Of a stretch of 64,000 bases of DNA, positions 1 to 64,000 are shown in pieces. This DNA is from Escherichia phage UGJNEcP3. The translations under genes were made by a program, and so were the position numbers. The stretch's first letter is position 1. The number at the start of each line of letters is the position of its first letter. The notes under the pieces were generated by a model. The model had not been told where the DNA came from. It worked only from the letters and a program-made list of their open reading frames with translations, and did not search any database. The stretch lies in sequence record OV876907; one strand, given 5' to 3'.

Positions 1-2
1 TT

Positions 3-338
3 TCTCGCTCCGGTGGATATTCTGATTATACCTACCGAAACGGATTTGAAGAAGCTGATAGATTAGTTACTATGGCCCAATACGATGGCTATGCCCATTG
101 TAAGGTATATGGTAACTTTGAACTAACTCCAGGTGATAAGATTAATTTCTATGACCCTAAAAACCAATTCCAATACGATTTTTATGTAGACGAAGTTATT
201 CATGAAGTGAGTAACAATACATCAATTACAAACCTTTATATGTTTACTAATGGTAAGCCTATTAAGATTGAAGAACCACCGAAGGTTAAAAATGAACTTA
301 AAACTGATACTCCCGATCAAGAAAATAACGCTGGGTGA
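3..338 (+). CDS. 27: baseplate hub subunit gp27, C-terminal part (5-prime end outside window)
   Basis: Frame is open from the window edge to the stop at 336-338; sits directly upstream of the 28-29-48-54 block as in T4. Confidence 0.5.
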
Positions 339-819
339 CAAAGAGATTTCCATTCCTAAATTGGGTCTTAAACACCAGAAATTGGTTAAAGATGAAAAGG
401 ACCCTTACAAGGCTCTTCATATATTAATGAATTCCATTTATAAAGGTTTATCCGCGGCAGAGACTGATTTTGCCGCTCTCCACCTTTTAGAATTCAATGG
501 AAGATTAAAAAGTAAAGTAACCAAAGACGGGTTTACTTATAACTTAAATGACCTTTATATCTGCCAGCGACTTGAATTCCAATTCCAAGGTAAAACATTT
601 AAATTTAAATCACACGAACCATTTCAAACATTTGGGCCTGTTGATAGTGTATTACAATCCCTTTACCTTGGCGATAATGTACCAGATTTTCTGGATATGC
701 CTGCCTTTGTTGCTACATGGGCCGACGATATAACTTCTACTATAGCTATCCCTGGTCCTAATGGTCCTATCAAAGGATTGCTTAAAATCATGGATATCTT
801 AAATGAAGAACGAATCTAA
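292..819 (+). CDS. 28: baseplate hub distal subunit gp28
   Basis: Track ORF 250-819; the ATG at 292 gives about 175 aa, close to T4 gp28 size, with minimal overlap of the gp27 stop. Assigned by synteny. Confidence 0.55.
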
Positions 820-2539
820 TCAGAATAGTTTTCGTCGCAATAAACTGATTGAAGAAATGGCTCCTCAGCGTCGTGCTGAGGCGCTAGCCCAAACTCAGAA
901 CGACGAATTAGGAAATATATCAGATGTTTTATCCGATTCCCAGGCGGCGTCTGAATTGCTCTCTGAAGTTGTTGAGACAAAGTCTAACCAGATTATTAAT
1001 TCTGTAAACCGAGTAGACAAAAGCGTCCAAGATGTTGTCGCTGGAACAGAATTAACGGCCGAAGCTATATCAGAACAAACCCAACAGTCTAAAGCTCTTT
1101 CGGATGCATTAAACGAAAAGATTAATAAGCTTTCTAATATGTTGGAGGCTAAATTTTCTGGTATTTCTATTCCACCGGAAGGGGGTTCATTAAAGGTTAT
1201 TGAAGACTCTATTCCGGAAGAACCTAAGGCCGAAACCCCTAAAGTTCCTGCTGTTGTTGAAGATATTCTTCCACCTGAAGATAATAAACCTGACGCTGAA
1301 TTTATGCCTGAGTCTCCTAAAAATTCAGATGAAGGTAAAGAAGGTGATAAGACTTCTCTTTCCGAGAAAATCGAAGCCCTTACTAAAATAACTGAAAAGG
1401 GATTTAAAGCTTCTATAGGCGTCGCTGATAGAATTTCAGGCATGCTTTTTAAGTATACCATTACCGCTGCCGCTGAAGCTGCTAAACTCGCAGCAGGTTT
1501 AGTCCTTTTAATATTTGGTATAGATGCCATTCGCGTATACTTCCAATATTTCATGGACCAATTTGAGTCAGGGTGGAAAGAATTTAACGATAAGTTTAAA
1601 GAGTGGGGACCATTACTTGAAGGGCTAATGACATGGGCCAAGAATGCTGAAGCCATGTTTAGTGAAGGAAACTGGTTAGGTCTGGCTGAAGCTATTATTC
1701 GTGGTATGGTTAATCTTACCAAAAATATGGCACAACTTTTAATGCTTGGTATTTCTAAGTTGATTTCTGCTATTTTAAGCAAAATACCTGGTATGGGTGA
1801 GTTGGCCGAAAACGTAGAGGCTTCCGCCTTAATGTCGTATCAACAAAATACCGGAGCCACTTTGGACGATGAAGACCAAACTAAAGTGGCCAAGTACCAT
1901 GATAGACGTTCAGCCGAGGCTTTAGAAACAGCCGAGAAAATGAATAAGAAGTATAAGGATAAACCTGAGCTTATAAACCAGGCAGAGAAATACGGTAATC
2001 TTACTAAAGAACAAGCCGACCAATTACGCGCCGGTGGAATTGACACAAGCTTCCGTGACCTCCCTGAAGAAGAACGTTTAGAGTATTTCAAGAAACGTGA
2101 TAAAGCTCAGGCTGATATTATTCGTTTGACACAAACCGCTGATAATATAATGAAGCCTGATTCTAAAGATATCGAAAATGCTAAAGCATTTAAAGCTGAT
2201 ATCGAGAAACAATTGGCTGACCCTATTATGGCTAAAGGTGGAGCACCGAAGGACCTTAATATCCAGCAATTACTCGATAAGATGAATAAATCTTTAGAGA
2301 AATTTAATGAAGCTGAAAAGCCTAAACCTGCTTCTGTAGCGGAATCTCCTGAAAATACCCAGGTTAAAAAGGTTGATGAGCAAATGAGAGCAAAGGAAAA
2401 TGCTAAATATAGTCAGCAAGCTCCAACTCAAATAAATCAGCAAACGAATATCAAGAAAACGAGTAAGACAAGCTATAATATGCCTCCACAGTCCTCTACT
2501 CCTGCTCCTGGTATGCGTCAAGCTACTAAAGTTAATTAG
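803..2539 (+). CDS. 29: baseplate hub / tail length determining protein gp29
   Basis: 578 aa ORF with extended Ala/Glu/Lys-rich regions and a central hydrophobic segment; position between 28 and 48; T4 gp29 is of similar size. Confidence 0.7.
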   Translation: MKNESNQNSFRRNKLIEEMAPQRRAEALAQTQNDELGNISDVLSDSQAASELLSEVVETKSNQIINSVNRVDKSVQDVVAGTELTAEAISEQTQQSKALSDALNEKINKLSNMLEAKFSGISIPPEGGSLKVIEDSIPEEPKAETPKVPAVVEDILPPEDNKPDAEFMPESPKNSDEGKEGDKTSLSEKIEALTKITEKGFKASIGVADRISGMLFKYTITAAAEAAKLAAGLVLLIFGIDAIRVYFQYFMDQFESGWKEFNDKFKEWGPLLEGLMTWAKNAEAMFSEGNWLGLAEAIIRGMVNLTKNMAQLLMLGISKLISAILSKIPGMGELAENVEASALMSYQQNTGATLDDEDQTKVAKYHDRRSAEALETAEKMNKKYKDKPELINQAEKYGNLTKEQADQLRAGGIDTSFRDLPEEERLEYFKKRDKAQADIIRLTQTADNIMKPDSKDIENAKAFKADIEKQLADPIMAKGGAPKDLNIQQLLDKMNKSLEKFNEAEKPKPASVAESPENTQVKKVDEQMRAKENAKYSQQAPTQINQQTNIKKTSKTSYNMPPQSSTPAPGMRQATKVN

Positions 2540-2547
2540 GATTAATA

Positions 2548-3636
2548 ATGAAAGTAAAAGAACTTGACTTTGATGTAGCCTCCTTGTTTAAAGGAGGTTC
2601 AAAGACCTCCGCAGGTCAATCTAAAACACCACCAATAAAAACCACGGTAACCGCTCAGTACCCAGCTGAGCGTGCTTCAGGTAATGATACCTCAACCGAT
2701 ATGGTATTAAACGACCTCTATAAAAATGGATTGCTTTTTACTGCATATAATTTTAGTTCTCGTGTATCTCCGGATTTGCGTAACGACCGTTCGAGTCAAA
2801 TGACTAAAAAGTTCTCAAAAGCTGCTAGTAAACTTACCGGCAATACCGGAGGATTCAGCGCGGTTAAAAACTTGTTTAGTAATAACTCTAAGGGAGTTAA
2901 ATTTGACAACCAAGCTTTGGCAAATATTTTACTCCCACGTTCTAAATCTGACGTAGATTCAGTGTCGCATAAATTTAATGATGTCGGTGAATCATTAATT
3001 ACTAAAGGTGGCGGTACTGCTACAGGTATTTTAAGTAACGTTGCAAGTACTGCGGTATTTGGTGCATTGGAATCTGTAACTAATGGCGTAATGGCTGATT
3101 CAGGTGAACAGATATACACCACCGCCCGTAGTATGTACGCCGGCCCGGATAACCGTACTAAGGTATTCACTTGGGAAATGACCCCACGAAACGCCCAAGA
3201 CCTTATCCAGATTATTAAAATATACGAAATCTTTAATTACTATTCTTATGGTGAAACCGGCAACTCAGCTTTCGCTGGTGAATTAAAAGAGAAGATTGAT
3301 ACCTGGTATCGTTCTACGTTTAAAAAAGAAGCTATTGACAAGTTTGACGGTAAGCTATTAGGGGAAAGTATTACAAGCTTCCTTTCTAATGTTATTGTGG
3401 TAAGTAACCCGACCATTTGGTATATCCGAAACTTTGGCGATAGTAGTTCATATGATGGTCGTGAAGATATTTTTGGTCCATGCCAAATCCAGAGTATCCG
3501 TTTTGATAAAACCCCTGATGGCCAATTTAATGGATTGGCTATTGCTCCTAACTTACCATCTACGTTTAGTTTAGAAGTTACTTTCCGTGAAATTATTACT
3601 CTGAACCGTGGCTCACTTTATACGGAAGGATTCTAA
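2548..3636 (+). CDS. 48: baseplate tail tube cap gp48
   Basis: 362 aa, synteny 29-48-54, size matches T4 gp48. Confidence 0.7.
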   Translation: MKVKELDFDVASLFKGGSKTSAGQSKTPPIKTTVTAQYPAERASGNDTSTDMVLNDLYKNGLLFTAYNFSSRVSPDLRNDRSSQMTKKFSKAASKLTGNTGGFSAVKNLFSNNSKGVKFDNQALANILLPRSKSDVDSVSHKFNDVGESLITKGGGTATGILSNVASTAVFGALESVTNGVMADSGEQIYTTARSMYAGPDNRTKVFTWEMTPRNAQDLIQIIKIYEIFNYYSYGETGNSAFAGELKEKIDTWYRSTFKKEAIDKFDGKLLGESITSFLSNVIVVSNPTIWYIRNFGDSSSYDGREDIFGPCQIQSIRFDKTPDGQFNGLAIAPNLPSTFSLEVTFREIITLNRGSLYTEGF

Positions 3637-4589
3637 TGTATACTTTACAAGAATTTCAGAACCAGGCAATTAATATTGACCTACAGAGGAATAACCTGTT
3701 TAGTGTAGTATTTGCTACAGTTCCTTCTTCTAAATCCCAGGCGCTCCTCGACCAGTTCGGTGGAGCTTTATTTAACAATATCCCATTGAATACCGATTTG
3801 TTTGGTATTACACAAGGAGAGTTGACCCAAGGTGTTACGACATTAGTGACAGCGGGCACTCAGAAGTTGATTCGTAAGTCAGGCATAAGTAAATATCTGA
3901 TTGGAGCTATGTCATCCAGGGTTGTGCAGAGCTTACTAGGAGAGTTTGAAGTAGGTACATATCTGATGGATTTTTTCAATATGGCCTATCCTACGGCAGG
4001 TCTTTTAGTCCACGCCGTTAAAATCCCGGATAATACTTTGAACTACGAAATGGATTTGAACCATAACTCACCTAACATCAAAATTACTGGAAGGGAATAT
4101 TCCCCATTGGTATTAAGCTTCCGTATGGATTCTGAAGCTGCTAACTACCGTGCTTTTAATGATTGGGTCAATAGTGTCCAAGACCCTATTACACAATTAA
4201 GAGCATTGCCTGAAGATGTTGAAGCTGACATCCAAGTCAACCTTCATTCTCGTAATGGATTGCCACATACAGTAGTAATGCTTAATGGATGTGTTCCTGT
4301 AGGTGTTTCATCGCCGGAATTATCTTATGATGGCGATAACCAGATTGCTTCGTTTGATGTTACATTTGCTTATAGAAGTGTACAGACGGGTGCAGTTGGT
4401 AAACAAGCTGCTTATGAATGGCTGGAAGATAAAGTCCTTAAAGGCGTAGCAGGCATAAGTGAGAGTAACTCATTAAGTTCTTCTGTAGCTAAATTAAGTA
4501 GACTTTCAGGAGCTTCTAGTGGATTGACCGGATTGGTTAATACGTTTGGTGGGCGTGCTATTAATAATGGAATATCGAGGTTGCTATAA
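3636..4589 (+). CDS. 54: baseplate tail tube initiator gp54
   Basis: 317 aa, start overlaps the gp48 stop, last gene of the late baseplate operon as in T4. Confidence 0.7.
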   Translation: MYTLQEFQNQAINIDLQRNNLFSVVFATVPSSKSQALLDQFGGALFNNIPLNTDLFGITQGELTQGVTTLVTAGTQKLIRKSGISKYLIGAMSSRVVQSLLGEFEVGTYLMDFFNMAYPTAGLLVHAVKIPDNTLNYEMDLNHNSPNIKITGREYSPLVLSFRMDSEAANYRAFNDWVNSVQDPITQLRALPEDVEADIQVNLHSRNGLPHTVVMLNGCVPVGVSSPELSYDGDNQIASFDVTFAYRSVQTGAVGKQAAYEWLEDKVLKGVAGISESNSLSSSVAKLSRLSGASSGLTGLVNTFGGRAINNGISRLL

Positions 4590-4597
4590 CAAAAAAA

Positions 4598-4615
4598 GGA
4601 GAGCGTACGCTCTCC
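4598..4615. terminator. bidirectional intrinsic terminator hairpin between convergent genes
   Basis: Perfect palindrome GGAGAGCGTACGCTCTCC flanked by an A7 run upstream and TTT downstream, between the gp54 stop and the stop of minus-strand ORF 4625-4915. Confidence 0.6.
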
Positions 4616-4624
4616 TTTAGGGGT

Positions 4625-4915
4625 TTATTTACGGAACGAAATGAAACCTGCTGTGGTCATTAGTGGTTGCTTTTTAACAAACACCGTGACCGAAATAGGA
4701 GCTTCAGATTCGAGTTGTCCTGTCACTACACCGTTAAAAATGTTTTCGGTTTGTTCTGGATAAGAAAAATTCTCAACAGGTCGGATATCAAACTGTTTGT
4801 CTTCACCAAAAACTCGACGTAATTCATTACCTACGGCACTGTCAAACTCTTCGGAAGCAGGGATAACGTTTTCAACTACCAGTTCTTGACCATTAAAACG
4901 GAATGCAGATTTCAT
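4625..4915 (-). CDS. hypothetical early protein downstream of the alt cluster
   Basis: 96 aa ORF with its own GTTTAC-N18-TACTAT promoter module and GAGGAGA RBS. Confidence 0.5.
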   Translation of the reverse strand: MKSAFRFNGQELVVENVIPASEEFDSAVGNELRRVFGEDKQFDIRPVENFSYPEQTENIFNGVVTGQLESEAPISVTVFVKKQPLMTTAGFISFRK

Positions 4916-4933
4916 AATGTTCTCCTCATGTTT

Positions 4934-4963
4934 GTGTAAGGTAATAGTACCACATCCTTGTGG
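4934..4963 (-). promoter_or_regulatory. T4-type early promoter (GTTTAC -35, TACTAT -10)
   Basis: Minus strand reads GTTTAC, 18 nt spacer, TACTAT, then a leader with GAGGAGA RBS before the ATG at 4915. Confidence 0.45.
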
Positions 4964-4972
4964 TGTTGTAAA

Positions 4973-7096
4973 CTACATTTTGAATTTATTTGATAAAGAA
5001 GAGATATCCAAAGACGCGGCAAGGATTTCCATAGCTTCATTGCTTTCAGAAATGGATTCACTAATCAAGAACTGACTGAATCCATCCATCAGGCGAACTT
5101 CGCCAGTTTCCATCAAATGGTCACCATCGTAAACAGATTCGCTGAGCTCTGAAGGAGGTGTTACGGTAGCTTCCATAAGGTATTTGTGAGATACTCTATC
5201 ATTCATGGCAAAAGACGCTACTTTATCAACCTTCAACAATAATCCACGCGGAAGGATAATTTCTGCTTCTTCAGCATATTCTGTAAGGTCGCCAGGAGCG
5301 ATAACTTTAACTGCTTCAGCACCTCGAATAACCATACCAATTTCAGCAATTCTATCCGCAGGGCCTTCAGGTGCAATTGGATTACCAAACTCGTCTTCTT
5401 CCCATTCCACCTCTTCGTCATCGACTTCACCCACATCAGATGAACTACCACTAGCCAATTTAAACAACTCATCGGCTGAGGATAAAGAACCTTCATCACC
5501 AACAAAAACTGCTTGGTTGTCGAGGGCCATATAATTTTTACCAAATTCGCCAAAGATGTTAGGCTTTAATGAGGCCGACACAAAGTTCTTAAAGTAAAAT
5601 GTTTTGTTATCGATATTATGACGCAGAATTTTGTATGGTAAATCCTGACCACGATACAAAATAGTACCCTTAGGAAGTTTAATACCCTTAGTAAATGCTG
5701 AGTCTAAATCCTTAATCAATTTAATAGCCGTTGTATTGTTTTCGGATTCAGGTTTACCTAAAAGGAATAAGTTCATAGGAGCATATTCAGCTGCGCAATA
5801 TTCAATAATAGCATTGCTTTCGTCTTTGGTTAAGTCCTTAGGTTTAATGAGCTCACCTGAATAAGCATATGCATCACTAATAGAATCGTTAATTAGTTTA
5901 TAAACGGCTTCCATAGCGAAAGCAATTCGAGAGGCCTTTTCTGAAGGGGAGCCTTTAAAACGAGCGCTCAAGTTATTAACAATTTTCTTAATAATATCCA
6001 GACTATTGGTGGTATTGATTTGCGAAAGGCCACTTAAAAGTCTATCGACTTCTGTATTAAAAAATGCCATATTATTAGAGTAAATTTCAAACCCTTGTTT
6101 ATCTCTATTAGCATAATTTAGTTTAAATTTACTATCAGTCATTAAAGCGTGTGTGAGAGCAATAGTGTATCTAAAGTTGGCAAGGTCCTCGCTCTTAGAT
6201 TTAAACTGAGAAGCCTGGCGCATTTTGGTAATAGCACCTTTTTTAAAGTTCTGACTAATCTGTTCAATACCTTCATTCTCAGGGCCTTCAGCCGTGTGAA
6301 CCGGTACAGAAGCTTCAAACTCGTTATAAACCTGCAATTCTTTAGGGGACAAAGTTTCAGGCTCAGCAGTAGAATACTGCGCGGCCGCTGCCATACGACG
6401 CGAAATCTTAGTACGAGTAATGACAGCCTTATCAGTACGTTTCTCTTCAACTTGTGCAATAGATGCCGCTACGGCTTCTACTTTACTTACGGCCTGGCCG
6501 GTTTTCTTAGAAACATACACTTCGCCAACTTTAGACTCGACTTTAGTATAAAGATTGGCATCAATTTCAGGCATACCCTTGATATCTTCAATATTAGCAC
6601 CACGACGTACTAAAAGAACGTAGGTATGTTTTCCGCTGAATTGGAACATGTGGTCAACAACTTTAAACTTACCACCGGTACGGGCCATAGCCAAACGAGC
6701 TAATACGCGCTGAACGGTAGGGCCTTTACCTTTCATTTTCTTAGTAGGGAAACGGAATAAAACCGCGTCCATTTTAAGTTTGTTTATTTGTTCATATATG
6801 GTATCGAAAATGGTGTTCAGTGTACCGAGTGGATCGGTACCCAAACCACCCTTGAGTTCTGCCGGAGCGCCTTTAGCAGATAAACTCATTAAGATAACAT
6901 GGACGTACTTATCGCCATTTTTAACCATCTTAATAGCGTCGCCTTCAGACGCATAAGATACCATACGCGCTACTAAATTGTCATTACCAGGAGCATGTAC
7001 CGCAAAAATCTGCGGTACGCCTGAGCCAGGTTTAAGATTTGTTACCGGATAGTTTTTAGCGGAATCGCTATCAAAAACTTCGTTTAAATTTTCCAT
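4973..7096 (-). CDS. alt: Alt-like ADP-ribosyltransferase paralog 1 (variant catalytic motif, divergent C-terminus)
   Basis: 707 aa. N-terminal ~230 aa nearly identical to the two neighbours. ART region reads FYFKNFVSAS ... EAEIILPRG: Lys where the R-S-EXE class has Arg, and SAS instead of STS. Confidence 0.75.
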   Translation of the reverse strand: MENLNEVFDSDSAKNYPVTNLKPGSGVPQIFAVHAPGNDNLVARMVSYASEGDAIKMVKNGDKYVHVILMSLSAKGAPAELKGGLGTDPLGTLNTIFDTIYEQINKLKMDAVLFRFPTKKMKGKGPTVQRVLARLAMARTGGKFKVVDHMFQFSGKHTYVLLVRRGANIEDIKGMPEIDANLYTKVESKVGEVYVSKKTGQAVSKVEAVAASIAQVEEKRTDKAVITRTKISRRMAAAAQYSTAEPETLSPKELQVYNEFEASVPVHTAEGPENEGIEQISQNFKKGAITKMRQASQFKSKSEDLANFRYTIALTHALMTDSKFKLNYANRDKQGFEIYSNNMAFFNTEVDRLLSGLSQINTTNSLDIIKKIVNNLSARFKGSPSEKASRIAFAMEAVYKLINDSISDAYAYSGELIKPKDLTKDESNAIIEYCAAEYAPMNLFLLGKPESENNTTAIKLIKDLDSAFTKGIKLPKGTILYRGQDLPYKILRHNIDNKTFYFKNFVSASLKPNIFGEFGKNYMALDNQAVFVGDEGSLSSADELFKLASGSSSDVGEVDDEEVEWEEDEFGNPIAPEGPADRIAEIGMVIRGAEAVKVIAPGDLTEYAEEAEIILPRGLLLKVDKVASFAMNDRVSHKYLMEATVTPPSELSESVYDGDHLMETGEVRLMDGFSQFLISESISESNEAMEILAASLDISSLSNKFKM

Positions 7097-7099
7097 TAT

Positions 7100-9148
7100 T
7101 TACCCTTGGGTGAATTTTTCTGGGGTTTCGTCAAAATTAATACATGAAGCTAAAATAGGCATTATATCCACCTTGGTCGATTTGACGAATGAATCAAAAG
7201 ACACACGGTTGTCGGTCTCTGTTTCTACGCCTTGGTAAACAACCAATTCGCCGGTTTCCATCAATGCATCACCATCATAGATAACCGCATTTTCTGCTAG
7301 TTGGTCTGTGGTCTGGATATCAGCTTCCAATAATTTGGTGTTGTAGTTTCCTTTATATGAGGCATCTGTAATTTTAGTAATCTTAACAGTAGTTCCACGT
7401 GGAAGAATAACCTCTTGTTCTGTTGGAGAACCTGACAATTCACCGGGCACAATTACGTTAATAGAGTCTGCACCGGAAATTTTCCAACCGATGTTCATCA
7501 TTGTATTTTCGGAACTCGTCAGCATACTTGGAAGAACAATTTCATTATTGCCTTGGAAAGATGTCCCAGCGCGATAGTCCTGATGAACTGCGGCCATTGC
7601 GACGTTTGATACCCAGCCGCCAAAGATAATCGGCTTAAGGGACGTTGATACATAGTTCCTGAAATAAAACAATTTTGAGTGTTTGATTTTATCAAAAGTG
7701 TTAACATTTAAATATTGACCACGCCAAAGTGTAATATCAGGTGGCAATTTATGGCCAATTTCAAATGCCGCATCCATATCATTAATTACTTCAATTACAC
7801 GATAACTATCAATAAATTCTGCATCCTCTTCATAATAATTACCCAACAAATAATTATTAACATCGGTATAATATTGGCCACAATAAGAAGAAATAGCCTC
7901 ACGCTGCCCATACTCAAATCGATTATCGCTATAACTGGCTGTAAAATGCATAACACTTTCTGACGCTTCATTAGCAAAGTCGGTAACAGCAGCACTTATA
8001 CGTTGAGCATACTCTTGTTCCCAAAGCTCTGCTGCATATTCTGCCGCATCCATATTAGGAGGAGCCTCATTCATTTTTCTTTCGATAAATGCAGCTTTGC
8101 GAAGGTTAAGAACCTCTGCACATGATTCGGCAAAAATCTGCATCTGCTTCATACTGCCGACAGGAGCACGTTTAAGTTCACGATGCATACGGTTAAAAAT
8201 TGGGTCAGAGTCTTCGACTCGAATTTCTTCTTTCCAAACACCGTTTGCTCGCATAGCCATATCTGCCGCGCGCATACGCTCCATAGTATTCGTTTCAGAA
8301 GGCTGAATAAAAATTTCCAGTTCTTCATAATCATCGATAAGTTCTGCTGTTGCTGGGGCACTAAATTTTGATGCCTCTGCATCAATCTCATTCCAACCTT
8401 CCGGAACTTCATCTCGAGGAGAATACTGGGCTGCGGCTACAGCACGCCTAGAAATCTTGGTAGTAGTAATAACGGCCTTATCCGTACGTTTTTCTTCGAC
8501 TGCCGCTATACTAGCAGATAGTGCTTCTATTTTGGTTACCGATTGGCCTGTTTTCTTGGATACATAAACCTCACCAACTTTAGACTCAACCTTAGTGTAA
8601 AGGTCTGCATCAATTTCAGGCATACCTTTTATGTCCTCAATATTAGCTTGTTTACGGACCAGTAAAACGTATGTATGTTTGCCTGTAAATTGATACATAT
8701 CATCGACAACTTTAAACTTGCCGCCAGTACGAGCCATCGCCAAACGTGCCAATACACGTTGAACAGTAGGACCCTTACCTTTCATTTTCTTGGTAGGGAA
8801 CCGGAAAAGAACTGCATCCATTTTAAGTTTGTTTACTTGTTCGTATACAGTATCAAAAATGGTATTCAGCGTACCAAGTGGGTCAGAACCTAACCCACCT
8901 TTCAACTCGGCTGGGCTACCCTTAGCAGACAAACTCATCAAAATAACATGAACATATTTGTCACCCGGCTTAACCATTTTAATAGCGTCTCCTTGAGACG
9001 CATAAGATACCATACGAGCAACCAGATTATCATTACCTGGTGCTTGGATAGAGAAAATCTGTGGAATACCGGGACCCGGTTTAAGATTTGTTACTGGATA
9101 GTTTTTAGCGGAATCACTATCAAAAACCTCATTTAAATTTTCCATCAT
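7100..9148 (-). CDS. alt: Alt-like ADP-ribosyltransferase paralog 2
   Basis: 682 aa. R-S-EXE signature FYFRNYVSTS ... EQEVILPRG; C-terminal tail ends PEKFTQG like T4 Alt; start 3 nt after the paralog 3 stop. Confidence 0.8.
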   Translation of the reverse strand: MMENLNEVFDSDSAKNYPVTNLKPGPGIPQIFSIQAPGNDNLVARMVSYASQGDAIKMVKPGDKYVHVILMSLSAKGSPAELKGGLGSDPLGTLNTIFDTVYEQVNKLKMDAVLFRFPTKKMKGKGPTVQRVLARLAMARTGGKFKVVDDMYQFTGKHTYVLLVRKQANIEDIKGMPEIDADLYTKVESKVGEVYVSKKTGQSVTKIEALSASIAAVEEKRTDKAVITTTKISRRAVAAAQYSPRDEVPEGWNEIDAEASKFSAPATAELIDDYEELEIFIQPSETNTMERMRAADMAMRANGVWKEEIRVEDSDPIFNRMHRELKRAPVGSMKQMQIFAESCAEVLNLRKAAFIERKMNEAPPNMDAAEYAAELWEQEYAQRISAAVTDFANEASESVMHFTASYSDNRFEYGQREAISSYCGQYYTDVNNYLLGNYYEEDAEFIDSYRVIEVINDMDAAFEIGHKLPPDITLWRGQYLNVNTFDKIKHSKLFYFRNYVSTSLKPIIFGGWVSNVAMAAVHQDYRAGTSFQGNNEIVLPSMLTSSENTMMNIGWKISGADSINVIVPGELSGSPTEQEVILPRGTTVKITKITDASYKGNYNTKLLEADIQTTDQLAENAVIYDGDALMETGELVVYQGVETETDNRVSFDSFVKSTKVDIMPILASCINFDETPEKFTQG

Positions 9149-11236
9149 TTACCCTTGGATGAATTTTTCTGGGATGCCATAGAGGTCTATGCATGAAGCC
9201 AAAAGAGACAGTACATCAACCCGTGTAGATTTAACAAATGAATCAAAAGATACAGGGCTTTCGGAAGTATCGAAATCATCTTGATATACGACCAACTCAC
9301 CGGTTTCCATTAGTACGTCACCATCATATACCACAGATTCTTGAAGCTCATCTGATGTCATAACTTCAGCTTGAATAAATTTATTGTTAGACACCGTCCC
9401 GGAACCAGTATTGGCTGATGCATCCACGATTTTATCTATTTTTACAAGTAGCCCGCGTGGTAAAATTATTTCCTTTTCGTTGGCATGCATGCTTAATTGG
9501 CCAGGATAAATCACGTTAACCTTATGAGCGCCACTAATAGCCCAGCCAACATCAACACGGATTTGATCCGGCGCATACATATGTGTACGCACTTGACTAT
9601 CAGAGATGGTAACGCCTTCGTCATTATTATCAATGTTTAATTCTTTTCGAACATCATCGGAAGCAAGACCAATAGCCGCATTCTCTTTAAAGCCACCAAA
9701 AATGATTGGAGCTAATGAGGTTGAAACATAGTTTCTAAAATAGAATACCTTATTTTTAACTAATGCTTCGTAGATAGGCGCGCGCAAAGATTGTGCTCTA
9801 TAAACCATTATTCCTTCAGGTAAACGGTCTCCATTTTTAAAGGCAGAATCCATTCCATCAATAGCACGTTTAACTTCGCTTTCGTCCAAAACTTCATAAA
9901 AGCCTGGTTTATAACGACCAAGAAGGACATTGTTAATATCAATATAAGCTGAAGAGGCGTATTCTCTGATAGCTCGTTTTTCTGCAAGTGTATATTGTTT
10001 AGGGTCTCGAGATGTTGTTATATTAAGAATTTCTCTAGTTGATTCTATAGCGTATGTATACATTATCTTAGACAAGAATGAAGACTTACGTTGTTTCCAT
10101 ACTATTTCACTGTTTTCATTCAATATCTCTTTTTCCAAATGGAAATTGTCTTTTCTATAATCTTCAAACCAATCACTTTTAATAGATTCTGCGATTTCAT
10201 TAGCAACTTCAACAAAGGCAGCTAAAGCTTTAACTGACGTGGTTTTTTCATTTTTAATTTTTTTGACAAATGTTTCTAAAGAAGAGTTAATTTTATCACC
10301 GTAAGAAACTTCATCCGCAAATTTAAATGAATCATCCATAGTATTATAAATTTTAAAATCAATAGCCGTAGCCAACTTATCCTTAGCTGTTTCAGATGAT
10401 AACGATAGTTCAACTTCGGCCGCTTGTGGAATTAATTCTGCCGTAGCAGGCGCACTGAACTCACTAGCAGTTTGCTCGTATTTCTGAAACAATTCACCTT
10501 CATTACGATCTGATTCTAATGACTGGCTTGCTGCAATAGCACGTCGCGAAATCTTAGTCTTGGTTATAACCATTTTATCGGTGCGACGTTCTTCAACCTT
10601 AGCAATACTGCCGGCAATAGCAGTTTCTTTAGTAACCTGCAGGCCTTCTTTTTTAGAAATATAAACTTCACCAACATCAGAATCTACCTTAGTGTATAAT
10701 TCGGAATTAATTCCTGGCATACCCTTAATATCTTCAATGTTAGCTTGTTTACGAACTACTAGGATGTAAGTATGTTTACCGGTAAATTGGTACATAGCCG
10801 GAACTACTTTAAAACGTCCACCTGTTTTCTGTGCTACCAAACGTTGGATAATCCGTTGAACAATAGGCCCTTGACCTTTCATTTTCTTAGTAGGGAAACG
10901 GAACATCACTGCATCCATACGAAGCTTTTTAACTTGGTCATAAACCACATCAAAAATAGTATTAATCGCATCTACGGGAGTAGGGCCAAGGCCACCCTTA
11001 AGTTCGGCTGGAGTACCTTTAGCTGAAAGGCTCATAAGGATAACGTGGGCATATTTATCGCCTAATTTAACTTGTTTAATAGCATCACCTTCAGAAGCGT
11101 AGGATACCATACGCGCTACTAATTGGGATTCTGCATCGCCAATCTTCCAAATCTGAGGTACTTTAAGTTTTGGGTTCAAGTTTACTGTAGGCAGAGTGCC
11201 TTCGGACTCAAACACTTCATTTAATTGTTCGGTCAT
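9149..11236 (-). CDS. alt: Alt ADP-ribosyltransferase (copy most similar to T4 Alt)
   Basis: 695 aa. FYFRNYVSTS ... EKEIILPRG ... PEKFIQG; central region recalls T4 Alt more closely than the other two copies. Confidence 0.8.
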   Translation of the reverse strand: MTEQLNEVFESEGTLPTVNLNPKLKVPQIWKIGDAESQLVARMVSYASEGDAIKQVKLGDKYAHVILMSLSAKGTPAELKGGLGPTPVDAINTIFDVVYDQVKKLRMDAVMFRFPTKKMKGQGPIVQRIIQRLVAQKTGGRFKVVPAMYQFTGKHTYILVVRKQANIEDIKGMPGINSELYTKVDSDVGEVYISKKEGLQVTKETAIAGSIAKVEERRTDKMVITKTKISRRAIAASQSLESDRNEGELFQKYEQTASEFSAPATAELIPQAAEVELSLSSETAKDKLATAIDFKIYNTMDDSFKFADEVSYGDKINSSLETFVKKIKNEKTTSVKALAAFVEVANEIAESIKSDWFEDYRKDNFHLEKEILNENSEIVWKQRKSSFLSKIMYTYAIESTREILNITTSRDPKQYTLAEKRAIREYASSAYIDINNVLLGRYKPGFYEVLDESEVKRAIDGMDSAFKNGDRLPEGIMVYRAQSLRAPIYEALVKNKVFYFRNYVSTSLAPIIFGGFKENAAIGLASDDVRKELNIDNNDEGVTISDSQVRTHMYAPDQIRVDVGWAISGAHKVNVIYPGQLSMHANEKEIILPRGLLVKIDKIVDASANTGSGTVSNNKFIQAEVMTSDELQESVVYDGDVLMETGELVVYQDDFDTSESPVSFDSFVKSTRVDVLSLLASCIDLYGIPEKFIQG

Positions 11237-11258
11237 AATAATTCCTCTTTAATAACCT

Positions 11259-11266
11259 TATTTATG
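11259..11266 (-). promoter_or_regulatory. candidate late promoter (CATAAATA) for the alt cluster
   Basis: Minus strand reads CATAAATA about 20 nt upstream of the alt ATG at 11236; one mismatch to TATAAATA. Alt is a packaged late protein in T4. Confidence 0.35.
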
Positions 11267-11270
11267 CCAG

Positions 11271-11286
11271 AAAAGGCCCGAAGGCC
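11271..11286 (-). terminator. C(UUCG)G-type hairpin with U-run
   Basis: Minus strand AAGGCC-UUCG-GGCCUU followed by UUUCU, between ORF 11291-11473 and alt. Confidence 0.5.
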
Positions 11287-11290
11287 TTTA

Positions 11291-11473
11291 TTAAAGTACT
11301 AACAACGTACGGTACACTTCAAATTTAGGACCCTTTTCATAGCGGTCGAAATTATCTTTGAAATCGGCGAACGCGATTTCATTTTCAAATTCAAGGACAA
11401 TTTGGGACACTGCGGTGGAGACATCGCCACCTTCTTTATATCCAATAACCACGGTTTCTAAATAAACTTTCAT
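11291..11473 (-). CDS. hypothetical protein (start re-set from track ORF 11291-11572)
   Basis: Internal ATG at 11473 lies 1 nt after the ligase stop (11475-11477), suggesting translational coupling; about 60 aa. Confidence 0.4.
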   Translation of the reverse strand: MKVYLETVVIGYKEGGDVSTAVSQIVLEFENEIAFADFKDNFDRYEKGPKFEVYRTLLVL

Positions 11474-11474
11474 A

Positions 11475-12995
11475 TTATAACCCAGTTTGAGACCAATCAC
11501 CGAATACATCTTCAAATGTATCAGCTTCTGTTTTATCGAAACGCCAACCTTTAATGATAAGTAAGAAAACACCTACAGTATCGGTACGCCCTTTAGAATG
11601 AACCCAACCATTACATTCACAATCAGCGATACGTCCAATCAATTTACCTTCACGTGCTTCCTTCATCAGTCGTTCACGGTCCATATCAGGACGGTCTTCT
11701 AAAGGAATCAATATTTTCTTTTTAGTCTTAAAGTCTTTAGTGTGAGTTGTGTCTTTAAAGCCTGAACCACAGTCACTTGTAATTCGACGACACCGCGATA
11801 CTAACTCAACACCACCAATCTTGTTAGGGTCTTTAGAGTGTTCATAATAACCTACTACTTCTAAAGCGATATCGATTACTTCTTTGAACTTGATAAGATT
11901 CTTAGAACGGCGGTTTTCCCAATAGGAGTCCATGTTCTTAAGGATAATGCCTTCCAGACCTTGGTCGACATATTTCTTATAAACTTCACGAGCTTCTTTA
12001 AGATTATAGACCCATTGGTTTTCAATTGCTTCAACACGAGTTTTACCATGCAATACGACATTATGCCCTACCATATGTTCTAAGGCGGCAAAACGTACGT
12101 CGTATTTCTCGCCTTTAATTTTACCTTCAGAGTACACCACTTCAAGAGGAACATAGTCCCATGCCTGAAGAACCATACCAGCGGCTTCAGTAGCTGAAAT
12201 AGTACCATTCAGGGATTTGTTAGCTAATCCGTTTGAAGTGCTACGGTCTACAGCGAATTCTTTAGCCTTGCTTAGTTCAGGCATGTCTTCTTCAAACATA
12301 CTAAACAAGTCATTAGCTTCAGGTTGCTTAACCACCGGTTCATGGTAAACTAATTCACCATCAATTAATACGCCACCGGGATGTTTCTGACGTGCATCTT
12401 CAGTCATAACCATGAGCTCTTCAGCCAATAGATTAAGCCCTTGATATTCGTTACCGCCACGTGTAAGGAATGTTACGCCGTCGTTACGAACTTCAGCAAA
12501 ACATCGAGCCCCATCAGCTTTTAATTGAGCGAACGCTGGCCATTTAATATTTTTCTTAATCAGAGCTTCGTCATAAGAACTAGCCAACATTTGAGGTTGT
12601 TCAGGGATTAAACCTTTCCAAACCTTGTTAGCAATAGAAATTGATGCGCCACATTCAAGGTCACGCATCATTACGCGACGTAATACCTCAGCGTCCGGAC
12701 CTTTAGCATCAGCAATGATTTGGGCTAGTTCTTCAATAGCCGCATTACCTGTAATCTTACGGGTGGCTAGTGTGAACTCAGCGAAATCAAGAAGGTCTTC
12801 AAGTGTAATCATACCAAAGGATTGAGACGTAAATCCAGGTTCTGGCCACTTTTTAATGCCGTAATTCAGACGACGGGTATAGGCCATACGATAAACACGT
12901 TTCAGAAGCTCATTGTCCTTTTCACGAGCAATAATAGCTTCTTTAGCTTTAGTAGAATCAATAGCAGCAATTTCGTTTAAAATATCTAAAATCAT
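11475..12995 (-). CDS. 30: ATP-dependent DNA ligase gp30
   Basis: 506 aa; N-terminus MILDILNEIAAIDSTK... and the C-terminal FEDVFGD...TGL segment match recalled T4 DNA ligase closely. Confidence 0.9.
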   Translation of the reverse strand: MILDILNEIAAIDSTKAKEAIIAREKDNELLKRVYRMAYTRRLNYGIKKWPEPGFTSQSFGMITLEDLLDFAEFTLATRKITGNAAIEELAQIIADAKGPDAEVLRRVMMRDLECGASISIANKVWKGLIPEQPQMLASSYDEALIKKNIKWPAFAQLKADGARCFAEVRNDGVTFLTRGGNEYQGLNLLAEELMVMTEDARQKHPGGVLIDGELVYHEPVVKQPEANDLFSMFEEDMPELSKAKEFAVDRSTSNGLANKSLNGTISATEAAGMVLQAWDYVPLEVVYSEGKIKGEKYDVRFAALEHMVGHNVVLHGKTRVEAIENQWVYNLKEAREVYKKYVDQGLEGIILKNMDSYWENRRSKNLIKFKEVIDIALEVVGYYEHSKDPNKIGGVELVSRCRRITSDCGSGFKDTTHTKDFKTKKKILIPLEDRPDMDRERLMKEAREGKLIGRIADCECNGWVHSKGRTDTVGVFLLIIKGWRFDKTEADTFEDVFGDWSQTGL

Positions 12996-13279
12996 TTTAC
13001 CGTCCTTACAGTTTGTGTACTTCTATTATAAGCTACTTCATCTAAAAGCTCATTTAAAGTTTTGTGATACGATATAATACGCTTATCTTTAATATCGTAT
13101 TCAGTAACATACATAAATCCACGCCGAACACATTGGATAAAGATATCTTCATCTTTGGCTTGGAAATATACAGGGTTCAATCGAAGGAATTGTCTAACGT
13201 TTCCATAATCATGGGATTTAGGGGTCCCATCAGTAATTGTATGAACAACAAACATATTAACCTCGTGCAACCCATTCAA
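12992..13279 (-). CDS. hypothetical protein
   Basis: 95 aa ORF whose stop overlaps the ligase start; no recognised motif. Confidence 0.4.
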   Translation of the reverse strand: MNGLHEVNMFVVHTITDGTPKSHDYGNVRQFLRLNPVYFQAKDEDIFIQCVRRGFMYVTEYDIKDKRIISYHKTLNELLDEVAYNRSTQTVRTVK

Positions 13280-13895
13280 CAGCCGTATTATTACGAAGGG
13301 ATTCTATAGCTGCAATATCGTCCCATGAATTAACCTTTACTGCCAAATTGGGTTTAAAGTCGCGTTCACCACGGGCTAACCAATAAACTTGGATATCCAT
13401 GAGAACATTAGATGCAGCATCACAGTGGTGGGCCAAATCATCAACATAAAACTTAATATGTTTGCCATACGTATTTTTAGCTCTTATGAACAGGTCTTCT
13501 TTTGATTCTGAATGACCACACATCAGAATCTCTTTGAATGCGCCAGGGAACAAAGCATTCAAATTGAATTGTCTATTCAGCAGAGCATCAATTGAGTCGC
13601 CTAGCGCAGTCACGGCTACAAAATCGAAGTCTTTTTTGAGCTTGTTGATGTGTTTTAATGCGTCCATGTAAGGAGACAGATAACGAATGAAATCTGACTG
13701 GTTATATTTCTCAATTAAACGAGCGCCTAATTCATTATCACAATTAAACAGCTCGCCAGGAGATAAGAAACGTTCGTCCTGAATCATATTCAAAATATGT
13801 TCTAAAGGCAAATTATATTTCTGTGCGAAATAAGGCAAGCCGGACTGCCAACTTAAACATACTCCATCGATATCTGTTAAGATAACTGGTTTCAT
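13257..13895 (-). CDS. HAD-superfamily phosphatase-like protein (possible 5-prime(3-prime)-deoxyribonucleotidase type)
   Basis: 212 aa; N-terminal motif LTDIDGV (HAD motif I, DxDG) and a downstream YVDD acidic motif. Confidence 0.5.
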   Translation of the reverse strand: MKPVILTDIDGVCLSWQSGLPYFAQKYNLPLEHILNMIQDERFLSPGELFNCDNELGARLIEKYNQSDFIRYLSPYMDALKHINKLKKDFDFVAVTALGDSIDALLNRQFNLNALFPGAFKEILMCGHSESKEDLFIRAKNTYGKHIKFYVDDLAHHCDAASNVLMDIQVYWLARGERDFKPNLAVKVNSWDDIAAIESLRNNTAVEWVARG

Positions 13896-14359
13896 AATAA
13901 ATCTCTCAATTTGTTTAGGATGTCGATAAACTCTTTTTCAGTTAGTATTGTATCACATTCTGTAAGGTGGCTCGCCGTTGAATGCTTTAAAACCTTACCT
14001 TTAGTGGCTTGTAAAGCTTCTCGGAATCCTTTGTTCTGGAGCGCTGCTTCAAAATATGCACTTGTATACAACTCTTTCCATGATTCAGAGTATCTTGAAA
14101 AGGGAACTCCCATCCAAAAGAGGGTCCCACGGTCTTGAGCTCTTGCATAAGTTCGTCCAGCTTGCATTGCGGCCAATCCGGAGAGGCTAAATATACGTTT
14201 TTGTTGTTCATGATTTCTCACCTTACATCCTTGGAGGAATCCTTCGAGTCCACCAAATTGGATACTATCCATAACGAAAGGCCATTTAGCAAAGTTACTT
14301 AATGCACATGATGGCCATGGGAAATTACTTCTTATCTCTAACTCAGACATCTTTAACAC
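13892..14359 (-). CDS. NADAR-like domain protein (YbiA family)
   Basis: 155 aa; LSNFAKWPF ... LEGFLQGCK ... FREALQATKGKVL pattern recalls the YbiA/NADAR signature (SNFa.WP ... sEhyfQaqK); start overlaps the HAD-like gene stop. Confidence 0.5.
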   Translation of the reverse strand: MLKMSELEIRSNFPWPSCALSNFAKWPFVMDSIQFGGLEGFLQGCKVRNHEQQKRIFSLSGLAAMQAGRTYARAQDRGTLFWMGVPFSRYSESWKELYTSAYFEAALQNKGFREALQATKGKVLKHSTASHLTECDTILTEKEFIDILNKLRDLL

Positions 14360-14555
14360 TTATAATGTCAACATCAGCCCAATGGCCATAAGCAGGTAGA
14401 CGGTCTGCAATGGATAAACCGCCATCATATTTCAACATTTTAATTGTTTTAGTATACGGTTCAACATTTCGGGCCCATGGACTTACATCAGTCACACGAT
14501 ACGTAACTTCAACCATTTCTGTACCCAACAATTTCTGAATTAATTTCTTAAACAT
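14343..14555 (-). CDS. hypothetical protein
   Basis: 70 aa ORF in the early gene string. Confidence 0.35.
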   Translation of the reverse strand: MFKKLIQKLLGTEMVEVTYRVTDVSPWARNVEPYTKTIKMLKYDGGLSIADRLPAYGHWADVDIISVKDV

Positions 14556-14556
14556 G

Positions 14557-14751
14557 TTATCCTCGACGGAGCATTTTAATTAATGAAAGCTCTTCAGCCA
14601 TACGTACATCTTCAGTACCATCTACCCATAAAACTGCATAGGCTTCTTTAATTACTTTACCGTTAATTTTAAAAGCAGGTAACACCTTAGAAATCATTCC
14701 TGGGATACCTATACCTTTTAGCTGAACGGTTTGAGATAAGAATAAATGCAT
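14557..14751 (-). CDS. hypothetical protein
   Basis: 64 aa ORF in the early gene string. Confidence 0.35.
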   Translation of the reverse strand: MHLFLSQTVQLKGIGIPGMISKVLPAFKINGKVIKEAYAVLWVDGTEDVRMAEELSLIKMLRRG

Positions 14752-15038
14752 TAGAACCTCATCTGAAATCCATGTGATTTAACATTACCACCGTAGATGT
14801 CAGAAGTATTGACTTCGCGGGCAGCGCTAGGGTCGATATTAATATCATGGTTGAGCTTAGTGATTGCTAGGGTGTCACGACCATTAACTGTACGGAATTC
14901 TACCGGACAAACCACATCAGCATAAGCCTTAATGGATTCGCGAGTAGGCTGTTTGTCAGCAGGAACATCTTTACCTGCCTTAGAGAAAACAACTTCACAG
15001 AAATTTTTACGAGTATCGAAATAAGTGGTCATAAACAT
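14751..15038 (-). CDS. hypothetical protein (start re-set to the ATG with GAGGAAAATATT context)
   Basis: Track ORF extends to 15071 through the hairpin; the ATG at 15038 has a canonical RBS. Confidence 0.45.
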   Translation of the reverse strand: MFMTTYFDTRKNFCEVVFSKAGKDVPADKQPTRESIKAYADVVCPVEFRTVNGRDTLAITKLNHDINIDPSAAREVNTSDIYGGNVKSHGFQMRF

Positions 15039-15053
15039 AATATTTTCCTCAAT

Positions 15054-15069
15054 GGAGGCCGAAGCCTCC
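15054..15069 (-). promoter_or_regulatory. GGAGGCUUCGGCCUCC hairpin immediately upstream of an RBS
   Basis: 16 nt perfect palindrome with UUCG loop, then AUU, GAGGAAAAUAUU, AUG. An identical copy is at 52433-52448. Confidence 0.5.
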
Positions 15070-15079
15070 ATTTTTAAGA

Positions 15080-15445
15080 TTAGATATCAAATTCGTTAAG
15101 AACTACATCAAAGATTGCTTCCAGGTGTTCAGGTTTAGCACGGTTGCTCAGGATGTGACGAATCCAAGTTTTAACCAGAAGCTTACGATTATCGCCGTTC
15201 CAGCAAGGATGGGTACCTAAATCACGTTGACGGAAATCGTCATCTAAAGCGATTTTAAAAGTAGAACCTTCCATAGTGATTGAAACCGTAATACCATTTT
15301 CAAAGCGCATGTAAACGTAGTTAGGAGTCATGCACTGTTCGATTTCACACACTGTACCGTTTTCGTGTTTCCACAGGCAAATAACTTCGGAAGAACCAGC
15401 GATACCGTTAGAAACATATTTACGTTCGAAGTTGATGTAGTTCAT
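15080..15445 (-). CDS. hypothetical early protein
   Basis: 121 aa ORF preceded by a promoter-like module at 15446-15518. Confidence 0.45.
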   Translation of the reverse strand: MNYINFERKYVSNGIAGSSEVICLWKHENGTVCEIEQCMTPNYVYMRFENGITVSITMEGSTFKIALDDDFRQRDLGTHPCWNGDNRKLLVKTWIRHILSNRAKPEHLEAIFDVVLNEFDI

Positions 15446-15518
15446 TTTATTCTCCAGTTTGTTTTCGTATTATTTGGTACAGGTCTATAATAACACAACC
15501 TGTACCAAAGTAAAACAT

Positions 15519-15851
15519 TTATTTCACAACATTCCAATTTTTCATATCAAGTTTACCAACTTTTTTCATCTGAGCAATCAGACGTTCAGCACGTTTGCGG
15601 GCATTAACATAATAGAATTCACCAATTTCGTTTTCTTCAATACGGCCGGTAATTACAGTTTTCAGTTCATAAATCCAACCTGTAAAGAAGTTATGAAGCT
15701 CGATGGTAAAGGTGAAATCGGTACCCATACCTTCTGTTGTTTCAACTTCGATGATATCACCTTCAACTGCAGTCAGGACCCACATGGTTTCTTGATATTC
15801 ACCGTTGAAACATTTAGCTTTAACAGATGCATTCAGGTTTACAGTTTTCAT
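15519..15851 (-). CDS. hypothetical early protein
   Basis: 110 aa ORF preceded by a promoter-like module at 15852-15920. Confidence 0.45.
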   Translation of the reverse strand: MKTVNLNASVKAKCFNGEYQETMWVLTAVEGDIIEVETTEGMGTDFTFTIELHNFFTGWIYELKTVITGRIEENEIGEFYYVNARKRAERLIAQMKKVGKLDMKNWNVVK

Positions 15852-15949
15852 TTTATTCTCCGGTTTGTTTTCGTATTATTTGGTACATGTCTATAGTATC
15901 ATGCCTACCGGAGATGTACACCCTTTTTTTAAGATTTAGAAACAAAAAT

Positions 15950-15967
15950 GGGACTCCGAAGAGTCCC
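15950..15967 (-). terminator. C(UUCG)G hairpin with U-run
   Basis: Minus strand GGGACUC-UUCG-GAGUCCC followed by AUUUUUGUUUCU, just after the stop of small ORF 15973-16134. Confidence 0.5.
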
Positions 15968-15972
15968 ATAAC

Positions 15973-16134
15973 TTATACAATCACTTTACCGAAGCAAGCA
16001 GCATCTGCACGCAATACTGCACGAGCACGAGCTTGAAGCTTATCAACTACCTGATTGATACGCTTGTTAGACGCACGCTTGTAACCAGCGCGTTTAGAGG
16101 TACCGTCAACTACTTTAACTTCTTTCTTAGCCAT
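15973..16134 (-). CDS. small basic protein, 53 aa (absent from ORF track)
   Basis: ATG at 16134 to TAA at 15973-15975; Lys/Arg-rich (MAKKEVKVVDGTSKRAGYKRASNKR...); followed by a terminator hairpin. Confidence 0.4.
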   Translation of the reverse strand: MAKKEVKVVDGTSKRAGYKRASNKRINQVVDKLQARARAVLRADAACFGKVIV

Positions 16135-16392
16135 TTTTAAATCTCTTAAATTAGGATGCAGGACTTATTGGCGTTGCCTGCGCAAGCCCTCAAGGGAACA
16201 TAGGTTTTGGATATTTAACGACAGGATAACCATAAACCTCGTCATCATACCAACCACGACTTAGACAGATAACCTTTTTCTGACGCGTGATAGTACAAAA
16301 TACATTCAAGAGGTACACCGTAAAACTGCCGGGGTCTTAAAACTATAATGATTCGCAAATCATTAATCAGACAGTTCGACGGCTCCTCGATT

Positions 16393-16641
16393 TTACTTCA
16401 GGGTAATAATAAAATGACGTACTGCTTTACGAGCTGCTGAAGCCAAAGGCTTAGCATATTTCAGTTCATCTTTTGCTTCCAGTTCAGCCGCCAGTGTGGC
16501 CTGTGCTGGGTTCAGATGTTTGAAATAACGCAGGATTTCCAGTGCTTCGGCTTCAACATCAATAGATGCGCCGTAGTTTTCATGACCGTTGTTCCAAGCG
16601 TTGCGTTGCAGTTCAAGAGCGTGATTCAGTTGTTTGTTCAT
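16393..16641 (-). CDS. rIII: rIII lysis inhibition accessory protein
   Basis: 82 aa; MNKQLNHALELQRNAWNNGHENYGASIDVEAEALEILRYF... is near-identical to recalled T4 RIII. Confidence 0.9.
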   Translation of the reverse strand: MNKQLNHALELQRNAWNNGHENYGASIDVEAEALEILRYFKHLNPAQATLAAELEAKDELKYAKPLASAARKAVRHFIITLK

Positions 16642-16779
16642 TTTAGTTTCTCAATTCGAGATAAAGATTGGTGGACACGTTCTTCTGAATTTCACTTCCT
16701 TTCGGCAAGTCTCTCAGTTGTAGTCCACCGCTTAGGATTCTCCGGTTAACTAACTAGTCCGGCAGCCAATCCATATTAT

Positions 16780-16787
16780 TATTTATA
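16780..16787 (-). promoter_or_regulatory. late promoter TATAAATA upstream of rIII
   Basis: Exact TATAAATA on the minus strand directly after the gene 31 stop, with a ~140 nt leader to rIII. Confidence 0.45.
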
Positions 16788-17111
16788 TCACTTATAAAGA
16801 CACGGAATTGCCTTGTAGTGACAAGTAACGAATTTTTGTTTAATTTCTTTAGGTTGTTTAATACCCAATGCAACCAACGGATGAGGCACGTTAGCAATCT
16901 TACCAACAGGAAGTGGAGTCAAATCGCCTACTTCACAAAAATCTTCAGGGACATCAGGTCCTACAGAATAAATTTCACAAAGTTCAGGGATTTCACCTTG
17001 ATGAAGTTTGCCAATAACGATACCAGATGCAGTAGTTTCTTCATCACCAGCTTGTTTTGGTTCGGAAACGAGAATAACATATTCTCCGACCGCTTTAATA
17101 GGAAGTTCCAT
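16788..17111 (-). CDS. 31: co-chaperonin gp31 (GroES analogue)
   Basis: 107 aa; [12 protein letters not shown]...VGPDVPE...[15 protein letters not shown] matches recalled T4 gp31. Confidence 0.9.
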
Positions 17112-17141
17112 ATTTAATCCATATTGTTTTGTTGATAGATT

Positions 17142-17168
17142 AATAATAACACGCTATTCTTAAAGCAT
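17142..17168 (-). promoter_or_regulatory. candidate MotA-dependent middle promoter for gene 31
   Basis: Minus strand ATGCTTTAA (MotA-box-like), 12 nt, TATTAT, about 30 nt upstream of the gp31 ATG. Confidence 0.35.
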
Positions 17169-17169
17169 A

Positions 17170-17469
17170 TTACAGGACAAGCAGAGTTTCAGTCTGGAGC
17201 CCGTTAATAGAAATCAGTTTATCGAAACGGAACGAGCGCCAGTCATTAACCTTGGTATCAAATACACGAATATAATTAACCGGTTCTTTATTAGCTTCTG
17301 GGCCAGGTGCTTGAATTTCTTTATACGGGAGGAGGTCCAGGTCGCGAGTACAAGTCATACGACGAACGCTACCATCCGTCTTTTCAAACAGAACTTCGTG
17401 AAAGCCTACAGACAAGATAGTCTTGACTTTTTCACGGAGCCGAATAGTTTCTTGTTCAGTTAAAATCAT
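17170..17469 (-). CDS. hypothetical protein
   Basis: 99 aa ORF between 31 and cd. Confidence 0.4.
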   Translation of the reverse strand: MILTEQETIRLREKVKTILSVGFHEVLFEKTDGSVRRMTCTRDLDLLPYKEIQAPGPEANKEPVNYIRVFDTKVNDWRSFRFDKLISINGLQTETLLVL

Positions 17470-17471
17470 AA

Positions 17472-17705
17472 TTATTCCAGGATAGTTTTAATAGTGGTTG
17501 CATTACGCTCTTTTAGAGCTCTTAATAGGCTATGGCAATTATCAAGAATAGGTACTGTTTTGTAATTCATGTTGGCATAAACCCACTCGGATTTATAGTA
17601 CGATTTCCATCGAGAGAAAAAGTACTTTTTGTATTCTACTGAATAGGCTACTAAGCTTTCACCTTTTGAGTTCAGACCTGAAAACTTAACTAGTCGAAAT
17701 TTCAT
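17472..17705 (-). CDS. hypothetical protein
   Basis: 77 aa ORF between 31 and cd. Confidence 0.4.
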   Translation of the reverse strand: MKFRLVKFSGLNSKGESLVAYSVEYKKYFFSRWKSYYKSEWVYANMNYKTVPILDNCHSLLRALKERNATTIKTILE

Positions 17706-18250
17706 TATTCACCACAATAGTTTTGAATTGATTCCCAGTTCAGAGAACGGAGGCCAGTACGGTTATACTGGATAACTTCAATGCCTGATTCGCGGAGGAT
17801 ATCATCCCATCCTTCAGGATTTCGGTCATAGAGTTCAGCATAAACCAGCGTTTTAATTCCGGACTGCGCAATAGACTTAGCACAATCTGCACACGGGGAC
17901 AGTGTCACATACATCGTAGCGCCGTCAATAGAACTTCCTGTACGAGCTGCGAACAGGATAGCATTCAGTTCGGCATGGATTTCATTTTTGGATGACCATG
18001 CGGCATGAGCCATACGATGTTCTTTAAGAAGAATCGATTTATGGGTCATTCGTGCTGGGTCATACACAACACGAGTCCAGTCCTGTTCCACAGCGTGGTC
18101 ACAACAGTTAACACCGCCGGATGGTGAACCGTTATACCCTGTAGAAATAATGCGGCCATTCTTTTCAATAACCGCGCCTACTTTCCATGAACAACATTTT
18201 GATTCCTGAGAAATCAGATAGGCAATCTGAAGATATGTGCTTGCTTTCAT
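17705..18250 (-). CDS. cd: dCMP deaminase
   Basis: 181 aa; HAELNAI and PCADCA zinc-binding deaminase motifs; T4 position between pseT and 31. Confidence 0.85.
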   Translation of the reverse strand: MKASTYLQIAYLISQESKCCSWKVGAVIEKNGRIISTGYNGSPSGGVNCCDHAVEQDWTRVVYDPARMTHKSILLKEHRMAHAAWSSKNEIHAELNAILFAARTGSSIDGATMYVTLSPCADCAKSIAQSGIKTLVYAELYDRNPEGWDDILRESGIEVIQYNRTGLRSLNWESIQNYCGE

Positions 18251-18480
18251 TCTACGTACACTCGCTGCGCTTCGACCAGACCATCAGAACCAAGTTTTAA
18301 CTGGGTAATCTGGTCCCCATCTTTAGGGTTGACAATCACCAGCACTGCCCGTGGTGTTTCCTGGATTACTCGCAGAGTTGCATCAGGAAAACGTACAGAA
18401 ACCTTATTAATCAGGGCCTGAGCAAATTCTTTAACTTTAACTTGGAACTGCTCTACAGTAATAGGTTGTTCGCTCAGCAT
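18247..18480 (-). CDS. hypothetical protein
   Basis: 77 aa ORF whose stop overlaps the cd start. Confidence 0.4.
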   Translation of the reverse strand: MLSEQPITVEQFQVKVKEFAQALINKVSVRFPDATLRVIQETPRAVLVIVNPKDGDQITQLKLGSDGLVEAQRVYVE

Positions 18481-19034
18481 TAGATGGTCTCCAACTTAAG
18501 TTGTTTGGTAGTGGTAGCTTGGGTAACGTCGCCTTTAACAATATAACACACTTGTTGGAACGAACTGGTCAAAAGCTCTTCGGCTTGTCGATCGGCTTGT
18601 TCCTTTGTGTTATGGCGAGAATGAACTTCAATCTTACCATTTTTAACAATAAGCACTTTCCAATCGGCTGTAGCTTTTACTGGCTTAGGTTCGTCATTTT
18701 CAGGAATACTTACCGATACCAGTGGACGTACTACTTCAATAAAGTATTCGAATTCATGGCCAAAAAAGCCTGATGAATTAAAAAGAACACTATTTGCATC
18801 ATCAGGATTGCCTGTGAGTTTGCTCGGGTCCACAAACATCATCTCGTCATATACACGAATTCGGCTTACGCGTTCGCGCCCATTATGGTAATCAATTTCA
18901 ACTTCAAATGGGTTCATACCTACATACTTGGCAAAAGCTGTATTGAGGCCATAAGAGCCGTTATTAGTGAATTTGTTTTTAGTGTATTCACTAATGAACT
19001 TGTAAAACTTACGCTCTTCAAAGAACTTACTCAT
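18480..19034 (-). CDS. hypothetical protein
   Basis: 184 aa ORF with an early promoter (GTTTAC ... TATGAT) at about 19065-19094. Confidence 0.45.
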   Translation of the reverse strand: MSKFFEERKFYKFISEYTKNKFTNNGSYGLNTAFAKYVGMNPFEVEIDYHNGRERVSRIRVYDEMMFVDPSKLTGNPDDANSVLFNSSGFFGHEFEYFIEVVRPLVSVSIPENDEPKPVKATADWKVLIVKNGKIEVHSRHNTKEQADRQAEELLTSSFQQVCYIVKGDVTQATTTKQLKLETI

Positions 19035-19102
19035 TTCGATTTCCTCATTTGTTTCGGTAAGGTCATCATATCACCGTCCTTGGTGAAAGTAAACACCTTT
19101 TT

Positions 19103-19381
19103 TTAAATTGCTTCGACAACCACCGTTTGTTTCTGGAAGTCCATTTTGCATGAAATAGCCAAAATGTGGTTATCAATTTTAAATGGAACGATTGCAAATG
19201 CTGCACCTGGCGTGAGTTGAACAGTGATTGCATCAACTGCATCAGGGAACATGATTTCCAGAATAGCAGACAAACGACCATGCACCTTTAGTTCAGTCGA
19301 CACGTCGACGGGTTCGTATAGGTAATCAGATACAATCTGACTAAAAATGGTTTTAACAATTTCAGAATAAGTAGGGAACAT
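19103..19381 (-). CDS. hypothetical protein
   Basis: 92 aa ORF. Confidence 0.35.
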   Translation of the reverse strand: MFPTYSEIVKTIFSQIVSDYLYEPVDVSTELKVHGRLSAILEIMFPDAVDAITVQLTPGAAFAIVPFKIDNHILAISCKMDFQKQTVVVEAI

Positions 19382-19388
19382 AATTACC

Positions 19389-19604
19389 TCAGTGTACTGT
19401 ATGGACCTTCACGTTAACAATAAACCGGTCAACGACTTCAGTCAGAGGAACGAACTCAACATAGTACTCGCCTTTGTAACGTTCATTGAGGTCATTACGA
19501 AGGGCCGCTAGTGAGTTAATGAGGGTAGGAGACATATTCTGACCTACCAGTTTCTGAAGCTCTTTATAAGCTTCTTCTTCAACTTCATGGTGTTTGTTAT
19601 ACAT
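19389..19604 (-). CDS. hypothetical protein (start re-set)
   Basis: Track ORF 19389-19709 overlaps the upstream ORF by over 100 nt; the ATG at 19604 is more plausible. Confidence 0.3.
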   Translation of the reverse strand: MYNKHHEVEEEAYKELQKLVGQNMSPTLINSLAALRNDLNERYKGEYYVEFVPLTEVVDRFIVNVKVHTVH

Positions 19605-19793
19605 AGTGTTCTTCCAAGAAGGCAAGGAGTTCAGGAGCGGATTTAAAAATACCACCATCGACCTTGTCTTCATCTTTATAGTCCATAACATCCAGGCCAA
19701 TACGTCCATCAGTTAAAGGCCATACGCCGAAGAAAAAGCATTTACGTTTTTCAATTTCTTCGATTGTACGAAAAATCTTTTCGATATTATTCA

Positions 19794-19794
<1 letters not shown>
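19597..19794 (-). CDS. hypothetical protein
   Basis: 65 aa ORF immediately downstream of pseT. Confidence 0.35.
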
Positions 19795-21012
<1,218 letters not shown>

Positions 21013-21016
<4 letters not shown>

Positions 21017-21495
21017 ACACCAAGCTCCTTATAAAGTTCTTCGCGACAGGTTTTCAGAAGTTTACCACTTTCATATGCTGATTTTTCATCAACATCACCT
21101 AAAGCCACAGCTTGCTGCATCTGGCCGTGGCGTTTAGCTGCGTATTCAAAACTTTTTACTAGCTCACGAATACGTTCTTTTTCATTGTACTCTTCAATGA
21201 ATTCAGGGTATTCCCAAACAGGTCGCATCATACGATACCACTGTTGGATGGTAATATAATTACTTCCGTTCAAATTAATAATCTGTGAAGGCTCAATAGA
21301 CCCTGGAGCATAAAAAGTTACCTGTCTTACTACATCAATACCGTCCACAATAGCCCAAGCAAAATCGAAAGTTGCCTTCTTTTCAATAGGAGTGCTTGCA
21401 CAGGACCCTAGTTTAAGGAGCTTTTGTAATACAGGAGATTTAATACTTGAAATGTATTCTGGCTTAGCCACAAAACTGTTATCACGTAATGTCAT
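21013..21495 (-). CDS. hypothetical protein (start re-set to the ATG with GAGGAAATTATT context)
   Basis: Track ORF reaches 21531; the internal ATG at 21495 has the recurrent RBS context. Confidence 0.4.
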
Positions 21496-21659
21496 AATAA
21501 TTTCCTCAATTTTTATAATCCGTAGGAGCATTATACTCTGCTCCCAAGAGTTTGTAAACTACTTTCCGAAAAGACCTTGGACACATAAAGTGGCCGCAAT
21601 TCCAAAACAAAAACAGAATGCACCAAATCTAACAATACCCCAACCAAGACTACACTCAA

Positions 21660-21950
21660 TCATTTGCACTTCTCCTCTTTCAGCCCGGAACGATAATAAC
21701 ATACCATAGATTTCTGGTCTTGTACATATCTTTTTACGTCATTCAACCAAATACGATGTTCTTGGGAATCTTCAAATGGCATTCCAACCCAGGCCTTACC
21801 ATCGATAACCTTAACCTGCCATTTAACCGAATGTTCGGCAATAGGTTGCGGCCATGAAGGGTGGAGTTGTTGTTTAGGCACTACAGGAACATCCTGGGCA
21901 CACCCAACTAACAAGCCAATAGATAACATTACTGCAGACAATTTAATCAT
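21660..21950 (-). CDS. outer-membrane lipoprotein spanin (o-spanin, Rz1 equivalent; T4 pseT.2 position)
   Basis: 96 aa; signal peptide with lipobox LLVGC, Pro-rich mature part, C-terminal Cys residues; start overlaps the upstream i-spanin stop by 4 nt. Confidence 0.6.
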   Translation of the reverse strand: MIKLSAVMLSIGLLVGCAQDVPVVPKQQLHPSWPQPIAEHSVKWQVKVIDGKAWVGMPFEDSQEHRIWLNDVKRYVQDQKSMVCYYRSGLKEEKCK

Positions 21951-22300
21951 TCTGTGATGCTCCTGAAGTCTTTGGCAAAGGAATCGAAGGACTTGTTGAT
22001 TTGTTTTTCGACCAATCCTGGCTTACTTGCCACCACGTGCGCCTTCTTCGAATCTTTACGGAGCTTTTCATTTTCTACCTTAATTTTATCCATTCGGGCA
22101 TTCATTTCAGTAGTACGGAATTCAATATCTGAGTATTGGCCACGAAGGTCATCAACAGCTTCAGCGTTCTGTTTAGCCGTTTGCTGGGTTGTTTTAAGTT
22201 CTTCAGTTAATGTATCAATACGGCTTGATTGATATGAAATCAGACCATAAGCACCTACTGCAAGAGCTCCGGCTAAAAGGTAAATACTTAATTTAGACAT
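21947..22300 (-). CDS. inner-membrane spanin (i-spanin, Rz equivalent; T4 pseT.3 position)
   Basis: 117 aa; N-terminal transmembrane segment LSIYLLAGALAVGAYGLI followed by a charged coiled-coil-like region. Confidence 0.6.
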   Translation of the reverse strand: MSKLSIYLLAGALAVGAYGLISYQSSRIDTLTEELKTTQQTAKQNAEAVDDLRGQYSDIEFRTTEMNARMDKIKVENEKLRKDSKKAHVVASKPGLVEKQINKSFDSFAKDFRSITE

Positions 22301-22788
22301 TTGGTAATAATCTCGATGATATCATCACGTGACAGGGAATTAATAAGAACCGTTTTAGGGTTTTCACACTGAATTTTATACGTTTCAAACATAAAACATA
22401 ATTCTTCAGCGGTATGGTAAGGACTTGAAATGCCGAGGCGATTAAACTTGTCGCTTAATGGGTCGCAAATCAAATAGAAAGTGATTCCTGAGATTTTAAC
22501 ATTAGGCTGACTGATATTAATGAACACCTCGGCATCATACTTAGAAAGGTTGTTTTGGAGAAACTCTACCATAGAGTTAACAGCTTCAGGCATGGCTTCA
22601 CGCTTTTCTTCTGCATAACGGGTAGAGTATTCTTTTTGCTTGATTTTCTTTTTAGCATTTTTAGCTAAAGTAACACGAAGATCGGTCAGGTAACCTACTG
22701 CACGGGAACCTTTAAAAACTTGGATACCGTCAGTAGAATCACCAAAAGCTTTAACAACCATTTCGTTAGTAATCATTTGCATATTCAT
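22288..22788 (-). CDS. hypothetical protein; possible Alc by size and position next to gene 63
   Basis: 166 aa ORF between rnlA and the spanins, with its own early promoter module. T4 Alc is about 167 aa at this position; sequence identity not confirmed from memory. Confidence 0.35.
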   Translation of the reverse strand: MNMQMITNEMVVKAFGDSTDGIQVFKGSRAVGYLTDLRVTLAKNAKKKIKQKEYSTRYAEEKREAMPEAVNSMVEFLQNNLSKYDAEVFINISQPNVKISGITFYLICDPLSDKFNRLGISSPYHTAEELCFMFETYKIQCENPKTVLINSLSRDDIIEIITKCLN

Positions 22789-22818
22789 TTTGTTTTCTCC
22801 TCATTAGTTGGTAGGTCT

Positions 22819-22847
22819 ATACTAACACATCATGAGGAGATGTAAAC
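22819..22847 (-). promoter_or_regulatory. T4-type early promoter
   Basis: Minus strand GTTTAC, 17 nt, TAGTAT, then leader AGACCTACCAACTAATGAGGAGA before the ATG at 22788. Confidence 0.5.
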
Positions 22848-23995
22848 TACTCTATCACAATTTCTTTCAAATATTTTTCAGGGATTTGGGCCTTATGATT
22901 TTTCAAGAACACAGAGTTAATCTGGTCTACGACCGTATCATAATTAATGCCGCCCACGTACGCCTGCATAAGAATAGAGAACAACCCTGGGAAGTCCTTA
23001 AGGATTAATTGACCTGTAACGGCGTAGTCCTTACGGTCCCGGCCCTTGAGCTGAGAATATGCTGCTTCTAACAAAGCCAGTGATTGTTCTAAGTAATCTA
23101 AATGGATACGTTCAAAGGCATCGATTTTCTCGATAGCAAACGAATCCGTACTGAACAGACCACGAAGGTCATCAGTTCCGCCAGCCACTACAACTTCAAA
23201 CAAACGTTCGTTATTGTTAATGGAATCTTTGGTATGATGTAGTGCACTGTACCATGCAGTTTTGAGTTTAAAGAACGTACCATCTTTCAGTACAAAGATA
23301 AAACCTTCAATAGCCTCTTGTTTACGAATGTTTTCTACGAAATCACCCTCGGTGAGGTCATAGCTTTCAACCAAATGCTTACGCAGGGCGCCGTCCTTAA
23401 ACAATTCCGCATACGGAATATATTCACCCGTTTCATTATTACGAACGTTCAACAGGATAAGGTTTGTTTCTTGGTAAGCCAGCACTATACGGTTGGTAGG
23501 TGCAACATATTCAAGGTTACAGGTGTACCCGGCTTTGGTGATTTCTTCCAGTCGAGCAGCAAAAGCCTCGTTCTCAGGGAGACGAAGGAAACGTAAAGAA
23601 TCATGCACCATTGACGAATGGATAGAGCCTTTAGATTTAACAGAAAGATACTGTCGGTCCATGAATGTAGAAATCAGAGAACCGTCTTCCTTAGCCATAA
23701 CCAAGTCAATATTTTCTGGTGACAAATCTAGACCGATGGTCAACGGGTTTTCATCGAGATTAAAGAACTTTTGCATAGGACGAGCCGCGATACGTACAGG
23801 ACCGTTCTCGTCCATTTCAAACATAATGCCTCGGCACTCTAGGGCGCCGTCTTCCAACCAATCACTGTACGATGCATAGTTATAACTAAAGATGCGATAG
23901 TTGACTCCTAGCGCACTCTGGAAGTCTTTAAAGAAGAACTTAGATTTAGTTGAGTTTTTAACCAAAGTCATCAAGTTATCATATAATTCAATCAT
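22847..23995 (-). CDS. rnlA: RNA ligase 1 (gp63)
   Basis: 382 aa; RIFSYNYASYSDWL...ALECRGIMFEMD... and nucleotidyltransferase lysine motif KEDGSL; near-identical in blocks to recalled T4 Rnl1. Confidence 0.85.
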   Translation of the reverse strand: MIELYDNLMTLVKNSTKSKFFFKDFQSALGVNYRIFSYNYASYSDWLEDGALECRGIMFEMDENGPVRIAARPMQKFFNLDENPLTIGLDLSPENIDLVMAKEDGSLISTFMDRQYLSVKSKGSIHSSMVHDSLRFLRLPENEAFAARLEEITKAGYTCNLEYVAPTNRIVLAYQETNLILLNVRNNETGEYIPYAELFKDGALRKHLVESYDLTEGDFVENIRKQEAIEGFIFVLKDGTFFKLKTAWYSALHHTKDSINNNERLFEVVVAGGTDDLRGLFSTDSFAIEKIDAFERIHLDYLEQSLALLEAAYSQLKGRDRKDYAVTGQLILKDFPGLFSILMQAYVGGINYDTVVDQINSVFLKNHKAQIPEKYLKEIVIE

Positions 23996-23999
23996 TGCT

Positions 24000-24413
24000 T
24001 TATCCTTTTAATCGGTGTTGGGTATTCCAAGGTGGATTAAATTTCTTTATGAACATTGGCTCTTCAAGAGACATGGTCTCAACTGACATAGTTCCAAGTT
24101 CGTTAGTCATCGACAGATTAAAGCACTGCCGTGCATAGAACTCCACCTTTTTACCTGCCATTAATGCTTCATGAATCAGAATGGACTTAGTCGAATCTGA
24201 CGTTTGGTCCTTACGATTAATAGCGGTTCGGTAGTAGTTGATGCGCTTACGAAGATTTTTAGTCTTCCCGATGTAGACTAGTATATCATCGACCGCTATA
24301 GCATATATGACATTTTGTTTATTTGGTACTGTGAGCGGAGCTATGGTGGCGTCATCTTGGAGTTCTAGGGTGACGTACTTGATAAAGCTAAATTCGTCTG
24401 CGATTTCTTTCAT
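24000..24413 (-). CDS. denA: endonuclease II (GIY-YIG family)
   Basis: Start re-set to MKEIADEFSFIKY...; VIYAIAVDDILVYIGKTKNLRKRINYYRTAINRKD matches recalled T4 EndoII. The track M1 at 24437 reads through an upstream hairpin. Confidence 0.8.
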   Translation of the reverse strand: MKEIADEFSFIKYVTLELQDDATIAPLTVPNKQNVIYAIAVDDILVYIGKTKNLRKRINYYRTAINRKDQTSDSTKSILIHEALMAGKKVEFYARQCFNLSMTNELGTMSVETMSLEEPMFIKKFNPPWNTQHRLKG

Positions 24414-24440
24414 AGCAATAAGGGCCCGAAGCCCCATTCC

Positions 24441-25649
24441 TTAAAAATATTTCTTGTACGATGCCATTACTTTTTCATCAACATCGTTATCAATTTGTGC
24501 TACAAGGTAAGAACTGATTTCCACTTCCTGAGGAGCAGCCTGTACAGAATCAGAGTTCAGGTATTCGCGAATCCAAGGATATGGGTGGCGAGTAGGGGCA
24601 TCAGTAATAGGACACGGTAAGCCACATTGCTTCATACGAGAAACTGTCAGGTAATCGACAAAAGCACCCATGTTCTGAGTATTTAATCCAGGGCAAGTAC
24701 CATCTTTGAACAGGTGAGCAGCCCATTCTTTTTCTTGACGGTTAACTTCCATGAAAATATCAACTGCTTCTTGTTCACACTCTTGAGCAATTTTAACCCA
24801 TTCGTCACCGTCAGTACCAAGTTGGAGTTGACGAATAATGTACTGAGTACCTTTAAGGTGAAGCTGTTCATCACGTGCAATGAACTTCATAATCTTAGCA
24901 TTACCTTCCATGATTTCCATGTTTTTATGGAAGTTAAAGGTGCATGCGAAAGATACATAAAAACGAATAGCTTCCAATGCGTTGATTACATGAAGGCAAA
25001 GGTAAAGGGATTTCATTAGCTCACGCTTCCAATACATCTCATGCTCAATAGCATCTTCAATATCGTCTTCGTCTGCATTAATTTCTTTTTGGTATTCGAT
25101 ATCAGCTTTAGCATTCTGCCAATAGCGAGTTTTCTCAATAACGTCGTCGTAATAACGACCAATAGATTCAGCACGTTTCATAATAGCGTCATCTAACAGA
25201 ATTTCATCAAATACCTTTGATGGGTCTGTATAGAGGTTACGCATGATATGGGTATATGAACGAGAGTGAATAGTCTCACTAAAGGTCCATGTAGCCACCC
25301 ATGTATCAAGGCTAGGGTCTGAAATCAAGGCTTGAAGTGCAGCAGAAGGAGCACGTCCTTGGATACTATCCAGAAGTGATTGATACTTCAGGTTATTGGT
25401 AAAAATATTTTGTTGGAATTGTGGAAGCTTATTAAATTGAGCAGCATCCATCATCAAGTTGACTTCTTCTGGACGCCAGAAAAAACTCAACTGCTTTTCA
25501 CAAAGCTCTTCGAATACTTTATGACGTTGGATATCATAACGAGCAATACCCAATCCTGAACCAAAGAACATCGGTTCGGCTAAAACATCAACTGGGGTGG
25601 TATTAAAAACTGTAGACATGTTATTCTCATTTGTTAGTGACTCATCCAT
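24441..25649 (-). CDS. nrdB: ribonucleotide reductase small subunit
   Basis: 402 aa continuous ORF (no intron); T4 order denA-nrdB-nrdA. Confidence 0.75.
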   Translation of the reverse strand: MDESLTNENNMSTVFNTTPVDVLAEPMFFGSGLGIARYDIQRHKVFEELCEKQLSFFWRPEEVNLMMDAAQFNKLPQFQQNIFTNNLKYQSLLDSIQGRAPSAALQALISDPSLDTWVATWTFSETIHSRSYTHIMRNLYTDPSKVFDEILLDDAIMKRAESIGRYYDDVIEKTRYWQNAKADIEYQKEINADEDDIEDAIEHEMYWKRELMKSLYLCLHVINALEAIRFYVSFACTFNFHKNMEIMEGNAKIMKFIARDEQLHLKGTQYIIRQLQLGTDGDEWVKIAQECEQEAVDIFMEVNRQEKEWAAHLFKDGTCPGLNTQNMGAFVDYLTVSRMKQCGLPCPITDAPTRHPYPWIREYLNSDSVQAAPQEVEISSYLVAQIDNDVDEKVMASYKKYF

Positions 25650-25672
25650 GAGTCAATTATAATCAGATTTTA

Positions 25673-27928
25673 TTAAAGCTTACAAGCTGCACAATCGTCG
25701 GCTTTAGGAGTTTCGATTTCATAGTCATCAGTACCAGAGCCATCACGGGTATTATGATAGTAAAGGTTCTTACCACCGTAGTACCAGAAATACAGCAGGT
25801 CATCAAGCATTACCGACATCGGAACTTTTCCTTTTGGAAAAATCTGTGGGTCATAATATGTATTAGCTGATGCCGATTGACACACCCATTTCAACGCTAT
25901 TGCCACTTGGGTAAGATAAGGTTTATTACCTTTCTTAGCGAGGCTCCAAGCGTAATCGTAGAGTCCTTGGTTATGTTCTACATTAGGAACTACCTGACGG
26001 AAGTTACCTTCTTTAGATTCTTTAATACTTACCGGACCGCGCGGAGGTTCGATACCGTTTGTAGAGTTGGAAACCTGGCTGCTTGACTCGCATGGCATAA
26101 GTGCTGATAATGTGCTATTACGGATGCCATGTTTAGCCAGGTCTTCCCGCAACGACGACCAGTCACAAACGTAGTTCGGAGCTGCGATTTGGTCAATTTT
26201 TTTATTGTACCAGTCGATAGGAAGCTCGCCTCGAGACCAACGAGTGTCTGAATAATACTCGCAAGGTCCTTTTTCTTCGGCCAACTTGATTGATGCTCGG
26301 ATAAGTCCATACTGTAATCTCTCAAACAGTTCGTGAGTTAAATCGTTTGCGTCTTCATAAGAAGCAAAGTTGCTTGCCAACCAAGCGGCGTAGTTCGTAA
26401 CACCAACACCCAGGTTACGACGTTTCTTAGCCTTCAGAGCTTCAGGAACAGGATAATCTTGGTAGTCTAACAAGTTATCAAGTGCACGGACTTGTACTTC
26501 AGCGAGCTCGTTAATTTTGTCTTGGTCTTGCCAATCAAAGTTATCTAACACAAATGCAGACAGCGTACACAATCCAATTTCAGCGTCCGGACTATTCACA
26601 TCAGTAGTCGGGATAGCAATTTCACAACACAAGTTGCTCTGGCGAATAGGAGCTTTCTCACGAATAAATGGTGTGAAGTTATTAGTGTTATCAACGAATT
26701 GAGGATAAATTCGTGCAGTGCCTGAACGTTCGGTCATGAACAATTCAAAGAGGTCACGTGCTTTAATACGTTTCTTACGAATACTAGGGTCTTTTTCTGC
26801 GGCTTCATACAATTCACGGAAACGGTCTTGGTCTTCGAAATAAGAATAGTAAAGCTCACCACCCATTTCATGAGGACTAAACAACGTGATGTAATCATTT
26901 TTACCGAAACGTTCCATCATAAGGTCGTTCATCTGGATTCCGTAGTCCATATGGCGAATACGGTTCTCATCGACACCTTTGTTGTTTTTCAGAACGAGCA
27001 GATTTTCAACTTCCAAATGCCAAATAGGATAATAAGCAGTAGCAGCGCCGCCACGGATTCCACCTTGTGAACATGATTTAACAGCAGTCTGGAAATGTTT
27101 CCAGAATGGAATAACGCCGGTATGTTTGACTTCACCCATGCCAATACGAGAACCTTCAGCACGAATCATACCAACGTTGATACCAATACCTGCTCGTTTA
27201 GAAATGTATTCAATTATTGAGTTAGCAGTTTTGTTAATAGATTTCAGCGAGTCGCCTGCTTCAATAACCACACAAGAACTAAATTGACGGGTTGGGGTAC
27301 GTGCTCCAGCCATAATAGGAGTAGGCAACGAAACCTGACGAGTACTTACGGCATCATAAAAACGAATAATATGTGCTAAACGATTACCTGGCTCGTCTTG
27401 GTGTAAGGCCATACCAATACACATGATAGCGAACTGAGGAGTTTCGTAGATTTTACCGGTTGTTTTATCTTTAACCAGATATTTCTCTTTCAGCTGCATT
27501 GCACCGGCATAAGTCAATTCGAAATCGCGTTCATGCTTGATATGAGATTCTAAGAAAGTAATTTCTTCTGCAGAATATCGAGATAACAATTCAGGGTCAT
27601 ATTTACCTTCGTTAACACAATAGGAAATATGGTCGATAAAACTGCGTGGTTCAAACTGCCCATAAACTTCTTTACGCAGTGCAAACATCAATTCTTTTGC
27701 CGCTACGTACTGGTAATCAGGTTCTTCAACTGAAATAAGGTTAGCCGCAACTTTAACAGTTAGATTCTGGATATCTTTGGTAGTCATACCATCACGAAGG
27801 TGGGGTTTAATTTCTTCGTATAATTCATAGGGGTCGATTTGGGTTCCTTCACATCCCCAAGTCAGAACTTTAATAATTTTTTGTGCGTCAAAATCTTGGG
27901 ATACACCACTACTCTTTTGTACTTGCAT
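25673..27928 (-). CDS. nrdA: ribonucleotide reductase large subunit
   Basis: 751 aa; C-terminal paired-Cys tail (DCAACKL); size and synteny match T4 NrdA. Confidence 0.8.
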   Translation of the reverse strand: MQVQKSSGVSQDFDAQKIIKVLTWGCEGTQIDPYELYEEIKPHLRDGMTTKDIQNLTVKVAANLISVEEPDYQYVAAKELMFALRKEVYGQFEPRSFIDHISYCVNEGKYDPELLSRYSAEEITFLESHIKHERDFELTYAGAMQLKEKYLVKDKTTGKIYETPQFAIMCIGMALHQDEPGNRLAHIIRFYDAVSTRQVSLPTPIMAGARTPTRQFSSCVVIEAGDSLKSINKTANSIIEYISKRAGIGINVGMIRAEGSRIGMGEVKHTGVIPFWKHFQTAVKSCSQGGIRGGAATAYYPIWHLEVENLLVLKNNKGVDENRIRHMDYGIQMNDLMMERFGKNDYITLFSPHEMGGELYYSYFEDQDRFRELYEAAEKDPSIRKKRIKARDLFELFMTERSGTARIYPQFVDNTNNFTPFIREKAPIRQSNLCCEIAIPTTDVNSPDAEIGLCTLSAFVLDNFDWQDQDKINELAEVQVRALDNLLDYQDYPVPEALKAKKRRNLGVGVTNYAAWLASNFASYEDANDLTHELFERLQYGLIRASIKLAEEKGPCEYYSDTRWSRGELPIDWYNKKIDQIAAPNYVCDWSSLREDLAKHGIRNSTLSALMPCESSSQVSNSTNGIEPPRGPVSIKESKEGNFRQVVPNVEHNQGLYDYAWSLAKKGNKPYLTQVAIALKWVCQSASANTYYDPQIFPKGKVPMSVMLDDLLYFWYYGGKNLYYHNTRDGSGTDDYEIETPKADDCAACKL

Positions 27929-28056
27929 AATTTCCTCAATATGTTAGGTTCTACAATTATTCTATCATAGAACCTGTTAAGCATGGACTGATATTTATAG
28001 AATGAAATTCAGTCCGACCATAATAACCAAAAACAGAGTACAGATTATTTGAATTT

Positions 28057-29507
<1,451 letters not shown>

Positions 29508-29837
29508 TTAACTGCATTTTTTAATTGCGGTAAAATCTTTGCGAATATCAAGAACCAATTTGTAAAGATGTTTAATGGTATCAGTATCAAAATAAGCGAC
29601 GGCACAACGTGATTGGCGAATATCTTCTAATGAATATTTGCTTTCGCTAGACCCATATCCAATGATACCACTAATGCACTTGTCATTAAGCGTATATTTC
29701 TGTGGGCCATCAATATTATTTTTAGGATAGATGTAAAGGCTCCAATCAAATTTTTGTTCAAGCGTATTAACCTTAACTTCAAGAATCAGTTCAGGATGTG
29801 GATCATCTTTGGCAAAGCAAGTGTATTCAGTAAGCAT
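29508..29837 (-). CDS. hypothetical protein (start re-set)
   Basis: ATG at 29837 is preceded by GAGGAAAATATA; the track M1 at 29978 overlaps the upstream gene. Confidence 0.35.
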   Translation of the reverse strand: MLTEYTCFAKDDPHPELILEVKVNTLEQKFDWSLYIYPKNNIDGPQKYTLNDKCISGIIGYGSSESKYSLEDIRQSRCAVAYFDTDTIKHLYKLVLDIRKDFTAIKKCS

Positions 29838-29847
29838 TATATTTTCC

Positions 29848-30087
29848 TCACGCTTTCTTAGCGACTTTCCAGTCAGCTTTAAATTGGCCGACATCAGAGT
29901 GGTGAATCCAGAAACCAGATGAGCTACCATCTTCATAAAGAGGACACCCGTCGCACTCATCTTTCCAACCCATTTCACACAAAGCTTGTTCGGCTTTTTC
30001 TAAAGCTTCCGGATTGTTACCCTGGATTGTGAAGTACCATTTGCCTTTAACTTCAGAATCGTTGATTGATTCTCGTTGTAATTTCAT
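29848..30087 (-). CDS. hypothetical protein (start re-set)
   Basis: ATG at 30087 is preceded by AAGGAGAATAAA and lies downstream of promoter module 30113-30142. Confidence 0.4.
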   Translation of the reverse strand: MKLQRESINDSEVKGKWYFTIQGNNPEALEKAEQALCEMGWKDECDGCPLYEDGSSSGFWIHHSDVGQFKADWKVAKKA

Positions 30088-30112
30088 TTTATTCTCCTTA
30101 GTTGGTAAGGCT

Positions 30113-30142
30113 ATAGTATCACTACCATAGCCTGGTGTAAAC
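30113..30142 (-). promoter_or_regulatory. T4-type early promoter
   Basis: Minus strand GTTTAC, 18 nt, TACTAT, then conserved leader. Confidence 0.5.
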
Positions 30143-30144
30143 AC

Positions 30145-30372
30145 TTATTTTTGAATTAAGCCCATATAAAATTTAGTGTCTTCCGGGTGCATACCGTCAC
30201 AATACTCGACAGCCATAAAGCGGGTAAGGTCTTCAAGAGGACCCTGGACTTCAATTTGCATACTACAGAATTGAGTATCTTTAATATGGGTCATAACTAA
30301 AGAAGGATAACGATTACGGATAACTTCGTAAGTGTATTCAAAATCAACGATATCAATATTAACCTTAGCCAT
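30145..30372 (-). CDS. hypothetical protein (start re-set; track M1 is the leader ATG)
   Basis: MAKVNIDIV... start with GAGGAAAATAAA RBS; the upstream ATG sits inside the conserved leader CAACTAATGAG. Confidence 0.4.
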
Positions 30373-30404
30373 TTTATTTTCCTCACTCATTAGTTGATAG
30401 GTCT

Positions 30405-30433
30405 ATAGTATCATGTCTACAGACCTTGTAAAC
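30405..30433 (-). promoter_or_regulatory. T4-type early promoter
   Basis: Minus strand GTTTAC, 17 nt, TACTAT, then AGACCTATCAACTAATGAGTGAGGAAAATAAA and ATG. Confidence 0.5.
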
Positions 30434-30434
30434 A

Positions 30435-30695
30435 CTATTTTTGAATTTTATCGAGCCATTTACCAAGTTTAATCATTTCTTTGGTAGCTTTTTCCATACT
30501 TCTGAATTTAACCAGTAAAGGTTGTGCATCAACACCCATAACCAAAGTGGTTACAAGACTATGCTCGCCTACAAGCCATAACGAATACGTTTGAATATCG
30601 AGCCCGTAATTTCTGTCTTTATGGACTCGTACACCCATCACTTCAAATTTCTCACTGGCTTTTTCTACTGCATCCAGGAAATCGTCTTTAGTCAT
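30435..30695 (-). CDS. hypothetical protein (start re-set)
   Basis: Track ORF overlaps the upstream gene; the internal ATG at 30695 is adjacent to the upstream stop. Confidence 0.35.
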   Translation of the reverse strand: MTKDDFLDAVEKASEKFEVMGVRVHKDRNYGLDIQTYSLWLVGEHSLVTTLVMGVDAQPLLVKFRSMEKATKEMIKLGKWLDKIQK

Positions 30696-30696
30696 A

Positions 30697-31086
30697 TTAG
30701 GCCTTAAAAGTTTTTTGCAAAAGTTCAATGATTTGGTCAACGTTCTGTTCGGTGACAATGCAATGGATTTGGGTCACGCCGGCCTTAGCAATAGGCTCAT
30801 CGATTTCTTTATCTTCCACAACATATTCACGGAAGCAATAGAACTCGTCTTCATGCAACTCAAAATAATTTGGCACCAACCCAACTGCATTATAAATCTC
30901 GCCGTTAGCGCATTCGATTTCAGTCACAAATTTGTCGCCATCCATAGTCAACATATCCTTTACTTCAAACCAACCACCGTTGTCTTGGATAAGGTCGACC
31001 ATGCTTTTATTATTTTCATATTCGTCCATTTCAATAAAGTCTTTAATGCATTCAGGACGAAGTTCATAAGTTTTACCGATTTCCAT
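30697..31086 (-). CDS. hypothetical acidic protein
   Basis: 129 aa ORF with promoter module 31116-31144; N-terminal MEIGKTYEL motif. Confidence 0.45.
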   Translation of the reverse strand: MEIGKTYELRPECIKDFIEMDEYENNKSMVDLIQDNGGWFEVKDMLTMDGDKFVTEIECANGEIYNAVGLVPNYFELHEDEFYCFREYVVEDKEIDEPIAKAGVTQIHCIVTEQNVDQIIELLQKTFKA

Positions 31087-31115
31087 TTTTATTTCCTCAT
31101 GTAGTGGATAGGCCT

Positions 31116-31144
31116 ATAGTATCACGTTTAAAGGCTTTGTAAAC
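31116..31144 (-). promoter_or_regulatory. T4-type early promoter
   Basis: Minus strand GTTTAC, 17 nt, TACTAT, then leader with GAGGAAATAAAA RBS. Confidence 0.5.
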
Positions 31145-31196
31145 CATTAAATACCAAAAAGGGAAGACCGAAGTCTTCCCATTATAAATCAATAAC

Positions 31197-32102
31197 TTAT
31201 AGACCAGCTAACAGGTCGTCCAGACCATCGTCATCAGAAGGACTTACTGATGGTTCAGGAGTGGTGGAACGAGCTGGCGTAGATGGTTTAGAGTCGTATG
31301 CATCGAGGTCTGCACTGAATGCGTCCAGGTCATCACCAATCTTATCAGCAGCTGCAGAAGCTTTAGCGGCAGCACCACCAAGAGCAGCAGTACCAACAAC
31401 TTTCTTAAACTTGGCTTCGTTAGTTTCAAACGATTTGAATTCGAGCAGTTTAGAAAGGTCGTGCATTTCTTCCATCAATTTAGCTTGGTAAGCTTCATCA
31501 TTGATGTTAGGAATTTCAGACTGACCCATGAATTTGGAATCGTCGTAGTTTTTGAAGTCGCCAACTTTCTTAGATTTCAGTACGAAGTTAGCACCATCAA
31601 ACGGACATGTTACATCAACCGGCACTTCACCAATATCGGTATCAACTTCAACCATTTGGTTGATTTTATCCATAATTTTCTGACCGAAACGGAATTTAAA
31701 CACTTTACCTTCGTTAGCAGGCACTGCACTATCCTTAATAACAAGGATGTTAGCCCAGAAGGAAGTTTTACGTTTCATCAGTTTGTATTCAGCGTTGTTT
31801 GTATTAAACGTATCGTTCTGGTTCATGTATTTACATACAGGACATGAATCGAAATCGCCGTGAGTAGACGTACAGTTTTCAATGTACCATTGACCATTTT
31901 TCTTAAAGCCGTGGTTAACGAGCTTAATGAATGGAGATGGATTTTCTTCGTTTTTCGAAGGTAGGAAACGAATTACCGCAGTACCAACACCATTGTCGTC
32001 TTTCAATTTCCATTCAGCTTTATCATCGGAAGAGAAAGAAGAACCACCTTTCATTGCAGACAGTTGAGCAGCCAGTTGGGAAGGGTCTTTACGTTTGAAC
32101 AT
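31197..32102 (-). CDS. 32: single-stranded DNA-binding protein gp32
   Basis: 301 aa; [14 protein letters not shown]...[11 protein letters not shown]...[15 protein letters not shown]... and acidic C-terminal tail match recalled T4 gp32. Confidence 0.9.
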
Positions 32103-32192
32103 ATTATTTACCTTAGCAGATTTTAGCAGTTGTATTTTATTAACAGTTTTTAACAGATTGAGTTAGTATATTAACACATTTGATATGAAGCA

Positions 32193-32846
32193 TTAAAACT
32201 TACAAGATTTGATAATTTCAATGAACAATTTACGAGCTTCTAAATTATCGATTATAAGAATTTTCTTATAAGCATTTAATTTAGTCGAATACTTAGACCA
32301 AACAAGGTCGTTGGTCTGTTCATCATGTTTATTTATTATATCCATAAATGAATCAAGCAAAATAAACGTTTCGAACGAAATAACATTCGATTGAAGGAGC
32401 TTAAAAATATAGCTCGAGTTAACTTTTTTATTATAATCAAAAATTTCAGAAAGCGCTTGAACTTCCACTTTCTTACTGAAATAATAGATGTTTTTGATAT
32501 CATCCTCAAAAACTTGTTTTATTCTTTTAAGTCTACCAATGTATTCTCGGTAAAAGACTAAGGCGTCAGCATCACTGATGTCGCCAATCCATGCGTCTTG
32601 GTTAGCTACCAAGTTACTCATGAAGATAAGAGCAAGCTCTTTCAAAGTGTATTTATCACTCAATTTCTCAAAGAAATATTTGTCGCGACGTTTTTGATAA
32701 GCCGTATCAGAGATTCGCATGACCCAGTTATATTTTATAACGTCGTATTTGGCGTTGAAGTGATGCTTTAACATCAAATATAGGGAATATACACTTTTGC
32801 CATTCACCATACGGTTATTGTTTGGTGGCATGCGAATCTTAATCAT
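32193..32846 (-). CDS. 59: helicase loader gp59
   Basis: 217 aa; KYDVIKYNWVMRISD...LVANQDAWIGDISDADALVFYREYIGRLK is near-identical to recalled T4 gp59. Confidence 0.9.
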   Translation of the reverse strand: MIKIRMPPNNNRMVNGKSVYSLYLMLKHHFNAKYDVIKYNWVMRISDTAYQKRRDKYFFEKLSDKYTLKELALIFMSNLVANQDAWIGDISDADALVFYREYIGRLKRIKQVFEDDIKNIYYFSKKVEVQALSEIFDYNKKVNSSYIFKLLQSNVISFETFILLDSFMDIINKHDEQTNDLVWSKYSTKLNAYKKILIIDNLEARKLFIEIIKSCKF

Positions 32847-33145
32847 AACAAGAAATCCAGAGTATTAGTTTTTTGCGTTCGAGCCATTGAAGGTCGAAGC
32901 AAGTTATCATCAATGGCTTCGTTCATAATTTTATCAATAATTCCTGCAGGCAAATAACGAGCAAAGTTACCTTCAGGGATGCTGTTCTCTTCCAACCATG
33001 CTGTAGCCGCTTCGAGGTAACTACAACCTTCAGCTTCAACAAAGGCCTCAATATCAAGGCCATTCTGTTGTTTGTTTACCAATACATGGACAGGTTCAGA
33101 AGCGGTATTAACCGCTCCATCAAAATCATTCAAAGATTGTGTCAT
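32843..33145 (-). CDS. 33: late transcription co-activator gp33
   Basis: 100 aa acidic protein in the T4 position between 59 and dsbA. Confidence 0.6.
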   Translation of the reverse strand: MTQSLNDFDGAVNTASEPVHVLVNKQQNGLDIEAFVEAEGCSYLEAATAWLEENSIPEGNFARYLPAGIIDKIMNEAIDDNLLRPSMARTQKTNTLDFLL

Positions 33146-33398
33146 ACAGTTCTACCACTTCAGTTTTTTCGTCTTCGAAACGTTCACGAGTGCCTTTATG
33201 GTACAGGGAGAACAGCTGGTTAAACATTTTACCGTCTACACCAAGTTCAGTCTTAGCACGGTCTTTGATATCTTTAATTTCGTCACCGTAGGCTTCCATT
33301 TTTAATTTAGTATCAGAAGCAGACTTAATCAACTGAGCAAGGGTATTACCATGTTCTTCTTGATTGAATTCAATTTTCTCTTTAGCCATTATATTCAC
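33126..33398 (-). CDS. dsbA: double-stranded DNA-binding protein DsbA
   Basis: 90 aa in the T4 position between 33 and rnh. Confidence 0.6.
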   Translation of the reverse strand: MNIMAKEKIEFNQEEHGNTLAQLIKSASDTKLKMEAYGDEIKDIKDRAKTELGVDGKMFNQLFSLYHKGTRERFEDEKTEVVELYDTIFE

Positions 33399-33399
33399 C

Positions 33400-34347
33400 T
33401 TAATAAAAATCAGCTACTGTAGCAGTTAGTTTAGACAAACCAGATTTAACGAAATAAGGATAGACTTTGGATTTCGAAGGTTTGTTATACGTATTATATC
33501 TTTCAGTAATTAAAGCAACAATATCATCTGGAATAAAGTCCATATCAATTAAGATTTGGTTTTCACAGAAACGTTCATATTGTTCTTCAGTAAGAAGTGT
33601 TTTAATTATATCATGGTCGTAATAATTCAGAGCAATCGCTTCAAGTTCCTTGGCACGAGTGCTAGGAGTACGTTCGCCTTCAACCATTGTCAACCAGTAA
33701 TCACCACGAACTTTAATACTCGCAACGTTATCCTTGCGGTCGCCTTTAATAACCTTAGTTACACAATCAAGCAACGCATCACCAGATTTTGTTTTGACGA
33801 ATTTTTTCTGCATTGGAGACCATTGTTTCACCCCAGGGAATTTATGAAGTTGGGTAAAGTCACCATCAGAAGAACCAATCATAACGGGGTGACCTAAAGC
33901 CGTAAGGATACGAGTCAATACAGCAATATGGTCATCGGCCTCGATTGTGTCGATATTCATAACAATATAAGGCATGTTTTGTTCAAGCTCATCCACAATA
34001 ATATGCATTGCAGTGAATAAGCCTTCCCAATCAAATGGTGATTCGTCACGTGCCTTAGCACGGTTTTTCTTATAATAAGAAGAATAACGACGACGCCAAT
34101 AACCTGATTTAGAGTTATCAACACAAATGATTAGTTGGTTGTAACCTTGTTTTTTAAAGTCTTTAATGTTTTTCTTGATTGAATTCAAGACGAGATGTCG
34201 AAGCATTGCTGTTGTTACTTTAGGAAATCCGGCGTTCTCGCCAAACTCTTGGAAAGCCGCAGCCATAATGATTTGGCTGAAATCTAGGAGTAAAAACCCA
34301 TCTTTTTGTTGGTCTTCTTCAGGAAGTAAAAAATCTAAATCGTTCAT
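33400..34347 (-). CDS. rnh: RNase H (5-prime to 3-prime exonuclease / flap endonuclease)
   Basis: Start re-set to MNDLDFLL...; blocks CVDNSKSGYWRR, SSDGDFTQLHK, NVKQWSPM, ASIKVRGD match recalled T4 RNase H. Confidence 0.85.
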   Translation of the reverse strand: MNDLDFLLPEEDQQKDGFLLLDFSQIIMAAAFQEFGENAGFPKVTTAMLRHLVLNSIKKNIKDFKKQGYNQLIICVDNSKSGYWRRRYSSYYKKNRAKARDESPFDWEGLFTAMHIIVDELEQNMPYIVMNIDTIEADDHIAVLTRILTALGHPVMIGSSDGDFTQLHKFPGVKQWSPMQKKFVKTKSGDALLDCVTKVIKGDRKDNVASIKVRGDYWLTMVEGERTPSTRAKELEAIALNYYDHDIIKTLLTEEQYERFCENQILIDMDFIPDDIVALITERYNTYNKPSKSKVYPYFVKSGLSKLTATVADFY

Positions 34348-34374
34348 ATGAACCTCTGTCCAATTAGTGTAGAG

Positions 34375-34403
34375 GTTCATTATATCATGACCCTAGAAGA
34401 AGT
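34375..34403 (-). promoter_or_regulatory. T4-type early promoter for rnh
   Basis: Minus strand GTTTAC, 17 nt, TATAAT, then leader to the rnh ATG. Confidence 0.5.
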
Positions 34404-34414
34404 AAACACTTTGC

Positions 34415-34422
34415 TATAAATA
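34415..34422 (+). promoter_or_regulatory. late promoter TATAAATA for gene 34
   Basis: Exact TATAAATA about 33 nt upstream of the gp34 ATG, overlapping the divergent rnh early promoter region. Confidence 0.6.
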
Positions 34423-34454
34423 GTTCTATACCCTGAAAACGAAAAGGAAATAAA

Positions 34455-37400
34455 ATGGCCGATATTTTAAAACCTGCCTTCCGTGCTACATCCGGACTCG
34501 ATGCTGCAGGCGAGAAAGTTATCAATGTTGCCAAAGCCGATTACAATGTATTAGACGACGGCGTCAACGTTGAATTCTTTATAGATGAGAACACCATCCA
34601 GGCGTACGACAAGACGCGCGGATATAAGAAAGGGTTTGCCGTAATCCATGACCAACGTATCTGGGTTGCTCAACGTGATATCGATGCTCCATCAGGAGCC
34701 TTTGTACCAGGTTATTGGACTGCTACCCGTACTGACCCTAAATGGATTACTGTAGCGTCTCCTACACGCCAACTGGCTTCCGGTGAATATATTGCAGTGG
34801 ATTCTGCTGCTAGCTTTACTACATTTACCCTGCCTCCTAACCCTACAGATGGCGATACCGTTGTAATTAAAGATATCGGTGGTCGTGTTGGTTATAACGA
34901 AATAAAGGTTCAGTCCAGTTCTGCTCCTGGCGGCGGTAACCAGAAAATTGTTCGTTTTGGTAATCAGTTTACTGAGACCTTAATTACGAAGCCTTTTTCT
35001 TATAACATGCTTATCTTTGCTAACCGTCTTTGGCATTTCTGGGAATCAGGTAACGAAGAACGTGGTATCCGTGTAGAACCTAACACCGCTCAGTTCCAAG
35101 CCCAAGCTGGTGATAACATCCTCCGTCGTTATACTTCAGGTGCAGTAATTAAGTTTACTCTTCCTAAGTATGCGAACCAAGGCGATATTATTAAAACCGC
35201 TGATATCGATGGTTTAGGAAGTAAATTCCATTTAATCGTTGAAACGTTTGATGCTTCGTCTGCATTAGGTAAACCCGGACAGCATAGCATGGAATTCCGT
35301 ACCTCCGGTGATGGATTCTTTGTTTATAACTCTACCGAAAAATTATGGTATGTTTGGGACGGTGACCTTAAAACCCGTTTACGTGTAATTCGCGATGATG
35401 TTGAACTCTTGGCTAACGAAAGTGTTATTGTTTTTGGCCCTAATAATACAACACCGCAGACGATTAATATCACATTACCTACAGGCGTAGCCCAGGGTGA
35501 TGTCGTTAAGATTGCTCTGAACTATCTCCGTAAAGCTCAGACGGTAAATATTAAGGCCGCTGTAGGAGATAAAATAGCTTCTTCGGTTCAATTGCTCCAG
35601 TTCCCTAAACGTTCTGAATATCCACCGGAAACCGAATGGGTATTGAATGACGTATTGACCTTTAATGGCAATATAAGTTATACTCCGGTTATTGAACTGA
35701 GTTATATCGAAGACACCACTACAGGTGGTAAATATTGGGTTGTTGCCCAGAACGTTCCTACTATAGAACGTGTAGATTCTAAAGATGATTTAACTCGTGC
35801 TCGTTTAGGTGTTATTGCGTTGGCTACGCAGACCCAAGCAAACGTCGACCATGAAAATAATCCTGAAAAAGAACTTGCAATTACTCCTCAGACTTTAGCT
35901 AATCGTGTAGCGACTGAATCTCGTCGTGGTATTGCTCGTATTGCTACTACTGCTCAGGTGAACCAGGATACAACCTTCGCATTCCAGGACGATTTGATTA
36001 TTTCTCCTAAGAAATTAAACGAACGTACTGCAACCGAAACTCGTCGTGGTGTCGCTGAAATTGCTACGCAAGTTGAAACTGATGCTGGTATAGATGATAC
36101 TACAATCATCACTCCTAAGAAGCTACAAGCGCGGCAGGGTTCGGAAAGTCTTTCAGGTATTGTAACATATACCTCTACCGTAGGAACCACTCCTGCGACT
36201 GCTAGGGACACCGTAGGTACTAACGTTTATAATAAGAACGTAGGCAATTTGGTTATTTCTCCTAAAGCACTTGACCAGTATAAAGCTACTCAAGTTCAAC
36301 AGGGTACAGTATATCTTTCCAACCAGTCTGAAGTTAACGCAGGTCAAACTGCAAGTGGATTCGCCAATAGTGCTGTTTCTCCTGAAACATTACATGCTCG
36401 TGTGGCTCTTGATACTCGTACAGGGTTAATTGAAATTGCTACGCAAACAGAGACTGATACTGGAACAGATTATACTCGTGCGGTAACGCCTAAGACGTTA
36501 AATGATAGGAAAGCTACGGAAGGATTGACTGGTATTGCTAGAATTGCAACACAGGTAGAATTTGATGCAGGTGTATTAGATAATGTTATTTCAACTCCGT
36601 TGAAAATTAAAACAAGATTTAATGATACTGCTAGAACTTCTGTCTCAGCAGCCAGTGGTTTGGTTGAATCAGGAACCTTATGGAACCATTATACACTAGA
36701 TATTAGAGAAGCAAATGAGACACAACGTGGCACTGCTCGCCTGGCAACCCAGACCGAAGTCAACGTTGGTACCGATGATAAAACTATCGTCACTCCTTTG
36801 AAATTGCATTCTAAAAAATCTACTGAAAGTTCTGAAGGTATTATTCGTGTTGCAACCAATACCGAAACAACCGCAGGAACTTCTAAAGTTTTGGCTGTAA
36901 GCCCTTCTGGTTTAAAATATGTAGTACAGACCGAAACTACTTGGGAAGCTACTGCACTTCGTCGTGGATTTGTTAAATTAACCGAAGGTGCTTTAACCTA
37001 TTCAGGAAATAAAGTTACTGGTTCTGGTGTTAAATTCAACTCAGGTACAGGCCTTTATGAGAACGATGATACTGTTCTGAACGCAGCGAACTATCCTAAA
37101 ACGGGTTATGCGGTTTCATCTTACGAGATGAATAAAACTTTACAGAACTTTTTACCCATAAATGCTACGGCTGTGAACTCCGAGAAATTGGATGGCCTGG
37201 ATTCACTTCAGTTCATTCGTAGAGACGTCGACCAAACGGTTAATGGTTCTTTAACCCTGACCAAACAATTGAACCTGGCGGCTCCTCTGGTGTCTTCTAG
37301 TACTGCTAATATTACTGGCAATACTATTTTAGGTTCTCTGGAAGTAACTGGAAATTCTACTTTTAAAAATGATGTATCTGTTAGCTCAGGTAAATCTATT

Positions 37401-38504
37401 AAATTTGTAGGACCGCAGTCAGGTGCCGGTACTTGGAACTCTCAAGGAGATACTTTAGCTCCGATTTTTGCCGAGATAAATTCGACCCCAGATGCCAAGT
37501 TCCATCCTATTGTTAAACAACGTTTAGGGCAAGGTACATTCTCTTTAGGCACTGTAAACGACGGAACTCGTGATTTTAAAATACATTATCTTCCATCGCC
37601 GGGTTCTTTAGAATCTTCCTACTGGACCTTTAATACGACTGGTGACTTTGCTGTTAATAGTGGTTCCATTAGTATTTCTAAGAATGCTAATATCACAGGT
37701 ATAACCACTTCTAACGGTGTTTCTACAACCACACTAAATGCTTCTGCTCTGTCTTCATTGCAAAACGTAACTACTTCAGGTACTATCGTTTCCACCGGAC
37801 AGGTATCGGCAAATAATGGTTTGGTTGCTCAAAAATACGTTCGTTCTGTTGGTGTTAAACCTACATTAGCATCCCAGGCCCCTACTGCAGAAACAGTTGG
37901 CTTCTGGTCTGTTGATATCAATGATTCGGCTACATTTAACCTGTTCCCGGGTTATTGGACGATGAAAACTAAACGTCAGGTTAATATCGATACGGTCCAA
38001 ACTAAACCTGCCGGTGTTTCTGATGAGATATGGAATGCTTCTGGTTGGTTGACAGAAACGGGTGCATTTAGTTCTCCGGCTATTCGTTATCGTAACGAAG
38101 ACGGTAGTTTTGGTGACGAAGTTCTCAGTACGTCAGGTCAGAAATTACGTGGTACTTGGTTTGATTATTCTGTTCGTGATAAGGAAGTTAAATATCCTGG
38201 TACGTTAACCCAGTTTGGTAATACGTTAGATTCATGCTATCAAGATTGGGTGTGTTATCCTACAGGGCTGAATGGCGGTACTATCCGTTATACCCGTACC
38301 TGGCAGAAAAATAAAAACGCATGGACTACATTCTCAATGGTCTATACGGCAGATAACCCTCCTTCTGCAGAAGATGTGGGTGCATTGCCTGCTGATAACG
38401 CTACAATGGGTAACATTACAATCCTCGATTGGTTGCGTATTGGTAACGTTCGCATTATTCCTGACCCAGTCACTAAATCTGTCAAGTTTGAGTGGATTGA
38501 ATAA
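34455..38504 (+). CDS. 34: long tail fibre proximal subunit gp34
   Basis: 1349 aa; conserved N-terminus and C-terminus (PGTLTQFGNTLDS...GNVRIIPDPVTKSVKFEWIE) match recalled T4 gp34. Confidence 0.9.
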   Translation: MADILKPAFRATSGLDAAGEKVINVAKADYNVLDDGVNVEFFIDENTIQAYDKTRGYKKGFAVIHDQRIWVAQRDIDAPSGAFVPGYWTATRTDPKWITVASPTRQLASGEYIAVDSAASFTTFTLPPNPTDGDTVVIKDIGGRVGYNEIKVQSSSAPGGGNQKIVRFGNQFTETLITKPFSYNMLIFANRLWHFWESGNEERGIRVEPNTAQFQAQAGDNILRRYTSGAVIKFTLPKYANQGDIIKTADIDGLGSKFHLIVETFDASSALGKPGQHSMEFRTSGDGFFVYNSTEKLWYVWDGDLKTRLRVIRDDVELLANESVIVFGPNNTTPQTINITLPTGVAQGDVVKIALNYLRKAQTVNIKAAVGDKIASSVQLLQFPKRSEYPPETEWVLNDVLTFNGNISYTPVIELSYIEDTTTGGKYWVVAQNVPTIERVDSKDDLTRARLGVIALATQTQANVDHENNPEKELAITPQTLANRVATESRRGIARIATTAQVNQDTTFAFQDDLIISPKKLNERTATETRRGVAEIATQVETDAGIDDTTIITPKKLQARQGSESLSGIVTYTSTVGTTPATARDTVGTNVYNKNVGNLVISPKALDQYKATQVQQGTVYLSNQSEVNAGQTASGFANSAVSPETLHARVALDTRTGLIEIATQTETDTGTDYTRAVTPKTLNDRKATEGLTGIARIATQVEFDAGVLDNVISTPLKIKTRFNDTARTSVSAASGLVESGTLWNHYTLDIREANETQRGTARLATQTEVNVGTDDKTIVTPLKLHSKKSTESSEGIIRVATNTETTAGTSKVLAVSPSGLKYVVQTETTWEATALRRGFVKLTEGALTYSGNKVTGSGVKFNSGTGLYENDDTVLNAANYPKTGYAVSSYEMNKTLQNFLPINATAVNSEKLDGLDSLQFIRRDVDQTVNGSLTLTKQLNLAAPLVSSSTANITGNTILGSLEVTGNSTFKNDVSVSSGKSIKFVGPQSGAGTWNSQGDTLAPIFAEINSTPDAKFHPIVKQRLGQGTFSLGTVNDGTRDFKIHYLPSPGSLESSYWTFNTTGDFAVNSGSISISKNANITGITTSNGVSTTTLNASALSSLQNVTTSGTIVSTGQVSANNGLVAQKYVRSVGVKPTLASQAPTAETVGFWSVDINDSATFNLFPGYWTMKTKRQVNIDTVQTKPAGVSDEIWNASGWLTETGAFSSPAIRYRNEDGSFGDEVLSTSGQKLRGTWFDYSVRDKEVKYPGTLTQFGNTLDSCYQDWVCYPTGLNGGTIRYTRTWQKNKNAWTTFSMVYTADNPPSAEDVGALPADNATMGNITILDWLRIGNVRIIPDPVTKSVKFEWIE

Positions 38505-38512
38505 GAGGTATT

Positions 38513-39637
38513 ATGGAAAGATTTATGGCAGAATTTGGACAAGGATATGTCCAGGTTCCTACATTATCTGAAAACAATGCTGTAAGGTACAAACTTAGTA
38601 TAGCTGGTAGTTGTACTAAGTCTACCACAAAAGCATATGTTAAATTTCAAGATGGGGACTTCGGTCCCCAGAATTTTCAAAATGGATTAAATCTTATAGA
38701 AATAGACGTTAGTGCCGAACCTAAAGTGGTGGCTAACAAAACTTATAGTTTTACAAAAGATTTTGATGTTATCTCTGAAGCTTTTATTACTTACATAAAT
38801 TCAATACCTGCAAACAGAATAGTTTGTTTAGTATCTTCTGGTAGATTAAACGCTTCACAGAAACTTATTGATTGGTTCCGTGCAGCAGGAAGTACAGCAT
38901 TCCCGTCTAAATGGATGATAGAGCGATTTGAGCCGTCTTATTCGGCCTTTTACGTTTCTGGTAGAAATACCATAGTGATGGAACACGTCCTTTATAATGA
39001 TGGGGTGTTTGTTGAAGATGTTTCTACACCATTAGAAGTCGTTTTTGACGATATCAGTGATGTCGGCGGTACCGGATATCCTATAAGAATAGTAGAAGAT
39101 GAAAATACTTATCTAAGTAATGGTGGGGAGGAAATAAAACGTTTCCCTACGGATTCTCCTACCACTCCTTGTGCTGATTATAATATGAAGCCTGGGGAGT
39201 TCTTTTATCTTAAATTCCAAATGATGTGCGACCAGGAATTAAAAGATTCAGAAGGGACTTCTCAAATGTCTGTTAGATTTTTTGATTCTAATAGTGCTTT
39301 GACCGGTACTGTAAATATGGAAATCCCGACTAATTTCCCTGCCGGGTCTTGGATGACTTTTGAGCGAGTAATTGAAGTTCCTGCTAATACAGAAACATTT
39401 ACATTGTATGCAAGAAAAACAGTGGCCAGTGGAGGTGGTGGTGTACGCAATGTGATGTTTGGGGAAGTATCAGAGCCGGAATCACAACCTAAATCAGCTG
39501 AATTTGGTGTAAATGGTATTCGTATGAATTTCGGTACCGAAACTAAGAATATGGGTATTACTATAGCCCAGTTATACGATAAAACAGGTACTAAACCGGG
39601 GCAGGTTTGGGTATCTGAATTTAGAGAAAAATATTAA
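38513..39637 (+). CDS. 35: long tail fibre hinge gp35
   Basis: 374 aa, synteny 34-35-36-37. Confidence 0.75.
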   Translation: MERFMAEFGQGYVQVPTLSENNAVRYKLSIAGSCTKSTTKAYVKFQDGDFGPQNFQNGLNLIEIDVSAEPKVVANKTYSFTKDFDVISEAFITYINSIPANRIVCLVSSGRLNASQKLIDWFRAAGSTAFPSKWMIERFEPSYSAFYVSGRNTIVMEHVLYNDGVFVEDVSTPLEVVFDDISDVGGTGYPIRIVEDENTYLSNGGEEIKRFPTDSPTTPCADYNMKPGEFFYLKFQMMCDQELKDSEGTSQMSVRFFDSNSALTGTVNMEIPTNFPAGSWMTFERVIEVPANTETFTLYARKTVASGGGGVRNVMFGEVSEPESQPKSAEFGVNGIRMNFGTETKNMGITIAQLYDKTGTKPGQVWVSEFREKY

Positions 39638-39660
39638 GGAACCTTCGGGTTCCTTTTTCG
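39638..39660 (+). terminator. C(UUCG)G hairpin terminator after gene 35
   Basis: GGAACC-UUCG-GGUUCC followed by UUUUUCG. Confidence 0.6.
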
Positions 39661-39671
39661 TTTTCTACGGC

Positions 39672-39679
39672 CATAAATA
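39672..39679 (+). promoter_or_regulatory. candidate late promoter (CATAAATA) for gene 36
   Basis: CATAAATA about 33 nt upstream of the gp36 ATG; one mismatch to consensus. Confidence 0.35.
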
Positions 39680-39712
39680 TATAAAAGGCTATAACTCCCA
39701 AAGGAAACTCAA

Positions 39713-40360
39713 ATGGCAGATTTAAAATTAGGTTCTACAGCAGGAGGTTCGGTATTATGGCACCAAGGTAATTTCCCCTTAACGCCTGTATCAAATGACC
39801 TTCTTTATAAAACATATAAAGTTTACACCGAGTATAATAAACCACAAGCAGTTGATAATGATTTCGTTTCAAAAGCCAACGGCGGTAATTATAAGAACAA
39901 CGTGTATTTTGAAAAAGGTTTGACCTTTAATGATACTAATGGATATGGTATTAAATTAGGAGCAAGAACAGCCGGAGCCCCGTTTACAGCTTCTTTCCGT
40001 ATTAAAGGTGCTTTTGGATACGAAACGGAAGACGGTACCCCGTTTATGATATTTGACCCAAATACAACAGTTGGTGCTAAACGTCTTACCGTAATGGGTG
40101 ATTCATTATTCCGACAAGTATATGATGAATCAGGTCGTGTATTCAGCCCAGGCAACACCCCTACTAAAGCACAAATTGGATTGCCGTTAGTAGATAACGC
40201 AAAACAGGTCCAAATAAATAATACTAATATGCAAACAATGACTGGAGTACTTGCGGCTCCTAACTTCATTTCATTAAATCCGGCCTCTGACGCAGGACAT
40301 GTTCCCCGTTTCGACCAGATTGTTATTAAAGATTCTATCCAAGATTTTGGTTATTATTAA
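39713..40360 (+). CDS. 36: long tail fibre distal connector gp36
   Basis: 215 aa; MADLKLGSTAGGSVLWHQGNFPL... and C-terminal HVPRFDQIVIKDSIQDFGYY match recalled T4 gp36. Confidence 0.85.
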   Translation: MADLKLGSTAGGSVLWHQGNFPLTPVSNDLLYKTYKVYTEYNKPQAVDNDFVSKANGGNYKNNVYFEKGLTFNDTNGYGIKLGARTAGAPFTASFRIKGAFGYETEDGTPFMIFDPNTTVGAKRLTVMGDSLFRQVYDESGRVFSPGNTPTKAQIGLPLVDNAKQVQINNTNMQTMTGVLAAPNFISLNPASDAGHVPRFDQIVIKDSIQDFGYY

Positions 40361-40368
40361 GAGGCATT

Positions 40369-43300
40369 ATGGCTACTTTAAAACAGATACAATTTAAAAG
40401 AAGTAAAGTAGCTGGTGTACGTCCTACGCCAGCGCAGTTGGCTGAAGGCGAGCTGGCTATTAACTTAAAAGACCGTTTGTTATTTACTAAAGATGATACC
40501 GGCGCCATCATCGACCTTGGCTTTGCTAAAGGCGGTAATATTGACGGTAACGTAGTTCATAAAGGAAATTATAATCAAACCGGTGATTATACCTTGAATG
40601 GTACTTTTACCCAAACAGGTGATTTTAATTTAACTGGTATTGCCAGAGTAACCCGTGACATAATTGCGGCAGGTCAAATTATGTCTGAAGGTGGCGAGCT
40701 TATTTCTAAGAGTTCTTCAACTTCTCATTTGAGATTCTTTGATGGTGCATCACGTGAACGTGGTATTATCTTTTCTCCTAATAATGCAGGTTTGACAACT
40801 CAGGTAGTTAATATCCGCGTTCAAGATTATGCTGCAGGAAGTGAAAGCACTTACGCGTTTTCAGGCAACGGCCTATTTACTTCACCTGAAGTATCAGCAT
40901 GGAAATCTATTTCGTCTCCACAAATTCTGACCGATAAAGTTATTACAAATGGTAAGAAAGAAGGTGATTATGATATCTATTCAATGGCCGATAATACTCC
41001 TTTGGCCGAAAGTGAAACAGCAATTAACCACCTACGTGTTATGCGAAATGCGGTAGGAGCTGGTGTATTCCATGAAGTAAAAGATAATGACGGTATCTCA
41101 TGGTATGCAGGCGATGGACTCGATGCATATCTTTGGTCGTTCACCTGGTCCGGTGGATTGAAAGCGGGTCATTCTATTGCTGTCGGTCTTCCGCACGGTT
41201 CTAAAAATTATTCAGAAATGGGGCCTGGCTCGATAGCTTTAGGTGATAACGACACCGGATTAAAATGGCACCAAGATGGTTATTTCCATACAGTAAACAA
41301 TGGGACAAGAACTTTCATCTACGGACCAGAAGAAACGCAAAGCCTTAGAAAAATGGTTATGGGTTATTCTCCGGATGGGATTAATATGACAGTCCCTCCA
41401 ACAGAAAACTATGCCCTGGCAACTGTAGTTACTTACCATGATAATAACGCCTTTGGTGATGGCCAAACTCTTTTAGGATATTATCAAGGTGGTAAGTACC
41501 ATCACTATTTCCGTGGTAAAGGCGCGACGAACATTAACACCGCTGGCGGTTTGTTAGTTACTCCAGGCAATATCGACGTGATTGGCGGTTTAATTAATAT
41601 CGACGGTCGCAGTAATGCTTCAACCTTACTGTTTAGTAGCTATACGTCTGGACAAAGCTCTGTCGATAATATGAATATACGCGTTTGGGGCGATACTTTT
41701 ACTACTGTAGGTGGTACTCGCAAAAACGTAATGGAAATATCTGATGCCACTAGCTGGATGCAATATATTCAACGAACAACTGCAGGTAAAGTCGAATCGG
41801 TTCTAAACGGCACCCAGATTGTTAATGAAAACTTGACCGTAGTAAAAAATGCTACATTTGATGGTACAATCAGCGCAGCAGGTGAAATCGCAACAAATGC
41901 AGTAAATGGCCTTCGTATTTGGAACGATGATTACGGTGCTATTTTCCGTCGTTCAGAAGGAAGTCTTCACATTATTCCTACTGCTTTTGGTGAAGGTAAA
42001 ACCGGAGATATTGGTCCACTTCGTCCATTTAGTATTGCTTTAGATACCGGTAAAGTTGTTATTCCTGACTTGGATTTATCCCATACCACTTTTGCAGAAA
42101 ACGGTTATATTAAATTTGGCGGACACGGCGCTGGTGCAGGCGGATATGATATTCAATACGTCCAAGCAGCTCCTATTTTCCAGGAAATCGATGATGATGC
42201 CGTAAGTAAATATTACCCAATTGTTAAGCAGAAATTCTTACAAGGAAAGGCTGTTTGGTCTTTAGGTACCGAAATTAATTCAGGGACATTTGTTATCCAT
42301 CATTTAAAAGAAGATGGGACCCAGGGCCATACCTCAAGATTTAATGCCGATGGTACAGTTAATTTCCCTGATAACGTGCAGGTTGGCGCTGGTGAAGCTA
42401 CTATTGCTCGTAATGGTAACATCTTCTCTGATATTTGGAAAGTATTTACCTCTGCCGGTGATATAACTAACATTCACGATGCTATTGCCTCTCGTGTTGC
42501 TAAAGAAGGCGACACGATGACTGGAAAATTGACTATTGCCGCTGCGGATGATGCTTTATTGATTAAAGCCCCAAATGCCAATAATAGTTCTCATATCCGT
42601 TCAGAAGTCGCTGGTGCTAATAGCTGGTTTGTTGGTAAAGGCGGTGAAAGTGATACGGTATCTTTTTATAACTACAAAACATCAACCGGTCTAGATTTGA
42701 GTGATAATGGAGTAATTTCATTTAATCCTAAATCATTTAATTTAGCTCAAATGAGTGAAAACCGTCTGTGGATTAATGGAACAAGATGGGTTGCTACAAA
42801 TCCAGGCGCTATTAGCGGACAATTCGCACTTGAGGCTCCTTTATTTGTAGAACACGGTGACCTGAATGGTAACGTTTATTATCCGATTGTTAAAGGCCGA
42901 AGTTCTTCTGCTGGGTTTGGGTACACGTCCTCCGTAGAGCTAGGTACTTTACGTTCAGGTACCGCAGCCTGGGCCACCGGTTGTATAATTGTTCGTTCAG
43001 CTGAAAATACACCAGAACAAGGACATCCTGCCGCGGTTTATCAATTTTTGTCCAACGGGCAGTTTAGTGCTCCCGGAAGAATTGTTTCTGGTTGGGCTGG
43101 TATTGGTGTTGGTGTTGAACCAGCTTGGACCACGCCATGTATTTCTATTGGTGACGCTGATACTGGTATCGTATGGGAATCCGATGGTATCTACAACCTT
43201 TATGCGAATGGACAAGGTGTATTCAGTATTCGTGCTGGACTTGCTCAAACATTCGGTAACGTAGCATTACACGTTAACGCAGGTATGTATGTTCGTGATA

Positions 43301-43647
43301 ACATTGATGTTAACGATGTTTATATCCGTTCTGATATTCGTTGTAAGTCAGAAATTAAGCTTATTAAGAACGCTCAAGAGAAATCTAAACTCTTAGGCGG
43401 CTATACTTATCTGCTTAAAAACTCTGTTACAGACGAAGTTAAACCATCTGCAGGTTTAATTGCTCAGGAAGTTCAAGAAGTATTACCTGAACTTGTTTCT
43501 GAAGATAAAGAGACCGGACTGCTTCGTTTGAACTATAACGGTATTATTGGTTTAAATACAGCTACTATCAACGAGCATACTGACGAAATCAAGGAATTGA
43601 AATCCGAAATTGCTGAGTTGAAAGCATTAATTAAATCATTATTATAA
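40369..43647 (+). CDS. 37: long tail fibre distal subunit gp37 with C-terminal intramolecular chaperone domain
   Basis: 1092 aa; N-terminus [36 protein letters not shown]...; C-terminus [10 protein letters not shown]...GGYTYLLK...[16 protein letters not shown] has the intramolecular chaperone (peptidase S74-like) signature. Confidence 0.85.
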
Positions 43648-43651
43648 GAAA

Positions 43652-43665
43652 GGGCCTTCGGGCCC
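43652..43665 (+). promoter_or_regulatory. C(UUCG)G hairpin between genes 37 and 38, directly upstream of the gene 38 RBS
   Basis: GGGCC-UUCG-GGCCC followed by UGGAGGUUUUU and the gene 38 ATG. Confidence 0.45.
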
Positions 43666-43676
43666 TGGAGGTTTTT

Positions 43677-44456
43677 ATGGCAGTAGTAGGAATTCCTGGT
43701 TGGATTGGGACTTCGGCCGTCGCTGAAACCGGGCAAAGATGGATGTCGGCCGCTTCGAGGGAACTTCGTTTAGGAAACCCTTCATGGATGTCCCAATTCG
43801 CCGGCCGCTCAAGAGAAATTATTCACACACTTGGAGCAGACCATAACTTTAACGGTCAATGGTTTCGTGACCGTTGTTTTGAAGCCGGTGGTGCTCCTAT
43901 AGTGTTTAATATCACAGGCAACTTAGTATCATATACTAAAGATGTTCCGTTGTTCTTTATGTACGGTGATACCCCTAACGAATATGTTACTTTGAATATT
44001 CATGGTGGCGTTCATATGTGGGGCCGAGGTGGTAATGGTAGCGTAAATGGAAGCCCAGGCACTAATGGTGGCGACGTAATCCAAAATGATATTGGCGGAA
44101 GACTTCGCATTTGGAATTATGGTGTAATAGCCTCCGGTGGTGGTGGAGGTGGTGCAGTATCATTACAGAATAGTTGGCCTGCAAATTCTACCGCAGGTGG
44201 TGGAGGCGGTCGACCATTTGGTCTCGGCGGTGGTGGCGTTAATTGGCCTGGCGGCAATGCTAGTTATGACGGCCCAGGTGGTGGTGGTAATACAAGTCAA
44301 TTTGGCGGTGGTAATGGAGGTGATGCAGGTGGCGCTGGTGGCGACGGATGGGGCAATCACTTATCTAGATCTGGGGGTGGTGCTCCTGGTAGAGCAGTAT
44401 TCGGTTCCTCCCCATCATGGGGTTCTACAGGCACTATCTACGGCTCTTGGTTATAA
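43677..44456 (+). CDS. 38: T2-type tail fibre adhesin gp38 (glycine-rich motifs)
   Basis: 259 aa; N-terminus [24 protein letters not shown]...[26 protein letters not shown]; C-terminal half has multiple poly-Gly blocks separated by short variable segments. Confidence 0.8.
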
Positions 44457-44472
44457 TACGAAAGTATTAAAT

Positions 44473-44480
44473 TATAAATA
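44473..44480 (+). promoter_or_regulatory. late promoter TATAAATA for holin gene t
   Basis: Exact TATAAATA about 19 nt upstream of the t ATG, with AGGAG RBS between. Confidence 0.6.
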
Positions 44481-44498
44481 TCTTTAAAGGAGAAAAGT

Positions 44499-45152
44499 AT
44501 GGAACCAAAAGTAGGATTTTCATTATCAGACCTACTTTTTGGACTTCTTGATAGAATTTTTAAAGATACTTCTTCCGGGAAAGTAGTTTTTTCCCGGGTC
44601 CTAGTCGTAATATTATTGTTCTTTATGGCATTAATTTGGTATAAAGGCGAGCATATTCTAAACTTTTACAAAGAGACAACTTATGCCTCTTATACTGAAA
44701 TGATTAGACAAGACCAGGACAATAGATTTAAAATTGCGGCTATCGAGCAGCTCCGAATAGTGCATTCTTCTTCAGGCGCAGACTTCACAGCAATATATTC
44801 TTTTAGACCAACCAACATGAATTATTTTGTGGACATGGTGGCTTATGAGGGTAAATTACCGGAAACGGTAGACGCAAAAAATACGGGAGGATTTCCGATT
44901 GACAAAACGTCAGTAGAGTATATGGCGGGAGTTAACGGGAACTATTTTGAATCAAGTACAGAAACTGTGTTCCTTCCTACAAAGAAGAAAACCCAATTCA
45001 CGTATATGTTCTCATGCCCGTTTTTTAATTTGGATAACATCTATGCCGGCTCGATATCATTATATTGGTATGATATCAAACCGGATTTAGGATTTCCTAG
45101 ACTTTCGTCTATGTGTGGTCAGGCCGGGAGGACATTAGGTCGAACTCGTTAA
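44499..45152 (+). CDS. t: holin T
   Basis: 217 aa; single N-terminal transmembrane segment and large periplasmic domain; blocks SDLLFGLLDRIFKD, VVILLFFMA, YEGKLPETV match recalled T4 T. Confidence 0.9.
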   Translation: MEPKVGFSLSDLLFGLLDRIFKDTSSGKVVFSRVLVVILLFFMALIWYKGEHILNFYKETTYASYTEMIRQDQDNRFKIAAIEQLRIVHSSSGADFTAIYSFRPTNMNYFVDMVAYEGKLPETVDAKNTGGFPIDKTSVEYMAGVNGNYFESSTETVFLPTKKKTQFTYMFSCPFFNLDNIYAGSISLYWYDIKPDLGFPRLSSMCGQAGRTLGRTR

Positions 45153-45424
45153 AAATTGGAGGTATACATCATTAGATAACGGTGTATATCTTCATACCCT
45201 TCATTAAATTGCTCAATAAGAGTATCACGTTCGTCTTCAGTTAAAGACTTAAAGAGTTTATTAAAAGATAAGCCGTTAAGTTCCTTTCCATGTTCATTAC
45301 GAATACCTAACTCATTCAAAAAGGCAATAAACTCATCACGACGTTGCATGATGTCTTCACAATCTGTTTTAATCAAAATAGAAACAATAGTAGCAATTTC
45401 GGAAACGATTTCAATTTTAGTCAT
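45149..45424 (-). CDS. asiA: anti-sigma70 factor AsiA
   Basis: 91 aa; ASILIK...FIAFLNE...LIEQFNEGYEDIHRYLMMYT matches recalled T4 AsiA. Confidence 0.9.
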   Translation of the reverse strand: MTKIEIVSEIATIVSILIKTDCEDIMQRRDEFIAFLNELGIRNEHGKELNGLSFNKLFKSLTEDERDTLIEQFNEGYEDIHRYLMMYTSNF

Positions 45425-45464
45425 AATATTCTCTTCAATTCAGTACGTCATTATCTGATAGGGC

Positions 45465-45494
45465 TATATTAACATATCCTTAGGGATTGTAAAC
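45465..45494 (-). promoter_or_regulatory. T4-type early promoter for asiA
   Basis: Minus strand GTTTAC, 18 nt, TAATAT, then leader with GAAGAGAATATT RBS. Confidence 0.5.
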
Positions 45495-45638
45495 ATGTTC
45501 TTCATTCATTTTAACATATTCCTGATACATTTCTTCGATAGGTTCCTGGAACTTAAAATCAGCTCCTAGGAATTCCTCAAAGCACTCCTGCTCACGTGTA
45601 CGCATACCTGTTACGGTGTTCTCTAAGTTATGACTCAT
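45480..45638 (-). CDS. small hypothetical protein, 52 aa (absent from ORF track)
   Basis: ATG at 45638 with AAGGGAAAAGG upstream; its stop overlaps the asiA promoter -35 region. Confidence 0.3.
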   Translation of the reverse strand: MSHNLENTVTGMRTREQECFEEFLGADFKFQEPIEEMYQEYVKMNEEHVYNP

Positions 45639-45727
45639 AGCCTTTTCCCTTATGTTTCTGCTTACGCTTGGACTCTTTAAAATTTTTCTTCTTGTCCTTA
45701 TGAACAGAAGCCTTATTGAAATCGTGC

Positions 45728-46009
45728 TTAGCTACCAGATTGTTCACGTAATTTCCTTAATTGATATTCAAGAGAGCTTATAATTTCTTTATTAGTCGCA
45801 ATATACATATCACGTAGGAATGGCTTCAACCCTTCCATATTTCCATGGATTGTCTTAGAACTAATATTCTTTATATATTCATGGTCTAATGCATCCCAAG
45901 CCGGCTGGTTGACATATGTTCCCCAGTTATCTTCTACCATAGCATTCAGACGTTTAATATGGTTGATATGGGCTTCGATTGCATCAATCTGGAGTTGTTT
46001 AAGATTCAT
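45728..46009 (-). CDS. hypothetical protein (Arn-like position and size, unconfirmed)
   Basis: 93 aa ORF between motA and asiA, where T4 carries arn. Confidence 0.35.
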   Translation of the reverse strand: MNLKQLQIDAIEAHINHIKRLNAMVEDNWGTYVNQPAWDALDHEYIKNISSKTIHGNMEGLKPFLRDMYIATNKEIISSLEYQLRKLREQSGS

Positions 46010-46506
46010 TAGTAAAGGTCCTCAGAGTAAAGTTCTTTTTCACTACCACCGCGTTCAATACGAACTTGATTAGCATACGTTGCAATAATCATTGCTTCTT
46101 CACGAGTCCAATAATTTGAATATTGGTCAATAAAACCTTGGTCGTCACCACAAACATGGTCGGACACAAGTTTATCACTTACTTGGTCAAGCACTTCTGC
46201 CATATCTTTGGAATAATGACGTGCACCCGGAATAATAAGTGTTCCACCGTCTTTTAACTTAAAGCGATTGGCTGCACATACAATTCGACGTTGGTATTTT
46301 TCATTGTTATTCCAATGTGCAATCTGCCAACAGATTTCAGGAACCTCTTCTAAAACATCCTCTTCCGAATATTCAGTGTAATCACCGTAGGCTCGTAATT
46401 TAGCTGCAAGACTTTCAGGTGTCTCACGAGAAAGGGCTTTATCCAACAAGGCCATACGGTCTTTAAAGGATAATTCTTTACCTTTTAATGGATTCATTTG
46501 AACCAT
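46009..46506 (-). CDS. hypothetical protein
   Basis: 165 aa ORF. Confidence 0.4.
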
Positions 46507-46823
46507 CCTTTAACACGTTGCCATAAAGTTTTCTGTTGGGCTTTGTTAACACCTATTGAACGAATAACTGGTTGTGATTCCTGGTATTCTTTGTAGTCTG
46601 CTTTATAGACTTCATAAGCGGCAGGAACAAAAGTGCTGATTGCGGCCATGAAATTCTTGCGAATTCCCATAGAAGCTTCAGAACCACCACGGATGATTAG
46701 GTATTTACCCGCTTTAATCTTAACAATAGTGCCGAGATAAGCGCCGTGGTACCAAATATCCCAACCTTCTTGAGTAGGTTCTACACAACGACGAAGTTCA
46801 TTAACAATATTCAGCTTGTTCAT
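46494..46823 (-). CDS. hypothetical protein
   Basis: 109 aa ORF directly downstream of motA. Confidence 0.4.
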
Positions 46824-46837
46824 AATAATTTCCTCAG

Positions 46838-47473
46838 TCAGATAATTGCGTTGGTTACGGTTTTGATAACTTCAGATGATACGTTTTGGAAGTCGATATA
46901 AGTATTCTTACCACCAGTCTTAATCTTAACATCAAGATTCAAGGAAGTAAACACTTGTTTTTCTTTATCAGTCATATTATAACCGAAAATACGCATCATT
47001 CCATCACGACGGACTTCGATTTGACGAATACCATTGGTACGTTTAGCGAATCGAACTTCAAGGTTGCTACGGTTTTCAGCAATTTCACGAATCTCGATAC
47101 GGTCTTCTAATAAAGCTTTAACTTCATCAGCCAGTGTTACCATTTCAGGAGTAACACCACGTGAACTGCGCGTTTTACGTTTTTCCAACATCTCTGGAGC
47201 ATTTTCAGAAGCGAACAGGTCTGCAGCTTTTTGAACGAGGTCCATTGCTTCACCTGTAGCCACTAAACCATCACCGGATTTTTCGATGAATCCTTTCTTA
47301 ATCAATACACCGATGTTAGAGTTAACTACCGCAGCACTAAATTGCTCATTCAGGGCTTCACGGACTTCGCCTGAAGTGATGAAGTTATGCTTGATGATAT
47401 GTACTAAGATTGAAGCAGTTTTTTCATTCAGGGCGTCTTCAGAAGCTTTGATGATATAAGTAATTTTAGACAT
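46838..47473 (-). CDS. motA: middle transcription activator MotA
   Basis: 211 aa; MSKITYIIKAS...NSNIGVLIKKGFIEKSGDGL...TNGIR...MRIFGY matches recalled T4 MotA. Confidence 0.85.
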   Translation of the reverse strand: MSKITYIIKASEDALNEKTASILVHIIKHNFITSGEVREALNEQFSAAVVNSNIGVLIKKGFIEKSGDGLVATGEAMDLVQKAADLFASENAPEMLEKRKTRSSRGVTPEMVTLADEVKALLEDRIEIREIAENRSNLEVRFAKRTNGIRQIEVRRDGMMRIFGYNMTDKEKQVFTSLNLDVKIKTGGKNTYIDFQNVSSEVIKTVTNAII

Positions 47474-47508
47474 TTTGTATCTCCGATAACCATTTATTTG
47501 ATAGGTCT

Positions 47509-47537
47509 ATAGTATCATGTTTAAAGCAGATGTAAAC
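47509..47537 (-). promoter_or_regulatory. T4-type early promoter for motA
   Basis: Minus strand GTTTAC, 17 nt, TACTAT, then AGACCTATCAAATAAATGG leader. Confidence 0.5.
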
Positions 47538-47560
47538 ACTTTTTCACTAAACCCAAAAAA

Positions 47561-47576
47561 GGAACCCGAAGGTTCC
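47561..47576 (-). terminator. C(UUCG)G hairpin terminator
   Basis: Minus strand GGAACC-UUCG-GGUUCC followed by UUUUUUGGGUUU. Confidence 0.6.
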
Positions 47577-47681
47577 TTACTTTTTAAAGTGAGCTGCTAT
47601 TAAACCTATAGCTAGGCCTGTGGCCAGGCCTAGGATAATAGCAAAGATACAGAGTAACAAGAACTCGACTCCAAGGCTCAT
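47577..47681 (-). CDS. small hydrophobic peptide, 34 aa (absent from ORF track)
   Basis: ATG overlaps the gene 52 stop (ATGA); sequence MSLGVEFLLLCIFAIILGLATGLAIGLIAAHFKK is a single predicted transmembrane helix. Confidence 0.4.
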   Translation of the reverse strand: MSLGVEFLLLCIFAIILGLATGLAIGLIAAHFKK

Positions 47682-49057
47682 AGAGACTCCAAATCTTTAA
47701 CATACTCAGTTACAACATCAGTGGTTTTCCAATATTGATGCTCTTCTTTCTTAGCCTTGGCTTCGAGGGCCAGTTTCTTGGCTTCGTCAGAAGTGATATG
47801 GAAAATGTTCATGGCCACTAGTTTATCGGCATATTCGCCATAGACTTTATTACCGGTCAATTCTTCGGTTAAAACCTTACGGGTCTTACCTTGGATAACC
47901 ACTACACCATCAATAACATCTTTGATAAATGTGGCTTTAGCCAATGCTAGTTTGAAAGCTTCTTCGGTTTCGATGATTTTACCATCAATACGTTTTTGTA
48001 CAAAGGTCTTACGGACCTCAACGAAATCACGAATCAGTTCAACTACATCTTCGTAAACCTTAAGTTTACCTTTTTCATTAATGACGGTCAGGTTTTGTGA
48101 ACGACGTTCGATTAACCCGAAGTCCTTCATGAGTTTTTCGTGTTTCTTATCTTCATCGGTAGGCAATTCATATTCTTTACGAATCTTAACCTTGAAGCCA
48201 AAACCGTTCTCGTCACAGTCATCATCATATGTGATGTACCCTTTGTCTTCCAGAGGGTCTAATACCTTAGCCACATATGTTTCACGGTCATATTTGTATG
48301 GGATTTCCGTGATATGCATTTGGGTTCGAGATGTGAACTTATACGTTCCACGAATCTCATAACTACCTGGTTCAATTTCAACAACTTCACCTCGGAATTC
48401 AGGATAAGCCACTTTAGGCTTGGTTACTCGTTTTTCCTGAAGAACTTGCAATACAGCTTTCTTAACAGAATCAAAACTATGAGGAAGAATATTAGTTGCA
48501 TAACCAGTTGCAATACCGGAAATACCATTAAGAAGAACAGTAGGAATAATAGGCAGATAAAAAGCCGGTGGCTTATGTTCGACATCCGCATGAACCGGAG
48601 CATATTCTGTGTCCTTATAAACTTTTGCAAAGTTACTTCCGATACGAGCAAAAATATAACGAGAGGCTGCAGCCTTTTGAACCAATCGAGAACCGAAGTT
48701 ACCTTGACCGTCTAACAATGGATAGTTGTTGTTCCATGTGTTAGCCATCAAAGCCCCTGCTTCCTGAGCAGAACCTTCACCATGGTGATATCCAAGGTCG
48801 GCTACGCCACCAGCAATAGAAGCTAGTTTGTGGAATTTTTCTTTATTACCACGAGCCATATCAAGACAACGAGCAACTACAAAACGTTGTACAGGTTTAA
48901 AGCCGTCAATCATATTTGGAATGGCTCGGTTTTCGACAGTATACATTGCATAAGCCAATGCTTCGTTGTCGATAATACTTTTTAAGTCACGACGAGTGAA
49001 AGAATCATCGTAAACATCTAAAGCCTGTTTAAAAAGGGTATCAATTACATCAGCCAT
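47678..49057 (-). CDS. 52: DNA topoisomerase II medium subunit gp52
   Basis: 459 aa; T4 position between ndd and motA; GyrA/ParC-like N-terminal region. Confidence 0.75.
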   Translation of the reverse strand: MADVIDTLFKQALDVYDDSFTRRDLKSIIDNEALAYAMYTVENRAIPNMIDGFKPVQRFVVARCLDMARGNKEKFHKLASIAGGVADLGYHHGEGSAQEAGALMANTWNNNYPLLDGQGNFGSRLVQKAAASRYIFARIGSNFAKVYKDTEYAPVHADVEHKPPAFYLPIIPTVLLNGISGIATGYATNILPHSFDSVKKAVLQVLQEKRVTKPKVAYPEFRGEVVEIEPGSYEIRGTYKFTSRTQMHITEIPYKYDRETYVAKVLDPLEDKGYITYDDDCDENGFGFKVKIRKEYELPTDEDKKHEKLMKDFGLIERRSQNLTVINEKGKLKVYEDVVELIRDFVEVRKTFVQKRIDGKIIETEEAFKLALAKATFIKDVIDGVVVIQGKTRKVLTEELTGNKVYGEYADKLVAMNIFHITSDEAKKLALEAKAKKEEHQYWKTTDVVTEYVKDLESL

Positions 49058-49061
49058 AATT

Positions 49062-49202
49062 TTACCATACTAGTGAATGAATAGCCATAATAACATCGGA
49101 AATAAAAAGCACAACTTGGATAAGTCCGAACATTACTCCATAATACAGTGCTACTAATAAAGCAGCAAGGGCTACTGAGTAGCCCAAGATTTTCTTAATC
49201 AT
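49062..49202 (-). CDS. small hydrophobic peptide, 46 aa (absent from ORF track)
   Basis: ATG overlaps the stop of the upstream 53 aa ORF; TAA lies 4 nt before the gene 52 ATG; predicted membrane helix. Confidence 0.4.
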   Translation of the reverse strand: MIKKILGYSVALAALLVALYYGVMFGLIQVVLFISDVIMAIHSLVW

Positions 49203-49356
49203 TTTTAATCATCTTAAGTAAACCGACAGAAGTAGAAAGAACCCAGCCAATAAACAGAAAACTTAAGAATACCGGACCAGGGGCCCACACACCTAAAAAG
49301 AAGCAAACTGAACAGACTATAGCCATAATAAGTTCAATAAAAACTAGGATAACCAT
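49195..49356 (-). CDS. small hydrophobic membrane protein, 53 aa (absent from ORF track; Ac-like size and position)
   Basis: GAGGAAAATATG start context; MVILVFIELIMAIVCSVCFFLGVWAPGPVFLSFLFIGWVL...; T4 has the 51 aa membrane protein Ac just upstream of 52. Confidence 0.4.
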   Translation of the reverse strand: MVILVFIELIMAIVCSVCFFLGVWAPGPVFLSFLFIGWVLSTSVGLLKMIKND

Positions 49357-49443
49357 ATTTTCCTCATTAGCGTCCGAAGACGCCTTTAGTTTTAAGATTG
49401 TTACGATAGAACTGCATCACATGCTCGTTATGGAAATTACTCA

Positions 49444-49893
49444 TTAGTATGCCTGCAGAATGAATTTAAAGTTATCAGCCAACATGCGGTTCATTTCTTC
49501 CAGTGTCTGGAGGTCGGAACTATGATTGCGGGTGAAAGCCATTGCAATTTGACCCTTACCAAAACCGGTGGTCAGAGGTTTCATCTTAGAAGCTGGTACA
49601 TAAAGAACTTCATACACAACACCGTTCACTGCCATGGTGCGAGCTGATTGAGAACGTTTCTTACGAATGTTAGCCACGATGCCATCAAGACCTTGGGCCG
49701 AACGTTGATTACCGACATAAAAACGAGCAGCTACGACACGAGAATCAGCTCCACCTTTAACAAAGAAGTAGAAGCCTGGCTGAGCAGAGATTTCTTTAGA
49801 AGGTTTACCATTTTGGTATTCACCGTTCTTAACATAAGCAACAGTAGTAGCACCAGCAGACAGAACGTTACGGCGAGTCATATAAGTATTCAT
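49444..49893 (-). CDS. ndd: nucleoid disruption protein Ndd
   Basis: 149 aa; [10 protein letters not shown]...[15 protein letters not shown]...AFTRNH...[20 protein letters not shown] is near-identical to recalled T4 Ndd. Confidence 0.9.
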
Positions 49894-49970
49894 ATCAATT
49901 TCCTCAGTAGATTAATGTTTTGTTATCCGGTCAACGAGAACCATTATAACATGATTCTCGAGGTTGTAAA

Positions 49971-50339
49971 CTATTTTTGTAGCTGTTCTAAAATAAATCC
50001 GCTCGTATAAAAAGAAGCATTATAAACCTTGTTCAGCGGGTTCAAAGCCTGTCCGTAAGTATCACGTAGTTCTTTGATAACATTTTCATAGCTTACATAA
50101 TAACCACTATGATAATACGGGTCCATACTCATACGAAATTTAATAAACCGATAAAATCCTGTTTCTGGGTCTTGAACGAAAACGAAATCGGCACCCATCA
50201 TAATTTTTGAATCTACGCCAGGAATCATACTTTGATTGAATGCCACCGATGCATCCTGAAGGCTGAGTTGTTTAAAGAACATTACCTTAGCATTACCAAA
50301 AAAGATTTTAGACATGATAATTTCCTTATTCAGCGTCAA
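49971..50339 (-). CDS. hypothetical protein
   Basis: 122 aa ORF upstream of ndd. Confidence 0.4.
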   Translation of the reverse strand: MTLNKEIIMSKIFFGNAKVMFFKQLSLQDASVAFNQSMIPGVDSKIMMGADFVFVQDPETGFYRFIKFRMSMDPYYHSGYYVSYENVIKELRDTYGQALNPLNKVYNASFYTSGFILEQLQK

Positions 50340-50538
50340 CAGAAATAGCCATCAGTTCATCAACAGTAAGACACTGTACACTAGGTCCTACACAAAAGCG
50401 CTTAGTTGAATCATAAAGGTCCGTGGCATTAACAGGTTGTAATTCGGTCCCAACTTGCAAAGGAGAAATGCGAATCAGTTGTTGACCGTTATGTAATACA
50501 AAGCTCTCGCCGACTACCACATCTTTAAAAAGTTTCAT
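50326..50538 (-). CDS. hypothetical protein (start re-set to the ATG with GAGGAAAATATT context)
   Basis: The track M1 at 50580 overlaps the upstream small ORF. Confidence 0.4.
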   Translation of the reverse strand: MKLFKDVVVGESFVLHNGQQLIRISPLQVGTELQPVNATDLYDSTKRFCVGPSVQCLTVDELMAISVDAE

Positions 50539-50548
50539 AATATTTTCC

Positions 50549-50659
50549 TCAGAAGTTAAAGAATACACGTACATGGTCAATCATAAAAACGATTGGGAAA
50601 ATGCTCAATACCATTAACAACACAAACATGTTCCAAATTGCTTTAAGTAAGTTTTTCAT
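50549..50659 (-). CDS. small hydrophobic peptide, 36 aa (absent from ORF track)
   Basis: MKNLLKAIWNMFVLLMVLSIFPIVFMIDHVRVFFNF; first gene after promoter module at about 50671-50700. Confidence 0.35.
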   Translation of the reverse strand: MKNLLKAIWNMFVLLMVLSIFPIVFMIDHVRVFFNF

Positions 50660-50804
50660 AATCATCTCCATTAGTTGATAGGTCTATAGTATCATGATTA
50701 ATGGAGATGTATACCGATTTATGCCAATTTCCACAACAATAAACTAAAACATACGCAAATCACTGGGATACAGGCCATCCAAATAAGGCACCACGTTTTG
50801 CTAC

Positions 50805-51071
50805 TCAAAACACCACCTCTTTTATCTCAATCAATCCCCTGTACAATGCAGTGCGGAGGTCATAAAGAATATCTATGCCGTCAACATTATCCAGTTTTCC
50901 ATCAATAAGCTTTTCTAAATCTTCCTTTGATGCGATTAAAGGACGGAGAAATTTACATTCAGAAAGAGATAACTCTGTAGTAACATCATCACCTTCACCT
51001 GACGCGTCATACATAGCGGCAACAACCATGCCTGTAACTTTGTGTTTAGCGTAATATAATTTGATATCCAT
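50805..51071 (-). CDS. hypothetical acidic protein (start re-set; track M1 lies in the promoter leader)
   Basis: ATG at 51071 preceded by GAGGAGAACAAA; upstream promoter module. Confidence 0.4.
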   Translation of the reverse strand: MDIKLYYAKHKVTGMVVAAMYDASGEGDDVTTELSLSECKFLRPLIASKEDLEKLIDGKLDNVDGIDILYDLRTALYRGLIEIKEVVF

Positions 51072-51127
51072 TTTGTTCTCCTCATTAGTTGATAGGAAGA
51101 TAGTAACACCATCCATGGCATTATAAC

Positions 51128-51355
51128 TTAAGCAATGGAATGTTTTGGATGCTGTTTAGCCCAACCTACTAAAAATTCCCAATACTTTTCGATAGAACCG
51201 TAAAGATTAATTACCGTAGGAGTGGTAACTTCAGTCCAATCTTTTTGAACATTACCTGTTTTAATATTGGTAAGCTTGTGAAACACTTTACCGTTCTCAA
51301 ATTTATATTCTTCGATTTTACGATTGATTGCTTTAACAGAAGTAATAGAAGTCAT
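51128..51355 (-). CDS. hypothetical protein (start re-set)
   Basis: ATG at 51355 preceded by GAGAGGAAAATATT; upstream promoter module at about 51375-51415. Confidence 0.4.
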   Translation of the reverse strand: MTSITSVKAINRKIEEYKFENGKVFHKLTNIKTGNVQKDWTEVTTPTVINLYGSIEKYWEFLVGWAKQHPKHSIA

Positions 51356-51431
51356 AATATTTTCCTCTCGTGTAGTTGATAGGAAGATAGTAACACCATC
51401 CATGGCGTATGTAAACACTTATTTTAAAAAA

Positions 51432-51950
51432 TTATAAGGCGAGATACCAGCCGTTGTAATTGCTCTTACGGACTAGCTTTGTGATGGCTTCTCTGTCGCC
51501 AGAGAACTTAGGAGTGAACAGGACGTCGCCTGCCTCATTTACTGAAGTGTCGAATATAATTATACAGTCTGCAACTTTATGATTCAAGAGCGGTCCCAGG
51601 TTAATCCCTGTTCCATAAGGGAAGTCACCGGAGTATCCTGTAGTACAGGAAATCCACTTAGAATCTGATTGATGGGTCTTGACCTCTACACGTAGTCCAC
51701 AATACATAGGATGAGCTAAAACATCCCATGCATAGGTATAAGGGTCGTCATGGTCTTCCAGACCACTGTTAACATATCCTTTCAACCAATCAGCCACCAT
51801 ATACTCGGCATACGTTGCAATGACACACCGAGTCAATACTTCTTTCTTATCTTGGGACGGGTCTTGGCTTAAGGAATACAGTACGGTATCCTTAATCTTA
51901 ACCTTCATTTCGCCTGTTAAATCAGATGTCTTCAGGGTAAATGTCGGCAT
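51432..51950 (-). CDS. hypothetical protein (possible DenB-region gene by synteny; start uncertain)
   Basis: Track ORF of 193 aa overlaps the upstream gene; internal ATG at 51950. Lies between rIIB and ndd where T4 has denB; identity not confirmed. Confidence 0.3.
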   Translation of the reverse strand: MPTFTLKTSDLTGEMKVKIKDTVLYSLSQDPSQDKKEVLTRCVIATYAEYMVADWLKGYVNSGLEDHDDPYTYAWDVLAHPMYCGLRVEVKTHQSDSKWISCTTGYSGDFPYGTGINLGPLLNHKVADCIIIFDTSVNEAGDVLFTPKFSGDREAITKLVRKSNYNGWYLAL

Positions 51951-52230
51951 CGCTGCCAATCGGAGTAGTCCCGGGTTCGTCTTCACCATAAATGCCTCGA
52001 ATATGAAGTTCACCGTAATAAATTCGGTCGTCGGGTTCTAAAGTATCAGAATCCGCTAAAGGAAACTCGCCTTCGACCACCTCATCGCATTCTAAAAAAG
52101 CGTAATGAACATCGCCAGGGTGTTTAACGAGCTTAGCACAATAAACAGTACCTGCTTTATGGAACCCGCGCAAATTAGAAATCTTGATATCACGTTCACC
52201 GACATTCAGGTAATTAATCATTTTACTCAC
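51922..52230 (-). CDS. hypothetical acidic protein
   Basis: 102 aa ORF. Confidence 0.4.
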   Translation of the reverse strand: MSKMINYLNVGERDIKISNLRGFHKAGTVYCAKLVKHPGDVHYAFLECDEVVEGEFPLADSDTLEPDDRIYYGELHIRGIYGEDEPGTTPIGSDADIYPEDI

Positions 52231-52420
52231 CGAAATAAGAAATACGAACCTCTAAACAATGAGCATAAGCACCCATCGCGTCCAGTTGTGCAATCAGTAA
52301 CCCTTGTTGACGGATATCAAGAGTTTCAAAAACACTACCTTCAATAAAGGTTTCTAGTGCATTAATTTTAAGAACTAACTGGTCGTATTCTTCAACTACA
52401 CGCGCTTGAAAACCTAACAT
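52223..52420 (-). CDS. hypothetical protein
   Basis: 65 aa ORF directly preceded by hairpin plus GAGGAAAUU RBS. Confidence 0.4.
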   Translation of the reverse strand: MLGFQARVVEEYDQLVLKINALETFIEGSVFETLDIRQQGLLIAQLDAMGAYAHCLEVRISYFGE

Positions 52421-52432
52421 AATTTCCTCTTA

Positions 52433-52448
52433 GGAGGCCGAAGCCTCC
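52433..52448 (-). promoter_or_regulatory. GGAGGCUUCGGCCUCC hairpin immediately upstream of an RBS
   Basis: Identical 16 nt palindrome to 15054-15069; 10 nt after the rIIB stop and 3 nt before GAGGAAAUU-AUG. Confidence 0.5.
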
Positions 52449-52458
52449 GTTTATTGAT

Positions 52459-53490
52459 TTAGTATTTGTATTCGTTTGCGAACTGTTCAGTGACGTCTTC
52501 CAGAACTTCATAATAACATACACGCATTTTAGCATCACCGTAATCGACCGGGATACTAACAACATCACGTGGGTTAACTTTACATGAAACTACTTTACAG
52601 CTTGAGTTACCAAAATGACCGATATAGCTACGAGAGCAAACGTGCAGACCACTTGAACAAGTTACTTCATCATCGTCATTTACACGAGAACGTGGCATTT
52701 TAACCGGTTTGCCTGGTGAGTTATCAAACGTACCGGTACGACAGTCGGTGTAATCAGAGTTAACTACCTTCCACGTAATAAAGTGGCCATCTTCAGTAAT
52801 TTTGATGTCGTTTGCCACCAGGAAGTCGAACAGACGCTGTACAGCTTTTTCGCTTGGGTTTTCTAACAGGTTTTCAAGGAACGGCAGGTAGAATTCGAAG
52901 TCTTCACCATTTTCCATTGAAGTGATAATACGGTCAATCAGCCCTGAACGCAATTCAATGCCTTGGTAAACCAGCCGTCCACCTTCAATACGAACGTTAC
53001 CTTTAACAAATGCTTTAACAGCTTCTTTAATAGAAATCAGTTTAATTGCATCATCGAAACGGGATTCTTTAAGAGCCTGTACGATGGCATCGAAATGTTT
53101 ATTCTTATTAGTAGTGTTCCATACTGTACGACCTTCAGTGATGGATACGAATTTAGAACTGGCATTCCAAATAATTTCAGGACGAGAACCACCAATAGTG
53201 GCTTCAACAGGAACAACCAGCAGGTTAGGAACTGTTACCGTAACATTTCCGGTAATAACCACTTCTGTTGGGGCGTTAAGAGGTACAGTAGGTGCTTTTT
53301 TAAGAGATTCGGCCATAGAATTAGCCACTTGAGAACGTTTAGCTTCTTCAGCATTTTTCAGGACTTTACGAATGGTATCAACCGAAACACTGTACCAATC
53401 GGCTAGTTCTTGCTGGGTATAATTACCAGATTTATAGAGGGAAACTACTTGCTCTTGTTCAGATTTAGCCAGACACTTAATATTGTACAT
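52459..53490 (-). CDS. rIIB: rIIB protein
   Basis: 343 aa; N-terminus MYNIKCLAKSEQEQVVSLYKSGNYTQQELADW..VSVDTIRKVLKNAEEAKR matches recalled T4 rIIB. Confidence 0.9.
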   Translation of the reverse strand: MYNIKCLAKSEQEQVVSLYKSGNYTQQELADWYSVSVDTIRKVLKNAEEAKRSQVANSMAESLKKAPTVPLNAPTEVVITGNVTVTVPNLLVVPVEATIGGSRPEIIWNASSKFVSITEGRTVWNTTNKNKHFDAIVQALKESRFDDAIKLISIKEAVKAFVKGNVRIEGGRLVYQGIELRSGLIDRIITSMENGEDFEFYLPFLENLLENPSEKAVQRLFDFLVANDIKITEDGHFITWKVVNSDYTDCRTGTFDNSPGKPVKMPRSRVNDDDEVTCSSGLHVCSRSYIGHFGNSSCKVVSCKVNPRDVVSIPVDYGDAKMRVCYYEVLEDVTEQFANEYKY

Positions 53491-53504
53491 AATATTTCCT
53501 TAGA

Positions 53505-55715
53505 TTAAGCCGCTTCCACGGCTTTCATGAATTTAACGATTTGAGCTACAGAAGCCTCGGTAATGGATGTTCCACGACGATACATGTAGTCCGAAACTAA
53601 ATGGTAATCAGATTCAAACTGTACAGTCATTTTATCATTGTTGCTTGAAGCATTATTGGTTAACGTATTAAACGTATTGTTACAAATTCTCTTGGTGATA
53701 TTCAATTTATCATCAGTGATATAACCATGGAAATTCGTATAACGGAATATATCATAGAAATTACTCAGACGAGTATATGCTTCAGACACAGGCTTATCAC
53801 TGAAATACTTGGTCATGAAACCGAGCTCAGGGAACTTAGCAATGATTTCAAGATAATACCTTGCACGGGTATTACTGCCAATATAATCATCAATATCTAC
53901 AGCATCTAATGCTTCAGCATAAGCTTCTAACGTGGTTTCCATCAAGCATTCGCACTGGCCTAACTTTTTAATCTTTTTAGCAATCTGAGGGCGAATGATA
54001 TGGAATTCGGTAACACCAATCAAATTAGCCATACGACACATGGTAGTGGTATTGATGTCAAAGATACCATAAGCTTCGTCCATTCCCATAATATCAGAAC
54101 GACTGCCAAACAGGACATAACCGGTAATTTCTTCTGCTTCAGCGGTGGTCAAATACATGGTCTCTGTTTGCCAGCGCCCGTCTTTAATGAACCAACGATA
54201 AGCACTTGGTGTTTTAGGACGAGGTTCTGATGAACGAACAGTAACCGGAATCCATGGCTTAACAATTTTATTCAGTTCAGAGACTTTATAAAAATGAATT
54301 GTGTCACCTTTAAAAAGTTCTTTAACCTTTTCAAGTTGTTGCATTTGCAACATTGAATTCGGGTCGACAAAAATAAGGTCAGTTCCGTATTTAGGAATAT
54401 TATGCTCTTTAACAACTTTCTTGGCTGAAGCACTGTTGTCCATTGCCAGAGCCCAAAGTCCTCGAACTAATGGCACACGACCCTTTTCGTCGTCATAAAC
54501 AACATGGATTTCTTTCTTATTAATGCCTAATAAACTACTAAGTCCTGCTACCGAAGAAGTATTACCACTTGACTTAATTCGTTTCAAACGTGGGTCTGAA
54601 ACGACTTCGTAAACAACGCCTAAATTAAGAAGGTCGTTTTGAAGTGTATATTTTTGATACAGTTTTTCAAAGGTCAATTTTTCTGTAGTAAACAGGCTAG
54701 TTCCACCTTTTTTGGTAAGATAGTCACGAGCACTGTAACCAAGGTTAGAAAGGTCACGATAAACATGACGTGGGTTATCAGATTCAACCCATTCACGGGT
54801 ATCATTTTTAAAGACTACCGCATCCAGTGCTTCGATACGAGTTGCAATATTTTCCATCGTACGTTTATCAAGAGACAACACTTCACGAGACGGAGCAATA
54901 TCCAGTGAACCCATAGGGAACTTAATATAAACTACATCATGGCGAGTACGCATCCATGTGCCTTTAATATAAGCTGAATCCAATGGATAAACAATACCAC
55001 CATAAACGGCATAAAGTCCTGAACGTTCGAAATCTCTGTAACCGCTATCTGTTACAGCATAGTAGTCATCAAACTCAGGGAAATAATCAATTTCAGCCCC
55101 ATCGACATCACCAAGACCAATGAATGGACGCATGATATAACGAACTTCAGTTTCAAACTTACGGAAATCTTCTTCATCCACAGGAACTGTGATTTCGATA
55201 CCTGTTTTATCACCTGGCTGCATAGGTTCTACGAAAGTAGGTTTAATCTGTGGTCCGTCACCATCCATATAAGCTACATAACCACGAACTTCGCCATTAT
55301 GCCATGAGGTAATATTAAACGTTTCGGTATAACTGAACGGAGATTTTGAACCAAGGCCAAAGCCGCCGATGAAATCATTAGAAGCCGTTTTGGACGACGC
55401 GAAATAAGAGTTATACAAACCTGTTTCGTTTTCATCACCACGAATTTGGAAATCGCTCATACCCGGCCCGAAGTCACGGCATACGAAACGAGGGTCCAGT
55501 TTACCAGGGACCTGTACTTTCCAACGTTCTTTATTACCATTCAGAATATGGGCGTCAATCATGTTGGTAATTAGTTCACGGACTACAGCGCGCACCTTAT
55601 TACTATAAAGGTCTGATGACAGAATTTTAAAGACCTTAGGCGATGCCTGGATAGTAAAGCCTGTGGACTTAGCACCATTACCAATGATTTGTTCTTTTTC
55701 GGTTTCGATAATCAT
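53505..55715 (-). CDS. rIIA: rIIA protein (GHKL-type ATPase fold)
   Basis: 736 aa; MIIETEKEQIIGNG..., N-box VVRELITNMIDAH, G-boxes DFGPGM and GGFGLGSKS; near-identical in blocks to recalled T4 rIIA. Confidence 0.9.
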   Translation of the reverse strand: MIIETEKEQIIGNGAKSTGFTIQASPKVFKILSSDLYSNKVRAVVRELITNMIDAHILNGNKERWKVQVPGKLDPRFVCRDFGPGMSDFQIRGDENETGLYNSYFASSKTASNDFIGGFGLGSKSPFSYTETFNITSWHNGEVRGYVAYMDGDGPQIKPTFVEPMQPGDKTGIEITVPVDEEDFRKFETEVRYIMRPFIGLGDVDGAEIDYFPEFDDYYAVTDSGYRDFERSGLYAVYGGIVYPLDSAYIKGTWMRTRHDVVYIKFPMGSLDIAPSREVLSLDKRTMENIATRIEALDAVVFKNDTREWVESDNPRHVYRDLSNLGYSARDYLTKKGGTSLFTTEKLTFEKLYQKYTLQNDLLNLGVVYEVVSDPRLKRIKSSGNTSSVAGLSSLLGINKKEIHVVYDDEKGRVPLVRGLWALAMDNSASAKKVVKEHNIPKYGTDLIFVDPNSMLQMQQLEKVKELFKGDTIHFYKVSELNKIVKPWIPVTVRSSEPRPKTPSAYRWFIKDGRWQTETMYLTTAEAEEITGYVLFGSRSDIMGMDEAYGIFDINTTTMCRMANLIGVTEFHIIRPQIAKKIKKLGQCECLMETTLEAYAEALDAVDIDDYIGSNTRARYYLEIIAKFPELGFMTKYFSDKPVSEAYTRLSNFYDIFRYTNFHGYITDDKLNITKRICNNTFNTLTNNASSNNDKMTVQFESDYHLVSDYMYRRGTSITEASVAQIVKFMKAVEAA

Positions 55716-55722
55716 ATTTTTC

Positions 55723-55926
55723 TCAATTCAGGTTACGTTTAAAAAGATCTGCCACTTCAAGGAGCTCGTCCTTAGTAGCGATGTCGTTGAGTATTTTATA
55801 TCTGATTTCTTTAAAGCGTTCTTTAAAATCCTCAGCCGCATTGATATCAAAAAATCTCTGGATTAACCTGAATTCTTTATGGACGGCTTTATCAAACAAA
55901 TCAATATTCACTTTAAAGTTTGTCAT
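55723..55926 (-). CDS. hypothetical protein
   Basis: 67 aa ORF directly upstream of rIIA. Confidence 0.4.
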   Translation of the reverse strand: MTNFKVNIDLFDKAVHKEFRLIQRFFDINAAEDFKERFKEIRYKILNDIATKDELLEVADLFKRNLN

Positions 55927-56236
55927 TTTTAACTACCTCATGTTGAACATATTCTCTGGTAGAACCTAGTTCAGCCAGAATTCTTCTCATAGAACCCATT
56001 GTACTTTTGTGCTCTCTGTGGCGATACATTATCTCTAAAACCTTTTCCTGGACAACAGGAGAGAGCGCCTGGTTATCTTTAATCTTTAAGGCAATAGATT
56101 TTACAGCCTTAAGGTATTCAAGTCCCTTACCGCTTGTAGTCACTATTCCTTCATCTTTACAGTTACGAATAGCCGTTTCCATAAAGGATAAAGCCAGGTT
56201 GCCCGTATTCACTATACTGTTATCTTGCATAATCAT
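55913..56236 (-). CDS. hypothetical protein
   Basis: 107 aa ORF. Confidence 0.4.
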   Translation of the reverse strand: MIMQDNSIVNTGNLALSFMETAIRNCKDEGIVTTSGKGLEYLKAVKSIALKIKDNQALSPVVQEKVLEIMYRHREHKSTMGSMRRILAELGSTREYVQHEVVKNDKL

Positions 56237-56292
56237 ATTCTCACCTCTTAGAGAATCGTATCATACTTTTAATCAGTTGTAAACCCCGAAAA

Positions 56293-56306
56293 GGGCCTTG
56301 CGGCCC
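56293..56306 (-). terminator. GNRA-loop hairpin terminator
   Basis: Minus strand GGGCC-GCAA-GGCCC followed by UUUUCGGGGUUU. Confidence 0.5.
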
Positions 56307-56309
56307 TTA

Positions 56310-56471
56310 TTAGTTACTTGAATCGACCTTATAGACTTGCCCGCGGGTTTGGTAAACTTCGCCGTCCCATGTTTCAACTGTGATAGTAACGTACTCTGCA
56401 AAAAGAGGACGTGTATCTGTCCAGAGATAACCATATTCACCTGTGACGAGCGTAACCCAGTACTTTCTCAT
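56310..56471 (-). CDS. hypothetical protein (start re-set; track M1 overlaps gene 39 end region)
   Basis: ATG at 56471; about 53 aa; followed by a terminator. Confidence 0.3.
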   Translation of the reverse strand: MRKYWVTLVTGEYGYLWTDTRPLFAEYVTITVETWDGEVYQTRGQVYKVDSSN

Positions 56472-56515
56472 AAAGTCTCCTTTTGTATGGCACCAATTAG
56501 TACCATACATATTTA

Positions 56516-58333
56516 TTACGACATCCAGGCCTTACGGAGTTGGGGGTCATTACCAAGGAGCATTTCGAACTGTTCTTTCCAATCTTCAGGTAATTGAACA
56601 ACATCAAATTTAGGGTCTTGAATCATTCGGCGGTATTCAGCTTTCTCAAGAGAACCTAGTCCTTTGATATACCGAATAGAATGTTTTGGTAGAGAGTCCT
56701 TAGCTTTGGTATAACTAGGAACATCATAGAACCATTCCTGTTCTTTACCGACCTGGGCAATAATTACCGGAGTTTTACAGAAACGTACTCGGCCTTGTTC
56801 GAACAATTCAGGCCATTGGCTAAAGAAGGCTAGCAATGATGGATAAATCGAACCAGTACCATCCACATCGGCATCAGTCATAATAGCAATATTACGATAG
56901 TTAGTTTTCTCTGCAGGTTCACCAATAATCAATCCAGTGATTGCACAGATATCAAATAGTTCCTTGTTCTTCATGATATCTGTTGCTGTCATTCCCCAGG
57001 TATTCATAACCTTACCACGTAATGGATAGCCACCTTGAAGGTCTTTATTACGGACTTCAATGAAAGGACCCATAGCGGAATCACCTTCGGTTAGGAACAG
57101 GGTTGTATCAGCATCTTTGCCGTATAGGTTAGCTTTAATATGCTTATGGACCTTGGCTTTAGAAGCTTTCTTAGCGGCTTTAGTTTCGGCAGCCTTTTCG
57201 GCTGCTAATTTACGTGCTAAAGCAGCTTCAACGATAGGCATAATCAACCCATCAACTTTAAGAATGGCTTGGGCAATTTTCTTGGCATCAATTTGGATAT
57301 GATTACGAATCTCACCAAACGGAGATGTTAAGCGCTCTTTAGTCTGGGAATCAAAACGCATGTTGCTCATATCACGAATGAACATCACCATCGTAAGGCA
57401 TTCTTTAACACGAGCTTTAGTTACTTCAATTCCACGGTATTTCTTTTTAATACCAGGCAGAAGATGTTCACAGATATCATCGAACACACATTCAACGTGG
57501 TGACCACCATTCTTGGTATGGATATTGTTTACATACGTCAGTTGACGGAACCCGTCCGGAGAAGGAGTAAATGCCATCGAAACATTATCAGTTTCCTGGA
57601 TTACAAAGTCTTCACCAAATTGCTTAGCATACTTTTTAAAGTTGCCATCTACTTTTTTACCATTAAAAGTAAATTGGATATCTGGATAAATTACAGCTAG
57701 TGTTTGAAGTCGGTCTAATGTAATATCCAGATAAATTTGGGACAGGCTATTTTCTTCGAAATGGTTAAAGTCCGGAGTGAATATAACCGAAGTACCCTTA
57801 CCTTTAGATTTCTTAGTAGACCAACCTTTGTTTTCCATTCCGTTTGAACAGTTAACAGTAATCTCATTCTCACCATCAGAGGTGATGCCTGTGAACAAAA
57901 CAGAGAAGATATTAGTTAAACTACTACCGACACCATTCATGCCGCCTGTCTTACGCTCAGCGTCATCTCCAAAGTTACCACCTGCCTTTGGAATAGTCCA
58001 TGCAGCTACAGGACCTGGAATTTGTTCACCATTTTGGTCGGTGACCATTGCTTGTGGAATACCACGACCATTATCAGAAACTGAAACCTGGTTATTCTTA
58101 ATTTGAACATCAATTTTATTTGCGAATTTAAAATTGGTACGAATAGCTTCATCGACAGAGTTATCAATGATTTCGTCAATTAATTTAACCAGTCCAGGAA
58201 CATAGTTTACCTGTGTAAAATTACCAAACAGGAATCGACCGTGAGCTTCATTAGCACTGGAGCCAATATACATCCCACTACGTTTTTTGATATGTTCAAT
58301 GTCGGACAGTACTTTAATTTCATTCTTAATCAT
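56516..58333 (-). CDS. 39: DNA topoisomerase II large subunit gp39, full length (includes the region encoded by gene 60 in T4)
   Basis: 605 aa; GHKL ATPase region (IDNSVDEA, DNGRGIP) plus Toprim region (TEGDSA, IMTDADVDG) in one uninterrupted ORF. Confidence 0.85.
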   Translation of the reverse strand: MIKNEIKVLSDIEHIKKRSGMYIGSSANEAHGRFLFGNFTQVNYVPGLVKLIDEIIDNSVDEAIRTNFKFANKIDVQIKNNQVSVSDNGRGIPQAMVTDQNGEQIPGPVAAWTIPKAGGNFGDDAERKTGGMNGVGSSLTNIFSVLFTGITSDGENEITVNCSNGMENKGWSTKKSKGKGTSVIFTPDFNHFEENSLSQIYLDITLDRLQTLAVIYPDIQFTFNGKKVDGNFKKYAKQFGEDFVIQETDNVSMAFTPSPDGFRQLTYVNNIHTKNGGHHVECVFDDICEHLLPGIKKKYRGIEVTKARVKECLTMVMFIRDMSNMRFDSQTKERLTSPFGEIRNHIQIDAKKIAQAILKVDGLIMPIVEAALARKLAAEKAAETKAAKKASKAKVHKHIKANLYGKDADTTLFLTEGDSAMGPFIEVRNKDLQGGYPLRGKVMNTWGMTATDIMKNKELFDICAITGLIIGEPAEKTNYRNIAIMTDADVDGTGSIYPSLLAFFSQWPELFEQGRVRFCKTPVIIAQVGKEQEWFYDVPSYTKAKDSLPKHSIRYIKGLGSLEKAEYRRMIQDPKFDVVQLPEDWKEQFEMLLGNDPQLRKAWMS

Positions 58334-58387
58334 GTTATTTCCTCATGTAGTAGGAGAATATTATCCCATTTCACTTAAAGCATAAAA

Positions 58388-58399
58388 GGGCCGAAGCCC
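58388..58399 (-). terminator. C(UUCG)G hairpin terminator
   Basis: Minus strand GGGC-UUCG-GCCC followed by UUUUAUGCUUU, directly after the stop of ORF 58400-58660. Confidence 0.45.
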
Positions 58400-58660
58400 T
58401 TAATCAAATCGAATGGTCGACTTTTTAAAGAATAGCCCAGAACAAACTGTTCCTTCAACCCTTTTACCTGTCGGACCTACAGCAATAAAGCCTGTACGTT
58501 GGAAATCATCTTCAGAGCAGCCAAATAGGTTGTATCCCGTGATTTGGATTTGTTCATAGCCATTTGCATCCAATACACGGGTAGCATTATCAGCATCAGT
58601 ACATCCAACCAGTGAAACTGCTAATACGAGAGCTGCAATAGAACGATTAATATATTTCAT
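58400..58660 (-). CDS. predicted lipoprotein of unknown function
   Basis: 86 aa; signal peptide with lipobox LVGCT (MKYINRSIAALVLAVSLVGCTDADN...); three further Cys in the mature part. Confidence 0.5.
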   Translation of the reverse strand: MKYINRSIAALVLAVSLVGCTDADNATRVLDANGYEQIQITGYNLFGCSEDDFQRTGFIAVGPTGKRVEGTVCSGLFFKKSTIRFD

Positions 58661-58850
58661 AATTTCTCACTTAGTCAGTAGGTCGTAAAACCCGCCATTA
58701 ACATGTTTAGGAGCCGAGACTAACCGAACAGCCAGCCGTTGGCAATCAGGACAAACATCATTATCTCTTTCAGATATTTTCTTGATTTTTTTCGTATTCT
58801 TTTGCACAGTCTTCTGATTGGCATTTATAATCATAAAGTGGCATCTTCTA

Positions 58851-59222
58851 TTATTCCTTAAAGTGGGCTTTCAACATCTGGTAAACTGTCCAGGCTTCAG
58901 AATTATTAGAGATAGTGATTTTAGTCAAAGGGAATTCGCTTGGCTCAGATGGAGCCGCGTCTTCGCATTCATCTTCGGTATCGTCATCTTTTTCTTCTTC
59001 AAAGAAACGACGCTCATCTTTCTTTATGAATAGGCTCGTAAATTCACCAGTTGATAATTCCATTTTATACACATCACCATCTTCAATTCTGACTGGTCTA
59101 AATCCCTCGCCATTGATTATAGTATCGGCTATATTATCATTATCTGTACATAACAAACGGAATTTGCTTTCGGCATCATTATCTTTAAAATAATACCACT
59201 TATCGGTTTCAAATTTGGTCAT
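58851..59222 (-). CDS. hypothetical acidic protein (start uncertain)
   Basis: Track ORF 58851-59315 overlaps the upstream gene; internal ATG at 59222; acidic C-terminal tract. Confidence 0.35.
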   Translation of the reverse strand: MTKFETDKWYYFKDNDAESKFRLLCTDNDNIADTIINGEGFRPVRIEDGDVYKMELSTGEFTSLFIKKDERRFFEEEKDDDTEDECEDAAPSEPSEFPLTKITISNNSEAWTVYQMLKAHFKE

Positions 59223-59433
59223 TATAATTCTCCTTCCAGAATTCAGTGCCTTCAGCAGTGATTTCACGGAACACTGCATAGATAGGGGTTTTATCACCCT
59301 GATTTTCGTATACATAAACCGACGATAAATGAGAAAACGTATCAGAATATTCCTTTTGAACCACGATTAAATCAGGGTTGAACAGAACATCTTCAAATTC
59401 TTCACGAGTCGAGTTCACAGTAACTTTAGCCAT
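59209..59433 (-). CDS. hypothetical protein
   Basis: 74 aa ORF with promoter module at about 59464-59493. Confidence 0.4.
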   Translation of the reverse strand: MAKVTVNSTREEFEDVLFNPDLIVVQKEYSDTFSHLSSVYVYENQGDKTPIYAVFREITAEGTEFWKENYNDQI

Positions 59434-59506
59434 TTTATTTTCCTCTCATTTGTTGATAGGGTAATAGTATCACACTACTACCCTGTTGTATACCACTTTT
59501 TAAACT

Positions 59507-60058
59507 TTATGCAAAATGAATATCAGCATACTCAACAATAAAACTTTCAGGAACTACTTTAAAGGTGCCAAGGAACACGATGTTATACAGCTTAACACCT
59601 TCTTCAACCCATTGGTCTGTGATATAACCGGACATGCTGGTAGTTTCGTAAGTGGGGCCATACTTGCAATTGTATTCAAACGGTTTAGGTGAAACGAAAA
59701 AGACACCTTTACCTAATTTCCATTTAAAATCAACACCAACATGAGATCGGTCAATAGTTTCAACGTCTTGAGCTACTACGCCACGGATATCATTGCTTTC
59801 ACATACATACCCATCATGGGATTCAACTTCTTCAACTACAGGAGCGATGTATCCGGTAAATTCAGTAGATTCCAAGAATTTAGCACGCACATATCCGAAT
59901 TGAGTTTCGGTCTGGCCATTTTTAGGAATAATACGCACTTTAACTTCTTTAATTCCACCTACTAAATTGGTACGAATACCTGCAACTTCAACTAAACTGC
60001 CCGCAGCTTTTGAACGAGACTTTTTGGATACACGAACAATTTCACCGATAGTAATCAT
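59507..60058 (-). CDS. hypothetical protein, paralog A of a tandem pair
   Basis: 183 aa; C-terminal block GYITDQWVEEGVKLYNIVFLGTFKVVPESF shared with ORF 60132-60680. Confidence 0.45.
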   Translation of the reverse strand: MITIGEIVRVSKKSRSKAAGSLVEVAGIRTNLVGGIKEVKVRIIPKNGQTETQFGYVRAKFLESTEFTGYIAPVVEEVESHDGYVCESNDIRGVVAQDVETIDRSHVGVDFKWKLGKGVFFVSPKPFEYNCKYGPTYETTSMSGYITDQWVEEGVKLYNIVFLGTFKVVPESFIVEYADIHFA

Positions 60059-60131
60059 AATTTTTCTCTCTTGGTTAAAGGATTATAATCCATAAGAGCC
60101 ATTATAACATGGCTCTCGATAAAGTAAACTA

Positions 60132-60680
60132 TTAATTCAATACATTAACCACTGCACTACGAGGTACTACGCTAAAATCACCAGCATGTACAACGTTCAG
60201 GAGTTCAACACCATCTTCAATCCACTGGTCTGTTACCCAACCACAGATAGGATTATCAAAAGGACGACGGATAGCCACAGCAGCACACAACAGGTCGGTA
60301 GGGCCTTGTTCTTCAACTTCTTGGAACAGGATGAACTCATCTTCATAAACCAGGTTTTTCTCTATTTTGTTATTATCTAACCGGCGGCCGTGGATGACGT
60401 AAGATTTGTCAAACCACTCACTTTTGGCGAATTCTTCAACAATAAATTCGCCTTCGCCAAAAACATCAGTCAGAGTTTTATAACCAGAAATCAAGGCCTT
60501 AATTTTAATTTCAGGTTCAACCAGTTTGTAGGTTTTGCCGATTTCGATAGTCTGAGTAGTCATAGTGGTTTCCTTAATTTCCAGTGGTTTAACAGGGCAT
60601 ACATAAGTGCTTAAAACATCAAAATCAATCAGTTTAGCTGCCGGATTCGGGGTGTATTTAGGGTTGTAATTAAATTTCAT
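60132..60680 (-). CDS. hypothetical protein, paralog B of a tandem pair
   Basis: 182 aa; C-terminal block GWVTDQWIEDGVELLNVVHAGDFSVVPRSA; start overlaps the upstream stop (ATGA). Confidence 0.45.
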   Translation of the reverse strand: MKFNYNPKYTPNPAAKLIDFDVLSTYVCPVKPLEIKETTMTTQTIEIGKTYKLVEPEIKIKALISGYKTLTDVFGEGEFIVEEFAKSEWFDKSYVIHGRRLDNNKIEKNLVYEDEFILFQEVEEQGPTDLLCAAVAIRRPFDNPICGWVTDQWIEDGVELLNVVHAGDFSVVPRSAVVNVLN

Positions 60681-61186
60681 ATTGTTCTCAATTCAATAAA
60701 ATCTACGAGTTCGGCATAAGATTTGCGGAACATTACTTGGCGGCCACCGATGACAACCTCATCTTCTGGTATTTCGTAAACAGCAAGATAGAATCCTTTA
60801 GAAGATAATTCTTTACGCTCTTCACGAGTGAACCAGCGCATCATATCATACTCACTGGCAAAAGCAAAATGGTAGAGGTTAACAAACCAGCCTGGAATAT
60901 AATCGTCGCAGCCTTCATAATCAGGTCGTTTCCACTTAGTTCTAATGGTTTTATTAGAATTTTCTACCAGCAACTTATCTTGACTTGGTAGTGGGATATT
61001 TTTATTAATGCTATGATGATGTCTAAAAATAGGTCTGTCTAAACCTACTTCTAATAACCAGCCTTCACTCCATGAGTCTGTTGTACTTCTATACGGGGTC
61101 ATTTGAGTACAGAGGTCTCGTCGTATTGTGATAGTGTTTCCATCATCTAAGATACTGAACGATGACTCAACTCGATAAATTTTCAT
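60677..61186 (-). CDS. hypothetical protein
   Basis: 169 aa ORF with promoter module 61214-61242. Confidence 0.45.
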   Translation of the reverse strand: MKIYRVESSFSILDDGNTITIRRDLCTQMTPYRSTTDSWSEGWLLEVGLDRPIFRHHHSINKNIPLPSQDKLLVENSNKTIRTKWKRPDYEGCDDYIPGWFVNLYHFAFASEYDMMRWFTREERKELSSKGFYLAVYEIPEDEVVIGGRQVMFRKSYAELVDFIELRTI

Positions 61187-61213
61187 TTTGTTCTCCTCAT
61201 GTTGATAGGGTAG

Positions 61214-61242
61214 ATAATATCATGTCATGAGGAGAAGTAAAC
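61214..61242 (-). promoter_or_regulatory. T4-type early promoter
   Basis: Minus strand GTTTAC, 17 nt, TATTAT, then leader CTACCCTATCAACATGAGGAGAACAAA and ATG. Confidence 0.5.
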
Positions 61243-61246
61243 ACTT

Positions 61247-61921
61247 TTATCGATTTTTTACACTTAATGGGTCTGGATTCTCAGGAACATCTTCTAGGCT
61301 CAAGGCATACCGTTGAGCGTATTTCAGCATCAAGATATCCTTGGCGCAGTCATGGATGGAGTCATGGGCTACAAAGCCATTCAATGTTCCGTTAGGCAGA
61401 GGGCACATGCTTAATCCACGCGTCAGTGAATAGGCTTCAATGGCCGTACGGATATCGCGTTGGTTCCAGAATTTAACCGGTTCCAACTTAGTGGTATCGA
61501 CTTCGTTCTCAGGAACACCTTCAGAACGATAAGCATCACGAATAAGGTCCACTAAGATCGGAAAGTCAAAGGACATTCCGCGGCACCACATCTGGGATTT
61601 CCATTGGTCCACTTCGTTTTTACGACAGTATTCCAGGAAATTACCAATGCCGATAGAAGTACTCACATCAATTTCGGACGGAGCCAGGTTTTTACGTGCT
61701 TCAGGTCCTTGTTCTTTCCACCACTGCAATGTGCTTTTAGAGAACAGACGTTTATCGCGTTGAGAAGCCAAATCGAATTTAATACGAAGGCCGCGTTGAG
61801 TAAGCTCTTCAAACGATTCTACTACCTCTGGATTGGGGTCATAAGCAATTACGGCGAGGTCTATAACTGCTGCATTTTGGGTAGTGGCAAAGGTTTCGAA
61901 GTCAATAATTATATCTTTCAT
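61247..61921 (-). CDS. dexA: exonuclease A
   Basis: 224 aa; IIDFETF...AAVIDLAVIAYDPNPEVVE...GFVAHDSIHDCAKDI.MLKYA matches recalled T4 DexA. Confidence 0.85.
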   Translation of the reverse strand: MKDIIIDFETFATTQNAAVIDLAVIAYDPNPEVVESFEELTQRGLRIKFDLASQRDKRLFSKSTLQWWKEQGPEARKNLAPSEIDVSTSIGIGNFLEYCRKNEVDQWKSQMWCRGMSFDFPILVDLIRDAYRSEGVPENEVDTTKLEPVKFWNQRDIRTAIEAYSLTRGLSMCPLPNGTLNGFVAHDSIHDCAKDILMLKYAQRYALSLEDVPENPDPLSVKNR

Positions 61922-62208
61922 TTAACGTACCTCATAAGGTCTCGGATTTGGCCAACGGTATAGTCTTCAATATAAACCGAAGAGATATTGTCGTCCATCA
62001 GTTTTTGCACTGCAATAAAATCACTTTCAATCTCTTTAAGTGAATGCAAGACCTTATGAGCCTTGCCACGGATATTTGTATCGTCTGGGTTGACCTTAAT
62101 AATATATTCCGTCTCGAATTTCAACTTATAAAATTGGTCTTTAGTTACTTTAATCATATTTTCCTCAAACATAATAGGCATCAGTACGAGCACGGGTAAT
62201 ACTAACAT
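61918..62208 (-). CDS. hypothetical protein
   Basis: 96 aa ORF between dda and dexA. Confidence 0.4.
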   Translation of the reverse strand: MLVLPVLVLMPIMFEENMIKVTKDQFYKLKFETEYIIKVNPDDTNIRGKAHKVLHSLKEIESDFIAVQKLMDDNISSVYIEDYTVGQIRDLMRYVK

Positions 62209-63496
62209 AAGCCAGCTGTGAAGCTAAATTGGCATCTGCCATGTGCATGCACGGAGTATAGATGAAACTGTTTTGGACAGTAAGACCCTGTGATTTATGA
62301 ACAGTGCTCACCGGAAGAGCTCGAACCTTAGTGAACATTCGCTTAGCTTTCCAGAAATCAGCCCACTTAGGTTTCTTACCAGTTCCACGCATAGCCTTGT
62401 ACTCAGTAGCCACCTTAGCCAAGAAATAATGGAACTTCTCAACTGAAGCCTCATCAATAACTTTCAAGTGTTCTACATAGTACTCGTCATCCTCATCAAC
62501 AGATTCAACCTGGAGGTCCCAGTAATTAATCATCTGGCGAGTGCCTACATCCTTGGCAGACAAAAACAATGAGGTGTGGTTCACATCTAAAATACGAACC
62601 ATCTGGCCGTTATTAAAAATGGTTTCAGAGAATTTCTTACCGTCGTATTCAAGTTCCTTAATAAAAGGCTCTTGCATCACGAGGATTTCACCCTTAATAT
62701 AAGGCGCATCGGTTTCATAAAGCTTTTTACGAATAATACTATTCAGCTTTTCAACTGATTTATTTGTATAAGCAAACATCCTATTCTCAAACAAGGCATC
62801 TGCGTCTTTTACGATGGAAAAATAATTCATCATAAAATCTTTTAAAGCAGTCTGAGATTTAAAACCATGGACACCGTGTCCTTCGAATACACAATCTCTA
62901 AACCATCCACCATTACGGATTTCAGTAGCCACCTCAATGATAGGAGCATTACTACGCATCACTTCAGTCAAATGCAATTGCTTTATTTTTGGATGCGTAA
63001 AGAATGGAGACAACTGAGGACTACCATCACTTCCAGGTTCCACAGGCTGTAGCTGAGCTCGGTCACCAATCCCTAATACAGTACACCATGGTGGCACGGA
63101 AGACTCAATAATCTTAAACAACTTACCGTCAATCATTGAGCCTTCATCAACAACTAACACATTACACTTGCTCAAGTCAGGAGCTTCTCGTTGTTCAAAG
63201 ATATCCTGGTCTTCGTATGTAGTAGGGTTAATCTTTAAGATTCGATGAATTGTCGATGCTTCTTGGCCTGCGAGTTTAGACAATACCTTTTTGGCTGCAT
63301 GTGTAGGTGCAGTCAAAATAACTCCGAGTTCACCATTCTTGACCAAGTGGTCAAGGATAAATTTAGTAAGGGTTGTTTTACCTGTACCGGCAGGACCGTT
63401 CAATGTAATCCATTCGCCCTTACGTCGTTTAATAGCTTCAATGATTTCTTTAAAGGCCGTCCTCTGGCCGATGTTCAAGTCTTCAAATGTAATCAT
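62165..63496 (-). CDS. dda: DNA helicase Dda (SF1B)
   Basis: 443 aa; Walker A GPAGTGKTT, blocks APTHAAKK, FTNKSVEKLNSIIRKK; near-identical in blocks to recalled T4 Dda. Confidence 0.9.
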   Translation of the reverse strand: MITFEDLNIGQRTAFKEIIEAIKRRKGEWITLNGPAGTGKTTLTKFILDHLVKNGELGVILTAPTHAAKKVLSKLAGQEASTIHRILKINPTTYEDQDIFEQREAPDLSKCNVLVVDEGSMIDGKLFKIIESSVPPWCTVLGIGDRAQLQPVEPGSDGSPQLSPFFTHPKIKQLHLTEVMRSNAPIIEVATEIRNGGWFRDCVFEGHGVHGFKSQTALKDFMMNYFSIVKDADALFENRMFAYTNKSVEKLNSIIRKKLYETDAPYIKGEILVMQEPFIKELEYDGKKFSETIFNNGQMVRILDVNHTSLFLSAKDVGTRQMINYWDLQVESVDEDDEYYVEHLKVIDEASVEKFHYFLAKVATEYKAMRGTGKKPKWADFWKAKRMFTKVRALPVSTVHKSQGLTVQNSFIYTPCMHMADANLASQLAYVSITRARTDAYYV

Positions 63497-63792
63497 GCCA
63501 ATTTTACTCGCTTAACATATAAAGTGTCTAAAACTAATTTAAGTTCTCGGGCTCGTTCTTCGGTAGGATATACTGTTTTAGTTTCCCACTTATCAAACCA
63601 CCATTTTCTTGGCGTGCACACTGTTTCAAGGCGTCCAAGCTGAAGATATCTTTTTGTTGAGATTTCATAAGCCTCTAAAGCAGTGTCGGCTCCAATCTTT
63701 GTCGAATACAAAGTCACTTCACCGGCATCTTCTAATGGAATTTCGTACCCGTCTTTGTCCTTGTGAACTAATACGTATGCATAGTACATCAC
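63493..63792 (-). CDS. hypothetical protein
   Basis: 99 aa ORF whose stop overlaps the dda start. Confidence 0.4.
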   Translation of the reverse strand: MMYYAYVLVHKDKDGYEIPLEDAGEVTLYSTKIGADTALEAYEISTKRYLQLGRLETVCTPRKWWFDKWETKTVYPTEERARELKLVLDTLYVKRVKLA

Positions 63793-63793
63793 G

Positions 63794-63997
63794 TTAACCT
63801 CTAATCAGTGAAAAAATTGAAGCATTCAGCGGAAGACCTTTTTTCAACTTCAATTTGTCAATAAAAGAAAGGTGTTCTAAACGCTCCAGACCTTGAATAA
63901 TTTTATCATACATATCGTAACGCGTTTCTGCTTCAGACAATTTAAACTTGACACGCCAGTCAGGTCCACCAATTAAAGATTTAAGACCTTTTTCCAT
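63794..63997 (-). CDS. hypothetical protein
   Basis: 67 aa ORF near the window edge. Confidence 0.3.
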   Translation of the reverse strand: MEKGLKSLIGGPDWRVKFKLSEAETRYDMYDKIIQGLERLEHLSFIDKLKLKKGLPLNASIFSLIRG

Positions 63998-64000
63998 AGT

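What the first reader, a model, noticed from the sequence alone, without database searches (positions are those of the whole stretch)
59507..60680. Tandem pair of paralogous unknown proteins upstream of dexA
Adjacent minus-strand ORFs of 183 and 182 aa share a conserved C-terminal block (G-Y/W-I/V-TDQW-V/I-E-E/D-GV-K/E-L...VVP) with divergent N-terminal halves. The second ORF also shares an EIGKTY-type motif with the unrelated-position ORF 30697-31086. Duplication followed by divergence in the hyperplastic 39-dexA interval suggests an accessory function under diversifying pressure.
Basis: seen in the sequence. Interest (0 to 1): 0.45.

Follow-up and report, generated by a model that had tools for sequence, protein, structure and literature searches.

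The report
Known T4-type motB / motB.1 gene pair
The two adjacent genes are the T4-type early genes motB (a DNA-coating protein that interferes with the host silencer H-NS) and motB.1; their shared C-terminal domain and unrelated N-terminal domains were described in 2021 and 2025, so the finding is real but ordinary.

Summary
Two minus-strand ORFs of 183 aa (59507-60058) and 182 aa (60132-60680) share a C-terminal block: BLASTP 18/36 identical, E 4e-11; z = 14.9 against shuffles; profile-profile probability 98.3%.

They are not unknown proteins. The window is a JS98-like Dhakavirus, 100% identical to Escherichia phage UGJNEcP4. ORF1 is MotB (Pfam PF17613, 185.6 bits). ORF2 is MotB.1 (phrog_2333, E 3e-86). 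They sit in the canonical order 39 - 39.1 - 39.2 - goF - cef - motB - motB.1 - motB.2 - dexA.

The shared C-terminal domain, the different N-terminal domains and the duplication idea were published by Patterson-West et al. 2021. The 'EIGKTY' link to ORF 30697-31086, which is Frd.2, reflects the GoF/MotB.1/Frd.2 LSm-like barrel of Kim et al. 2025.

The N-terminal halves are different domains, not diverged copies: a basic KOW-like barrel in MotB and a GoF/Frd.2-type barrel in MotB.1. Pairwise dN/dS is 0.1-0.6 in every domain where it could be estimated, so diversifying selection is not supported.

New side observations:
- The T4 reference motB.1 carries a one-base frameshift that is absent from 13 other T4-species genomes.
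- A conserved linear peptide motif recurs in the family.
- The family is small and C-terminal in every short representative.

Novelty: already known.

The parts
59507..60058 (-). motB (183 aa + stop): T4-type MotB, 'modifier of transcription', a nucleoid-associated DNA-binding protein
   Evidence: Pfam PF17613 E 7.7e-55, 185.6 bits. phrog_1671 E 3.3e-70. 52% identical to T4 MotB, E 4e-61. Annotated motB in JS98 and 'MotB-like transcriptional regulator' in the identical record OV877765.1.
59870..60058 (-). MotB N-terminal domain, aa 1-63: basic all-beta KOW/SH3-like barrel
59747..59869 (-). MotB linker, aa 64-104: acidic, predicted disordered, with a ~24-aa insertion (..EEVESHDGYVCESNDIRGVVAQD..) that T4 MotB lacks
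   Evidence: pLDDT < 50 for residues 66-104. Net charge -8. The insertion is visible in the alignments.
59510..59746 (-). MotB C-terminal domain, aa 105-183: five-stranded beta domain. The core shared with MotB.1 is aa 140-175 (nt 59534-59641).
   Evidence: AF2 block-mean pLDDT 53-92 over aa 101-183 (76-92 from aa 111), with strands at 118-130, 136-152, 155-162, 165-170 and 174-177. BLASTP and hhalign align it to MotB.1.
60132..60680 (-). motB.1 (182 aa + stop): paralogue carrying the MotB-type C-terminal domain
   Evidence: phrog_2333 E 3.3e-86, full length. Annotated motB.1 in JS98. 239 homologues in the protein database. tblastn hits in 770 phage records, 366 of them near full length.
60552..60680 (-). 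MotB.1 N-terminal extension, aa 1-43: conserved but predicted disordered peptide, absent from the T4-species MotB.1. It contains the motif LIDFDVLSTYVCPVKPL.
   Evidence: pLDDT < 50 for residues 1-42. Many invariant residues. dN/dS 0.20-0.29, so it is coding. Its ATG overlaps the motB.2 stop as ATGA at 60677-60680. The motif recurs in other family members.
60306..60551 (-). MotB.1 middle domain, aa 44-125: small beta-barrel with one helix, of the GoF/Frd.2 'LSm-like' type. It starts with the IEIGKTYKL strand.
60135..60305 (-). MotB.1 C-terminal domain, aa 126-182: acidic five-stranded beta module homologous to the MotB C-terminal domain. Shared core is aa 143-178 (nt 60147-60254).
   Evidence: Pfam motB 35 bits against a cut-off of 25, aa 141-177. 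AF2 block-mean pLDDT 78-85 over aa 131-180. C146-S175 is nearly invariant in 23 homologues. Net charge -4.
60101..60129 (-). T4 early-type promoter-like site (GTTTAC-N17-TATAAT with TG) in the 73-bp motB.1-motB spacer, about 40 nt upstream of the motB ATG. A 9-bp hairpin at 60094-60117 overlaps it.
   Evidence: Promoter scan gives 10/12 matches with TG. The exact pattern GTTTAC-N(14-17)-TATAAT occurs 3 times in the window against 0.1 expected, all on the minus strand. Hairpin -16.8 kcal/mol, z -3.2. Promoter function is inferred, not shown.
61214..61241 (-). Second early-promoter-like site (TTTACT-16-TATTAT with TG) upstream of motB.2. It would drive motB.2 and the translationally overlapped motB.1.
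   Evidence: Function inferred.
60677..61186 (-). motB.2 (169 aa), the upstream neighbour whose stop overlaps the motB.1 start. It is not a paralogue of the pair.
   Evidence: phrog_1106 E 4.9e-51. JS98 annotation. No Pfam hit.
30697..31086 (-). frd.2 homologue (129 aa), the ORF with the MEIGKTYEL start. Its N-terminal barrel is the same kind as the MotB.1 middle domain.
   Evidence: phrog_622 E 6.5e-41. 74% identical to JS98 frd.2b and located just downstream of gene 32.
58851..59222 (-). goF-like gene (123 aa from the annotated start), the third member of the GoF/Frd.2/MotB.1 barrel family in the window
   Evidence: phrog_622 E 5.9e-29 and weaker goF PHROGs. Record annotation. Alignment A5.

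Best explanation
The finding is the motB - motB.1 pair of a JS98-like T-even phage (Dhakavirus).

MotB has three parts: a basic KOW-like beta-barrel (aa 1-63), an acidic disordered linker, and a beta-rich C-terminal domain (aa 105-183). By homology with T4 MotB (52% identity), it is an early protein that binds host and phage DNA tightly and without sequence specificity. T4 MotB co-purifies with H-NS and StpA, remodels H-NS-DNA complexes, de-represses H-NS-silenced DNA and raises burst size about two-fold.

MotB.1 is a modular paralogue. It carries the same C-terminal domain, joined to a GoF/Frd.2-type small beta-barrel (the published 'LSm-like' fold), and is preceded here by a conserved disordered 43-residue peptide. 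The two genes arose by an old duplication of the C-terminal module combined with domain shuffling. They did not arise by divergence of a whole-gene duplicate. Every domain with enough substitutions to estimate is under purifying selection.

Inferred mechanism (not shown). The shared acidic core (D-x-W-x-E-x-G-x-x-L-x-N-x-V-x-x-G) is unlikely to contact nucleic acid itself. It most likely provides a common protein-protein function, either self-association or docking onto a common partner or nucleoprotein complex. The N-terminal barrels would then supply different cargo: duplex DNA for the basic KOW-like barrel of MotB, and possibly RNA or another ligand for the acidic barrel of MotB.1.

The two genes sit behind separate early-type promoter-like sites. 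motB.1 is translationally overlapped with motB.2.
For: Identity:
- The window is 100% identical to Escherichia phage UGJNEcP4 and 95% to JS98, where the genes are annotated motB and motB.1.
- Pfam and PHROG assignments.
- T4 synteny of 39-39.1-39.2-goF-cef-motB-motB.1-motB.2-dexA.

Paralogy is confined to the C-terminal domain.

Domain anatomy:
- AF2 models.
- MotB.1 middle domain related to GoF/Frd.2; MotB N-terminus not related to them.

Charge: MotB N-terminal domain +7 with pI 10.4, shared core acidic, MotB.1 net -10.

Shuffling: the same C-terminal domain is found behind KOW-like, single or double GoF-type barrels in other phages, and is C-terminal in all the 100-250 aa representatives, with only 34 representatives among 1.84 billion proteins.

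Selection: dN/dS 0.1-0.6 in all domains where estimable, and an invariant MotB.1 core.

Old duplication: 59% nucleotide identity in the core.

Published function of T4 MotB: PMC6070864 and PMC7827196. Published MotB/MotB.1 C-terminal relationship: PMC7827196. Published LSm-like family: PMC12152347.

Promoter-like sites.
Against: - No experiment exists for this phage's proteins. The function is transferred from T4 MotB at 52% identity.
- The window's MotB has a 24-aa linker insertion that T4 lacks.
- The role assigned to the shared C-terminal domain is inference from charge and conservation only. The published view is that the C-terminal domain may be an OB-fold that could itself bind DNA.
- T4 motB.1 deletion and amber mutants show no phenotype, and MotB.1 had no effect in an RNA-reporter assay. 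So there is no positive evidence for any MotB.1 activity.
- The GoF/Frd.2 relationship of the MotB.1 barrel reaches only 64% hhalign probability with the shallow alignments used here.
Confidence: 0.9

Rival explanations
1. One reading: a recent tandem duplication of an unknown gene whose N-terminal halves are diverging under diversifying (arms-race) selection, pointing to a host-range or anti-defence accessory function.
For: The genes are adjacent and share a domain. Copy number and order of motB-type genes vary between T-even genera. The motB C-terminal domain is a recombination mosaic relative to JS98, with dS about 1.0 against 0.02-0.3 in its neighbours.
Against: Both genes are conserved as distinct orthologous families across Tevenvirinae. 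The N-terminal halves are non-homologous domains. dN/dS is 0.1-0.6 in all domains where estimable. The shared core has only 59% nucleotide identity, with near-saturated third positions. There is no PADLOC hit of note.
Confidence: 0.04
2. MotB.1 acts on MotB. Through the shared C-terminal domain it would heterodimerise with MotB and modulate or cap MotB-DNA filaments, as a regulator or dominant-negative partner rather than an independent effector.
For: The pair is co-located and co-retained in many genomes: 40 further phage genomes per PMC7827196. The core is acidic and highly conserved in both proteins. T4 MotB.1 migrates as monomer and dimer. MotB.1 is acidic overall, so it is unlikely to be a DNA coater itself.
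Against: No interaction data exist. The MotB and MotB.1 cores differ consistently at several positions (KLYN against ELLN, VF against VH), which could equally indicate separate specificities. Some phages carry only one C-terminal-domain-bearing gene. Multimer prediction could not be run with these tools.
Confidence: 0.15
3. MotB.1 is an RNA-binding, chaperone-like protein that acts independently of MotB through its LSm-like barrel (the hypothesis of Kim et al. 2025). On this view the shared C-terminal domain is merely a stable scaffold or oligomerisation tail.
Confidence: 0.15
4. The C-terminal similarity is a chance or compositional match.
For: None beyond the shortness (36 aa) of the BLAST segment.
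Against: E 4e-11. z 14.9. hhalign probability 98.3%. The Pfam threshold is passed.
Confidence: 0.01

Closest known systems
Bacteriophage T4 MotB (Pfam PF17613; Patterson-West et al. 2018 and 2021, PMC6070864 and PMC7827196)
   Same: ORF1 is an orthologue: 52% identity over the full length, the same KOW-like N-terminal domain plus C-terminal domain architecture, the same position between cef and motB.1, and an early-promoter-like site upstream.
   Different: The window protein is 21 aa longer, owing to an acidic, disordered insertion in the linker (EEVESHDGYVCESNDIRG...). No biochemical data exist for the Dhakavirus protein.
T4-type MotB.1 (phrog_2333; UniProt P39415 'uncharacterized 13.8 kDa protein in motB-dexA intergenic region')
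   Same: ORF2 is an orthologue. The C-terminal domain is 84% identical to the T4-species protein (RB55), with the same barrel-linker-C-terminal-domain plan and the same position upstream of motB.
   Different: The window form (182 aa) has a conserved 43-aa N-terminal extension that the T4-species form (143 aa) lacks. Its barrel is only about 26% identical to that of T4. The 119-aa T4 reference protein is in addition truncated by a frameshift.
GoF / Frd.2 / MotB.1 'LSm-like fold' family of Tevenvirinae (Kim et al. 2025, PMC12152347)
   Same: The MotB.1 middle domain (aa 44-125), the window's Frd.2 (30697-31086) and the goF-like gene (58851-59222) belong to it.
   Different: Only MotB.1 joins this barrel to the MotB-type C-terminal domain. 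Sequence support for the link is weak here (hhalign 64%). Bona fide LSm/Hfq features (Sm motifs, ring assembly) are not demonstrated.
KOW / Tudor / chromo / PWWP SH3-like small beta-barrels (NusG C-terminal domain, Spt5 KOW, 53BP1 and PHF19 Tudor)
   Different: There is no sequence relationship: no PDB hit by profile. The similarity is at fold level only, and the fold is very common.
Other phage antagonists of H-NS (for example T7 gp5.5 and T4 Arn) - from my own knowledge
   Same: The proposed biological role is the same as for MotB: relieving or remodelling H-NS binding during infection.
   Different: They are unrelated in sequence and mechanism. Gp5.5 and Arn bind H-NS protein directly (Arn as a DNA mimic), whereas MotB is itself a DNA-binding, DNA-compacting protein.

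Membership tests
MotB (Pfam PF17613 / phrog_1671) | Full-length match to the family HMM above the curated threshold | tested here: met
   ORF1 scores 185.6 bits against a cut-off of 25, E 7.7e-55. phrog_1671 E 3.3e-70 covers aa 1-183.
MotB (Pfam PF17613 / phrog_1671) | Two-domain plan: basic KOW-like N-terminal barrel plus a conserved C-terminal domain | tested here: met
MotB (Pfam PF17613 / phrog_1671) | Conserved genomic position between cef and motB.1/dexA in the early region downstream of gene 39 | tested here: met
MotB (Pfam PF17613 / phrog_1671) | Non-specific tight DNA binding, co-purification with H-NS and StpA, and a burst-size benefit | not testable with these tools
   Known only for T4 MotB (PMC6070864 and PMC7827196).
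MotB.1 (phrog_2333) | Full-length match to the family profile and orthology to annotated motB.1 genes | tested here: met
   phrog_2333 E 3.3e-86 covers aa 1-182. 98% identical to JS98 MotB.1. E 1e-38 to the RB55 (T4-species) MotB.1.
MotB.1 (phrog_2333) | C-terminal domain homologous to the MotB C-terminal domain | tested here: met
GoF/Frd.2/MotB.1 LSm-like barrel family (Kim et al. 2025) | N-terminal five-stranded small beta-barrel related to GoF and Frd.2 | tested here: inconclusive
   phrog_622 E 3.7e-4. hhalign probability 64%, E 6.5e-5. AF2 gives a beta-rich domain with one helix at pLDDT about 73. The BFVD search returned MotB.1 relatives but no named GoF or Frd.2. The result is supportive but not decisive.
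Bona fide LSm/Hfq proteins | Sm1/Sm2 sequence motifs, ring (hexamer or heptamer) assembly and RNA binding | not tested
OB-fold (cold-shock/IF5A-like) assignment of the MotB C-terminal domain (HHpred prediction in PMC7827196) | Five-stranded Greek-key OB barrel recognisable by structure comparison | tested here: inconclusive
Anti-defence or defence proteins (PADLOC) | Match to a known defence-system protein model | tested here: not met
   There is only a 13-bit Csm5 hit at E 0.008 for ORF2, and nothing for ORF1.

The most novel reading that the evidence does not exclude
The invariant acidic core of about 36 aa shared by MotB and MotB.1 would be a portable docking module. It would deliver different small nucleic-acid-binding barrels (KOW-like, or one or two GoF-type) to the same host nucleoprotein target, for example H-NS/StpA filaments. 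The conserved disordered peptide motif D-x-D-V/I-x-S-x-Y-x-x-P-x-x-P-L would be a second host-binding element; it lies in the MotB.1 N-terminal extension, in the linkers of KOW-C-terminal-domain hybrids, and in half-form in this phage's MotB linker. On this reading MotB.1 has a real function that was missed because the published T4 construct was synthesised from a frameshifted reference and lacked most of the module.
Probability: 0.15. Interest if true: 0.45.

Novelty: already known. Interest (0 to 1): 0.12.

Why it matters
The finding itself adds nothing new. Patterson-West et al. 2021 already described the motB/motB.1 pair, its shared C-terminal domain, its different N-terminal domains and its probable origin by duplication. 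Kim et al. 2025 described the MotB.1-Frd.2-GoF barrel.

The work does have practical value in three ways:

1. **Correction of the reading.** The 'diverged halves under diversifying selection' interpretation is replaced by 'domain shuffling under purifying selection'.
2. **The T4 reference.** The reference motB.1 (119 aa, 13.8 kDa) carries a one-base insertion that is absent from 13 other T4-species genomes. The only functional tests of plasmid-expressed MotB.1 therefore probably used a protein lacking two-thirds of its most conserved domain. Repeating them with the 143-aa or 180-aa form is a cheap and direct experiment.
3. **Targets for follow-up.** The 34-representative family, whose short members all carry the module at the C-terminus, and its conserved linear motif give concrete handles for asking what the shared domain binds.

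Tried and rejected
- Chance similarity: rejected.
- Recent duplication or gene conversion: rejected, because the shared core has only 59% nucleotide identity and 15/36 identical third codon positions.
- Diversifying selection: pairwise Nei-Gojobori dN/dS against JS98, fHoEco02, T-01 and RB55 is 0.1-0.6 for every domain where it could be estimated. Site-specific tests were not done.
- Homology of the two N-terminal halves to each other: hhalign found nothing outside the C-terminal domain. MotB against GoF/Frd.2 gave 0.5% probability.
- Solved structures by sequence: none for MotB or for the C-terminal-domain profile, even at E 10.
- NCBIfam: no hits.
- PADLOC: nothing meaningful.
- Rfam on the 4-kb locus at E <= 1: only two sub-threshold chance matches.
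- BFVD search to confirm the GoF/Frd.2 structural link: it returned only MotB.1 and MotB relatives with names.
- Tail-fibre proteins hit by the C-terminal-domain profile (P0261-P0263, P0267): inspected and judged to be a repeated short motif (SGYATEQWVEDKxYLT) inflating the summed scores, not homology of the domain.
- A literature search call failed on a term that was too short and was replaced.
Full report
**1. What is in the sequence**

The two ORFs exist exactly as described. 59507-60058 (-) encodes 183 aa and 60132-60680 (-) encodes 182 aa. A megablast of 58300-62300 shows the window is 100% identical to Escherichia phage UGJNEcP4 (OV877765.1). It is about 95% identical to phage JS98, both members of the genus Dhakavirus in the Tevenvirinae.

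In JS98 the two genes are annotated motB and motB.1. The whole neighbourhood follows the T4 order 39 - 39.1 - 39.2 - goF-like - cef - motB - motB.1 - motB.2 - dexA - dexA.1 - dda. The pair therefore lies two genes upstream of dexA, not directly next to it.

**2. Is the similarity real?**

Yes.
- BLASTP aligns ORF1 140-175 with ORF2 143-178 at 50% identity, E 4e-11.
- The local alignment score is 108, against 30.9 +/- 5.2 in 2000 shuffles (z 14.9).
- Family profiles built from 34 MotB and 23 MotB.1 sequences align with 98.3% probability (E 2.3e-14) over MotB 95-177 and MotB.1 117-180. The homologous unit is thus the whole C-terminal domain, with a roughly 20-residue hairpin extension in MotB.
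- Nothing outside the C-terminal domain aligns.
- A joint C-terminal-domain alignment leaves D, W, E, G, L, N, V, G and V invariant in the pattern D-x-W-x-E-x-G-x-x-L-x-N-x-V-x-x-G-x-x-x-V.

**3. What the proteins are**

ORF1 is MotB. It matches Pfam PF17613 at 185.6 bits against a cut-off of 25, and phrog_1671 at E 3e-70. It is 52% identical to T4 MotB over the full length.

ORF2 is MotB.1. It matches phrog_2333 at E 3e-86 over its full length. Its C-terminus alone passes the Pfam motB threshold at 35 bits.

No NCBIfam hit, no meaningful PADLOC hit, no Rfam hit above threshold and no PDB-sequence hit adds to this.

*AF2 models.*
- MotB (mean pLDDT 69.7): an N-terminal beta-barrel (aa 1-63), a disordered acidic linker (aa 66-104, pLDDT < 50) and a five-stranded C-terminal domain (block-mean pLDDT 76-92 from aa 111).
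- MotB.1 (mean pLDDT 65.8): a disordered N-terminal 42 residues, a barrel with one helix (aa 44-122, pLDDT about 73) and a five-stranded C-terminal domain (aa 134-181, block-mean pLDDT 78-85).
- The last four strands of the two C-terminal domains are in register with the sequence alignment.

*Charge.* The MotB N-terminal domain is strongly basic (+7, pI 10.4). The shared core is acidic in both proteins, and MotB.1 as a whole is acidic (net -10, pI 4.7).

**4. The EIGKTY motif**

ORF 30697-31086 is a phrog_622 member (E 6.5e-41). It is 74% identical to JS98 frd.2b and lies just downstream of gene 32, so it is Frd.2. The window's goF-like protein belongs to the same PHROG (E 5.9e-29). MotB.1 residues 44-126 hit it at E 3.7e-4. 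hhalign of the MotB.1 family against a small GoF/Frd.2 alignment gives 64% probability, E 6.5e-5, over 78 columns that begin at the EIGKTY strand.

[quoted passage not shown] MotB's N-terminus is not part of this family by sequence (0.5% probability).

**5. What was already known**

Patterson-West et al. [quoted passage not shown] They also report that 40 further phage genomes carry both genes, and that other categories combine the C-terminal domain with other N-termini. They predict a KOW N-terminal domain and an OB-fold C-terminal domain for MotB.

Their 2018 and 2021 papers show several properties of T4 MotB:
- it binds DNA non-specifically;
- it is toxic when over-expressed;
- it co-purifies with H-NS and StpA;
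- it changes H-NS footprints;
- it up-regulates H-NS-repressed host genes;
- it doubles burst size.

Kim et al. [quoted passage not shown] They found no phenotype for T4 motB.1 amber or deletion mutants.

**6.

The proteins are not unknown.

The N-terminal halves are not diverged copies but different modules. A profile of the C-terminal domain searched against 1.84 billion representative proteins finds only 34 hits at E <= 1e-3. Apart from a few long tail-fibre-like proteins (section 8) and one probable junk translation, these are phage-type proteins of 43-251 aa with the module at the C-terminus. The module follows any of these N-terminal arrangements:
- a KOW-like barrel (MotB);
- one GoF-type barrel (MotB.1);
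- two GoF-type barrels (P0246);
- a KOW-like barrel joined to a MotB.1-type C-terminal domain (P0249, P0253, P0255, P0259, P0260).

This is domain shuffling.

Selection is purifying. Nei-Gojobori dN/dS against four other phages is 0.1-0.6 for every domain where it could be estimated. MotB.1 residues C146-S175 are almost invariant among homologues that differ by up to 25% overall.

The duplication is old: the shared core has 59% nucleotide identity and only 15 of 36 identical third positions.

What is plastic is gene content and recombination. Copy number and order differ between genera. The motB C-terminal domain of this phage has dS about 1.0 relative to JS98, while flanking genes have dS 0.02-0.25, which indicates a mosaic exchange.

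**7. Most likely mechanism**

*Shown in T4 and transferred by homology.* MotB is an early nucleoid-associated protein. It coats and compacts DNA and counteracts H-NS.

*Inferred here.* The basic KOW-like N-terminal domain is the better candidate for DNA contact. The acidic, highly conserved shared core more probably mediates a protein-protein function common to MotB and MotB.1, either self-association or docking on a common partner. MotB.1 would then bring a different barrel, possibly RNA-binding, to the same place. Alternatively it could modulate MotB through the shared domain. None of this is tested.

*Expression.* A near-consensus T4 early-type promoter (GTTTAC-N17-TATAAT with TG) lies in the 73-bp spacer before motB. 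This exact pattern occurs 3 times in the window against 0.1 expected. A second promoter-like site precedes motB.2, whose stop overlaps the motB.1 start as ATGA.

**8. Side observations**

(a) *T4 reference frameshift.* The T4 reference motB.1 (119 aa) ends ...GWVTDQWIGRWR*. The next reading frame continues EDGVELLNVVHAGEYSVVPRSAVVAILN*, almost identical to the window protein.
- An alignment shows one extra G in the reference.
- A 65-nt probe is 100% identical only in AF158101.6 and NC_000866.4. Thirteen other T4-species genomes lack the G, and T4T and MT984581 annotate a 143-aa product.
- Kim et al. had motB.1 synthesised, cite NC_000866.4 coordinates and report a 13.8-kDa monomer. The expressed protein therefore probably lacked most of the conserved core.

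(b) *N-terminal extension.* The 43-aa extension of the window's MotB.1 is absent from T4-species MotB.1 and is predicted disordered. It is nevertheless conserved and under purifying selection. Its motif D-x-D-V-x-S-x-Y-x-x-P-x-x-P-L recurs in the linkers of KOW-C-terminal-domain hybrids. The DGYV half of the longer form appears in the linker insertion of this phage's MotB.

(c) *Possible internal start.* Met40 is invariant and is preceded by AAGGA with a 7-nt spacer. A shorter isoform starting four residues before the point where the T4-species protein starts is possible.

(d) *Tail-fibre matches.* The C-terminal-domain profile and Pfam motB weakly match repeated SGYATEQWVEDKxYLT motifs in tail-fibre-like proteins. 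I judge this to be short-motif resemblance rather than homology.

**9. Verdict**

The feature is already known. Interest is low. The T4 reference frameshift and the linear motif are the only items that might repay a small follow-up.

Noticed in passing
L003 3792-3830 (NC_000866.4 about 7291-7330); compare L004 412-843, L009 and L010 189-620: The T4 reference motB.1 (119 aa, 13.8 kDa) has one extra G (ATTGGAAGAT against ATTGAAGAT) that truncates the MotB-like C-terminal domain. Thirteen other T4-species genomes lack the G, and the RB55, T4T and MT984581 records annotate a 143-aa protein ending EDGVELLNVVHAGEYSVVPRSAVVAILN. The MotB.1 expression plasmids in PMC12152347 were gene-synthesised by a vendor, and the paper cites NC_000866.4 coordinates and reports a 13.8-kDa monomer (the 119-aa reference form), so they probably encode the truncated product.
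   Followed up: yes
window 60582-60626 (MotB.1 aa 19-33) and 59783-59821 (MotB aa 80-92); P0253, P0255, P0257, P0259, P0260: A conserved linear motif, (DG[YF]V)-x-D-x-D-[VI]-x-S-x-Y-x-x-P-x-x-P-[LI], sits in predicted disordered segments. It is found in the N-terminal extension of MotB.1, in the linkers of KOW-C-terminal-domain hybrid proteins, and in half-form (SHDGYVCESNDI) in the linker insertion of this phage's MotB. It may be a short binding motif.
   Followed up: partly
window 60561-60575 (-): Met40 of MotB.1 is invariant in 23 homologues and is preceded by AAGGA with a 7-nt spacer. An internal start would give a protein of about 143 aa, beginning four residues before the point where the T4-species MotB.1 starts. 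The long form is supported by the ATGA overlap with motB.2 and by dN/dS of 0.2-0.3 in the extension.
   Followed up: no
P0011, P0068, P0082 (248-250 aa); P0246 (251 aa); P0264 (43 aa): There are MotB.1 length variants. One form has an extra N-terminal segment of about 80 aa. One has two tandem GoF-type barrels. A 43-aa remnant fuses the first 14 residues of MotB.2 to the last 28 of MotB.1, like the 29-aa RB69 peptide reported in PMC7827196.
   Followed up: partly
P0261, P0262, P0263, P0267 (tail-fibre-like proteins, 600-860 aa): The C-terminal-domain profile, and Pfam motB at 29.3 bits on P0262, match 4-7 repeats of SGYATEQWVEDKxYLT in proteins carrying phage tail tip or tail repeat domains. 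This is probably short-motif resemblance that inflates summed scores rather than homology.
   Followed up: partly
window 59510-59746 (motB C-terminal domain) against L001: Relative to JS98, the motB C-terminal domain has dS about 1.0 and 87% overall amino-acid identity. The adjacent motB.1, motB.2, dexA, dexA.1 and 39.1 have dS 0.02-0.25 and 98-100% identity. This indicates a recombination mosaic inside motB. The goF-like gene (61% identity) and 39.2 (75%) are also swapped.
   Followed up: partly
window 60094-60117 (-) and 59458-59484 (-): There are stable hairpins in the intergenic spacers. One is a 9-bp stem overlapping the -10 of the motB promoter-like site (-16.8 kcal/mol, z -3.2). The other is a 12-bp stem between motB and cef (-15.2 kcal/mol, z -2.1). 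Neither has a proper T-run. Their role (terminator, RNA stabiliser or processing site) is unknown.
   Followed up: partly
window 30697-31086 against L005 446-1204: The window phage has a single frd.2 gene (74% identical to JS98 frd.2b) directly downstream of gene 32, where JS98 has two tandem copies (frd.2a and frd.2b). This is another copy-number difference in the GoF/Frd.2 barrel family.
   Followed up: partly
window 34379-34407, 49943-49971 and 60101-60129 (all -): There are three exact GTTTAC-N17-(CATG[AT])TATAAT sites, against 0.1 expected. They are likely T4-type early promoters and share the extended CATGNTATAAT -10 region.
   Followed up: no
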